A DNA stretch of 64,000 nucleotides, from positions 123,380,001 to 123,444,000 of the forward strand of contig OZ024743.1 of assembly GCA_964016885.1 (NCBI GenBank), written 5' to 3'. This stretch comes from Eledone cirrhosa. Lineage: Eukaryota. The notes under the pieces were generated by a model. It was not told where the DNA came from and did no database searches. It saw only the letters and a program-made list of their open reading frames with translations. Shown in pieces: positions 1 through 64,000 of the stretch (positions within the stretch are counted from its first letter, which is position 1; the number at the start of each line of letters is the position of its first letter). A program made the translations under genes and the position numbers.

Positions 1-425
1 TAGCGGCGGTAGCGATAATGAGGCAGTGGTGGTGGTGATGTGATCGTAGTACTGTAGTGATGGTTTAGAAGTTGAAGTAGAAATAGAAGTTGAGGTAACT
101 TGACTAGAATTTTTGGCGTGGTAGTGGTGATGGTGGCGGTGGTGGTGTTGGTGGTGAAATTATTTGCCTGTCTGTCCACTTAGCCATTTTTCTCTTTTTC
201 GACTGTAACATTTCTGATCCAAAATTAAATATTAAATATTGGGGCTCTATGCCGTAATGTGATGCGTTGATGCCTGCTGAGGGTCAAAACTGTAATCTCA
301 TATTTTATTTGTCATAAGAATTATTCTATCACAGTTGTTTTAAATAAGTAAAAATCAAAAACTTACGGGAGCGATTCCATAACGATATATATCCACCGTG
401 TGCGTTTTCTTCCCATTATTATTAT

Positions 426-573
426 TATTTTTCATTGTTATTTTCATTGTTATTTTTGTTACATCCTCTGTTTTTGTTTTTTACACGCAGAAATGCCCAT
501 TTGTACCGTCCTGCATTGTCCTGCACTGTCCTTAATGTCTACTTTATGTAAACCCTTGTGGTTAATAAAGAAA

Positions 574-575
<2 letters not shown>
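426..575 (+). mobile_element. Tx1/L1-clade (TTA-associated family) 3' UTR fragment
   Basis: Near-identical to the reverse complement of 50853-50990; ends aataaagaaatc then (ATT)n; preceded by a short (ATT)n. Confidence 0.8.

Positions 576-670
<95 letters not shown>
576..670. repeat. (ATT)n microsatellite between a Tx1 3' end and a Dong 3' end
   Basis: Pure trinucleotide run seen directly. Confidence 0.95.
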
Positions 671-671
<1 letters not shown>

Positions 672-1365
672 GTTATTCCTTGAATCTCAGTCATTGATGT
701 TGGTTAACTGGAAAGTCCGTTGGAATGAATATCAAGCCACTACCTGCAGCCTCAGATATTCAGGACGTATCGGAGGGTTCTTGCTGTTCCAAGCAAGCAT
801 GCCTTTTGAAGCGTTCCAAAAAGCGTGAAGGGGCCGATTTTCTTTAACCATCCCTGGAAACTTTTGGAGATAGTCCCCAGTGCGCCTATGACAATCGGGA
901 TCACTTTGACTTCATGGCAGCTCCAAATCCTTTTCACCTCCCACTTTAGGTCCTGGTATCGGTTAATTTTCTCCCTCTCCTTCTCTTGCACTCTCGTGTC
1001 GAAAGGGCAGGCCACATCCACAATCAGATACGATCTTTTTTCTTTGTCCACAACCACCAGGTCAGGTCTATTGTGTTCCAGTTTTTTTGTCCGTCTGTAT
1101 CCTAAAATCCCACAGCACCTTCACCTGATTGTTCTCCATCACCGCCTCTGGCCTATGCTCATACCATTTCTCAGAATGTGGTAAATTGTTTACTTTGCAC
1201 AGGTGCCAGTGGATCACCCTGCCCATCACATCGTGTCTCCAGCCCTTATAGTGGGTCTGGGCTAGGTGTTTACACTCGGACACAATGTGAGCCACAGTCT
1301 CCTCTCTCTCTCCACAGATCCTGCACAGTGGGCTAGCCTCCTCCTTGTAAATATGGTGCTTCAAC
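671..1365 (-). mobile_element. R4/Dong-clade retrotransposon, 5'-truncated copy (CCHC + RLE + 3' UTR, one frameshift)
   Basis: ORFs 1068-1364 and 752-1057 match the C-terminus of the 1130-aa ORF (CRICGEREETVAHIVSEC; DVACPFD...LRYVLNI); (TAA)n on both sides. Confidence 0.93.
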
Positions 1366-1408
<43 letters not shown>

Positions 1409-2475
1409 GTTATTGTTATTCCTTGAATCTCAGTCATTGATGTTGGTTAACTGGAAAGTCCGTTGGATTGAATATCAAGCCACTACCTGCAGCCTCAGAT
1501 ATTCAGGACGTATCGGAGGGTTCTTGCCGTTCCAAGCAAGCATGCCTTTTGAAGCGTTCCAAAAAGCGTGAAGGGGCCGATTTTCTTTAACCATCCCTGG
1601 AAACCTTTGGAGATAGTCCCCAGTGCGCCTATGACAATCGGGATCACTTTGACTTCATGGCAGTTCCAAATCCTTTTCACCTCCCACTTTAGGTCCTGGT
1701 ATCGGTTAATTTTCTCCCTCTCCTTCTCTTGCACTCTCGTGTCGAACGGGCAGGCCACATCCACAATCAGGCACGATCTTTTTTCTTTGTCCACAACCAC
1801 CAGGTCAGGTCTATTGTGCTCCAGTTTTTTGTCCGTCTGTATCCTAAAATCCCACAGCACCTTCACCTGACTGTTCTCCATCACCGCCTCTGGCCTATGC
1901 TCATACCATTTCTCAGAATGTGGTAGATTGTTTACTTTGCACTCTCCATTTCCAACCTAATCTCTCTGCTCAGTTCCTCCAGTTCCAGCTCGCTTATCCA
2001 CCCATTAGTTCTTATTACCCGAGCCTGCCCGGCCAATTTTTGTTCATCTAATTTAAATAAACCAATCTCGTTCCAGATGTTATGCATCCGTCTCCTGTAG
2101 CCCCTCTCCTTGGGGTTACTTTTCAGGTAGCATTGCATAACAGTTCTATTCAATTCTTTCGTCCAGTTGGTTCTGGCCCCTTTCCTTCTTCTTCTTCCTC
2201 CAACATCAGCAGTATTTGGTTGACAGTCAGGTTCCTGCTGCTGAGCCAGGGGGCACCTGTTGGGTGAGAGTCTGTCACATGACGTTCTAGTCTCCATTTC
2301 ACCGTTATTCGAACTGTTTATGTTCGATATTTAAACACTCTTATCGAGGATTGGCGAATGTATGTTTACATAGCCATCTGTGGATCCGCCATCCCACTTG
2401 GCCCTTGTGTGGCATTATCACCACGCTGTATACGGACACACATAAACAAACAAACACACGGGCAGAAAGGGCCCC
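1409..2475 (-). mobile_element. R4/Dong-clade copy with a large internal deletion (5' UTR + N-terminal ~115 codons fused to RLE + 3' UTR)
   Basis: ORF 1932-2297 matches METRTSCD...ELEELSRE of 51791; ORF 1495-1884 matches its C-terminus; RT is absent; junction near 1940. Confidence 0.92.
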
Positions 2476-2868
2476 AAAAATGAATAAGCATAAGTTTCAT
2501 TGTAATGTAGTATTCGAATGTCTGACTTAGTTTTTGTTTTTTAAGTTTTACTTTTTCCCCCCTCTTCTCTGTCCGTCCGCCTGCTTCTCTCTTCATTCTT
2601 ATTTTCTTTACGTTTTTGGGGTTTCTTTTTTTGTTTTTGTTTTTCTCTGTTTTTCTCGTTTTTTACTGTTGTTGCTGTGCTGCTTTTGTTGTTTGTTTTT
2701 TCTTTTTTCTTTTGAGTCTATCTATATATTTTGATGCCTTCCTCTTTGTTAGTAGTAGGAATTCTATAATGTGGAAGTGGTAGCCAGCAGAGACTGGCGG
2801 CGTTGGCGATACTGAGACAGTGGTGGTGGTGATGTCGATACCGAGGCAGTGGTGGCGGTGATGCGACC

Positions 2869-3517
2869 GTATTACTGTAGTGATGGTGCTGTAGCGGTGG
2901 CAGCAGCAGTGAAGGAGTCAGGGGGTGGTGGCGGCGGTGATGGGATAGTGGTGGTAATGATGGCCGTAGTGAGCGGTGGCGGTGAAGGTGAAAATGCTGT
3001 TGTGTTCAGTGTACACAGATGATGGGGTGGGTGGTGTATCTAGTTTCTGGTGTTGGTGAGTTTCGCTGTCCTATATAGTGTAGCCAGAGGAGAGGAGGGG
3101 GGGGGGGTTCTTCTTCTTCCATTTATAGCCATTTTATTTTTTTTTTTTTTGGATATACAGTGTACAATACAAAGTTGAATATTTGAATATTTGAGCCGTA
3201 TTACTGTAGTGATGGTGCTGTAGCGGTGGCAGCAGCAGTGAAGGAGTCAAGGGGTGGTGGCGGCGGTGATGGGATAGTGGTGGTAATGATGGCCGTAGTG
3301 AGCGGTGGCGGTGAAGGTGAAAATGCTGTTGTGTTCAGTGTACACAGATGATGGGGTGGGTGGTGTATCTAGTTTCTGGTGTTGGTGAGTTTAGCTGTCC
3401 TATATAGTGTAGCCAGAGGAGAGGAGGGGGGGGGGGGTTTCTTCTTCTTCCATTTATAGCCATTTTTTTTTGGATATACAGTGTACAATACAAAGTTGAA
3501 TATTTGAATATTTGAGC
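2869..3517. repeat. Tandem duplication of a ~325-bp GGT-rich unit
   Basis: gtattactgtagtgatggtgctgtagcgg...gaatatttgagcc occurs at ~2869-3197 and ~3198-3517, nearly identical. Confidence 0.9.
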
Positions 3518-3695
3518 CTTATAACAATATATTTTGGGTCCGAATTTTTTGGGGGCTCAAGCCGGGTGCTTTACGTAGCATTTGTACTAAGAGTTGTTAT
3601 TTCACAAATGATTTAAATATGTTAAAAATTCAAAACTTACGGGAGCGATTTCATGACCTCCGTCACCTCGTGCGTCTTCTTCCCTTATTATTCCC

Positions 3696-3748
<53 letters not shown>

Positions 3749-5459
3749 GCGTCCCACGCGAACTAGGATGCGGGAAATCCGAGTTGGCTTACGCTGACGA
3801 CGTCACCGTGGTGGTGTCGAGCACCAAACACGTCCAGATACTCGGCACCGCTCTCAAGGAATACGAAGCGGTGACAGGAGCAAAGATAAACCGGGAAAAG
3901 TCGGTGGGCTTGCAGCTCGGCACCTGGAGAGGCAAGTCCATGTCGTCCGACAGAGTCGTGGGGCGTTGGACCGACGGACCGGTTAAATTGCTCGGGGTCT
4001 GGTTCGGACCGGACCTCCAGATGGAGAAAAACTGGAACGAGGTGACGAGCAGGGTGGCCTCCCTCACCCAGAAATGAGCTAAGAGGAAGCTGTCCCACGA
4101 AGGCCGGGCGGAGGTGGCGAATGCGTACATCGCATCCGTCATCTGCTACTGCCTCACCGTCGTCCCTTGCTCCAGCCCAACTCTCACCAAAATGGAGCGC
4201 CTCCTCTTCCGCTTTTTGTGGAAGGGACGCGCTCCCATGGTCAGACGTTCCATCTGCTGTCAACACCCGTTGCGTGGAGGACTGGACATGCCATGGCTGA
4301 TGATGCGCAAACATGCGCTGAGGCTGCGACATCTCTGGTGCTTCCTTGATGGTGAACAGGTGTGGTCGCCGTTCGCCAGACACATTTTCCCACAGCTCGT
4401 CTCCTTGACGGAGCTGCAGTCCTGGGTCAGAAAAAGACCGAGGGATAGCGCTTGGAAACTGGAATGTCTCCAGGCGCTCACTGTCCTCTGCCAGCTGGGC
4501 ACCGGTATCGGTGGAACATCCACCTCGGCGTTCTATAGAGTACTAGTGGAGGGGAAGAGTGACGACATTCTCGGAGAGATCCTGGACGTCGAAGAAGATC
4601 AGCTGTTTGCTCTCTTCCGGGGAACTTTCAGCCCGGGGCCTATGGATAACTTCCAAAAATCCCTGGCCTGGCAGTGCTACCGGGGAGCGCTGCCGGTTCG
4701 AGATAAGCTCTACAGGGACGGAAGTGCCGTCAGCTGAGCCTGTCCGAGATGCGCGCAGAGCGGCGAAACCGTCGTGCACGCACTCATTCAGTGCCTGAGC
4801 ATTGCTGACTTGTGGAGCTATGTCGAACAGTTGCTGTCGCGTGTGGGACTGATCCGGTTGTCGACTGAGTCCATTGTACAGATGGTCTCGCCGTCCTCCT
4901 TCGAAGAGGAAGGGCAGGCGGTTTTCATCTGCCTGGTGGCCATGGCGAAAGAGATTGTGTGGTGAACAAGGTTAAAAGGGTTAAAGACAGACACTTTCCT
5001 CTTCGGCGAATCCCTAATTAACTTTTACAAGTTTCACTTGAAGAGGAAAGTCAGGGTGGGGAGGCAAGTGCTGCTTTCTAGCAAGTTTGTTGAAAGGTGG
5101 GTGAATGTAGCGAGAATGGTCCGAGTGAACGGAACCGCTCTGAATATACGTCTGTAGTTTGAGAGGTGGAAAAATTTAGGGAGGGCGCTTGCCCTGGTGG
5201 TCAGGGTGGCCGTGGTCTTTTGTGTGGTTTTCGCCACGAGTAACCCTCGGAGATTTCCCCTCTATTGGGGAATTTTTCATTGTTTCAATTTTCATTTTTA
5301 TTGTTTATATATATATATATGTTTCTATGTCTTTATTTCTTTTCTTATATAAATAATAAAAATATTTACACGCACAAAACCCACATCGTACCGTCCTGTA
5401 CCGTCCGGTGCCGTCTGTAATGTTTTCCTTGATGTCAGCCCTTGTGGCCAATAAAGAAA

Positions 5460-5461
<2 letters not shown>
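3749..5461 (+). mobile_element. Tx1/L1-clade ORF2 3' portion, 5'-truncated, with in-frame stops
   Basis: AYADDVTV RT motif, KLLGVWFG, RGGLDMP, C-terminal Cys/His region; 3' UTR ends aataaagaaatc; (ATT)n on both flanks; homologous to ORF 46779-48197. Confidence 0.9.
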
Positions 5462-5515
<54 letters not shown>

Positions 5516-5516
5516 G

Positions 5517-5652
5517 TCTTCAGGCGCTCACGTCCCTCAACCAGTCGGGCAATATGATCGGTGGAAACTCCACCTTGGCGTTCTATAGAGGATTAGTGGA
5601 GTGGAAGAGCGACGACGTACTTGGAAAAACTCTAGGCGTCGACGAAAATTAA
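5517..5652 (+). mobile_element. Short internal Tx1 ORF2 fragment between (ATT)n tracts
   Basis: Diverged homolog of 4465-4600 (caggcgctcac...ggcgttctatagag). Confidence 0.7.
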
Positions 5653-5679
5653 CTATTATTATTATTATTATTATTATTA

Positions 5680-5868
5680 GGGCGCTGGATTGGCAGTATC
5701 GGTAGAGGGTCGAACGCCATGTTTTCCTGCATAGTTACGTCCCTTTACGATATGAGTTCAACTCCCGCCGAGGTTGACTTTGCCTTTCATCCTTACGGGG
5801 TCGATAAAATAAAGTAGCAGTAATGCACTGGGTAATTGCTGGCCTTGTGCCTAAAGTAGAAACAATTA
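5680..5868 (+). mobile_element. tRNA-headed SINE (cephalopod OR/Nin-domain-like), short form
   Basis: A-box-like tggcagtatcggtag, B-box-like gagttcaactccc, core actttgcctttcatccttacggggtcgataaa, tail ggccttgtgcctaaagtagaaac. Confidence 0.85.
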
Positions 5869-6149
5869 TTTATATATATATATAGTAATTAGTAAAAACT
5901 TAATATAGGACCCACTTACTAGATAGAAGCCGATAAGAATGCAAGCCAGCCAAAAGAAAGTTGGCTCTGGAAAAATGAAAGTGCCCATGACTATCCGCAG
6001 TACATAAGTAACCTATGTCTTAAGTTTGGTGAAAATACTGTAGAAATGCGTGTGTGTGTGTTTGTGTGTGTGTATGTATTTGTGTGTGCGTATGTATATA
6101 TAACCTCTGTCATTTTCGCTTACAATTTTATTTACATCATTCTTAATCT

Positions 6150-6446
6150 CCGGGGCTGGATATCATTCGGTTATTTTAAATAGAATATTAGTCTAACGAC
6201 TCCATTTATACCGTAAACTTGGTGTCGTCTTTGCATGAAATTGTTTTTCTCGGTCCACATAACGTATTATCCTCGCTTTTTTCCGTTGATTACCACGGAA
6301 CGTCTTCACGAACCAAAATATCGTCTTCCTGTTTTCCTTCGGTTGCAACGTTTCTCGAAATATTTAATTAAGCGTTCACAGATTGAATTTTTTAGTTTAA
6401 GAAGATCCCGTTAATGTTGAAAGCAGCGATTCTTTGCTTAAACTTT
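6150..6446 (-). repeat. Dispersed repeat, probably a Penelope-like pLTR remnant; related sequence at 16540-16620, 33370-33780 and 58665-58850
   Basis: Shared aagtttaagcaaagaatcgctgctttca and flanks; 6150-6446 is a diverged reverse complement of 33470-33780. Confidence 0.6.
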
Positions 6447-7354
6447 CTTTCTTTCTCAACCCAACTCCCTTTTTTCTCATACCCTCTCTCCCTCTTTGTC
6501 TCTCTCTCTCTCTTACTCATACCCCCTCTCTCTCTCTCTTCCTCTACAGAATGGAGAACAATAAAGAACGCGCAGATCTCCTCCCCCTCTCTCTCTCTCT
6601 CTCTCTCTCTGTCTTTATATATATATATGTGTGTGTGTGTGTGTGAACCAGCGTTCGTCGACATTCTCTATCTCTCTCTCTCTATATCTGATTATCTTGT
6701 AACTCTCTCTGTATAACGACCTATCTCATTCTCTCTCTCTCTCTCTCTCTACATCTCTCTTTCTCTCTTTAGATGTATATGTATATGTGTGTGTGTGTGT
6801 GATATATATATAGAGAGAGTGTTGCAACATGTATGTAGTTCATAGATTTTTTAGAGTAGTAGTGAGAGGAATTAAGCGTGTAAGAGAGAGGGTTACAGCA
6901 TGTATTTAGTTTTATCAATTTTTTTTTCATAGAAGCAGGACATTTTTGGCAAAGTTTATTACGCCTTGACCAGCCTTGGTAAATTTGGAGCACATTGGAA
7001 AAAAATCATCAAAATCGGTAGAGAAATCTGGAAATGCATAAAAATCATACACACACACACAGACATACATCTTCCGTTTTATATATATAGAGACTAGCAG
7101 AAAACCACCCACCGGGTGGTTTTCTGATAGTATATATATATATTACACACACAGAAATGTATATATATTTCTGTGTGTATATATATATTATATATTACAC
7201 ACACAGAAATGTATATATATTTCTGTGTGTATATATATATATATTACACACATAGAAATGTATATATATATTTCTGTGTGTATATATATATATTTCTGTG
7301 TGTGTATATATATATATATATTACACACACACAGAAATGTATATATGTTTCTGT

Positions 7355-7652
7355 AGCACTCCTCAATTCCCCCCTTTCTCCCTCACGCTATCCTCCTCTT
7401 GTAGTCTGTCTCTTTCTTTCACTCTCACTCTCTGTCTACGCGTGCGCAAAAAACATTCGCACGCGCGCACGTGTTTTAGCGTCTATTCACTCTCTCTCTC
7501 TCCCTCTCTCCCTCCCGCTATCCCCCTCTCGTAGTCTGTCTCTTTCTTTCACTCTCACTCTCTCTCTACGCGTGCGCAAAAAACATTCGCACGCGCGCAC
7601 GTGTTTCCACTGTCAGACAGACAGAGAAATTGCTGGTTATATATTATAAGGA
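7355..7652. repeat. CT-rich internally repeated element (Helentron/DINE-like end); second copy at 8497-8658
   Basis: Repeated tccccctctcgtagtctgtctctttctttcactctcac blocks ending cagacagacagagaaattg..ggttatatat. Confidence 0.5.
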
Positions 7653-8902
7653 GATTACATATACATATGTAACTATGTATATGATCATCATCATCCCCAT
7701 TATATATATATAATATGGGCCGAAGCCGAAAAAAATTTTGTTTGGCAGCTCTAATTGCGCCTTAATTTTATTCAAAAAATTGTATACTAACATATTCGAA
7801 TACCAGGCACTATTGGAATCAACAATAGCAGCGTCCTGAGAGTCATTACAAAACACAAATTCGCGAGAATTAGTGTTTAAGGCTTGGAAGGTGGTAAAAA
7901 AATCCACAAAATCTTCCATTCTTTTTAAAAAAAAAAATTATTTTTAATAATATTTAAATAACTGGAGGATAGAAAAAAATATTCCTATGAAATTTTAATC
8001 ATACCATTAGGTGTGAATAAGGAAATATTTTTTTATTGTCAAAACAAATGTTCAAAAGTTAAACTTCAATTTTTTGAATTATTTCCAATTTTTTCATGAA
8101 ATTGAATACTGGACATTGGCTGCTGGAAATGGAAACTAAATCGTATTTAATTGTATTTAAATTTTTAACCTTATTTTATTATTTATATTTTTTCAATAAG
8201 AAATAAAAAAAACAACAACAAAAATTAAAGAAAAAAATTGAACAAATCAAACGTAGGTTATGGAACTGCGCAATCTGATTAATAAATTACCTCATCAGCA
8301 GCAACCTTCTTCAAATGGTCATTATTATCAGCAGCAACAACCACAAATTCAATGGCAACCTTCTTCGCATGGAGTCAAGTCAGAACCGCCTCGAACTGGT
8401 TACTTCTGGCTTGTGCAAGGTGTCTCTATAGCAACCAGCGATTCCCTCGACCTCAGTGACCAAAGTCAGTGGAGAGGGGAAGGTAATGTTTCTATAGCAC
8501 GTGTTTTAGCGTCTACTCACTCTCTCTCTCTCCCTCTTTCCCTCCCGCTATCCCCCTCTCGTAGTCTGTCTCTTTCTTTCACTCTCACTCTCTCTCTACG
8601 CACGTGTTTCCACTGTCGGACAGACAGACAGAGAAATTGTTGGTTATATATATAAGTAGATAACTGTACATTTTCTATCTGCCTGTCACATGAACGCTGC
8701 GATGTGTGACAGGCATTCTGATATTTGTATTTACAATTTATAGAACAGAAATATGACAAAACATTTAGGGGTGCAAATTCTTTTTAATGTTCTTCAATAC
8801 TTTCATTTATATTAAACATCTGCTCTCTCTCCCTTTCAACTTACTCTCTCCCTACTCTCTCTTTCTTTCTCTTTCTCTCTCTAATATGAATATATATATA
8901 TA

Positions 8903-8989
<87 letters not shown>

Positions 8990-10164
8990 ATATATATATA
9001 TAAATATAAATATGTGTAGTTATATATATATAATTTACAAACATACTATATACTATAGTATACTATATCTAAATTATAGATTTAAGTTCCTTAAAGAAAA
9101 CCAGCGTAGTCTAGACCATTGCCTCGTACTAGTGACTAGTGATGTTTTACCGATTCTTGTTGTAGTCCTTTAGCAGAACCACTTTTATTTGAATTTAGCT
9201 TAAAACCTACTGATACAAGTGGGGACCAGCATGAAAGCACATAGCTCCCTTCAAGAATCTCTCACTTCTTTGTATTGAGCAAATCCTGCCAGCATCCTTT
9301 CTTGCTTCCGTCGTTTGTCCTTCATGTACAAAATATGTGTGTTTAATTTAAGATATAAATTAAGATATAAATTCATCACTGAGACATGCACATACATATT
9401 CGATGTTTATCTGAATATAAACAAAGAACTACATTTCAGAGTGAAAGAATGTGTTATAAACGCATTTATTGAATGCTACATAATACTACTAATTTTCATT
9501 TCATTTATATAATTTGTCGCCAATTTGTAAATTCAAAACACCTTTTGGCAGGCTATTTTAAATTTAAATTGCCAGAGCTTATGCGTTCAGTAGACAAAAT
9601 CAAAATAGTTTCTGCTCCGTTGATTTAAACATTATCTTTTTTAGTCCAAGATCAAAGCACCTTTAACGCAATGAAATTTTGAAAGTTATTTACTTTAATC
9701 AATAGCAATTTCAAGTAGCCCTGCAAATGAAGTTTAAAAATACTTTCTTCTTATTGTTCTTATTATGTTGATATTGCGTTCTTGAATTTGTTTCTAGTAA
9801 TTGTTAGGTTGTGTTATTGTTCCTCTAGTTATTATTGTTATTTTTATTAGTTTTATGATGCTGTAGTTGTTTAGTTCTAGTGTAACCCTGATATGGTTAA
9901 AAGCAATTTAACCTTAAATTTTCTGAATATTTTCATGTATAACATTATATATTGTGTTATTTTTAAAGATGGTGAAACGTAATTTAAGGAAGACCTTATA
10001 GAGGCCTCCTTGAGGGGTTGATGTTTTTCATTATTAGTTTTATTGTCGTTATAGGTGGTATTTTATGTAAGCGTCATTGCTGTTATTCTTATTATGGTTT
10101 TTGGTAGGGTTATGAGCATAGATGTATATCATTGTGCTTGTATAGTTACGAGAATGTGTCTATT

Positions 10165-10455
10165 TTGTTGCATTGGCTTGCCTTTTATTTCGATAATCAG
10201 GAAAAAGCGGACAATAAACAGGATAAATTGGGGTTTAAAACTTATAATAACCCTCCAAGAAACCCAGCATTGCTACCCTTCGAAAATGATGTCTTGGAAC
10301 TCATATGGAGTATCACATTTCGGAATAGGAGCAATTCCTTCCAGCAGGACCTGAAGAATAGAATTCGTTCTATTAAGGATTCTAATGCCGTGCACGTCCA
10401 CTCCGACAAAACTGGCAATCTATATCAAGTGGAGCGCAGTACTTACCATCAACTG

Positions 10456-10457
<2 letters not shown>
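10165..10457 (+). mobile_element. Naiad-type Penelope-like element N-terminal fragment
   Basis: GFKTYNNPP..LLPFENDV...VHSDKTGNLY aligns with GFNTYKSPP..LSPFENDL...VHSDKTGNLY of ORF 23243-24010. Confidence 0.8.
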
Positions 10458-10489
<32 letters not shown>

Positions 10490-12124
10490 TTATTTCAGTT
10501 GCATTGCCATTGGACTTTTATATACATATAACTGTTCTACTTGCACAATAATATTGATATTCCTTCCAGTTACATATTTGCATCCAGTATAATGTTCAAG
10601 TATTTATATACCATTTGAGTATGTGCGTGTCTGTTTGTTTGTTTCTTTACGTGTGTTTACCTTTTCACTTTTTTGTACAAGAGATAACAGTTTGAAAGAC
10701 ACTTGTAATGGTACTTTGTAAAGTATGATGCATTCGTATATGTAAACTGTTGGTATTTAAAACCTTTAGGCTTGGATCTGAAAGAAAGCGTGCGTATGCA
10801 AGACAGAGTGAAGCTGTCTCTGCATATGTATCTTTAGTGGTTGCTTATATGTGTATAAATAGGCTTTTAGTCTACACGTTAGTGAGAGAGTATGAAAGCA
10901 TGAAGTATTCGCCTATGTTTGCGTGTGGCTACATTGCCATTAAATAACCGAATTGAATTTAAAAGAAGCTATTTAATGCTTGATTAATTCCGCTAGTTAA
11001 TGTCGCCAGGAAAGAATTCAAAATCTCTCTTACTTTTTTAAAGACGATAATAAAGAAGACCAAATAGTAACAAAGGCACTGATTTTTATAACGATAATGA
11101 TAAAGACATTGGCGATGACGATGGCAAAGATGAGCGAACAGCGTTCCTTTTTATTATGATGCAAGACATTTTTGTAATTAAAGAAGAGTGAATAGTGATT
11201 TTGATTGAACACGGTTTATTAAAGGTACTGATTTGATCGAAGCGGAATGGTCAACAAAGAGAATATTGCAACTCAGGAAGTCATTTCTGCTTAACAGACG
11301 AACTCTCTAACTTCTACAACTATTCAACTTGCATAATAATATTCATTTCGCTAAGGTAACTACATGTGTATTCTAAGATAAACAACTAATTTCTGTTAGA
11401 GAATTGATCGAATTAATTGACGTCAATGTAATAATTACAATTATTTTATCGATGTGGGAAAGTGAAGACAGAAAACGCATTAACGTCACTGCCAATTGCC
11501 CTGGCCGTGACTCATATATTTAGACGACCCATATATTATGGTACCAAACTGAGTGCTTGGGTGTGGCACACAAACCACGCCTATCGCCACACGTTGTGCT
11601 TCGTCCTAAAGACCAAGCGCACCCTTTCATATGCATTTTCTCTGTCGTAGATGCGTCTTTCAAATTTCCATTTGTGAGCATATAAAATCCCCCTCGGATT
11701 CCCTCCTTGCACGTTTCTGGATTATTTCTCTGTTGAGAAGGCACTCTCCCATGCTTAATTTTTCTTGGCACTGGCGTATTTCCAACATGTCTTTCTGACT
11801 GGTTATCTTACCAAAATTGTGGCTTTCACCATATATTGGAAACCACCATCTATTGCTACCAATATTGGGTACTACGTGTAAAAATATATTTTCCGAAAAG
11901 TGTTTGACAGTAAAAAAAAAAATCAAAATTATATTACTCACTGAAACGGAAGGAAGAACACAAAAAAGGCTCCACATTCTCTGAGTAACAGGTCCACACA
12001 AACACGACATAAACATTATCCTATTTGGAAAGTAACTTGATATATTTATTACAACTCACGTGTTCGGAAAAAGAAGAAACAAATCTACTGTTGGCTATTC
12101 TATGAATCAATTATTTCGAGGCTA

Positions 12125-12312
12125 GCAATGTGAGAGGTAAAATTGATTACATCGACTCCAGTACTCCACTGGTACTTTATTCTATCGACCTCTGAAGGAT
12201 GGAAAGCGAAGTTCATATCGATGGGATTTGAAAAAAGGACGTAGATGGCCTTAACAAAATACTTCAATGTATTTCATCTGACGCACTAACGATTCTGTCC
12301 ATCCAACACCTT
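12125..12312 (-). mobile_element. Diverged SINE copy
   Basis: ctggtactttattctatcgacc..gaaggatggaaagcgaag core on the reverse strand. Confidence 0.6.
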
Positions 12313-12454
12313 TACTCAGTTTAATAATACTAGTGATTTCTAAAGTCAGAATTGAATATAGATTGAGAATAGTCTTTTGAATGGACATCAGTAATGCTTG
12401 GTTTGTATTTATCTACTCATCCATCGTTTTCGTTAATAATATTCTTCTAATAAT

Positions 12455-12770
12455 GGTTTCTTATATTGGCACAAGCCCAGCAATTTGGGGGTAGGGAAAG
12501 TCGATTAAATCGATCCCACTGCGTGAGTGGTACTTTATTATATCGACCCTGTAAGGATGAAAGGCAAAGTTAACCTCAGTGGGATTTGAACTCAGACCAT
12601 AATGGGCCGTAACTCTATGCTGCAAAACATGGCGTCCGACCCTCTACCGATACTGCCAATCCACCGCCTTGTATTCTTCTAATAATGGTTTCTTATATAG
12701 GCACAAGGCCAGCAATTGGGGGGGGGGGGGAGACGTTTAAATCGACCCCAATAGTGCCAATCCACCGCTT
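12455..12770 (-). mobile_element. SINE long form plus an adjacent internally deleted tandem copy
   Basis: Full head, core and tail at 12455-12669; tail+head remnant at 12686-12768; tattcttctaataat occurs three times at the boundaries. Confidence 0.85.
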
Positions 12771-15168
12771 TGTATTCTTCTAATAATAAATAATATTTCT
12801 TGTATTATTAGACACCCTTCTCTTCAATAATCTCCAGTTCTGTTTAAACAAATATAGACATCGTTAGCATCTGTCCTTCGTGTTAGTACAAATGTCGAGC
12901 GTCATAATTCATATGTTTAGTGCCCATTACAGAGCCAGCAATTCTACATTGATTTTATTTTCGATTCTCTGGGGTTAATAACGTTGTTATCATCAATATT
13001 TTCTTGTCACCATGCCTGGACAAGAGGCAAACATAAGCCAAGTCACACACTACAATGTTTATATTGATTCATTCTGGCGCTATACTAATTGAATAAAAGG
13101 AAGATAATTGAAATATGAAATATTGCATACCTATTTATCAGTTTTATTTAACTTTTTATTGCTACATACTTTGGAAAAAGCCTTACAAATTTCCGTCATT
13201 TCGCTATGAAGTTACTGTAGTCAACATCGTGCAAAAGACAAACTTGAGGAAAATAAAGTATTCATTGATTATCAAGTATTTAAGTAACAGATAATTTCTA
13301 GTTTCATTTTACAAACCTTAGAATATACCGTGACTATACAAAAATATATCTTGAAAGAGTTTAAATTACACCCAGACAGAGAGTAGGCAACTGGAATCAG
13401 ATTTAACCCAACTTTAAATAATTACATTTATTCCAGAACAGAGATAGAATCTTTTTTTTGCAAGGCGGTGGAGTATTTTATCGAATTCCAAATGATGAAT
13501 GAGAAACACGATCCGAGTAACATTTTAAAGCAAGCAGTAAACATCAGACTAAAATAATAGAAAATAAAATTCAACATAGATATTATTCTAATTTATTTTA
13601 TTTTTACATCCGACCTGTCCTTTTTCTTGAAATGTCGCTAGTAAAGAGACAGAAACATATGTTCGTGTTTATGTCAGTGAATGTATGTGAGTGCACTAGT
13701 ATGTGTGTTTGTGTTTAAAAACAAAACGAAGCAACCTTTTTCAGAGAAAAGTTAATTTAATACAAAACAATATGAATATTGAATAAGTTATTAAAAATGT
13801 ATGTGTGTGTACAGAGAACTGTGTGTAGAACTAACATCATTTTATGTCTGTTGAAAACCAAATAATAATAATGTGGAAAAAAAGTCCGTATCTTCTGATT
13901 GTGTGGAAAGAGACAAAGTGACATTTAATCATGCAAAACAGAAGGGGTGTACTGAATTTCTGACAAACAAAAGTAATAACCGAATTTATAAAATAACCAG
14001 AATATTCTATGAACAAAGAAAAAGTGCGTAGTCAGCTATGTACAAATTTCAATGTTATTTTTTTTTTTTTATCATATTCATATTTTAGTGTGGATGCGTT
14101 CATAAGTCTGCATGTTTGTAGTGGTGGGGAATACACACACACGAAGGAAATCGTTACAATCGTTCGGAAACTAAGGCTGAGTGCTGGCGTGACTTTTATT
14201 ACCAAGCATAGATTCTTGGGGCGGGAAAGCAGTTATTCTAATACAATTATTGCTACTTGTCCTTTTTACTCCTGCAAGCGTGGAAGAAATCTTTTTATTA
14301 AAGTGTATGAACTTGTTACGACAGTGACACATGCAATGAGGAAGGAAGAAATATAGAAAATGACTGGAAATGAAGCCTATAAATTTTGACATCGAAATAC
14401 CTTATGAGGGAGGTTGAGATGATTCCTTCGAGGTAGAATTGAAATAAGATTTTTTTCATTCTCATGTCTGTTCAATAGAAGCCATTTTTGAGTTAAACAT
14501 CTTCACAACTACACTACACTAATGTAATGTGGTGTAGTTGAAAAATAGTTTAATCTATTGCGACGATGAATTTTGTGATATCTAGTTGTGGTTCCCTTCG
14601 TTTACTTTATAGCATATAATAATCGATTTTGCTCTTTATTTCCTTGAGGTCCATAAAATAAGTACCAGCAATTTATTGTGATTGAGTTCAAAGATTGTAT
14701 CTGACGCTACAAAATGTTGCAGCCGAATATTAGAAATACTTATAGGAACAATATGATAACACAATCTCTATTATTTCAGACGCAAACTCAGTAAAACTAT
14801 ACCTGAACATTTCTTTTAGATTGCCCTAGAAAAAGATTGCTTTTAAAGTAAAACTATTATATAAATTATGAATATTTACCACCGCTTCGAGAAACAGTAG
14901 ACATGGCAAGAACCACAAATAGATTCTTTGAATACCTCCTATCGTTTGATGATAATTTCCTGTACTTTGGAGATATCAATTGCATGAAGATTCTAATGAT
15001 GATCTTCATCTTCCTTATTCTTGTTATCATCATCATTATCTTTCCAAGGATCAGAACAGTGATTATTTCATCTTTAAGTTGCTAATGAGCATAATAAATA
15101 TAATAATGACTGGCATGACAGTCATAAAATAATCTGATAACTATGATAATCAAGATAATAATAATAAT

Positions 15169-15355
15169 TGTTTCTACTTTAGGCACAAGGCCAGCAATTA
15201 CCCAGTGCATTACTGGTACTTTATTTTATCGACCCCGTAAGGATGAAAGGCAAAGTCAACCTCGGCGGGATTTGAACTCAGATCGTAAAGGGACGTAACT
15301 ATGCTGGAAAGCATGGCGTCCGACCCTCTACCGATAATGCCAATCCACCGCCCTT
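15169..15355 (-). mobile_element. SINE short form with 16-bp target-site duplication
   Basis: agataataataataat at 15153-15168 and 15356-15371. Confidence 0.9.
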
Positions 15356-16066
15356 AGATAATAATAATAATGATAATCATGATGGTCATGGTGATACCTG
15401 CTGTTAAAAATCAATGTAATTGCTTAAATGATGAGACACAGAGAGCCAGTTGGTTTGAGAAAAAGCCATGAAGTAATGATAAATATTCCTCGGTATATGA
15501 TACAAATGAATCGTAGAAAATATATTCAGAATATCTGGTACTAATTCTTGACAGTTTGGTGAATCAGTCATTGTAAAATGAAAGGTTATTTCTAAAAGAT
15601 AATACCCACAAACAGGATTTGAACTAATGACCATGTACACGAATCCCTCACTAAGTTCTCTATATATTCTCCTTGTACACTGTGCTTATTGCTCTCGATT
15701 TAAATTGACAGAGATGAAATGAGAACATAAAATAGAAGCATTAAATAAATAATTAAAAGGCTTCTGTGTGCGGTTTTGAAATAATGTAACATGCATTAAG
15801 GAAAAATGATTATAACCTGTATATTTTATATCATTTTAGATTTATTTTAATAGATGACTACAATTTGTTGGTAATTAGTGCTTAAATGTCACATTCCCAG
15901 ACATATTAGGTGCTGAATATCTCACCCTACATATTTATTCACTTATATATTTCTTTATCTATATGTTTCATTTATATATTTATCTGTTTATATATTTCTA
16001 TTTGCACATGCCCAAAACCACACACAGACTCACACTCATACATACATATAGACATATAAGTTTGTG

Positions 16067-16124
<58 letters not shown>

Positions 16125-16620
16125 GTGTGTGTTATGTATGTATGTATGTATGTATGTATGTATGTATGTATGTATGTATGTATGTATGTATGTATGTATG
16201 TACGTATGTGTGTTGGAATGTATGTACGTATGTATGTTTGTATGTATGTTTATTTTCCAAAGGAAGCACAGAAAGAATGACTCTGCAATTAAAAGGAAGT
16301 ATTTAATGCAAACATCTACAAATTTTGACATGTTCCTTAGGCGAAAAGTCCAACTCAAAACTAATTATTCGTAAACAGTAAAATAGACACGGAAAACGGT
16401 AATAAATAGAAAATAGTTACAACAAAAACAATGATAGATTGAGATATTACTATATATACCAATATATATGTGTGTGTGTTTATATGTTTGCATATATGTG
16501 CGTGTATATATATATATATACTTATTTATTTATTATAAGAACAGATTAAAGTTTAAGCAAAGAATCGCTGCTTTCAGCCTTAACGGCATCTTATGATTTT
16601 AGTCTTCACATTTATTATTA

Positions 16621-17007
16621 CTATCTATCTAAGGCGGGTAAAATTGGCGAGATCCATGGACGAGTTCTCTCCAGCGGTCTCTGTCTCTCATTATCGCTGC
16701 CATGTCCTGCGTCTCCAACAGACCAGTGTCTGTCCTTAGGGCATCAACATACGTTAACCTTGGTCTTCCTCTTCTAGTGGAGTCTGTGCTGCTGTATGGG
16801 TCTGAGACTTGGACACTGACCAAGAAACTCACTCAGATGGTGGATGGGTGCTACACGAGAATGCTGAGGATGGCTCTGAACATTAATCAGTATACACTGA
16901 GGATGAAAAACTCAGAGCTGTATGGGAGCATCCCAAAAGTCAGCTCAAAAGTGACACAGAGGAGACTGAGGTTAGCTGGACATGCTCACCGACATCCAGA
17001 GTTGACA
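16621..17007. mobile_element. RTE-clade LINE 3' fragment with an inverted upstream segment
   Basis: Plus strand: VESVLLYGSETWTLTKK...RRLRLAGHAHRH; minus strand: RRGRPRLTYVDAL...DRDRWRELV; both are typical RTE C-terminal motifs. Confidence 0.8.
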
Positions 17008-17329
17008 TTATTACTATATGTATATATATATATATATATATATACAGTATTTTCCGTTGTGTTGTAATATAAATATTACACACAGTAGATTATCAGCTCA
17101 CGTAGAGTTTGCTCGACGGTTCCAGTTGTAGTTCCAAAAGTAATCCGGAGAAAAATAGAAAGATTTGAATGGATACAGTTTAGTTGATGAAATGACAGTA
17201 AATAATAACATTGAAATATTGAATGTCTGCATAACTAAAAGTTTGTAGATAGCTGTTTTAGGTTATGTAACTGTTATAGAAACACGTGTCAATAAATTCC
17301 TTTCAACTAAACTGTATCCATTCAAATCT

Positions 17330-17497
<168 letters not shown>

Positions 17498-17504
17498 ATA
17501 TTTC

Positions 17505-17690
17505 ACTGTGGACTATCAATTATGATAGTCTGAGCCCTTCAGATGGCAAAACCTAAAATAAACATAGAAAGTTCCTAAGAAACCTTTAAATTTGGAAAAA
17601 TCTAATAATTTCACCGAAAAAAGATTTTCATTTCATGATACAGGGGGCCGGCCGAACGTGTGATGTTTCTTTGACGACCAGCCCCAAGAG
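17505..17690. repeat. Left arm of a ~170-bp inverted repeat; right arm at ~19470-19645
   Basis: ggcaaaacctaaaataaacatagaaagttcctaagaaacctttaaatttggaaa is the reverse complement of ~19547-19600. Confidence 0.85.
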
Positions 17691-17765
17691 TTTCTTCGAC
17701 GACCAGCCCCAAGAGTTTCTTCGACGATCAGCCTCAAGAGTTTCTTCGACGATCAGCCCCAAGAG
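17665..17765. repeat. 25-bp minisatellite, four units (gtttcttcgacgaccagccccaaga)
   Basis: Head-to-tail units with 1-2 substitutions and no spacers. Confidence 0.9.
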
Positions 17766-18096
17766 TGTCGGCAGAAGTGCTGGTCAGTTTAGGAAGTAAC
17801 GAAAACGGTTCGTAGCCCTTCTCCCTCCTCTCTCTATCATTAGCCGTTGCAGTAGTAGTCTCAGAGACTGCTATAATCGTAGTGAAAACCAACCCCTCCC
17901 AGCCACATATTGTCCACAGGTCTGCAACAACTGTGAATATTATAACCGATTCCATAATTAACTATAATGATAATGAAATTATTGTGTACAGTGCTCAGGT
18001 GCATGTATAGTACATAGAATAATATACAAATGTCAGGGAAGTGAATAGTGTATGAGTCCTGATATACATGTGTGCGTGTGTATGGAGGGGGATTAT

Positions 18097-18400
18097 TAGG
18101 TGTAGTGTTGGCGAATCTCAGGAAGGATGGAGGTTTTAGAGGATGCAGTGTCTCGACAGCTAACAAATGGTGCAGGTAGTTTGTTCCATGCTTCAGCAAC
18201 TCTGAGTGAAAAAATGTTTCCGAAAGTCATGGGAGCTGTGCTGTTTTCTGACTTTGTTGGCATGCCCACGTGTGTTACACACATGGAAATCAAAAAGGTA
18301 CTCAGTGTTGTTGTTCGCAAGATGGTTAATAATTTTGTGGGTGTTTACCAAGTCAGTTGCAGGATGTCGGAGCTTCAATGTATCTATAAGAAATAGATTG
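18097..18400 (-). mobile_element. CR1/L2-group LINE 3' end fragment
   Basis: NTRGH...FRKHFF and FSLRVAEAWNKLP motifs in two frames. Confidence 0.75.
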
Positions 18401-21400
18401 AAATACAACAAATAAACTAATTAATTAATTAAGAACAAGAAGAAAGGTTATATTAAAGGGGATATATATCTGGGAAAGAGATGATTATAATTATAATGAA
18501 AAAAGTTTTTATAGTGAAAAGAATTAAAAGGTAGTGAGTAGCTGCCTGTATGTCTAGGCCACAGACCAGAGTGTATAACGTAGATGTTGTATAGTTATAG
18601 TTTAACTGGTTCTAAATTGTTGAAAGTATGATAACCTTACTCTTTGCTAGTTCCCCGTTTGATCAAGCTCTACGGATTACATCCAGGTGTCCGATTCCCC
18701 GCCTTTCCGGAGATCCAATCACTCGATGAGCAGAACGTCAGAGTGACATCTTACGATATATACTGTTCCTCGCTGCCTGCGTCAAATATCCGAGAAACCG
18801 ATCAAGGTCTCCGGACCATCATGCCTGACCGGTATGGAGCTATTAGGTTGTTCCTTTACCAATTAGGTAGTGAAGGCCAACCTAAGGTAACTTGAAGTAA
18901 TTATCAAAATAAGACACGCGAAGAAGGTTTAGAGATAAATTTAAAATACAGTAAATTAGGTGTTGGCCGACTCAAGGTAGCTTAAAGGGAATAGCAGACT
19001 GGGATACATGAGGATGAGTAAGAGATAACGTTAAATATTGAGTTAATTAGGGTTGGTGCACAGTCGTACAGTAGCAGAGAGAGAAGAACATATTATGCAG
19101 CAATATACGAGAAAAACAGATATGGTGTATAAAAAGAAAATGATAAGTATATATAATATAATAAAGGCAAAGAAATATATGGGATCGGTACAAGGTTATC
19201 GAAATAGGTACAAATGTCTCCGACTATATAATGAGTGATGGGAAGATAGATAGAGCAAAATATGAAGATTATACGTTAATACGCTGGGATAGAGTTCAAA
19301 GTGTCCGTAGAGAGATTTTGGCTGGTCTGCCAGCTTGTGTGCATCAGGTGAGGGGGCAGAAGGTCTCATATGTGGTATTATTCCCTGGACAGCCGGTGGT
19401 TAAATTCCATAAATTGTTGTCCGTGGCTAGGGGAAGTTGTTACACTGGGTGTTCCGCTAGTCCAGGGACCGGCCGTCGAAGAAACAACACCACTTGTTCG
19501 GTCCGCTCCGTGTATCATGAAAAGAACATTTTTTTAGGGGAAATTATTTCCAAATTTAAAGGTTTCTTAGGAACTTTCTATGTTTATTTTAGGTTTTGCC
19601 GTCTGAAGAGCTCATGCTATCATAATGGATAGTTCTCAATGAAATCTAAACTATAATAAAGTAAGGAGTGCGGGACTGCGGACGGTTTATAATTTTTTAT
19701 CCCATTAGTAAAATAAGTTGGATTACTTTGAATAAATAATGAATGAATATTACATAATTTATCTACTAAATTTCGTGGCTGTGGATTAAATATATTTTGT
19801 TTATTTAAAGATTCACTTCTTTAAAATTTCTGAAATGTCAACACTTCCGGTTTGCCATCGCTGAAATAAACATACTAATTTTCTGTCACTAATTTTCTCC
19901 TAATGCAGTTTATATATAATATCGTCTTTTTTAATGTATCATGGATTACGTTACTCATTAAATAAGACAGTGTAACGGAGTCTTCGTTCAATTTCTATGT
20001 ATTATATATTGTCAATTACGATTTTATTTGATGTAGTATATCTACATGTATATATACCTGCCTATAATATCAATATGCACACTACACATTCCAACAGAAA
20101 ACCACCCGAAGGGTGATTTTTCTGCTAGTATGTATAACGGAGTTTTCAATAAACCTGAATCAACTGAATATGGCCTCTGATCTTTTATCGATATGTAATG
20201 CTCCGTCTTACACCATCTATGCAGGTCGTTATGCGCTCCTTTTTATCTGCTTCACAATCTCGACAGACCAGGGTGTGATCCGCACACCCCTTTTCTGTTA
20301 ACCCCTTACTATATAAATATATATATAAATAACGAAAGAAATGTGGTAAGGAACCAGATGGACCATAACGCACGAAAGTACTCAATACTTAGGGTAGTAG
20401 AGTGGGTAATAGGAACGAGTAGGACCCCGACGGCTGAGCTCAAGCCGTTTCGACGGCTAATTCTGGACTAAATGAAAATTTTTTTATCCTGGTAAATTAA
20501 TAGCCGAGTTTCTCAGGGGATAATATAATATAATAACTTTTACCATATATTCCATATATGGTAAAAGTGATTGTCACAAGGATTGGTCAAAAGTTTGTTG
20601 TTGAGACACATAATTCTATCATGGCATTTTGTGGAAGGAAGTGGTAGCTGAACTTGCCAGTAGAAGAAAGAAGGAGAGGGAGTGGAGGAAACCCAGTCGT
20701 GCGTTGAAAGTGACGACTACAGCAGAATCCTAAGGATAAGAGGTCAAGAGGGGGGGGAGAAGTCGAAACAATAAGTAGATCTATATGGAGTAAATCTATA
20801 TAGAAAAATATGAATGTTAAAAATATTAAAAAAAACAACACAATTTCTGGTTACTATTCCCCTACCACAATCATCAAATCTCTCACTGGTACTGCTAAAC
20901 TATAGAAAAGTTTAATAGGTGGGGCGGAATACTAAATACGAGATTGTAGTGAATGAATTCTATGAGTTAGTAGTACTCGTCCTAATCTATCTTACAATGA
21001 CAGTTCAACAAGTAGGGGGCCAAAATACTAAAAAAAAACTAAAAAAAAACTAATACGAAATAATAATTCAGAGTCCCGAAACTAATCCGAAATATTAATT
21101 CAGAATCCCAAAAATGAATACTAATACTATATATAAGAGTACCGCTACAATACATAAATTATAATGCAAACTACATAAATGCTCGTACGATATATAAGAA
21201 AAAACTAATACGAAAAATTAATTCAGAATCCCCCCCCCCCCCAACCCACCCACCCCAATAATAATAATAATAAATAATTAAATAAATACTGATATACGAG
21301 AAACTAAGCAGAGATATCACTAAGAAATCTAGAAATCACGGAAATGGGGCAGCAATCAGATAAGAAAGCAAGTATCTGGCGTCTAGCGCATCTGCTATAA

Positions 21401-21699
21401 AAAGCGGAGTCGGCCAATTCTATCATAGAATGGGGGTGGGGTGGGGGTACTGAGGCTACGGAGGACCGAAGGGCTGCCTCTGGGTTGGCGGGAAGGTGAA
21501 AAGAACGACGACAAAGAAGGAGAACTGGGGTGGAAGGACTAGGAAGGGATGGGGGAAGGAGGAAATATAGAGGAGACGATAAAAAATATATAAGAAAATC
21601 TTACGTCTCCCTTTCTAAGCAGGGGTTACCCATTACAAAGTCGGCAAGTGGGGTGTTACAGCCCTTGTCTAGGGGTCATTATGGGGTTTGAGGGCGAGG

Positions 21700-23806
21700 T
21701 AAGTCCTACGCAATCTGTGTTTGCATGCAGTTACCAGTTTGTCTTTCTTGTTTAGGAGTTGGTCCGTCGAAAACAACATTTGTAATGTTTCCTCCGAGCA
21801 TAAGTTACACGGACGGCGTCCTCCCGTGTAAGAGTTGGCTCTGGACAGTAAGCTCCAAGTGAGATTATAGGTTGTATTGTTATCTTTGAGGTCCCAGATG
21901 TGGCCCGAAAGTGTAGTGGCGTGACGCCGGGTCGGGTTTCAGAAAGTATGTCTGTGTTGGTATAGCCGGGTCTTGAAGTCACAAGCGGTTAATCCTATAT
22001 AAGCTTTGTTGGAGGTGTCCGTCCTCACGTTGCACTGGTAGATCACATTACGATCTCTGCATCTGTTGTCGAAGGGGGAAAATGGATCCAACAGGACAGT
22101 TACACCTCCTGGTCGCCTCTCCACTGCTATCTAGGTTATTTTTTCCATGGGAGTTGAGTTTTTGTTGTTAGAGGAGATGATGTTTTGTGCAAAGTTAGGT
22201 GTGGTGCTGTAGAAGAGTTTGATGGTATTTTTGTTGATTATGTTGTGGTAGCGGTGTTGTAGTGGGAAGTGTTTCTCGATGAGCCTAAAGAAGATTTTCC
22301 CGATAGGTGTTGTCACCTCGGCGTTGTGGGGAGGATTGAACCATGTTACGTTGCGTGAGCAGCGGTGTCGCCTGCTGGTTCCGCTAATGGAAGCTGGACA
22401 GTAGGATATTTCCTCCCGGAAGCCACTCCGCCTCAGGGCCTGGTTGTAATAAGGCGCATGTTCCTCGAATATCTACTCATTAGCGGACAAACGAGATATC
22501 CGGAGGGAGATGTTTTTAACCAGGTTATTGGTGATGTTTCTAGGATGGTTTGACCGGCGGTGGATGTAGTGCAGGTTATCGTTTGGTTTCCTGTATGGGT
22601 AGTACAGATCATTATCGAGGTCAAGGGTAACGTCCAGGAAGTTTACTCGGGTTAGGGACGTTTGTAGGGTTATTTTAAATCCCCAGTCGCGGAAGAAGCT
22701 GATTAATTGTTTACGGACCCGATCTGTACTACTGGGGTTGTACCCTTTAAGGGTAAGGAGCCCATCATCACGGTACAATCCACCGCCGAATGCAGGAAAC
22801 ATATCGGTGAGTTTAACTAGTAGGAATAATCCTATAAGATCTGTGACCTCGGCCGAATCCGTCGCTCCCATACTGACGTCGAAGGGGGAGTCCGGAGCTC
22901 TCTTTATCCATTTGGAGTTGTTGAAAAGTAGGACTGTCTTCCTGGCGTGGAGGATGATATTTCTTTCCTGGTCGGTGATGGGCGCAAGTGTTTCGGCGAA
23001 GTCCAAGGCGGCAGTAAGGAGCGGTAAGGTAATTGAAGCATAGTAACTCTCTATGTCAAACTGGATGAATTTTGTGTCTCGTTTGTCCTCCATATTGCTG
23101 AACCATGAGATTACTTCCTCGGTGTTGACCCATAGGCTAAGTCTGGCGTTTTGCTTAACTTTTGGTATAACGCGGTCTAAGATTTTTTTTACTGATTCTC
23201 CCTATGTCGGACTTCGTTGGGTTTATAAGCCTGATAGATGGTTTACGGTCGAAATCGGATTTGTGGTCCTTCAGTGTGAAGTAGGGAGTCCGTGGGTCTA
23301 GGGGTCCCGTGCGGTCGGCTGGAGGTAATTTGTTTTCCATCTCGATTTATGTACTCGATGCATGAGTGGTTAGCCTTTTTATATGTGGAGTTTAGGTTGC
23401 TCCTGATCAGTGTGTGGTATCTGTCGGGGTTGACGAAGTAGAGATTACCAGTTTTATCCGAGTGCACCATGATGTCATTGGTGTTATCATACTCTGTTAA
23501 GTTGCTACGGAGTTTTTGTAGGAATCTGCTGTGTCTGGGTTTGAATTTAATGCTCTTGACCAGTTGGAAAAGGTCATTCTCGAAGGGTGAGAGCATAGGG
23601 TTCGGAGGGGGAGATTTGTAGGTATTAAATCCGAATCTCTCCTTGGTATCGAAGTCCTGATTGTCGCAATATCTGTCGTAGAAAAAAGTTCTCCATCTAA
23701 GTCTTTTCGCAAAAAGGTCGATTTTTTGAGTGAGCATCCGAAGGTAAAGTTTTCTCGGTGGAACTGGGATGTTCTTGGTGGAGAAGTCGATGTTATGTTT
23801 TCGCAT
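21700..23806 (-). pseudogene. PLE reverse transcriptase + GIY-YIG endonuclease ORF split by several frameshifts
   Basis: Consecutive pieces in ORFs 23243-24010, 23155-23340, 22473-23093, 22131-22316 and 21939-22124; probable start MRKHNIDF at 23806. Confidence 0.85.
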
Positions 23807-23990
23807 GGTGCGGGTGAAAGAACTTGAGCAGAGCGGAAAAGTCTGGATACGGCGTGGTAGGGTCGGAAAGAGTCTACTACGGGAATAGGAGCTAGATAAC
23901 GAAGGAAATGTGGTAAGGAACCAGATGGACCATAACGCACCAAAGTACTCAATACTTAGGTTAGTAGAGTGGGTAATAGGAACGAGTAGG

Positions 23991-24086
23991 ACCCCGACGG
24001 CTGAGCTCAAGCCGTTTCGACGGCTAATTCTGGACTAAATGAAAATTGTTATCCTGGTAAATGAATAGCCGAGCTTTTCAGGGGGT
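23991..24086 (-). ncRNA. Type I hammerhead-like motif in the pLTR, non-canonical core; copies at 20424-20519(-), 24275-24347(+), partial at 63496-63545(+)
   Basis: acccc-CTGAAAA-gctcggcta..tagccgtc-GAAAcggcttgagctcagccGTC-ggggt. Confidence 0.65.
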
Positions 24087-24443
24087 AATATTCCATATAT
24101 GGTAAAAGTGATTGTCACAAGGATTGGTCAAAAGTTTTTTGTTGAGACACATAATTCTATCAACTACCTCAGCTACCCCTTCCTTCCACAAAATGCCACG
24201 ATAGAATTATGTGTCTCAACAACAAACTTTTGACCAATCCTTGTGACAATCACTTTTACCATATATGGAATATTACCCCCTGAGAATAAAAATGTTCATT
24301 TAGTTCAGAATTAGCCGTCGAAACGGCTTGAGCTCAGCCGTCCGGGTCCTACTCGTTCCTATATATAAATATATATATATATATAAATGGAATAGAATGA
24401 AACGAAATTTCATTTCTCACTCTTAGTACGGCACTTACTTAAA

Positions 24444-24898
24444 TGTAAGTATGTATGTATACGTACATACATATATGTATACAGACGTACAGTAGTATGT
24501 ATATATATACATACATACACACATATATATATATATGCACGTATCGGTTTACCGAACATTTATTATAATGCTCGGTTTGTTTGTTTGTAAACAAACAAAC
24601 AGCCCGAATTACGCCGTACAGTGTTTAGGCAACCACGTCACCTTTTTGTTCAACACTGACACAGGAATGATGTACTAGTTTCAAGCTTATTAGCTATCGT
24701 CAGCAACCAATACTTTCCTGCCTGATGGCGTAATTCGGGCTGTTTGTTTGTTTACAAACAAACAAACCGAGCATTATAATAAATGTTCGGTAAACCGATA
24801 CGTGCATATATATATGTGTGCATGTAAGTATATATATACATACTACTGTACGTCTGTATACATATATGTATGTACGTATACATACATACATACTTACA
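24444..24898. repeat. Fold-back element with ~170-bp inverted arms; second copy at ~59895-60330
   Basis: cacgtatcggtttaccgaacatttattataatgctcggtttg...cccgaattacgcc is mirrored across a ~110-bp spacer. Confidence 0.9.
24669..24707 (-). ncRNA. Minimal type I hammerhead ribozyme candidate
   Basis: gttg-CTGACGA-tagct aata agctt-GAAAc ta GTA-catc; palindromic ACTAGT stem III; one stem I mismatch. Confidence 0.7.
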
Positions 24899-24903
24899 CA
24901 CAG

Positions 24904-24973
<70 letters not shown>

Positions 24974-25107
24974 GATATGTGTGTAACCTTGACTTCGTTC
25001 TTGCTTCTACACACACACACACGCACACATGCACACACACACACACACATACACGCAGCACACGTACACACGCACACACGCGCACGCACACACATGCATA
25101 CACGCAT

Positions 25108-25138
<31 letters not shown>

Positions 25139-25823
25139 CATATACACATATATATAGCGAGAGATATAGAGGGAGGGAGAGAGGCGTGGGACACGTAGAT
25201 AGATAGCATTTATGTTATAAAATCTGCTTGCTTCATACTTATGTAGAATATCCTAATACTAATTAGACAACTAAATAATACATAAGCGAACAAACAAGTA
25301 TGCATCTTTGTTTTATAAGAACGCATGACCACGTAGGAGTGATTTCATGTGTGAAAATAAGCTGCCGGTGAAAGGAATATTTGATTTGTTACTTATGTGA
25401 CTTATAGCCTTCGGGTTAGCTATTTAAGCTTTCAATTCACAGATTAAATTCTAAGATTAAATCAGTTAAGAGCAATTATAAGTTATTTCTAGATTGATCT
25501 CATTAAAACTCTTATGCTCTTCAGAGTTTATTCAGATGGCTGAATTAAATGCTATCTGTTTTCCGTTACGTGTCTTTACCGAAGCTGACATCATTTTTCT
25601 TTTATTGTTTAGTCTGGAAGGGAAGACCAATATCCATGAATTTTTCTAAGCATCAAAACTGGAGACGTGGTCCGAATGCTTTCAACAGATTGAACTCTGC
25701 TTTAGACATTTAGGGCTAGGTGGGCGGGTTAAGCCTACATCTCATGTACGATTTTTATTAAGTCATTCTTACTCTGTGGTTTCCGACTAACTAACACATC
25801 ATTTGTTGTTGTTATTGTTTAGT

Positions 25824-26037
25824 AGCGTATTGGCAGTATCGGTAGGGCGTCGGCAACATGCTTTGCAGCATAGAGTTACGGCCCTTTATGATCTAAGTTC
25901 AAATCCCGCCGAGGTTAACTTTGCCTTTAATCCTTACGGGGTCGATAAAATAAAGTACCAGTAGTGCACTGGGGTCGATTTAATCGACTTTCCCCTTCCC
26001 CAAAATATGCTGGCCTTGTGCCTATATAAGAAACCAT
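25824..26037 (+). mobile_element. SINE long form; a diverged related copy follows at ~26225-26375
   Basis: Same head and core plus ggggtcgatttaatcgactttccccttcccc; flanked by ttRttgtttag direct repeats. Confidence 0.85.
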
Positions 26038-27122
26038 TGTTGTTTAGCCCCAGATCACTCTTGCTTAAGTAGACCTTTGATGAAATGATTCACAGTAGTG
26101 ACCATCGCATTCGTTTTCTATGTGCAGTACCAGTGGAGTACTGGTATAATCAACTTTCCTGTTGCTCCCAACATTTTTGACCCGTGCTTAAATTAGAAAC
26201 CCGTATTAGGGAAAAAAAATGAGGCAGCAAATTGGCAGAGTGAGAACGTCGGATAGAATGCTTTGCGTTATTTATTTCGGCTCTCTGCTCTCTGAGTTTA
26301 AATCCCGCCTAGGTCAACTTTGCCTTTCATCCGTTTGAGCGCGATAAAAAGTACGTCTTGTGCTGGGGTCGATTCTTTCTCTATATCTCTTTCTCACTCC
26401 CATTTCCTCACTCTCTTTCTATTTCTCTGGAAGTAATCTGTTATATTCAAACCTGGAGAGGAGATGGGCTCCGCCAGATTTTAAAATGTTCAAGAAATGC
26501 TCTATATTAATACATCGCCCCTACGACTCCCTCATAAGTTACGAGACGATGAAATAAAATGAATTAGAAAAAGTAAACAACAAATAAATCAATATTCTAA
26601 AATAAAATTTCAAGAGTAATTTCCTTTACGCAGGATTACATCCTATTGCATGTATAACCCAGCAATTGAACTATTTATGTTCTCTACTCATACAGTTACA
26701 TCTGTAAGTGAATAGAGTTAAAGATTTTTTTAAGGCCCTGCAAGAGGTTAATATAGTTAACGACTAGTTTATTATCATTATAACCCCAATCTAGTGGACT
26801 AAGGAATGATATAGGCGCTGCAACTCATACACAATGAACAGTTTTATAAGAATAGTACTGGCTTAAATTTCGTCGTTATATATTTATTGTCTCTGTATAT
26901 GAAAATATAGAGGTCGATTAAAAAAAAATCCCTTTATTATGCTGTTTCTCTAGATTGTATCTATAGAAGGTTAATACCCACCGCCATTATTTTTGTGCAT
27001 TCTCTTTAATTGTTTTCATTATTATTATTATTGTTGTTATTTTTACTATTATTGTTGTTTTTTAAAATATTCAGATATATGTGTTTTACGATCAAGATAC
27101 GCATCTTTAAAATATGTATATT

Positions 27123-27177
<55 letters not shown>

Positions 27178-27257
27178 GTGTGTGCGTTTGTGGATGCATA
27201 CATCTATATATGTGTGTGTATGCGTGAGTGTGTTTGTGTGTGAATACACACACACAC

Positions 27258-27296
<39 letters not shown>

Positions 27297-27667
27297 CAGA
27301 GAGATAGAGAGCGGGGGGGGGGAGAAAGAAAGAAAGAGAATCTGAGAAATATAGAAAGTGAATTAATATGTTGGAGGAGATATGAGAGATGAGCCAGAAG
27401 GAGACTTGTTCATGTGCATGTCGAATGAAATAAAGAGAATGAGTTTACCGAAGGAAAACGTTTCGGTAGGAAAGTAATTTATTGTGAAAACTTAATATGT
27501 TATGGCTGTATCGGTTCCGGTAAAAATCGCTTCAAGCTAAAATATATTGACTTATTTATTTTATAAAAAACGTTCTTTCGAAATGAAAAACGCGTTAGTA
27601 TCAGATAATGTAAAACACTTCTAGCAGAAGGATTGACAAAACTGAAGACTTTGGCATACTTTCAAAC

Positions 27668-27756
<89 letters not shown>

Positions 27757-28224
27757 ATTTTTTATTATACTTATTCAAACCGGAAAGGAGATGAAGATTT
27801 AACTGATTTGAGAGGTATCTTACTGTCTATATATCAAAATTTCAATCTATCTACTATGATAAATGTGGTTATAAATATATATCTTCATTATATATGTATG
27901 TATTTATAGAGTTATGTATGTAAGTATACAGAGAGAGAGGGGGGGGTTGCTTGGAATGCACATATATATTTTATTTTATAATTAAATCTGTATATACTTA
28001 CATAAATATGATATGCGTGTGTATGTATTGAAATGATGTATTTACAACAGAAATGTTAGTTTAACAAGTCCTAAGTTACAATAAAAATAAAGTGTTGAAA
28101 TCATAGTTTTCTGAATTCAAATTATCATTTGAACGAATGATGTTTCAGTACCCAGTCATCGGAAGAAGGACTTTCTTTTCTTCAATGGTGTTCGTGCATA
28201 CCCTTGGGTTATGAGTGACAAAAT

Positions 28225-28465
28225 ACTATTGTGAGTTTAGAATAACGTTACTTGATAGGATGCGTAGCTCGGGACTCAAAGCGTCACTCCAGGTAGAGCT
28301 GCTACTTCTCCATATTGTGATATCACAGCTCCAACATTTCGGACATGTTGTTGGAATGGCTAAGGGTCGATGGACAGATTTTACGGGTCAAGCCAATTGG
28401 CAGGATACGCAGATGTAGACCACGAGCATGAAGGTGGAATAACATCAATGAGCCCAGTTAATCTT
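28225..28465 (+). mobile_element. Degraded RTE-like 3' fragment; same family at 34230-34745(+) and 57080-57355(-)
   Basis: ESWVMTERIQTAEMGFLRRVFGVTLLD...LRYYGLVVRM...RPRDRPR in ORF 34121-34612; homologous decayed sequence here. Confidence 0.65.
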
Positions 28466-29597
28466 GATTGAGAATATATTAATATACTAGAAAGAGGAGT
28501 TTGAAATTCAATTGGTTTTTATTGTAAATAATCAATGGATTGATGAATTCAAGTAAAAGTGGTTAAAAGAATTATGCGGATTGTTGGTTGAAAAGAAATG
28601 ACAATGGTACTCGATTAAAAATTGTTGTGGTGGTAGATTTGGGAAATTTGAAACTAAATTTAGTTGGGTTAAAATATATAGCTATGTCTAAAGTTTTAAC
28701 GAAGTAGTTGAAGGAGATCCAAAGTAATAAGAATAAATAAGTGGTAAAAAAAAATGTTTAATGAACTATAGTGTTCGTAATTAAATTAAGATGATTATCA
28801 ATGTGATTGTGTGCATGAGCGGAATGTATATTTTTCAATGATAATTAAATTAACACTGGAAAATGAAAGATTCATACACAGGAGATATGATAATAATTAA
28901 AGAAAAATAGATAGAAATTTATGTAAATTCACTGTTATTGGAAGAGAAGTTGGAAAAACTGTCGAAAGACATTACCGAAATTATGTTTACTTGCAAATAA
29001 AAAACAAATTTGTCAAACACATTATTGGTAACAATCCACGCATTGTAAATGTGACAGGAACAGACTGAAACATTTACAATTACTGCTCGCAAAGAGGAAA
29101 CGTTTATCCTATTATCGGTGTACCCACATGACATACTACACTGGGTGGGGTAGAAAATAGAGTAAAGAGAGAGAGATTAATGGATTTTTGCAAGCTGAAG
29201 AAAATAAAAAAATATTCAGGAAGCAGTCATTAATAATTTGGATACAAAACCAAAGCAAGCGGGATTTTGAGCTATTAAAAATCGTGAAATTCGTCGAATC
29301 AGGGAGGAAATATTGAATTGGATCGTAAAAGGTGTGCCAGAATGCTCTAAAACAAGTGTCAAATTAATATCATCAGAATCTACCGACAAGATCAAGAGCC
29401 AGGAAAAGGGGACTGGTACTAAAGCAGAAAGTGGGAAACGTTCCTAAAAAAATATTTATTATAAAGATATGGCTGTGTTGTTCACTCCCAGGTGTGGCAA
29501 TATGGGTGAATGTCTTCTACTATAGCCCCGGAGTGACCAATGCTTTGTTACCGAAATTTGATTGACAGACACCGGGGAAGCCCGCCGTGTATGTGTG

Positions 29598-29625
<28 letters not shown>

Positions 29626-29631
<6 letters not shown>

Positions 29632-30005
29632 AGTTAAAACAATGAAATAAAAAAATCAAGTCATTAGAGATATACTTCACTGCTTTACGATCATTTCTAG
29701 ATGGTGATAATACATTGTATCTATACTCAGTTATTGATCTATGTAAGTTTACAAACTATCAGATAGAGAGAATATTTACTTACATGCATATCAACAGCTG
29801 TTTTCAAAAAAGATTAATGGATTTTTTGAAAACAGCTGTTGATATGCATGTAAGTAAATATTCTCTCTATCTGATAGTTTGTAAACTTACATAGATCAAT
29901 AACTGAGTATAGATACAATGTATTATCACCATCTAGAAACGATCGTAAAGCAGTGAAGTATATCTCTAATGACTTGATTTTTTATTTCATTGTTTTAACT
30001 TATAT
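29626..30005. repeat. Near-perfect palindrome with ~183-bp arms and an ~11-nt loop
   Basis: Arms are reverse complements with about 1-2 differences; centre near 29815. Confidence 0.95.
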
Positions 30006-30361
30006 CATGACTCTGTTTTCCTTTTAATATTTTATTAACATTTTCAACATATGGATTACATTGAGTTCTTCATACAGAATAGACCCCACAACTTACAGTG
30101 GATACCTCTGTGTATATATATATATGTGTATATACACAGTGAGAGAGACACAGCGATTGGGGGTTACCAATTTAAACTAGCAAGTCCTAATGTGAGGAAA
30201 CGGGATTATAGCGAATATTTCCTATAACCCCGCTACTTTTGAAAATACATGTATATATGTGTGTATCTAAGTATGTGTGAATATATGTGCGTGTGTATAT
30301 ATATGTGTGTATATATGTGTGTGTGTATATATATATATATATATGTATGTATGTGTTGCCT

Positions 30362-30915
30362 TGCCTATTTTAATGCGGCCTCCAAAGCCCACAGTGGTGC
30401 CTGGCTCTATATCTTGCCCTCCTTCTCCACTGGCACGCAGCTGGATAACAATAGCCTGCGCATCGGCGTTTCCTTGAGGCTGGGCCTCCGGAACTGCGAG
30501 CCACGCAAATATCGCTGTGGATCCACCGTGGATTCTTTCGGCCTCCACCCGCTTTCCTGTCTCCACAGTGTCGGCCGTCTTCCACGCCATGCTGCCCTCA
30601 ATGAGCTCATAAAGCATTGCTTGGACACTGCAGGCTTTCCTTTCCTTCCCAGCTCTAGTCGGTGGGGCTGAACCAAGGGGACGGAAAAAGGCCAAATGGT
30701 ATGACTATCTTCCCGTTCCGCGGGACACTTTCTCCAGCCGCAACCTGGTGCAGTCTGCGAGTAACCCAGGTTCTGCTGCACGTCGGGCTGAGGAGGCCAA
30801 ACACTCCAAGTACCGGTCGCTCTCCGACAGGTTTGGGGTCGTACCCTTGGCAGTGGAGACTTCTGGTGTCCTCGGCCCTATGTCTACCTCCCTACTCACC
30901 ACCATAGGCGCTGAG
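30362..30915 (+). mobile_element. CRE-clade RLE retrotransposon 3' fragment
   Basis: SGAWLYILP...LRLGL...CG..VDSFGLHPLSC...GRLPRH, GKRPNG, AEEAKHSKY, VPLAVETSGVLG. Confidence 0.8.
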
Positions 30916-31240
30916 CTGGCGAGTTGGAATGGCTTTTCCACGCGTTTCCCTTGCCGTCCTCCGGGGAAACGCCTTCTCCATTCTGTCCGCCGGGTCTGTG
31001 AGGAGGCCACCAATATGATTGACTTGTCATTTTATCAGTCAACTGTTGCTGTCGTTAACAATGCATTTATCTTGTAGCATATTTCTTCTTCTTCTTCTTC
31101 TTCTTCTTCTTCTTCTTCTTCTTCTTCTTCTTCTTCTTCTTCTTCTTCTTCTTCTTCTATTGCTCCCTGCTGGCCCCTTAACCTTGTTCTGGTGACGCAG
31201 CTTGATGGAGCATGCAACTATTGATATACTCTTGTTTATA

Positions 31241-31292
31241 GGCTCTGATGATTCCTGCCTTAGGGTACGGATGAAACACTGTTCTGTTAGCT
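31241..31292 (+). ncRNA. Type I hammerhead ribozyme candidate followed by AATAAA
   Basis: ggct-CTGATGA-ttcc...ggat-GAAAca..tGTT-agct-aataaa. Confidence 0.6.
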
Positions 31293-31337
31293 AATAAAAC
31301 AATGTATCTCTAAGCACTTTTTGGTTATTCCTAAACC

Positions 31338-31424
<87 letters not shown>

Positions 31425-31766
31425 TTTTTATTTTCTATTTGTGTATTTTAATTCATTAACCCCTTTACACTTCATCACCCTGCATGCTTGTATTACTCCT
31501 TAATGCTTACTTCAAACAATGTGCCAACAGACGTCAGGCAGACGGGTCGACACGGATGGATACGTACGAAAACCTGACCGAGATGGCGATAATAGCCGTC
31601 AAATTATTGGAAACCCCCAGCTGTGAGCTGACCGAAAACAAATCAACAAGTGAATACGGTGAGAGACCTCTATGACAGAATTTGTGGTAACATATAAGTA
31701 GGGAATCGGGTTAATATTCAACCACACTCAGAGAGTGAGTCTACACAAACACACACACACACACCA

Positions 31767-31852
<86 letters not shown>

Positions 31853-31950
31853 ATACTTGGGGAGGGTCATATTTGCGTAATATTGCCAGAATTCATAACA
31901 GAACACACTCACTGTTTGGTTGGTTTTCGCTTTTCGCTTCTGTGTCTTTT

Positions 31951-32311
31951 ATATCGGTTAATTTAATTTATTCGGTCCTCAATGTTGCCATTGACTGACC
32001 AACGGTCAAAAATACAGATACAATATAGACACAAACACATATATATAGTCTATCAAAGTTCTTTCGTTGCACATCTGCAACATCGTCAGTGGTACTATTG
32101 TTTCCTCCCGTTGCATTGTATTTTCTACGCCATCTTTTCAATAGCACCACTGACGATGTTGCAGATGTGCAACGAAAGATGTTGCAGATGTGCAACGAAA
32201 GAACTTTGATAGACTATATATATGTGTTTGTGTCTATATTGTATCTGTATTTTTGACCGTTGGTTAGTCAATGGCAACATTGAGGACCGAATAAATTAAA
32301 TTAACCGATAT
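31951..32311. repeat. Inverted repeat with ~150-bp arms, each carrying a hammerhead core
   Basis: CTGACGA-tgttgcagatgtgcaac-GAAAgaactt on minus at 32053-32092 and on plus from 32148 (with a 23-nt duplication). Confidence 0.9.
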
Positions 32312-32473
32312 ATATATATATTGTTATGCTGTGGGAGGGTCATGTTGCCAATAAGAAACACACGCACCAGTTGCTTTCACTTCAATTTATTATAAATTAA
32401 ATTTATAAATTTAGGAATTTATAAATTTCCGGTTGGTTGGTTGGTTCCACAACCAGACGATTGTTCATATATT

Positions 32474-32516
32474 GTCAAAGTTCTTTCGTCACACATTATG
32501 TGACCTCTTCAGTGAC
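32474..32516 (-). ncRNA. Minimal type I hammerhead ribozyme candidate
   Basis: gtca-CTGAAGA-ggtcaca taatg tgtgac-GAAAg aa CTT-tgac. Confidence 0.7.
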
Positions 32517-32579
32517 TGGGGATTCTATTCTTTGTTTTTGTGCCTCTCCTTTGTTCTGTCATACGCCATCTTTTTTTTG

Positions 32580-32743
32580 ACACACAAGGCCAGCAATTAC
32601 CCAGTGCATTACTGGTACTTTATTTTATCGACCCCGTAATGATGAAAGGCAAAGTTAACCTCGGCGGGATTTGAACTCAGACCATAAAAGGCCGTAACTC
32701 TTTGCTGCATAGCATGGCGTCCGACCCTCTACCGTTACTGCCA
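32580..32743 (-). mobile_element. SINE short form
   Basis: Same head, core and tail as other copies. Confidence 0.85.
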
Positions 32744-32745
32744 CA

Positions 32746-32916
32746 GGGTCTGTGGTTTTTCTCACATCTGGTTGGTCTTTGAATGTTACTTGTTTTATAT
32801 GGAAAAAAGTGGCTGTAAACGCCAGGTTTTTAGAGAAGTAATTTGATTGGTTGGTCAATAATTATAAAACAAATAACATTCAAAGACCAACCAGATGTGA
32901 GAAAAACCACAGACCC
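32746..32916. repeat. Inverted repeat with ~55-bp arms and a ~60-bp spacer
   Basis: gggtctgtggtttttctcacatctggttggtctttgaatgtta is mirrored. Confidence 0.9.
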
Positions 32917-32931
32917 TCCATCTCAACTCTA

Positions 32932-32967
32932 CTTTTGAAAAGCAGAAAAACTGCGAAACCGGTAAAG
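32932..32967 (+). ncRNA. Minimal hammerhead candidate with U3-A8 core
   Basis: ctt-TTGAAAA-gcag aaaaa ctgc-GAAAc cg GTA-aag. Confidence 0.6.
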
Positions 32968-33098
32968 GAACCAAATAAATATATATATATTTTTTAAATA
33001 AGACTCCAGTTGCATTTTCGATTTCATCTTTTTTTCTTTATACTTTCACTCGTGTAGGACACCTCGGTTATTTTTCATTTTGTAAAAAAAAACCTCAC

Positions 33099-33194
<96 letters not shown>

Positions 33195-33205
33195 GTGTGT
33201 GTGTA

Positions 33206-33269
<64 letters not shown>

Positions 33270-34229
33270 ACTAGATAGTGAAATAGAACTTCCACTGTTT
33301 ATAGATAAAGCTAATTTTCAAAACAACGCTAAGCTCTATAACTCTCTCTCTATATATATAGTAATAATAATAAATATGAAGACTAAAATCCAAAGAGGGC
33401 TCGATAAGGATAAATATATATCAAATATATAAGAACCATAGAGCAAATATTTATTAAAATAACAGATTAAAGTTTAAGCAAAGAATCGCTGCTTTCACCC
33501 TTAACGGGATCTACTGAAAGTTAAAAAAATCAATCTGTGACAGCAGAAGTAAATATTTCGAAAAACGTTGCAGCCGAAGGAAAACAGGAAGACGATACTT
33601 TGGTTCGTGAAGTCGTTCCCTGGCAATGAACGGAAAAAAGCGGAGATAATACGTCGTTATGTGGAGCGATAAGAACAAATACACGCAAAGACAAAACCAC
33701 GTTTATGGTATAAATGGAGTCATAGACTAATATTCTATTTAGGAAACCGAATGATTCTCGGCTTCGGAGTTAAGATTAATGTAAATAAATTAGTAGAACG
33801 AAAACGACAGAGTTTATTAAAATCATAAAAGTAATAATAAATATATGCATACACACATCTATAAACACACACCATGCATGCATATACATGCACGTACACA
33901 TAAACACACGTACACGTGCGTAAACCCACGCGACACATGTACCTGCACACATACGAACGTATACATCAAATACACATATAAAAATATATGTGTGTGTATA
34001 CGTACAATTATATAAACGTATATAAATATACACCCATACATACGTATATAACGCGCATACACACATACTTACAGGTAAATACACATATGTTCACCAAACG
34101 TACATGTTCACCAAAACTCAATGTACACATATACACACCTTACATACGTGCAAACACGCACACACAAAAATACGAAAATCACATATAGAAGCAGCTGGAG
34201 AAGTTCGAGTATCATGAGTGATGGAATGC

Positions 34230-34745
34230 AGGAGGCTGAATTAAGTGCAAACCAGCTTCAGTATTTAATAATCAGAAGAAGGGAGGTAGGTGTAAAAGCC
34301 AAACTCGGTGTCTTCCTGGTATTTCTGCCAACCCTTACTGAGGGTCATGAATCTTGGGTAATGACCGAAAGAATACAAACAGCAGAAATGGGGTTTCTCA
34401 GAAGGGTATTTGGAGTAACGTTACTCGATAAAGGGCATGACTCAGAGGTCAGAAAGTCACTCATGTTTGAGCCGCTACATCTCCGGATGGAGAGATTACA
34501 GCTCCGATACTATGGGCTTGTAGTTAGAATGTCTCAGGAAAGAATCGCTGGACAGATTTTACCGGCAAAACCATCCAGCAAAAGACCCAGAGATAGACCC
34601 CGAGCAAGATAGTTAGATAACTGGTCACGCTTTGGGATCCAGCTGGATCAGTTAGAGATGTTTACTTCTAACAGACTAACTGGAAAGAGTGTTTGAGGAG
34701 GACTCTGCACCCACGACCTTCTCAGAAATGAGTGGGCGAAGAAGA
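34230..34745 (+). mobile_element. RTE-clade LINE 3' fragment
   Basis: RTE C-terminal motifs in ORF 34121-34612; ends in gaagaaga. Confidence 0.75.
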
Positions 34746-36469
34746 TATTGTCAATTTACTTTTCTATTTACATATCATATATATAAGCATATATATTTGC
34801 GTATAAAAGCAATACGCACACTACAAATGCTAGCAGAAAAACCGCCTGAAGGGCGGTTTTTCTGCTAGTTTACTGTAAATATGGGTTCTTTACGTGAAGA
34901 GACTTTTGAATGGATATGTAGACAAAGTTATTATAGTTTGAGATATAGTAAAACAAGATAGGACAAAATAGAACGTTAGGTAATGTGTTAGATAAATGGA
35001 GAAATAAATGAAGAGATGGATATATAAAATATATAAAGAAGATATACGATAAAGTGAAATAACTTGAGATGGGGTTAAATGGGGAAGATGTGGAAAATAT
35101 ATGATTAAAATACAAGAATAAAAGGGCACCAAATGTGAGAAAAAAATTAAATAGAGTTAAATGAGTTAAAAAGAGATTGAATAAATTAGATTTTATTTTT
35201 TTTTCATTTCATCTACTTTAACCTGTTTCCTCCGATCATTTCACCTTTTATTCATTTTGTTCGGAGTTGATCTGCTTTTATCTGTTTCACCTATAACTGA
35301 GGCAGGTTTGTCGGTATGGGTTCATACTTTCCCCCTCTGCTGACTTTGTACATCTCACTTAAATTCTGAAAATTTTATAACCAACCAATCACGAGAGATG
35401 CACTATGTTTATAGCCATGATTCTTAGCTCTAAAATGCTTCTGTTCACCAAGAAATAAATAGATATCACAATGGAAAAAAAAAAGGTTAATCGTCTTATG
35501 CCGCAGTAGTAAAAGACTTTACACATGTTTTGTTAGGTTGCAATATTAAATTCATCTCAACTTATTGGTATACATTTTTCAGAACGGATACTGCCAAACT
35601 GACTTGTCCTAAATACACAGAGACGAAGTATTTTAAGAGATTCACGATGCGGACCAAAAAAAAAATCAATGGTTTGTACCGTGTCAGCTGCTCTGTATAA
35701 TTTCAGGATCAAGAAAGTTGCTTATAGCTCACCTAATGCACATTACTGGAAATAGATAGCATAAGAAGATACATCTGAGCAATACGTCAATACGTAACTA
35801 AAATCAATGTCTATTGACAAGTAACTCACTAAATTCAGTAGAGTTTTATCCAAATCTAACATGGTTAATTACACCTCAGAATAATTAAGCTAATTACCCA
35901 TTGAGTGTTTAATCTAATTAAGGCAATCGAAGCAATTTATTGTATAAGTTAAGCAATTAATTCTATTTACAACACTTGCATCATGAGATGAATATATATT
36001 CGTTGAAGGAATATATTTGTATTATCTTGTCTTGCCAATCTACGATCTCCATAGAATAGAAGAAAAACTTCTGTTGAGTTGTATTTTCGATTTTTAATAT
36101 ATGGAGCTATTCCCTAACCTATGTAGCCTTTCCACAATTCTTAGGAATTTAATATTCTAGGGAAATGTATTATTGTCACAACTTCTCTATCTTAAACCTT
36201 GACGTAAATAGTTCTTAATTCTCATTTATGAATATATGTGCTTATGAATCAAATTTAGTAAATCTTTCGATGTATTGCACTTGCGTGAATAAATCAAATA
36301 ATGTATGATTGATTCGTATCAAAAGAATGGCCATTTAGAAAGTTAATGCATAGTAATTGTATTGCCTAACTGCTAGTTTAGGCTGATATGAGTTCTCATA
36401 AGGTAACACATAAGCGCGTCAGCGTGTGTGTTTGTGTGCGTGTGTGTGTGTGTGCGCGCGCGCGTGCGT

Positions 36470-36544
<75 letters not shown>

Positions 36545-37602
36545 TGCATGTATGTGTGCTCGTGTGTTTAACAACTGATATAGAAAGATGCAAGTGAAAG
36601 TAAGAATGATGAGTGGGAGAAACAGGAAGGAAGAGAAGAGTTTACAGATTATAATGATTATATAGTGACAAATGCCGAGTGAAAGTAAGAGAGTAATATT
36701 GAAGACAACAAGTCATTGACTTAGTTTCGGTAATATTACATATATCTATTTTTCATCACATGTCGGCATTATTTGAGGCCATTTAATTCTAGCTAGATGT
36801 GCTCGGCAAGCTTCTATTTGGTTACAAGATCGATAGCTTTTGTTTCCATGTCAATTTGACACAGCTATAATGAATTCAATATGGTCCAGATAAAAAGATT
36901 CGCTTTCAATAATGAGATTGTTAAAACTCTCCAATCTTCCACTGAAGAAAAACGAATTGTTTGTCAAGTTGATTCATAATTTGTATCTAAGACAAACGAG
37001 TTTAACACTTCTAGCAAAATATCAGCTCATTTATGCAAAAAATAAAGATTTGTAACATAAGCAGTGAATTAAACGTTCCCACCTTTACAAAGAGGTAAGT
37101 AAAACATTTTCAACTGAGAATCGAAAGAGTTGCAACATCAAACACGGAAAATATTAACTTTATGTTAATGGCATTCAATTTTCTCACCCTATATGTATTA
37201 AGAGTACGCTCTGAACATCTCTCAACGAGATCTTAACTCATAACAAAGTCATTTTATTTTGTTTATCATAAAATGTAATAGCTTATTCCACAGGCATAAC
37301 ACTTAAAAACCGTTAAAGAGATGAAATCGAATTTTGCTAGTTTTCTCTTTTTATAGGACAGTACTGGCTTGAGAACGATGCAATTATTCTAGCAATTGTA
37401 ACTAACCCGCATAAAAAATCAACATATTCGTCCACATTAATTATCTATAAAGAAGGGTTGTTTCTTTAATAAAAATAACCATTTCGTAACAACAACGAAA
37501 CAGTTAGAGAGCATTTCTAGATTTAAACGATTTACTATTTTCTTGTTTTGAAATGATCGTATCACTATCTAGTAGTAAAACATTATTACACTAATAAATA
37601 AA

Positions 37603-37791
37603 GGGCGGTGGATTGGCAGTATCGGTAGAGGGTCGGACGCCATGCTTTGACGTATTGGGTTACGGCCCTTGCCATTCTGAGTTCAAATCCCGCCGAGGTT
37701 AACTTTGCCTTTCATCCTTACGGGGTCGATAAAATAAAGTACCAGTAATACACTGGGTAATTGCTGGCCTTGTGCCAAAAAAGTAGAAACA
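37603..37791 (+). mobile_element. SINE short form with 18-bp TSD
   Basis: attattacactaataaat at 37582-37599 and 37792-37809. Confidence 0.9.
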
Positions 37792-38084
37792 ATTATTACA
37801 CTAATAAATGATGTCATTATAGGCACTCATGTGTCATTCGGTGCCCCTTTGAAATATTTATGAAACAGGAGTTAATTGATCAGCCTTTTATTGACAACAT
37901 ATTGTAATGTTGTGTTCATTTGTTTAACTTTCCTTCAAAAATATAGTAGAGAGGATTATAAACGTGGGGAGAGAGGAATGCATAGATATATAAAGTGGTT
38001 AAGGAAAGTAAGGGAGATAATATGGAATTTAGAAAAGTAGTCTTTTAAAACTTCTATGGAGAACAAATTCACTCAGTTTGATAT

Positions 38085-39170
38085 TTTTGATCTTTTTCCC
38101 TTGATATCTAATGCCCTTTTAGAGCTCTACAATTCGCTAGCAGATACCCAGACATATATATGGACTTTCAAACTATATCCCACACTAGAAAACCCTTTTT
38201 AACAAATGAGCAGTTTGTGAGAATGTCAGATACCACGGATTTATTTGATGTATACATTGAACCATTAGACATCACAGATGTCTTCGATTTACTGGGGGTT
38301 ATACATTCGAGACACTCTAAAAAGTAAATTCCAAGACACGGGTCTGTATCGAAACAATGGCCTGGCTTAACGAGCCATAAAAGCAGCCATAACTTCATAG
38401 CCACCTTTAACGCCCAACCTCATTAGCATCAACCTTCTAGATTTTACTTTCAACCTAAACATACATACATATGAACATCACCACAAAGTCAATGAACAGC
38501 TCAACACAGGAATTGGGGCCACCCACCCAGAATTTCCAAACATAACAGCATATGCAAAAGCGTATGTAACCTATCCTTTGATAAGGACATCTTCGATAGA
38601 GCAGTTCCATACTACAGTAACAGCCTAGCCCACAGTGACTTTAAAGATAACAATTTCTACTGCTCTGACCAATACCCAAGAACTTTAAATACGAGGAATA
38701 CAACTACTCTAATTCTCTTTAAATGTTAGGACCAACGCAAGAAATAAATTTCTAGCTCTAATAGACAATTATTTCCCCTCAGAACACAAATACTGTAAGA
38801 TCTTTAAAAGACATGCAAAATTGGATATTCCTGTACCAGAAATGTAAAACCTTACATCAACAAAATCTCCTGAGCTCCCTCATACCAGGCTGCTTACGCA
38901 GAAAGTCAGAGGCGTGCCCCATGGACTAGCGTTGCAATATCGCCACCATGATATACGTGGCTAACGTTACGCATGTGCAGCCAAACCAACCGCAATATGT
39001 CAGAACAGAACATGCCTGGGAATATATGAAGGTCGATTATTAAACCGCCTCTTAAACCACGAGATGACTTTCAGATACCAGGAGAAAAGAGCAAACACGA
39101 AATCTACAAGCTACATATGAACACTTAAAGACAGTAGCACTAATTTATTAATGAAATTGAAGATCGTTTT
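38085..39170 (+). mobile_element. Heavily decayed Naiad-type PLE (RT to GIY-YIG)
   Basis: Hand translation gives FLDFTFNL, KFLALIDNYFPSEHKYCKIF and IGYSCT, matching the element at 21700-23806. Confidence 0.6.
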
Positions 39171-39687
39171 ATCTATTTTATTTATTTAATTATTTTACTC
39201 CATCCACTGTTAGCACTGACTTAACTAATATAATACTCAGTCAGCTTGCAAGTTCTGCAAAACCCCATTATATATAAGTGTGGCAGTCACGGGTTGGGTG
39301 GCCAATTTCATGAATATATCCTGAATGTCTATAACACCAACTGAATCCCCGAATCAGTACTCTGTCGTTTTTATTCGCCAAGGCATAAAACTAACCAACA
39401 CTCTATATGTTACATCCGCAAATACAAGGTAAAGTGTCCCATCCACAAACTAGAAACCTCCGCTCTATAAGATAGATTAGCTTGTGTAGATGTCATGAGT
39501 GTGTATATCAGCATGTAACTAGTAGTTTGTATACTCCTAAATACTTGCATATGTCTCTATACACATCTATGTGGTTTTTGTAACCCTGTAATTGAGGGGA
39601 TTCGTGAATGCATAAACGACTGGCCAAATTTCGACAATAGTAAATTTAGGATATATCTCGACACCATATAGCTCGATACTCTAGCTG

Positions 39688-39875
39688 CGGTCGATTGGCA
39701 GTGTCGGTAGAAGGTCGGACGCCATGCTTTGACGCATAGAGTTACGGCCCTTACCATTTTGTGTTCAAATGCCGCCGAGGTTAACTTTGCCTTTCATCCT
39801 TACGGGGTCGATAAAATAAAGTACCAGTAATGCACTGGGTAATTGCTGGCCTTGTGCCAAAAGTAGAAACAATCA
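39688..39875 (+). mobile_element. SINE short form with 13-bp TSD
   Basis: atactctagctgc on both flanks. Confidence 0.88.
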
Positions 39876-40018
39876 TACTCTAGCTGCATCTTTGCCTTGC
39901 TTGATACACCAGCTATTTCTTCGTCCTCTTTCTTCTTCCTAGCGCACCCCTCCTTTGTTAGTCTAACACCTGACTTTGTGTCTCAAACTTTTTCTCCTAC
40001 ATTTTTCTTTCACACTTT

Positions 40019-40250
40019 CTCTTCTTCTTCTTCTTCTTCTTCTTCTTCTTCTTCTTCTTCTTCTTCTTCTTCTTCTTCTTCTTCTTCTTCTTCGTCTTCT
40101 TCTTTTTCTTCTTCTTCTTCTTCTTCTTCTTTTTCTTCTTCTTATTATTCTTCTTCTTCTTCTTCTTCTTCTCCTCCTCCTCCTCCTCCTCCTCCTCCTC
40201 CTCCTCTTCCCCCTTCGGCTCCTCCTGCCTCTCCTCCTCCTCCTCCTCCT
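40019..40250. repeat. (CTT)n/(CCT)n compound microsatellite
   Basis: Seen directly. Confidence 0.95.
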
Positions 40251-40753
40251 TTTCCTTTCGCTATTGCACCTCAGCTCTTGTCCTCTCATATCTTACAACT
40301 GTGTTCATGTATTAATTCTATGAGCGTATTTTGCCTACATATCTCATACGTTTTAAGGCGTTGTTAATCTCTGTAATCTGCTCTCTTTTACTACCTCTAT
40401 CTACCCTTAACACCTTTCCCAACTTGATTGTCACTTCGGCATGCCGAGCAGGGAATACTGGATCATTCTACCTCCATTTTCCAAATCCAGCCTCTTCCTT
40501 CTTTCTCCTCGCTGACCATCTCATATTACTCAACTCTTTTCTCCCCATTCTCTACCTATCTCTATCTCGCCTCCCCCTCTCCCCGATATTTCCATCGTCA
40601 CTATCCACATCCCTTCCACATTACTTCCACATCAGCCTCACATTACTTCTCTTGTATTCTTTCGCACTTTCTTGTCTATGACTAAATAGACAGTACTACT
40701 TTCTGTCTGTCTCTGTCTGTTTGTTTCAGTCTATCTGTCTATATCTGTCCTTT

Positions 40754-40824
<71 letters not shown>

Positions 40825-40843
40825 ACTCTCTCTCTCTCACTCT

Positions 40844-40877
<34 letters not shown>

Positions 40878-42607
40878 TTCTTCTTCACTCTAGAAACTGA
40901 ACAAGAAAAGAATAAGAAACTGAACCATTAGATTCTTCACTACTAATAGAAGGTAAACTCAGTGAACTCTTACATAAATTATCGTATGGTGCACTGTCGA
41001 CACAGACCATCAATAGTTGCTTTGCATTCCGAATTATAGGTTATACTCTGGAAGGCGGTGTTTTATCATGGCCGTAATTTAATGAATAAAACCAGTAAAA
41101 TATTAAAAGGAACATTTCAGATATAAACTAATGACATTTATTACTCTGCTCTTTAATTATTATTACATTCTCTAGCGATCACACATTAACGCATGCCCTT
41201 TGATATTTTAACTAACTATGCTCCAATTAACCGCAGTGATAGGTCATGTGTGGTTCTCCGAGGCATATATCTCACAATTACTCTCTCATATCATAGCATC
41301 AGAAAATTCAGATTTTACCTCATGAGAAAGTGGGTGTTGACGCAAAAATAAATGGTTTGGAAATCCTGATATAAATTGCTGACATATGTGTTAAGATCAA
41401 GTTAAAATATTTAGAACTGCAGCATTGGCATACGTATTAATCATGAATTAAAGTCGTTTCAAAATGTAGAATACCTATTTAGCGCTGAAATAAGCTTTAT
41501 GATTTTACAACCTGAAATCATGGCGATGGTAGTTATGGTATTGGTGGCAGTGGTGTTAGTGTTCATACGCGGAAACTCTATAGATAATGAACACAACCAC
41601 AAGGATATGGTCCGAACGTCGAAGAGCCGAACTCCCATTGTCATCGCCTCCATCTCTGTCACGCTCCCCATCTCTCTGTGACCTATATTTAAAATGTATA
41701 GGCTCTCTGTATTAACTTTCCACATTAGAGCGAGGGAGAGTAAATCTGTTCTTTGCCTAAAAAGATTTGATTTAAGACATTTTAGTTCGCGGGTCACCAG
41801 CTTCCTTTTTTTTATAGGCTATTTCTGAATTTTTGTTTTTATCTCTGCCTATGGTCCACATATATTTTCTAGCAGATCTTACAAATACAAACTTGAAAAG
41901 ATTCGAAGCCCACAGAAAGTACCACAAAGTTCCACTTATGGAACATGGCCTACCTGTTGCATCTCCATGCTTTCGTCTCATAAAGAAACTAACTTGAAGT
42001 AAATTAACTGTTTCTGTAACAGAGAATGGAATATATTGTATTTTGTTACTGTTTTTTTTCTGGAGTGTGAAGCAAACTTTTATGAGGCTTTTCCGAGATT
42101 AACAAGAAAATGTCTTCAAAATTGTATTGATTAAATAAAAAATATTCCAAGAGAAAATAATCCAAAAAGAAAATAGATCTATTATTAGTTATATAAGTGT
42201 TTTGTTTTTGTACATGTTATTTAATCTGCACAAAATAATACTTGAATTCAAATAGCTTGAAATGTATTCAAATAGCTTCAAATCTATTATTGGATAGTTA
42301 TATTTTAACCAAACAATTTGGTAATATGGTATTTATGTTGCATTAAATAGTAGTTAAATTCAAATAACCATGGCTGGAGCAGTGTCGGATATTCAAGAAC
42401 AATGTAAAGTTATCTTTTATAATAAAAAACAAGAGTCAACTGCCAACCACTTTGTGCTAACTATGGCAAGGAAATGGTAATTTGATATCTTCCTCCCTAC
42501 CTACCTCTATCAAAACAGTATTGAAGAGACGGTCAGTAGTCAAACGGGTAGCTAACTATATCTACCTACTTATGTATCTTCTCACAAAATACTATATATA
42601 TATATAC

Positions 42608-42815
<208 letters not shown>

Positions 42816-43106
42816 TTGTCTGTCTATCTGTTTCCCTAGCTATGTTTTTACTTAAATAACTATCTACTTACCTGTCTATCTATCTATCTATCTATCTATC
42901 TGAGAACATAGACGACGTGTTTTTGTTTCGCTCCCGCATTTTGTCGGAATTTATTACGAGAAGTGGTAGGTCTGTTTAAGTAACTTGTTATTTGTTGTGT
43001 TTAACCCCTCGCCTGGGACTGCAGACGTTGGGTAAAATAAATTTCGCCCCTTTTTGGGGCGAAATTTAATAGTTATAAGTTGTCGATAAAAAGTCGTTTA
43101 GTGACA

Positions 43107-44913
43107 ATGGACGCCATTAATACGACGCATGCCACGCCCTCCAAGGAAAGTGATAGAGAGAAGGTAGCAGCACAACGCTGTAAGCCTTCCCTCCTCACTC
43201 CCGCAAAAGACACCACGGAATCAAAAGAAAAAATTGTGGAAATGGGTGAAAACCCCAAAAGTAACAATTACACAAACAAGAACAACAATGACAATAACAA
43301 CACAACCAACAACAGCAATAATGACAACACCAACAAAGGAAAAAAGCAAGCCAACACGAATAACAACAACAACAATGATAACAACACGAAAGAAAACGGA
43401 TCCACAGCTGCAGTCTCCTTCGCACAAGCGGTCTGAGAAACGCAGACATACAAGGCACTGGACATCTCGAATGCCAAGAAATTGCTGAAAGAAGCAAGGA
43501 ATTGTGTAAATTTCGAGGAAAGTGGGGAATTCACAATTACCTCCCCCGAAGAAATTAGAGGGGGTACAGTCCTCAGGACTGTAATCTTCAGGACAGTTTC
43601 GAACACGACTAGGAAATCGGCTCAATTGTCCCAAAGCGAAATTGAGCTGGTCCTAAGTAGTGTCTGGAAGGATATCGCTTTCATACAGAAAGGGAAACTG
43701 TATGGAAGCATATCGTTTAAATGCAAGATGAATTGGCGGCACGGAAATATTCTGTGTCGCCAATTGTATCCAAAGCATACACCTTTCCCCCACATATTTG
43801 GGGAAAAGAACTCAAAAGATAAGAATCTCGGGCATCAGGCCAAATGTGAGCATTTGGTGGGTGCTAACGGGATTCTTAGAAGGACAGAATCCTTTCGATA
43901 GGCAAACCCACCGGGGGCGTATTCGGCGGCAATAGCCTTGAAGTTCTGGTCCAAATGAAACCAGAACGGATAGCAAGAATACCGCAGCGTGCGTCCCTGG
44001 GTGAAGTCGCCTTCATAAACATTTCTGTTGAGGGCAGGCGGCCTTCATGCTACCACTGTTCAAGAAGTGTTCACCTGAGGGCTTCCTGTCCCCTTTTAAA
44101 TGCCCCCCCCCCCCAAAAAAAAAGACGCTTCTGCCCACCCCACACACAACAACACAACCACCACCCCCACCGCCACAAAACAACAACACGAAAAAATAAC
44201 AACACAAGACCTTGTCCCACCCAACCCCTCCCCACCTAAAACAAATACAAAAGCAACCACAACAAAACCCCTAAATATACCCCTCCCCAAAACACGGACG
44301 AGCACCCCTTATCAACGTCATCCAGTGACGACGAGGGAGAACCCTTTCAACCTGTAAAAAGAAAGAAAAGAAGGCACCACATTAACAAAAATGCAACAAA
44401 CACACAACCACCAGCACAAAGAGAACAAACATCACAAACAAAAAACCCACCACTCCCGAAAACATAACACATACTACAAAACGCAAACACACACAAGAAC
44501 AACAAACAAAAACAAACACAACACAACAAAAACAGTATATATATATCAACACAAACAACAAAACACTTGTGCAAACAATAGACAAAGACCCTTCGGTGGA
44601 AACCGAAGGGAAAATGTTAACCAACGCGGCGATTAAACTGCATTTAAAAATGATTAGGGTCACAAGGGACACCTACGCAATGCTCAAACAGAACTTTCCC
44701 GAGGACGTGGGGAACCCCTGTACTAGACCTAACAACCGCGTTCTCTTGAAATGTTTCCCCACCACCATTCCAGACACCCCTCCCCCCACCAAACACCCTC
44801 ACCTCACCACACACTTATGTCCCCACCACATCCCAAACCACCAACCACCAAACAACCCCGCCGACACCCCCATGGAAATTGTGCAGCCTGGTCCCCAGGA
44901 GAAGGACAGGTAG
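43107..44913 (+). pseudogene. Tx1 ORF1 (gag-like with CCHC knuckle), disrupted
   Basis: ORF pieces 43080-43436, 43482-43901, 43955-44239, 44569-44913. Confidence 0.7.
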
Positions 44914-44956
44914 GTGTCTTTTCCTTTTTCTCCACTCTAAACTCTTCACCACCAAC

Positions 44957-47900
44957 ATGGCTGTTATAAGAGTTGGATGTTTAAATGTGCGCAGCCTGGG
45001 GATGTCCTGGAAGCAGGGAAAACTCTTAAATGACCTCAGGTCGCACAGAATGGATGTGATAGCTATTTGCGAGTCCAGGATCAGCAGCGAGCACCAACTG
45101 GCCCCCATCTTCGACGACTTTGAGATCTATGCATCTCTCTGTCAGCCGGGTGGTGGGGGCGGGGTGGTCGTTCTGCTGCGAAATCACCTGGGCTTCGCAA
45201 CACGGAAGGTACACCTGGACCCGGAGGATTGACTGGTGGTTCTAGACGTAGGCAATAGTAAATGTGGAGCCTTGAGGTTGGGGCAGCGTATGCCCCATCT
45301 GGGACACCGCGACCGGATTTCTTCCAACGCCTAGAGACTTTTCTGGGAACGTCTAGCTCCTTGCTTTTAGTGGGGACTGGAATGGTATCCTGGATGCACA
45401 TTGGGACTATGTAGAGGCATGTTAATCGGCCGATTTGATCTGGCCGCTAGATATCGACTAGATTTTCCGATTGTGCCACTGTGGACGTGGACTAATCTCG
45501 GCGAAACATCTAGGTCGTACCTAGATAGGTTCCTAGTTAGAAATAAGGATAGGGACATATTAAGCTGTCCACGAATGGTCATGGTAGACTATTCGGATCA
45601 CAAGTTGGTGACCGGAGTGGTCAACCTTGATAGAACCATAGACAAGGACCCGGTAACTGGAAGCTAAACTTGTCCTTACCGACAAACAAAGCTTACAGTA
45701 AGCGGATTAGCACTCTAGTTAAGCAGCAGTTGACGGGGGAAATTATCAACAGCAGGTGGTGGGGCTCTCTCAAGAGAGAAATTAGAATACAATCGATAGG
45801 TTTTAGTCAGGAATTAGCATCAGATAGGAATAGAACTGAAAGGGAATTGATAGATAGAGTAGAAGAGGCGATTAGGAGGGGAAACGTGGCCCTAGACCAG
45901 TTCTTTGACGCGAAGCACGAAGGCTGTGTTGTCAGGAGTAAAATACGTGCCCTGGGTTACGAGGGAGCCAAGGCTGTTAGCTGGGCCCGAGTGACAGAGG
46001 CAAAAATTGGAAACAAGTCCACGATTCGGTCTTTGAAGGACCAGGGTGGACGCGTGATCCTTGAACCTGAGCGGATGTGCACGGATTTTCAACGGCGCTT
46101 TGCACGACTGTTCGGGAGGGGCGGCGGACCGGGTGAGGCCATGGATTTCGGTCCATACCTCGACGGTCTGCCGCGGCTCTCGGAAGGGGAGGCGAAGTCC
46201 TGCAAAAGGCCGATTTCAGCCGCTGAAATAGAGGAAACGCTGAGCATATGCGGCAAACGCAAATCTACCGGTCTCGATGGTCTACCATACGAACTTTATG
46301 TAGCGATGCCGAACTTGTTCTCCGATCTCTTCGAGGCGGTCTATTGCAACTGGCAACAGAACGAGATAATTCCCAGTTCTGTGACCAAGGGCGTAGTCAC
46401 GCTGGTGAGGAAGGACGAGAACAAGGGGGATAACATAGATAACTTCAGGCCCATAACTCTGCTAAATACAGAGTTAAAGATTTTGGCCAAGATGTTAACG
46501 AAGAGGTTGGCTCTTGTCATCGGGAACCTGGTGGGAGAAGCGCAGACATGCGCAATCCCATCCAGGTTCATACACGACAACCTCCACCTCATGCGATAGG
46601 GAGGGTAGGGAACGAACCCGGCTTTGGTGGGGCCCTGATCAACTTGGATCAATCTAAGGCGTTCGATAGGGTCGACCATCGGTACCTGGATGCGGTGCTT
46701 GCGGTGGCAGGCTTCGGACCCGTTTTCAGGGGCTGGATTGCTGCAATGCACAGCTGCAACACCTGCTAGAGGGTCAAGGTGAACGGCTACTTCTTGGAGC
46801 TGTTCCAAATCGCGCGATCCATCCGACAGGGATGCCCTCTCTCCACCCTTCTGTATGTGCTGGCTCTCGAGCCACTACTGCGGAAGTTGGAGCTGTTGCA
46901 GGGAATCCCCTTGGAACCGGGATTGCGGAAAGCGGTGTCGGCCTACGCCGATGACGTGACAGTAATGGTGTCGTGCGCCTCGGAAATCGAGCAGATCAGC
47001 ACCTTACTGGAGGAATACGAAAGGTTTACAGGAGCCAAGCTGAACTGGGATAAGTACGTCGGTTTGCAACTCGGAACGGGAAGAGGCAAACCGATGCCCT
47101 CCGACGGCGTCGTCAGACGCTGGACGGAGGGACCGGTGAAGCTGCTCGGGGTCTGGTTCGGACCGGACCTCCAAGTGGAGAAAAACTGGGACAAGGTAAC
47201 GGGAAGGGTGTTTGCACTCGCCCAGAAGTGGGCCGAGTGCAAACTATCCCTGAAAGGTCGAGCAGAGGTGGCGAACACTTATATAGCGTCCGTCATCTAC
47301 TACCGCTTGACCGTCGTGCCTTGGCCAGCGAAAACGCTCGCCAAAATGGAGCGCGCGCTCTTCCGATTCCTTTGGAAGACGCGGGCCCCTTTGGTGAGAA
47401 GATCCATCTGCTGTCAACACCCTTCGAACGGAGGGCTGGGGATGCCGTGGCTGACGATGCGTAGACACGCATTAAGGCTACGGCACCTCCAGGTTTTCCT
47501 CACCGGTCACCCGGTGTGGGCCCCTTTTGTGAGACGAGCCTTTCCGAGACTCGTCTCACTCACCGCGCTGCAATCCTGGGTCCAGCATAGACCGAAAAAA
47601 GTGGGCGACTGGCACATTGAATGTGCCCAGGCGCTCACGGCCGTCTGGCAAGCGGATCCGTCAATCAGTGGAGACTCAACTTCAACATTCTATAGAGGGT
47701 TGGTGCGCTGCATGTGCGACGACGCTCTCGGAGAGGCTCTGGACATGGAGGAAGACGAGCTAGCCAGTTTGTTCGGAAGGACGTTTGGCCCGGGACCGAT
47801 GGACAACTTCCAAAAGTCCCTGGCTTGGCAGTGTTACAGAGGAGCTCTACCCGTTCGGGACAAGCTCTACAGACACGGCCTCCCGGGTAGGGACCCCTCG

Positions 47901-48285
47901 AAGAAGATCTGTCCGAGATGCGTGCGTGACGAGGAAACCGTCGCGCACGCATTCGTACACGACGTTGCTGGCGTTGCTGACCTGTGGGGCTATGTGGAAC
48001 GACTACTGTCGCGGGTGGAACCAATCCGGTTGACCACCGAGTACATTGTCACGATCAAACCGCCTCCCCCCTTCAAAAATGAAGGAGAGGCGGTTTTCCT
48101 CTGTGTGATAACTATGGCGAAAGAGGTTGAAAGGGCTGAGGTCAGCCACTTTTCTCTCCGGCCAACAACTGGTTCTTTTTTTCAAGTACCATTTTAGAAG
48201 ATCAGAGGATCAGCAAGTTTTATGAAAGGTGAAAGTGGCGAGAATGGCCCGAGTGAATGGGCCTTCTCTATATATCAACCTGTAG
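44957..48285 (+). pseudogene. Tx1 ORF2 (AP endonuclease-RT), disrupted by stops and frameshifts
   Basis: ORF pieces 44879-45232, 45401-45667, 45670-46599, 46548-46769, 46779-48197. Confidence 0.88.
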
Positions 48286-50718
48286 GTGAGAGAGGAGAGG
48301 AAGGAGGAGAGGAAGGGAGCACCCGCTCTTTGTGCTCCTGAGGAGGAGGGTTGCACATTTTTTTCGGGGGTGTGTGCGACCCACGTCAGCGTCCCCTCCC
48401 TATTGAGGACTTCGATTGTTGAATTTGATTTGTTATATATTTTTACACGTCCCTTGAAATGTATATAAACTCCCCCTCTTGTATTTGTCCCAATCTTTGA
48501 TGCCCTGGTCGCAAATAAATAGAAAGTTATCTATCTGTATGCCTATCTGACTACCTGTCATTTTTATTATAAACCCCGTCATTTGACGGGTACTACGCTA
48601 GTTAGTAAATAATACAGACTAAAGCTGGGAAAGTAGAAACATAATCATAACATTACTATAAATATACAATTATAAGAAAAGTTACTAAAACCAGAAATAG
48701 ATGCGGAACTCCAGCATGGTCTTGACTGTGTTGGTTAATCCAATCTAAAGAATTAATGAAAAATTATAAATGCAAACCCAAAACAAAAAGCTGACTATAT
48801 GGTAAGTTTCTCACTATATTTTCACTTGGCTTCCTTTTCAACTGATAGCAAGTATCGTACATTGAAATGATAAAGAAAAAGTAAATACATTTGCATCAAA
48901 ATGCGTGGAAATTTCAATATTAATATATCAATTATGAATCAATAGACTACTTAATAAGACATGTCTTTATTTTTCACTATTCATCTACCTTTATTTGGTT
49001 TTGTAAATCTTTTCAATAAATTCAGGAAATATATTACAATTATTAACGTTTCAAAATAAGGATGATATCAATAGTAACTAAAGAAAAATTCAATTAGCAT
49101 CAATTTAAAAGAATAAGATATGATTGCAGGTTCAATAGAAAATACGAACGTTCGAATGAAAGTTTTCACAAATCCTAGACAGTGCTTGAAGCCTTGTAAA
49201 TGACAATTATGTGCGCTGCGATTTATTTCAATTCTATGTATAGCAATCTTAAGATTCAAATATTAAGTCAGAATTAACACGAATATTCGAAACTTCTAAA
49301 ATATACAACAAACTTAAAATATTAACCTCTAGCACTTATATTTCAAAAGACAACCCACATATTTTAGTAAAATTATATTAGAATATAAAAAAACAAATAG
49401 TTTCTCCAGCTCTATAGTCAAGTATAAAAACAAAAACATGAATTGACGTGATGCAGAAATGAAATGACGAATGAAATATTTGATGCGTTGCTATGAAAGG
49501 AAGCGATCATGGACATGACAAGAAGATGTGATTTTTGTTGGTTTGTTTAGCTTTAGTTTTGAGGCCGCAGGTGCAAGCGAATATCTAACTGTCTTGGTTA
49601 CTCATGAAATATGCCAATATATAAACAGCGTTATTCTCTGGAAAAAAATTAGTTATTCCTCTGACAATTTCGTTTGTTAAACAAAGAGACAAACAAGGAT
49701 TGAGAAGAGAGTAGGGAATAGAGAAAAAAGAAGAGGCAAGGATAGATAGATAAAAACATATAGAGAAACCAAGTTAAAGTAGCATACTGATTAACAATAT
49801 ATCTAAGAGATGATGAGAAGGAAATGTCAAGCCCAGAGCAAAATGCTTAGCCACTGATTAATTGGACTTAATTTCAAAACCTTACGATATTAATCAAACT
49901 GATGTGCTTTGATGGTGACACATTCGACAAAATGTTTCACCAGTTACATACACGTCCCTTCCTATATAATTATAAATATTTTTACTCTCGTTAATGGGAG
50001 GCAACAGCAGCGCCCATATAGCTTTCAGTAATTCTATTTTTGTGGTTTGTGTGTTTGGTGTTGTTGTACTCATTATTATTAATTGGGATATAAAGGCTCA
50101 TTATATCTTTCTTTTAGTCAAGATATAATTAGTGCATGGTGAATCTACAAGCAGGAAACCGGACTAAAGAAATCACTGACAACAATTTGCTAAAAAACAA
50201 CCCCCGTATTTTCTGATTGCCCAGGGATTTACTGCAGGAAATGTATTCATCTTCAATTGTAAATTAATTTATTAATTTTAATTTTTAATGTTAATTAATA
50301 CATATCTTAGTCCATAGTTCAACTGGCTCATTACATCTGCGATTATTTAGCGAATAAACTTGCTGTTTACTTGTATTTTCTTAAAGGATTTCACGTTGTA
50401 TCACCTGGAATGAAAATTTCTTAATAATAATTATGACTATGTGATTAAAGTGTTCGCTTTACAACTACGTAGTTTTAAGTTAAACAATGTCAAATTTGGT
50501 AGATGATAAAAGTCCTGCTTGTCTCATAGTAAGCTGTTGCTCATACGATTATCATCAGTATAATTAGATAACTTCAGCGTGAGGGGGGGGGGGCACAAGT
50601 GACTTCGCAGATGACCGACTATCATTTTGACAATGGAGTGGTACATCTGCTCCAGTTAGCGGGAAAATCTAGCCATTAGATAAAGAAAAATGAATCTTTC
50701 ACGACCTTTGAATGACTC

Positions 50719-50794
50719 AAGAAGAAGAAGAAGAAGAAGAAGAAGAAGAAGAAGAAGAAGAAGAAGAAGAAGAAGAAGAAGAAGAAGAAGAAGA

Positions 50795-50852
<58 letters not shown>
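50719..50852. repeat. (GAA)n(TAA)n compound microsatellite, left border of the insertion cluster
   Basis: Seen directly; mirrored by (TAA)n(GAA)n at 55960-56087. Confidence 0.95.
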
Positions 50853-50854
<2 letters not shown>

Positions 50855-51570
50855 TTTCTTTATTAACCACAAGGGTTTACATAAAGTAGACATTAAGGAC
50901 AGTGCAGGACAATGCAGGACGGTACAAATGGGCATTTCTGCGTGTAAAAAACAAAAACAGAGGATGTAACAAAAAATAACAATGAAAAATTCCCCAATAG
51001 GGGGCAGACTTCGGAGGGACATTTGTGGAGAAAGCCCAGTAAAAAGCCACAATGACCCTGACCACCAAGGCAAGTGCCCTCTCCCAGTTTTCCACCTTTA
51101 ATTTACAGATATATACTCAGAGTAGGCCATTCACTCGGGCCATTCTTGCTTCTCTCACCCATCTTTCAACAAAATGCTGGGAAGAGAGCACTTCCCTCTC
51201 TACTCTGATTTTCATTTTCAAATGAAATTTGAAAAAGTCAATCAGGGCATCAACGAAGAGGTAAGTGCTCGTCTTCAGCCCTTTCAAACGTGTCCACCAT
51301 ACTATCTCTTTCGCCATGGCCACCAGACAGATAAAAACTGCCTGCCCTTCCCGGCTAAAGGAGGAGGGCGGGGCAATCCTCACGATGGACTCAGATGATA
51401 GCCGGATCCGTCCTAAACGCGACAGCAGGTGTTCGACATAAACCCACAAGTCAGCAATTTTCAGACACTGGACGAGTGCGTGCAGGACGGTTTCGTCGCC
51501 CTGCGCGCATCTCGGACATGCCCGGCTGACGGCACCTCCATGCCTGTAGAGTTTATCCCGAACTGGCAAA
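50853..51570 (-). mobile_element. Tx1 (TTA family) 5'-truncated copy with an open C-terminal frame
   Basis: LPVRDKLYRHG..RACPRCAQGDETVLHALVQC in ORF 51117-51737; 3' UTR ends aataaagaaatc(att)n. Confidence 0.9.
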
Positions 51571-51571
51571 T

Positions 51572-51640
<69 letters not shown>

Positions 51641-51641
<1 letters not shown>

Positions 51642-54600
51642 TTTATGTGTGTCCGTATACAGCGTGGTGATAATGCCACACAAGGGCCAAGTGGGATGGC
51701 GGATCCACAGATGGCTATGTAAACATACATTCGCCAATCCTCGATAAGAGTGTTTAAATATCGAACATAAACAGTTCGAATAACGGTGAAATGGAGACTA
51801 GAACGTCATGTGACAGACTCTCACCCAACAGGTGCCCCCTGGCTCAGCAGCAGGAACCTGACTGTCAACCAAATACTGCTGATGTTGGAGGAAGAAGAAG
51901 AAGGAAAGGGGCCAGAACCAACTGGACGAAAGAATTGAATAGAACTGTTATGCAATGCTACCTGAAAAGTAACCCCAAGGAGAGGGGCTACAGGAGACGG
52001 ATGCATAACATCTGGAACGAGATTGGTTTATTTAAATTAGATGAACAAAAATTGGCCGGGCAGGCTCGGGTAATAAGAACTAATGGGTGGATAAGCGAGC
52101 TGGAACTGGAGGAACTGAGCAGAGAGAATGGCTTGGAGATGGCGGGTGTAGTATGCCAGACAAGCGAGCCGGCGGGAAATGAAGGTGAGGAGGTCCTGAG
52201 AACGGAGGAACCACCCGAAGCAGACAATGATCTGAATACTGAGATAAATAATACCTGGAACAGAGATACGGCCACTGAGGAGATGAATGCTGACGGGCTA
52301 GGACAAGATTCGGTTGACATCCTAAATTTAGTGGTAGATGAGTTGAACAATGATAGTGGGAGACCTATGAACCTAAGATTTGTAGACAGGAAAAAGTTAA
52401 AAGAAACAACAGCTAAGGTAAACAAAGTCATCCCATACCTTGAGGCGAGGAGTCTTCACCAGTGCAACAATATCCTCAAAGCAACAGCAAATACGGTGAG
52501 GAAACTACTTGGTATAAAAGCGAGAGGAAACAACAGACAAGAAAGAGCAGAGCCGTGGTGGAAGAAGCGACTGAGTGGGCAAATCGGGGAAATGAGAAAT
52601 GACATAGGAAAGCTTGAGTCACTACTGAATGGGACACTAAAAAACATAGGCACTAAAAATAGACTGGAAATAAAATACAAAACTAGGAGTAAAAAGCTAA
52701 ATATTATCATAGAGGAATTGAAGCAACGCATTGTAGCAAAGAGTGCCAAAATCAGGCGATACGAGAACAGAGTCAGTCAGTATAAACAGAACCGCATGTT
52801 CGACAACAACCAGAAGATGCTGTTTGGACAGCTTGAGGGGAAAGAAAGAGGCAACGACTTGATCCCTGGGGCGGAACAAGCTAAAACATTCTGGAGAGGA
52901 ATATGGGAGCAGGATGTTAGACACAATGCCCAGGCAGGGTGGATTGAGACAGTACAGAGGGAGATCGGTGAGCAGGCACAGCAACAGACTGATTTGAGTA
53001 TCACAGTTGAAACTCTTAAGGGGCAAGCCAAAAAACTAACCAACTGGAAATCACCAGGCCCAGATGGTGTGCAGGGGTATTGGATTAAACATTTAACATC
53101 CCTCCACCCGAAGCTGACGGCCATGTTCAATGACTGCTTGGTGTCGGGTGAGGTGCCAGAGTGGTTGACAAAAGGTACCACAGTTCTGATAATGAAAGAC
53201 CGAATCAAGGGTAATGATGTTACCAACTATAGACCTATCACATGTCTGCCCGTAATGTGGAAACTGTTGACGAGCATTGTGTCTGAGGAAATCTACCATC
53301 ACCTCCACACAAACAACTTGTTACCGGACGAACAGAAAGGATGCCGAAAGAAGTCACGTGGTACAAAGGACCAGTTGCTTATTGATAAGATGGTAATGGG
53401 GAATTGCAGGAGGAGACACACTGATCTTGCCATGGGATGGATAGACTACAGAAAGGCATTTGACATGGTGCCTCATTCCTGGATCACCAAAAGCCTGGAG
53501 ATCTTCAGGGTGGCAGATAACATCAGACAGTTGCTGGGCAGGAGTATGGGGTCCTGGGAGACAGAGTTGACATCAACTGGAGTATCCTTGGGAAGCGTGA
53601 AGATCAAGAGAGGTATCTTCCAGGGAGATAGCCTGTCCCCTCTGTTGTTTGTCCTTGCCCTGATGCCCTTGACCATTATGCTGCGAAAAGTGAGAGCAGG
53701 ATACAAGTTGGGAAGGGGAGAGCTTACCATCAATCACCTCCTCTTCATGGACGATCTTAAGCTCTTCGGGAAAAGTGAGAAGGAGTTGGATGTGCTTGTT
53801 GACACTGTCCGTATTTTCAGCAGTGATATATGTATGCAGTTTGGTATTGGTAAATGTGGAGTCATTGTGATGAGGAGGGGTAGGTTGAGCAGAAGTAACG
53901 GGATCCAGATACCAACAGGTGAGATGATAAAGGAAATTGACTCTGAGGAAGGATACAAGTATTTGGGCGTTCTGGAGGCTGATGGCATAAAGAACAAAAA
54001 AATGAAGGAATTGTTAAGAACTGAATACATTCGGAGAGTAAGGAGCGTATTGAAGTCACATCTGAACAGCAGAAATGCCATAAGCGCAGTAAATTCCCGA
54101 GCTGTGTCTATTATTAGGTACAGTGCGGGAATTCTGAGATGGAATGTTGCTGAACAAAAAGAAATGGATAGGAAGACTAGGAAGCTATTGACTATCTACA
54201 ACATGTTCCACAAGAGGAGTGATGTCGATAGACTCTACCTAAGGAGATCTGAGGGTGGAAGAGGTCTTATCAGCATAGAGGACTGTGTTCAGATGGAGAA
54301 AAACAACCTATACAAATACGTGACCTATAGTAAGGAGCCAATGCTCAGAGCTGTACTGAAGGAGGGGACAGTAGGCCAGGGGATATCCAAGGAGGAAATA
54401 ACATCAAGGAGGAAGAGCAGCCTTAAGGGAAAATCCCTTCATAGTACCTTCTTTGAGAAAACTGAATTTAGAGATCCACAGACATGGAACTGGTTGAGAA
54501 GAGGAGACCTCAAAAAGGCTACAGAAGGAATGCTAATGGCTGCGCAGGAGCAGGCCCTCAAAACGAAGTGGTTGAAGCACCATATCTACAAGGAGGAGGC

Positions 54601-55269
54601 TAGCCCACTGTGCAGGATCTGTGGAGAGAGAGAGGAGACTGTGGCTCACATTGTGTCCGAGTGTAAACACCTAGCCCAGACCCACTATAAGGGCTGGAGA
54701 CACGATGTGATGGGCAGGGTGATCCACTGGCACCTGTGCAAAGTAAACAATCTACCACATTCTGAGAAATGGTATGAGCATAGGCCAGAGGCGGTGATGG
54801 AGAACAGTCAGGTGAAGGTGCTGTGGGATTTTAGGATACAGACGGACAAAAAACTGGAACACAATAGACCTGACCTGGTGGTTGTGGACAAAGAAAAAAG
54901 ATCGTGCCTGATTGTGGATGTGGCCTGCCCGTTCGACACGAGAGTGCAAGAGAAGGAGAGGGAGAACATTAACCGATACCAGGACCTAAAGTGGGAGGTG
55001 AAAAGGATTTGGAACTGCCATGAAGTCAAAGTGATCCCGATTGTCATAGGCGCACTGGGGACTATCTCCAAAGGTTTCCAGGGATGGTTAAAGAAAATCG
55101 GCCCCTTCACGCTTTTTGGAACGCTTCAAAAGGCATGCTTGCTTGGAACGGCAAGAACCCTCCGATACGTCCTGAATATCTGAGGCTGCAGGTAGTGGCT
55201 TGATATTCAATCCAACGGACTTTCCAGTTAACCAACATCAATGACTGAGATTCAAGGAATAACAATAAC

Positions 55270-55271
<2 letters not shown>
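51641..55271 (+). mobile_element. R4/Dong-clade site-specific non-LTR retrotransposon, near full length, in (TAA)n
   Basis: Single long ORF, ~150-nt 5' UTR, ~80-nt 3' UTR, (TAA)n at 51574-51640 and 55270-55347. Confidence 0.93.
51791..55183 (+). CDS. 1130-aa reverse transcriptase + CCHC + restriction-like endonuclease polyprotein
   Basis: KSPGPDG, NYRPITCL, DYRKAFD, GIFQGDSLSP, LFMDDLK, YKYLG, CRIC..H....C, RHD, RPD, DVACP; no interruptions. Confidence 0.96.
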   Translation: METRTSCDRLSPNRCPLAQQQEPDCQPNTADVGGRRRRKGARTNWTKELNRTVMQCYLKSNPKERGYRRRMHNIWNEIGLFKLDEQKLAGQARVIRTNGWISELELEELSRENGLEMAGVVCQTSEPAGNEGEEVLRTEEPPEADNDLNTEINNTWNRDTATEEMNADGLGQDSVDILNLVVDELNNDSGRPMNLRFVDRKKLKETTAKVNKVIPYLEARSLHQCNNILKATANTVRKLLGIKARGNNRQERAEPWWKKRLSGQIGEMRNDIGKLESLLNGTLKNIGTKNRLEIKYKTRSKKLNIIIEELKQRIVAKSAKIRRYENRVSQYKQNRMFDNNQKMLFGQLEGKERGNDLIPGAEQAKTFWRGIWEQDVRHNAQAGWIETVQREIGEQAQQQTDLSITVETLKGQAKKLTNWKSPGPDGVQGYWIKHLTSLHPKLTAMFNDCLVSGEVPEWLTKGTTVLIMKDRIKGNDVTNYRPITCLPVMWKLLTSIVSEEIYHHLHTNNLLPDEQKGCRKKSRGTKDQLLIDKMVMGNCRRRHTDLAMGWIDYRKAFDMVPHSWITKSLEIFRVADNIRQLLGRSMGSWETELTSTGVSLGSVKIKRGIFQGDSLSPLLFVLALMPLTIMLRKVRAGYKLGRGELTINHLLFMDDLKLFGKSEKELDVLVDTVRIFSSDICMQFGIGKCGVIVMRRGRLSRSNGIQIPTGEMIKEIDSEEGYKYLGVLEADGIKNKKMKELLRTEYIRRVRSVLKSHLNSRNAISAVNSRAVSIIRYSAGILRWNVAEQKEMDRKTRKLLTIYNMFHKRSDVDRLYLRRSEGGRGLISIEDCVQMEKNNLYKYVTYSKEPMLRAVLKEGTVGQGISKEEITSRRKSSLKGKSLHSTFFEKTEFRDPQTWNWLRRGDLKKATEGMLMAAQEQALKTKWLKHHIYKEEASPLCRICGEREETVAHIVSECKHLAQTHYKGWRHDVMGRVIHWHLCKVNNLPHSEKWYEHRPEAVMENSQVKVLWDFRIQTDKKLEHNRPDLVVVDKEKRSCLIVDVACPFDTRVQEKERENINRYQDLKWEVKRIWNCHEVKVIPIVIGALGTISKGFQGWLKKIGPFTLFGTLQKACLLGTARTLRYVLNI

Positions 55272-55347
<76 letters not shown>

Positions 55348-55451
55348 TGTTTCTACTTTTGGCACAAGGCCAGCAATTACCCAATGCATTACTGGTACTT
55401 TATTCTATCGACCCCGGAAGGATGAAAGGCAAAGTTAACCTCGGCGGGATT

Positions 55452-55455
<4 letters not shown>
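55348..55455 (-). mobile_element. 5'-truncated SINE nested in the (TAA)n tail
   Basis: Core and tail on the reverse strand; (TAA)n on both sides. Confidence 0.88.
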
Positions 55456-55496
<41 letters not shown>

Positions 55497-55497
<1 letters not shown>

Positions 55498-55957
55498 GGT
55501 GAAGGTGCTGTGGGATTTTAGGATACAGATGGACAAAAATACTGGAACACAATAGACCTGACCTGGTGGTTGTGGACAAAGAAAAAAGATCGTGCCTGAT
55601 TGTGGATGTGGCCTGCCCGTTCGACACGAGAGTGCAAGAGAAGGAGAGGGAGAAAATTAACCGATACCAGGACGTAAAGTGGGAGGTGAAAAGGATTTGG
55701 AACTGCCATGAAGTCAAAGTGATCCCGATTGTCATAGGCGCACTGGGGACTATCTCCAAAGGTTTCCAGGGATGGTTAAAGAAAATCGGCCCCTTCACGC
55801 TTTTTGGAACGCTTCAAAAGGCATGCTTGCTTGGAACAGCAAGAACCCTCCGATACGTCCTGAATATCTGAGGCTGCAGGTAGTGGCTTGATATTCAATC
55901 CAACGGACTTTCCAGTTAACCAACATCAATGACTGAGATTCAAGGAATAACAATAAC

Positions 55958-55960
<3 letters not shown>
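55497..55960 (+). mobile_element. R4/Dong 3' fragment (RLE + 3' UTR)
   Basis: Near-identical to 54810-55271; flanked by (TAA)n. Confidence 0.93.
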
Positions 55961-56032
<72 letters not shown>

Positions 56033-56797
56033 AAGAAGAAGAAGAAGAAGAAGAAGAAGAAGAAGAAGAAGAAGAAGAAGAAGAAGACATACCGGTGTCA
56101 CGACAACATCTACTTGAGCTCATGGCTCAAAGCAAGGTAATATATATTTCTTTGTGTGTATTTGCGTGCATACATGCTGAGCTTTATGAGTGTATGGGTG
56201 AATGCAATCATTTGTATGTGAGTGTGTTATAGAATAGGAAATGGTTTTTTGTGGGTATAATGTCCGCAGTTTAACTTTGATTGCTATCTTTCTTGATATT
56301 TTCTGTAGTTGTTATTGTTTCTTGTTATTGCTTAATCCATAAACGTCCTTGAATTATTAAAAGTAATCTGGTCGTGAACTGTTGACAGTCTCTCTGTGGT
56401 AACAGGCCTCCAGTTGTTTTGCTGTTGCTGATGTCCGAGTCCCTCTTTCTTTTCATTTCTTATAGGAAAAAGCTTTCAATTAGCTTGGGTTCATTTACAT
56501 CCCTACAGACTACACCCGACCACAAGTTGTTGCTACTCTCAGCAAATGCCATTAATTTTAGTTAAAAAAAAAATACGCAAAACAACATTGTGTCGATACC
56601 CAACCCAATAGGGCTGGCTGTGATTTTATTGTTCCTGGAACCAACCTACTGTAGTAAAAACCCTTGGAGAGGCACATCAGATCGACTAGTCTCCTCGTCC
56701 AATTCTTAAAAACTTGGCAAAGGCTTCCATATACCTTACTTTGATCAATAAATAACACAAACATGCATAAAAATACGCACACACATACACACACACA

Positions 56798-56876
<79 letters not shown>

Positions 56877-57052
56877 CCTTCCACACATTTTTAGGGGCTG
56901 TCTCCAATTCCTCAACATTTTAAGAATAGGTTTGCTATTTCCGAAATGATTGGGAAAGTGTTGCCTTTTGTAACATGCCCCCACCACAACCATTGCAAGT
57001 TGTATAATGTTGTTGTACATACTAATTTCTTCTTCTTCTTCTTCTTCTTCTT

Positions 57053-57080
<28 letters not shown>

Positions 57081-57083
<3 letters not shown>

Positions 57084-57355
57084 GAGGGTCGAGGAGAGGG
57101 AGTCCTCAAACATACCTTCCAGCGGGTCCTGTCAGAAGCAACAATCTCCAGCTGATCCGGTTGGATCTCCAAGCAAGACCAGCCAAGCTCATGGATGTTA
57201 TCCAACCATCTTACTCCTGGGTCTCCTGCCGGTTGCTTTTGCCCGTAAAATCTGTCCAGCGATTCTTTACGGAGACATTCTAACTATATGCCCACAGTAT
57301 AGGAGCTGTGATCTCTCAATTCGGAGAAGTAGCGGCTCTACTTGGAGTGACTCTC
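57081..57355 (-). mobile_element. RTE-like 3' fragment with (GAA)n tail
   Basis: Homologous to 34460-34720; abuts (TTC)n at 57028-57080. Confidence 0.7.
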
Positions 57356-58559
57356 CCTATTTAAACAAATTTTTAAATTAAATATTCTATTGTAGAAGTA
57401 TAAGCATTGTAGAAGTATAAGCATGTTTAAGCAAAAAGCCCTATTTGAATGCTTTCCCTGTTGCTTTTGTTGTTACTCTGTTCTTCCGGTTAAACATTAT
57501 TAGTGTGCAATTATTGAAGTTACTGTCACCACTTCTATGGCGATTGCCTCTTCTTGTTACGTTTCTTTAGGTTTACTAAAATATTATATGTATTTTCGTA
57601 TTCACTATGATCTTTAAAACCTTTCTTCTGCATAGGGGTATCTCTAAGTGAGTCTACGTTGTACAATAATATGAAATCTCAATACTCAGCCTTATTATAC
57701 GATCCATAGGCTATATCAAACAATTCCTCGATTTGGATTAATCCCAAGATATGTATATGTATTATATATATAGTGTAAATACATAAAATTAAGCAACGTA
57801 ACGGTTTACCAGCAACTTAATAACGATTAATGCAAACCCTAATAATCCTTAATAGATAATTTGAAGATAGGAATGCATAGTATAATATACTTACTTTAAC
57901 AACATGCCCTGTAATTCGGTGGAATTTACCTTTACCAAACACATACCTATTAACTATACACAACTCAAAAAAATTACATCTCAAACTAAGAGAATTCCAT
58001 GGTTAATAAATGTCAGTTACAACAAACATATGCATCTACATACGAACTATAATATAAACACTTCAGTGAAAATTACCTACCTAATTCAATCATATGCTTT
58101 GCATTACACGCACATAACATATACCTATTTTATCACCACGTCTCACTACCATATAGCACGCCATTTTAAACATTTCTTACACTTATAACGCGCTTTAACA
58201 TTCTCCACGAAATATGCTTATTTCAGCTGTAATATAACTCTTTCCTCATACATGCCTTATTGATTGTATTGACTCCTGCATTATATACCCTTAACATTAC
58301 CTGATCTCCAATGCTAAGAGATCTTATATCTTTTGTCAATCCTATCTTACATTTCTCCTTGCTTGTAACTTTTTTTTGCCTGTACTTTTTGCTTGTACTT
58401 CTTACACTTTCAACCAGTGCTCCTTGTAATTGTGTTCTCTCAAGCATAACATATGTTTAACTCCTGATTCTCTACATGATGTCTATAACACTAACAACAC
58501 TAAATGTTCTGAATGACTAGGATTTTAATCACCTGTTTAGACATTCCCTATGCTCTATA

Positions 58560-58665
<106 letters not shown>

Positions 58666-59053
58666 AATAACAGATTAATTAAAGTTTAAGCAAAGAATCG
58701 CTGCTTAAGGGTGAAAGCAACGATTCTTTGCTTAAACTTTAATCTGTTATTTTAATAAATACTTGCTCTAGGGTTCTTATATATTTTATATATATTTATC
58801 CTTATCGAGCACTCTTTGGATTTTAGTCTTCACATTTATTGTTATTACTATATATATATATAAATTTTGTATTTGCATCCATCCTTTTAGTATGCGTATA
58901 CAAGTTATGCATACATTTTTGTAAAATATGTGTAAGGGTTTTACATGTATATACACACACCGAACTGCATTAAACCTTTTGTATTTTCATTGGTCAATTT
59001 TGTTCCCAAACGGACCTGAAATTTTGAATTGTTGTTATTATCAATAAATATAC

Positions 59054-59207
59054 TTCATTATTTCTGAAGACGGCGTATATATGTGTTGGTATGTATATTT
59101 AATCTTGATAGTTTGTATAATTTTGTATAATTTTGTACATAGATCTGTTGAATATGCATGCCAATTCTAACACATATATATCCTAGAAACGATCGTTAAA
59201 TAATGAA
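59054..59207 (+). ncRNA. Type I hammerhead candidate with greatly extended stem II
   Basis: ttcattattt-CTGAAGA-(~115-nt hairpin)-GAAAc gatc GTT-aaataatgaa; perfect 10-bp stem I. Confidence 0.72.
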
Positions 59208-59260
59208 CTTTTTTTGTTTAATATAAGGAACTGTCTCATTGTTTATTCATTATTTGTTTA

Positions 59261-59347
<87 letters not shown>

Positions 59348-59760
59348 CAGGTCACTCAAAGTGCTACTGGCAAAATGCAAACCCAGTACAAAGTGTCTCG
59401 TGGTCGGGTCGTCGGCGACTAAACCGGCAACCCCACCAAGCTTGCTTGGTGAGGAGGGTGATATTTGGATACCCTGCAGGATGAAATACAAGACCCGGCA
59501 AAAGACGGGGGAACTCAGCAGTCAAGGGCCATCCAAATAGTACGTTTTTTTACACCTGGGAGTTAAAGGCCCCCAGGTGTTGTCACTACACCTTTCTAGG
59601 AGAGGGAAACTCTAAAAGAAAAAAGCTGCGGTTTCGAAAGCATACGGTGATGTTGACCAGATCTCCTGTTCGGGTAGTGTTTTCGATGCTCAGAGAATGG
59701 GATTGGTCGAGTGCAAGGCCTTTCCCTACTTAAAAAACCTTCAAAGCACAGGCATTGCTT
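59348..59760 (+). mobile_element. Probable RTE-type 5' UTR remnant
   Basis: GC-rich island containing ctaggagagggaaactct, a motif I associate with RTE 5' UTRs; no ORF follows. Confidence 0.4.
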
Positions 59761-60325
59761 GTTCAGGATATGTTACATACTTGTGTGACTGGACGTAGCA
59801 TAAATGTGCACCAAACTCTATAATCATCCAAGCAATTGCAGTACTCTTAACAGAGTTTGCAGTTATCATATATATATATATATATATATATAAATGGATT
59901 AGAATGAAACGAAATTTTATTTCTCACTCTTAGTACGGCACTTAATTAAATGTAAGTATGCATGTATGTATATGTACATACATATATGTATATATACAGA
60001 CGTACAGTAGTATGTATATATATATATACATGCACACATATATATATATGCACGTATCGGTTTACTGAACATTTATTATAATGCTCGGTTTGTTTGTTTG
60101 TAAACAAACAGCCCGAATTACGCCGTACAGTGTTTAGGCAACCACGTCACCTTTTTGTTTAACACTGACACAGGAACGATGTACTAGTCGGGCTGTTTGT
60201 TTGTTTACAAACAAACAAACTGAGCATTATAATAAATGTTCGGTAAACCGATACGTGCATATATATATATGTGTGCATGTATGTATATATATATACATAC
60301 TACTGTACGTCTGTATACATATATG

Positions 60326-60377
<52 letters not shown>

Positions 60378-60380
<3 letters not shown>

Positions 60381-60545
60381 GAGGTGTGTCAGAAAAGAAA
60401 TAGGACTGGGGTCGCAAAGAGTATTTCAAATCCAAACTAGAAGCTACAAGTTTACCCCATTTGAAATAATCCTTCTCCACCACGCCTCCATGCACTCCTG
60501 GAAGGATTCTCCCGGGCTTTTCCGCATCTTGCTGGTTTCCACACC
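60378..60545 (-). mobile_element. Tc1/mariner terminal fragment
   Basis: TA followed by cgaggtgtgtcagaaaag TIR-like start; minus strand reads FQECMEAW..DYF-like transposase end. Confidence 0.5.
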
Positions 60546-61333
60546 CGGAAAACGGGTTATACACAAATTTCCATCGTTCGACGGCCTAAACTTGAGAAGC
60601 TGTTAACAAAAGCACGTGAAAACACATACAATAGCCGTAGAGAGCTGAGATCTCAATTCTATACTCTCTGAATCAGAGCAATATACTATAAATTATGTCC
60701 TTAGAATCATTTGATAAGATATATACTCATTTCCTCTCCCAATTAGCATAAACATCCACACAAAAAAAAAACAATTAAACCAGGCTATAAGATTAAAAGG
60801 CACCTGTGAAGAAATAATAGATAAATAAACGATAGCCATCTATTCGGGATCAACAGCCATAGAATATTTACCCAGCATTTCAATAGCACGTGGAAATCGA
60901 TTAAATATATCGTCAACCATACACAATTAGGTATAAAATTAAAGTTAGAAGAAAAAATGCATATACACATACCAGGATTACGTTTCTTCCCTTTAGGGTT
61001 TCGTTCGCTTTCGGAAATATCCTATCAAGGATAAATTCTCGAGCTTCGAACTCATCAGGAAACAAACTCACTTGGACAAAGATTTTTCTTAAATGATCCC
61101 CCGCCAGAAACGAATTCAAAATGGAGAACTGTGACGTGGCAGTGGTCAAGTCAGAAAGAATGTGATTGGTGCCTTACGGCTAGTAGGCTGGTTGCTAGAA
61201 AGCGCAGCCTAATATTGCCTAAATTGCATCTCAACCTTAATGGAGATTATCAAATATAAAGATTTACATATACACAAACTAGACATATATATGTATATGT
61301 ATGTATATATATACATATATATATATGTATGTG

Positions 61334-61420
<87 letters not shown>

Positions 61421-62005
61421 TTATTAAGAAAATATTCTTAACAAAATGTAATCACGTATAATATTTCTTCAGAAATGAAATCAGTTTAGTAGTATCTCAA
61501 TAACTCTGACATACCAAAATATAGAACACTTTTATGATATTATTTAAGAAAGAAAAATATGAAAGCTTACGGAAGCCATTTCTATAAAAAGTACTAACGT
61601 CCTTTTTGGTAAGTTTTGTAGAATATACTATAAAAGATATCATATGATTTATCTATCCACCAATATATTTGTATGTAAACAGAGAGGAAATGTTTTTGGA
61701 AATTTTCCAAAGGAAATAACATTTGAACAAAGTATTCAATAAAAGAGAGTAATAAAAGAAAGAAAATACTAATGTGTAAGATACAAGCTTATTTCTCAGC
61801 AAGTATAGCTTTACTGAGATTATTTTCTCGTTTTATAACACTTAACTATCATACTAGGTTTTAGAGAACAGCTATTTTAATTCAAGTAAATCGGTGGAAA
61901 GTTTGGTTTCGGAATTGTAAAAGTATTTGCTTGAATAACTATTCTGAATAACTATGTAAATTATACAGGACGGAGAGTTACACACGGATAAATACACACA
62001 CACAC

Positions 62006-62098
<93 letters not shown>

Positions 62099-62334
62099 CA
62101 CGCACGCATACACACACGCACACACACACACACACTTACGCATATACATCCAACCGCGAGCGCACTTACATGCATGCATACAAACGCATACGCACAGACA
62201 TACACACAAATACACTGATACGTACATATATATATATGTGTGTGTGTGTGTGTATGTGTGTGTGTGTATGTGTGTGTGTATATATATATATATATGTGTG
62301 TGTGTATATATATATATATATATTTATACAATGA

Positions 62335-63263
62335 TCTATATATATAAAACTGAGTCCCTAAAATTGAATCCCTAAAACTAGATAACCACCCAATCGACTG
62401 TTTTCTAACTTTACAATGTAATACTGGTGTTTCAGGGAGTGTTCTGAGCAAAAAGAATTCTGAGCAAAAAAAAATTTCAAATTTTCAATGCCCTAGGGAC
62501 CGCATTAGGCGATTTAGCGATCTCTCTCTATAATTCTAGTCTTTCTCTTTTTAGATAGATACATAGATATAACGTCGCACCCTCATAATATCTCTTTGTA
62601 TGTCTGGCTGTCTGCATTAAGTCACTTCCCTGAGGATGTCTGTCTGTGTGTGTGTGTGTCTGTGAGTTTGAATCCTTAAAACTCTAGAAGTACCCAACCG
62701 ACTTTTTTCAAACTTTACATGTGTATTACTTATGTTTCAGGGAGTGTTATGCACATAAAAAAATTCAGTTTTTTTTATCTCCTCTAGGGCCCGCATTAGG
62801 TGAAAAACTGCGTTTTTTCAGGTTTTTAGGGGTTATTTGAGGCGTTACGTCAGACCGATTTCCTTGAAATTGTAACTATGTATTAGTCAGTCTCTTCTTC
62901 ATACCGTGAGCAAAGAAAATCCAACGTGTTTCTGGCCTAGGGCCCGCATTAGGTGAAAAACTTAATTTTTTCAGCTTTTTAGGGCTTTTTGGAGGCGTTA
63001 CGTCTAGCCGTTTTTCCCGAAATTTCAAGGCATATTATGCACATAAAAAAATTATTTTTTTGATCCCTTAGGGCCCGCATTAGGTGAAAACCTGCATTTT
63101 TCCTGCTTCGTCGAGGAAAATCTTAAATATTATCCAGCCATCAGAGTATTCGGTTTATTTTCTTTACATATTGTCCAGGAATGCAGATTTTCCACGATTA
63201 GGTCTGTTGGCGGCCCGCGTTCCAAAATACCTTATCCCGTGCAACGACGGATACCACTGCTAG
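62335..63263 (+). mobile_element. Non-autonomous Helitron with internal tandem repeats
   Basis: A|TCTATATATATAAAA 5' end, subterminal hairpin ccgtgcaacgacgg, CTAG|T 3' end; tagggcccgcattagg repeated about four times. Confidence 0.75.
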
Positions 63264-63375
63264 TATTAAATAAATGGAAACTATATTTATAAAACCATAT
63301 TTATTATATTATATATATTTCAAGGGTACCAAAAAACTTTGGTACGCTTTCATCAGATAAAATACAAAGTGTGTT

Positions 63376-63494
63376 TTATAAATTTTGACATAGCCAAGGA
63401 AACATACCTTATCAGTTGAATTTTCCTTGGATAATCTATCCAAGGAAAATTCAACTGATAAGGTATGTTTCCTTGGCTATGTCAAAATTTATAA
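63376..63494. repeat. Perfect palindrome (~58-bp arms) abutting a pLTR hammerhead half
   Basis: ttataaattttgacatagccaaggaaac...gtttccttggctatgtcaaaatttataa. Confidence 0.92.
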
Positions 63495-63548
63495 CGTCCA
63501 GAATTAGCCGTCGAAACGGCTTCAGCTCAGCCGTCGGGGTCCTACTCG

Positions 63549-63580
<32 letters not shown>

Positions 63581-63582
63581 TA

Positions 63583-63663
<81 letters not shown>

Positions 63664-64000
63664 CATATATACTTACGTACAAATGCGTACATACATGCAC
63701 ACGTAATTGCATATATACACGTGTATGTGTGTGTGAGTATACATTTATATACTCGGTGGAATGGTGATGGGATTAAGAAGTTTGTAGTGCCACCATGTGG
63801 TTTGGGGTTTAACCCCAATGAGTAGCCCTTTAAGCGGTTAATTTGATTTACTATAGCCTCAAGTTGACCAATGCCTTGTGAATGAAACTTGGTGGTATGG
63901 AAACATTATGGAGGTTCATCCAATGTATATATATTTCTTCTTCTTTTTCTTCTTCTTCTTCTTCTTCTTCTTCTTCTTCTTCTTCTTCTTCTTCTTCTTC

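Follow-up and report, generated by a model that had tools for sequence, protein, structure and literature searches.

What kind of element places hammerhead motifs on both strands of a single hairpin, next to a second unit that carries a further motif of the same type? The question is raised by region 31848-32575 of a 64,000 nt stretch of the Eledone cirrhosa genome (contig OZ024743.1, positions 123,380,001 to 123,444,000), which we refer to as the window. The region contains two related units whose plus-strand ends read TTGTTAT..GGGAGGGTCAT and TACGCCATCTTTT, and a minus-strand core is present in each of them (at 32089 and 32512), as the original prediction stated. We consider it highly probable (roughly 0.93) that the units are 5'-truncated 3' pLTRs of two protein-coding lineages of Penelope-like elements (PLEs), likely of the Neptune type, which likely entered one and the same TA microsatellite in succession. 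An inverted, 5'-truncated copy, usual for PLEs, forms the fold-back, and the whole is an ordinary arrangement for such elements. The features of the region, as we read them, are as follows.

31775..31848, no strand: (TA)37; unit 1 merges into this run at its 3' end; the likely insertion target (56/57 relatives end in a TA run)
31849..32138, minus: unit 1, from PLE lineage 1, a 5'-truncated 3' pLTR lacking the optional tail; full-length matches are 93-98% identical
31847..31870, minus: first codons of the PLE ORF (MTLPKYNN) within the pLTR end; this is the conserved gggagggtcat motif
32052..32093, minus: hammerhead motif of unit 1, minimal type I (sequence match; cut site predicted)
32139..32312, plus: inverted copy of unit 1, more deeply 5'-truncated (from arm comparison)
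32146..32210, plus: hammerhead motif of the inverted copy, with helix II lengthened by a 23 nt tandem duplication (from descriptor scan and repeat analysis)
32308..32321, no strand: (TA)7 run common to the 3' ends of inverted unit 1 and unit 2
32321..32579, minus: unit 2, a 5'-truncated 3' pLTR of PLE lineage 2, without the tail; full-length matches are 93-98% identical
At 32343, minus: ORF start of unit 2 (MTLPQHNN)
32474..32516, minus: hammerhead motif of unit 2, minimal type I (sequence match; cut site predicted)

The arms of the fold-back (31950-32095 and 32167-32312; 146 nt, 96% complementary) and the plus-strand core at 32150 bear out the expectation that unit 1 is duplicated in inversion with hammerheads on both strands of the hairpin, although only about 170 of its 293 nt are inverted. 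The plus-strand hammerhead was correctly anticipated, but a 23 nt tandem duplication inside its helix II (at 32155-32202) had been missed; with the duplication the motif is still foldable as a lengthened helix II. The inverted copy stops early at an internal GATATA, running into the TA run, and locus L038 ends at the same site; priming there or a later deletion may account for the early stop. The two units had been taken for diverged tandem copies of one element, but they align in 151 of 311 columns and their ORFs are 65% identical, and by these comparisons they are two PLE lineages and not repeats of a single element.

The 5' end of unit 2 abuts a 161 nt repeat (32583-32743), likely a SINE, of which at least six other copies with 89-96% identity are present in the window. 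Two further fold-backs at 29650-29983 (162 nt arms, 99%) and 32745-32917 (about 75 nt arms) lie near TA-rich or repeat DNA and lack the unit hammerhead. The latter recurs in L081, and both are possibly inverted stubs of other elements.

The coding element

Genome searches gave 560 candidates for unit 1 and 504 for unit 2, 40 of each being scored. After the window's own two copies and one overlap were dropped, 57 loci were kept, 29 of them relatives of unit 1 and 28 of unit 2. All but one of these end in a TA run, in the hammerhead sense, and a tail of 45-60 nt is present in 28 and absent from 29, as it is from both window copies. Upstream of the units the family sequence continues for 84 to more than 1,300 nt, with variable 5' ends, and becomes an ORF. 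The C-terminus of an RT plus GIY-YIG ORF lies directly upstream in 17 of these 57 closest copies (6/29 for unit 1, 11/28 for unit 2), and the remaining 40 have no ORF sequence in this position. A second sample, comprising 28 loci chosen by genome position and not by similarity, has a TA end in 23, an inverted partner in 12, and the ORF end within 1.5 kb upstream in 11. The ORF found directly upstream in 17/57 copies argues that the units are the ends of protein-coding PLEs, and not members of a non-coding ribozyme-bearing mobile family as originally proposed; the PLE pLTRs that had been named as a known parallel were, however, well chosen, since the units are themselves most probably pLTR ends and their motifs fit minimal type I hammerheads.

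For the exact subfamilies of the window we saw no full-length copy that is unbroken: L061, which is 95% identical to unit 1, contains the greater part of an RT-EN ORF, but this is frameshifted. Open frames of 1171-1240 aa occur in younger sister subfamilies, whose pLTRs share 82-87% identity with those of the window; frames of this length with a long Asn-rich N-terminal insert are carried by the very young PLE copies L097-L099 and L117 (G000 C2, C11 and C3). L098 and L099 have a pLTR-ORF-pLTR organization with direct pLTRs, L099 has an inverted pLTR as well, and L180 is a full-length head-to-tail tandem with a period of 4.15 kb. The ORF begins MTLP (MTLPKYNN in unit 1) at an ATG within the shared gggagggtcat end, and the tail consists of the subsequent codons. 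The same ATG opens the 1229-aa ORF of L099 and a 552-aa frame in L180. A Gypsy LTR origin, suggested by the TGTTAT end, was rejected because this end reads, in reverse complement, as the start of the PLE ORF.

The family is an EN+ PLE with a telomerase-like RT and, at the C-terminus, a GIY-YIG domain in one ORF, as seen in the relatives and not in the window stub. Residues 430-1229 match the Pfam families RVT_1 (E=2e-4) and then GIY-YIG (E=5e-4), both below the curated cut-offs, and the full-length ORF proteins gave no Pfam match. For an AlphaFold model of the ORF (pLDDT 87), the six best structure matches are telomerase RTs; a PDB search by single sequence yielded nothing useful, and one by profile yielded weak matches to bacterial defence RTs. 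The best homolog is an RT-domain protein of Octopus vulgaris (67%), and a search with part of this homolog found no closer third lineage (best 63-64%). Translations of both lineages contain a C-X4-C-X2-C linker between RT and EN, together with a CCHH motif in the translations that places two Cys between GIY and YIG (VVYSIRC..C..YIGET..H..H). Searching with the ORF C-terminus gave 37,000-38,600 first-look candidates, and many copies are 99-100% identical there.

Because of the linker and the CCHH pattern, the family is likely Neptune or Nematis by the criteria set out in PMC8557442, the text of which describes a CX2-5CxxC RT-EN linker as marking Neptune and as also present in Nematis; TA targeting favours Neptune. 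Features of the Neptune clade found here are the linker, in both lineages, and microsatellite (TA) ends. Those of EN+ PLEs are pLTRs that flank the ORF and hold its start, the inverted 5'-truncated copy, the optional 3' tail and the CCHH motif.

Hammerhead motifs

A descriptor scan of the whole 64-kb window locates the minus-strand cores at 32089 and 32512 and the plus-strand core at 32150. The unit-1 core reads CTGACGA-T-GTTGCA/TGCAAC-GAAA-GAACTT; its conserved box (32089-32083) is followed by a bulged U (32082), a 6-bp helix II, GAAA (32065-32062) and a 2-bp helix III, and its helix I is weak, with 2 bp and then a C-A mismatch, the predicted cut being between 32056 and 32055. The unit-2 core reads CTGAAGA-G-GTCACA/TGTGAC-GAAA-GAACTT, with the box at 32512-32506, a bulged G, a 6-7-bp helix II, GAAA at 32487-32484, a 4-bp helix I (GUCA/UGAC) and a predicted cut between 32478 and 32477. 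Helix I has 4-5 bp in lineage 2, and 2 bp plus the mismatch in lineage 1. The two minus-strand cores are 423 nt apart and are identical in helix III/loop 3 (AGAACU). Features of the minimal type I hammerhead are present, including the CUGANGA and GAAA boxes, an NUH triplet, a bulge after A9, and G10.1-C11.1. By sequence the motifs thus fit the minimal hammerhead that Cervera and de la Pena (2014, PMC4209133) describe in metazoan PLEs.

The genome copy count proposed as a check places the motif well above chance: a pattern covering both unit motifs matches the 3.0-Gb genome 29,689 times (14,847 plus 14,842), compared with 0 for the reversed control. The proposed scan with hammerhead models came out the other way: Rfam returned no hammerhead family at E<=5 in 25000-40000, only chance miRNA-hairpin matches. 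Leaving the core free in the search gave 7,948 matches; among the first 100 listed, canonical cores numbered 84 (counted by eye), a share that is in line with neutral decay of dead copies. Free-energy folds of monomers and dimers gave no catalytic fold and are uninformative for helices this short.

The stem II differences between units had been interpreted as compensatory. Helix II does have two double-sided changes between the lineages, and these are real, but they mark a single lineage split. In 11 hand-picked rows, which essentially represent this two-lineage split and in which many columns are fixed by the search pattern, 93% of cells are paired and four pairs have double changes, with a covarying-pair count no better than shuffles (276/500).

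Are the motifs then decayed vestiges that cleave in no context? Such a reading, which concerns catalysis only and is compatible with a PLE origin of the units, is unlikely in our judgement, if the strongest of the alternatives. Helices I and III of lineage 1 have just 2 bp each and loop 3 is an imperfect palindrome: together with 15.2-16.2, AGAUUU, found in one subfamily, pairs fully, and AGAACU (as in the window), AGGACU and AGAGCU leave a 2x2 mismatch. Published minimal PLE hammerheads also cleave weakly, and as dimers, according to the account in PMC4209133, and for an anole element PMC11167929 describes cleavage that required protein yet was dispensable for insertion in vitro. Against this, variation among the 173 motifs of the examined loci is uneven: position 7 takes all four bases and the bulge and loop 3 also vary, whereas at the cleavage site the free base can be U, A or C but is G in 0/173, and 15.2-16.2 is G-C or G-U in 167/173, counts that reflect only a handful of independent lineages. 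The double-sided helix II changes point the same way, within the same limit.

Other hammerhead-like sequences occur in the window. A third abundant repeat (1,394 candidates, 40 scored) has its end at 31161-31335 on the plus strand, with a (TA)n terminus, an optional tail and its own hammerhead-like motif at about 31243-31305. It likely represents a further PLE family; in its window copy helix III/loop 3 contains a 5 nt duplication, and no ORF is linked to the repeat in 9 relatives. At about 30360-31080 (plus strand), decayed ORF fragments precede a (TTC)25 run and resemble the C-terminus of a restriction-endonuclease-type non-LTR element, presumably of a CRE-like family. An unrelated weak CTGATGA...GAA core (minus 63356, at about 63320-63365) runs into a TA run beside a fold-back.

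Inverted arms and circular RNAs

Inverted copies are common among the relatives, being found within 1.5 kb upstream in 35 of the 57 (33 at 85% identity or more). Among 174 motifs in 164 loci there are 13 opposite-strand pairs within 700 bp, of which 11 are head-to-head, and three same-strand pairs, one of them between the two lineages; short head-to-tail arrays are absent from this set. In 51 arm pairs the two arms have matching alleles at 182/196 and 405/430 polymorphic sites (0.93-0.94), compared with 0.82 and 0.70, respectively, for controls made up of arms from other loci. Because this sharing exceeds that of the controls, the arms usually appear to come from one source, or to have been homogenised later. 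An origin of the two arms from unrelated templates is unsupported as a rule, given the same excess; the window arms, which differ at two sites plus the duplication, are not decisive on a two-template origin.

We note that in one head-to-head pair (G000:C1:44321398, minus, and C1:44321970, plus) both arms have the same change at the catalytic G12. The RNA that was mobilised may already have been ribozyme-dead; alternatively, the arms became alike through later homogenisation.

The original prediction also foresaw a family able to yield hairpin or circular RNA, and this finds no support here. A transcript of either strand of the fold-back contains one unit-1 hammerhead plus its antisense, and partition-function folding across the fold-back gives helix II a probability of 0.0 in both unit-1 copies (on both strands) and of 0.96-0.99 in unit 2. 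The hairpin is thus predicted to sequester both unit-1 ribozymes. Production of a circle from the fold-back is disfavoured by this model, because two same-strand cuts would be needed and the unit-1 ribozymes are predicted to be blocked. Moreover, the composite of unit 1, inverted unit 1 and unit 2 is present at none of the other 57 loci examined.

It is very improbable that the short units form a non-autonomous, non-coding retrozyme-like family whose transcripts self-cleave and form circles and which PLE proteins mobilise in trans. Independent mobilisation of stubs would fit the 40/57 closest copies that have no ORF directly upstream, the unit size of 260-295 nt falls within the retrozyme range given in PMC7229834, and a 2026 preprint (bioRxiv 10.64898/2026.07.22.740005) derives animal retrozymes from pLTRs in the text available. 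However, there are no arrays and few same-strand pairs among the 174 motifs, the variable 5' ends run into the ORF, which 17/57 copies enter, and the motif is of the minimal PLE type and not the canonical retrozyme type as these are defined in PMC4209133 and PMC7229834. Non-LTR retrozymes, as characterised in PMC7229834 and the preprint (bioRxiv 10.64898/2026.07.22.740005), are head-to-tail units of 150-450 bp with canonical hammerheads and without an ORF. The units described here resemble those of both accounts in being short, of low GC, related to pLTRs and equipped with type I hammerheads, and differ from them in being dispersed, ORF-continuous and head-to-head.

Equally far-fetched is a broader speculation, that in a very young TA-targeting Neptune-type expansion (about 30,000 ends) some stubs are incipient self-propagating retrozymes and that nested ends of two lineages pair through the AGAACU helix III, cutting out hybrid circular RNAs. 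Least credible of all is a functional composite in which the unit-2 and unit-1 minus-strand ribozymes hetero-dimerise via this helix and release a piece of about 420 nt able to circularise: the spacing and identical helix III/loop 3 of the two same-strand cores and the predicted formation of the unit-2 helix II are as it would require, but the unit-1 helix II, over which the 146-bp arm pairs, has a predicted probability of 0.0 on either strand, the arms have decayed in the ordinary way and contain a duplication, and the composite does not recur at the 57 loci.

Order of events and known systems

The preferred reading, that of truncated PLE ends, suggests a sequence of events modelled on published PLE work. 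The endonuclease would nick AT-rich DNA, and the RT would start near the ORF start with synthesis often ending early, giving rise to stubs; the inverted arm would be produced along with the stub, usually from the source that also gave the stub. At this locus unit 2 may have inserted first, its 3' end lying in (TA)n, after which the unit-1 fold-back may have split the run into (TA)7 and (TA)37. This order is weakly inferred, and the reverse is possible. The hammerheads would be minimal PLE ribozymes passed down with the element; any activity would be that of dimers, or would involve the element's protein, on transcripts of a pLTR-ORF-pLTR tandem. In the window stub they would be passengers.

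The locus is best regarded as ordinary transposon debris, and the value of the family is modest. The family is recently active, as judged from its 99-100% identical C-termini and open frames of about 1,200 aa, very abundant and TA-targeting, with several hammerhead variants, and provides material for two questions about PLEs, namely the role of the hammerhead and the formation of inverted arms. We found no published description of these octopus families in the literature (Repbase, Dfam and the supplements of the cited papers lay outside this scope), and the supplements of PMC4209133 may already list cephalopod motifs.

The layout described here agrees with those reported in PMC8557442, PMC3846280 and PMC4209133, as far as their accounts extend, and the hammerhead type does likewise. 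The EN+ PLEs of PMC8557442, as presented there, differ from this family, whose ORF is about 1,230 aa long and includes an Asn-rich N-terminal insert, whose tail measures 45-60 nt where theirs is 30-40 nt, and which has about 30,000 motif copies. Penelope of the rotifer Adineta vaga is similar, on the description in PMC3846280, in that the pLTR holds the first ORF codons and the tail extends them, in its head-to-head inverted pLTR and in its Asn-rich ORF inserts, although here the Asn-rich insert is upstream of RT, unlike in A. vaga; that element is described as having low copy number and short target duplications, whereas here there are tens of thousands of copies in (TA)n. The motifs share with the PLE hammerheads detailed in PMC4209133 an unpaired base between A9 and G10.1, the G10.1-C11.1 pair, a long helix II and a tiny helix III, a short helix I (2 bp in D. 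virilis and 4-5 bp in Schistosoma), and dual motifs 100-700 bp apart on opposite strands. Unlike those described in that paper, loop 3 is self-complementary here in one subfamily only, and dimers of the others would contain tandem A-A or G-A mismatches.
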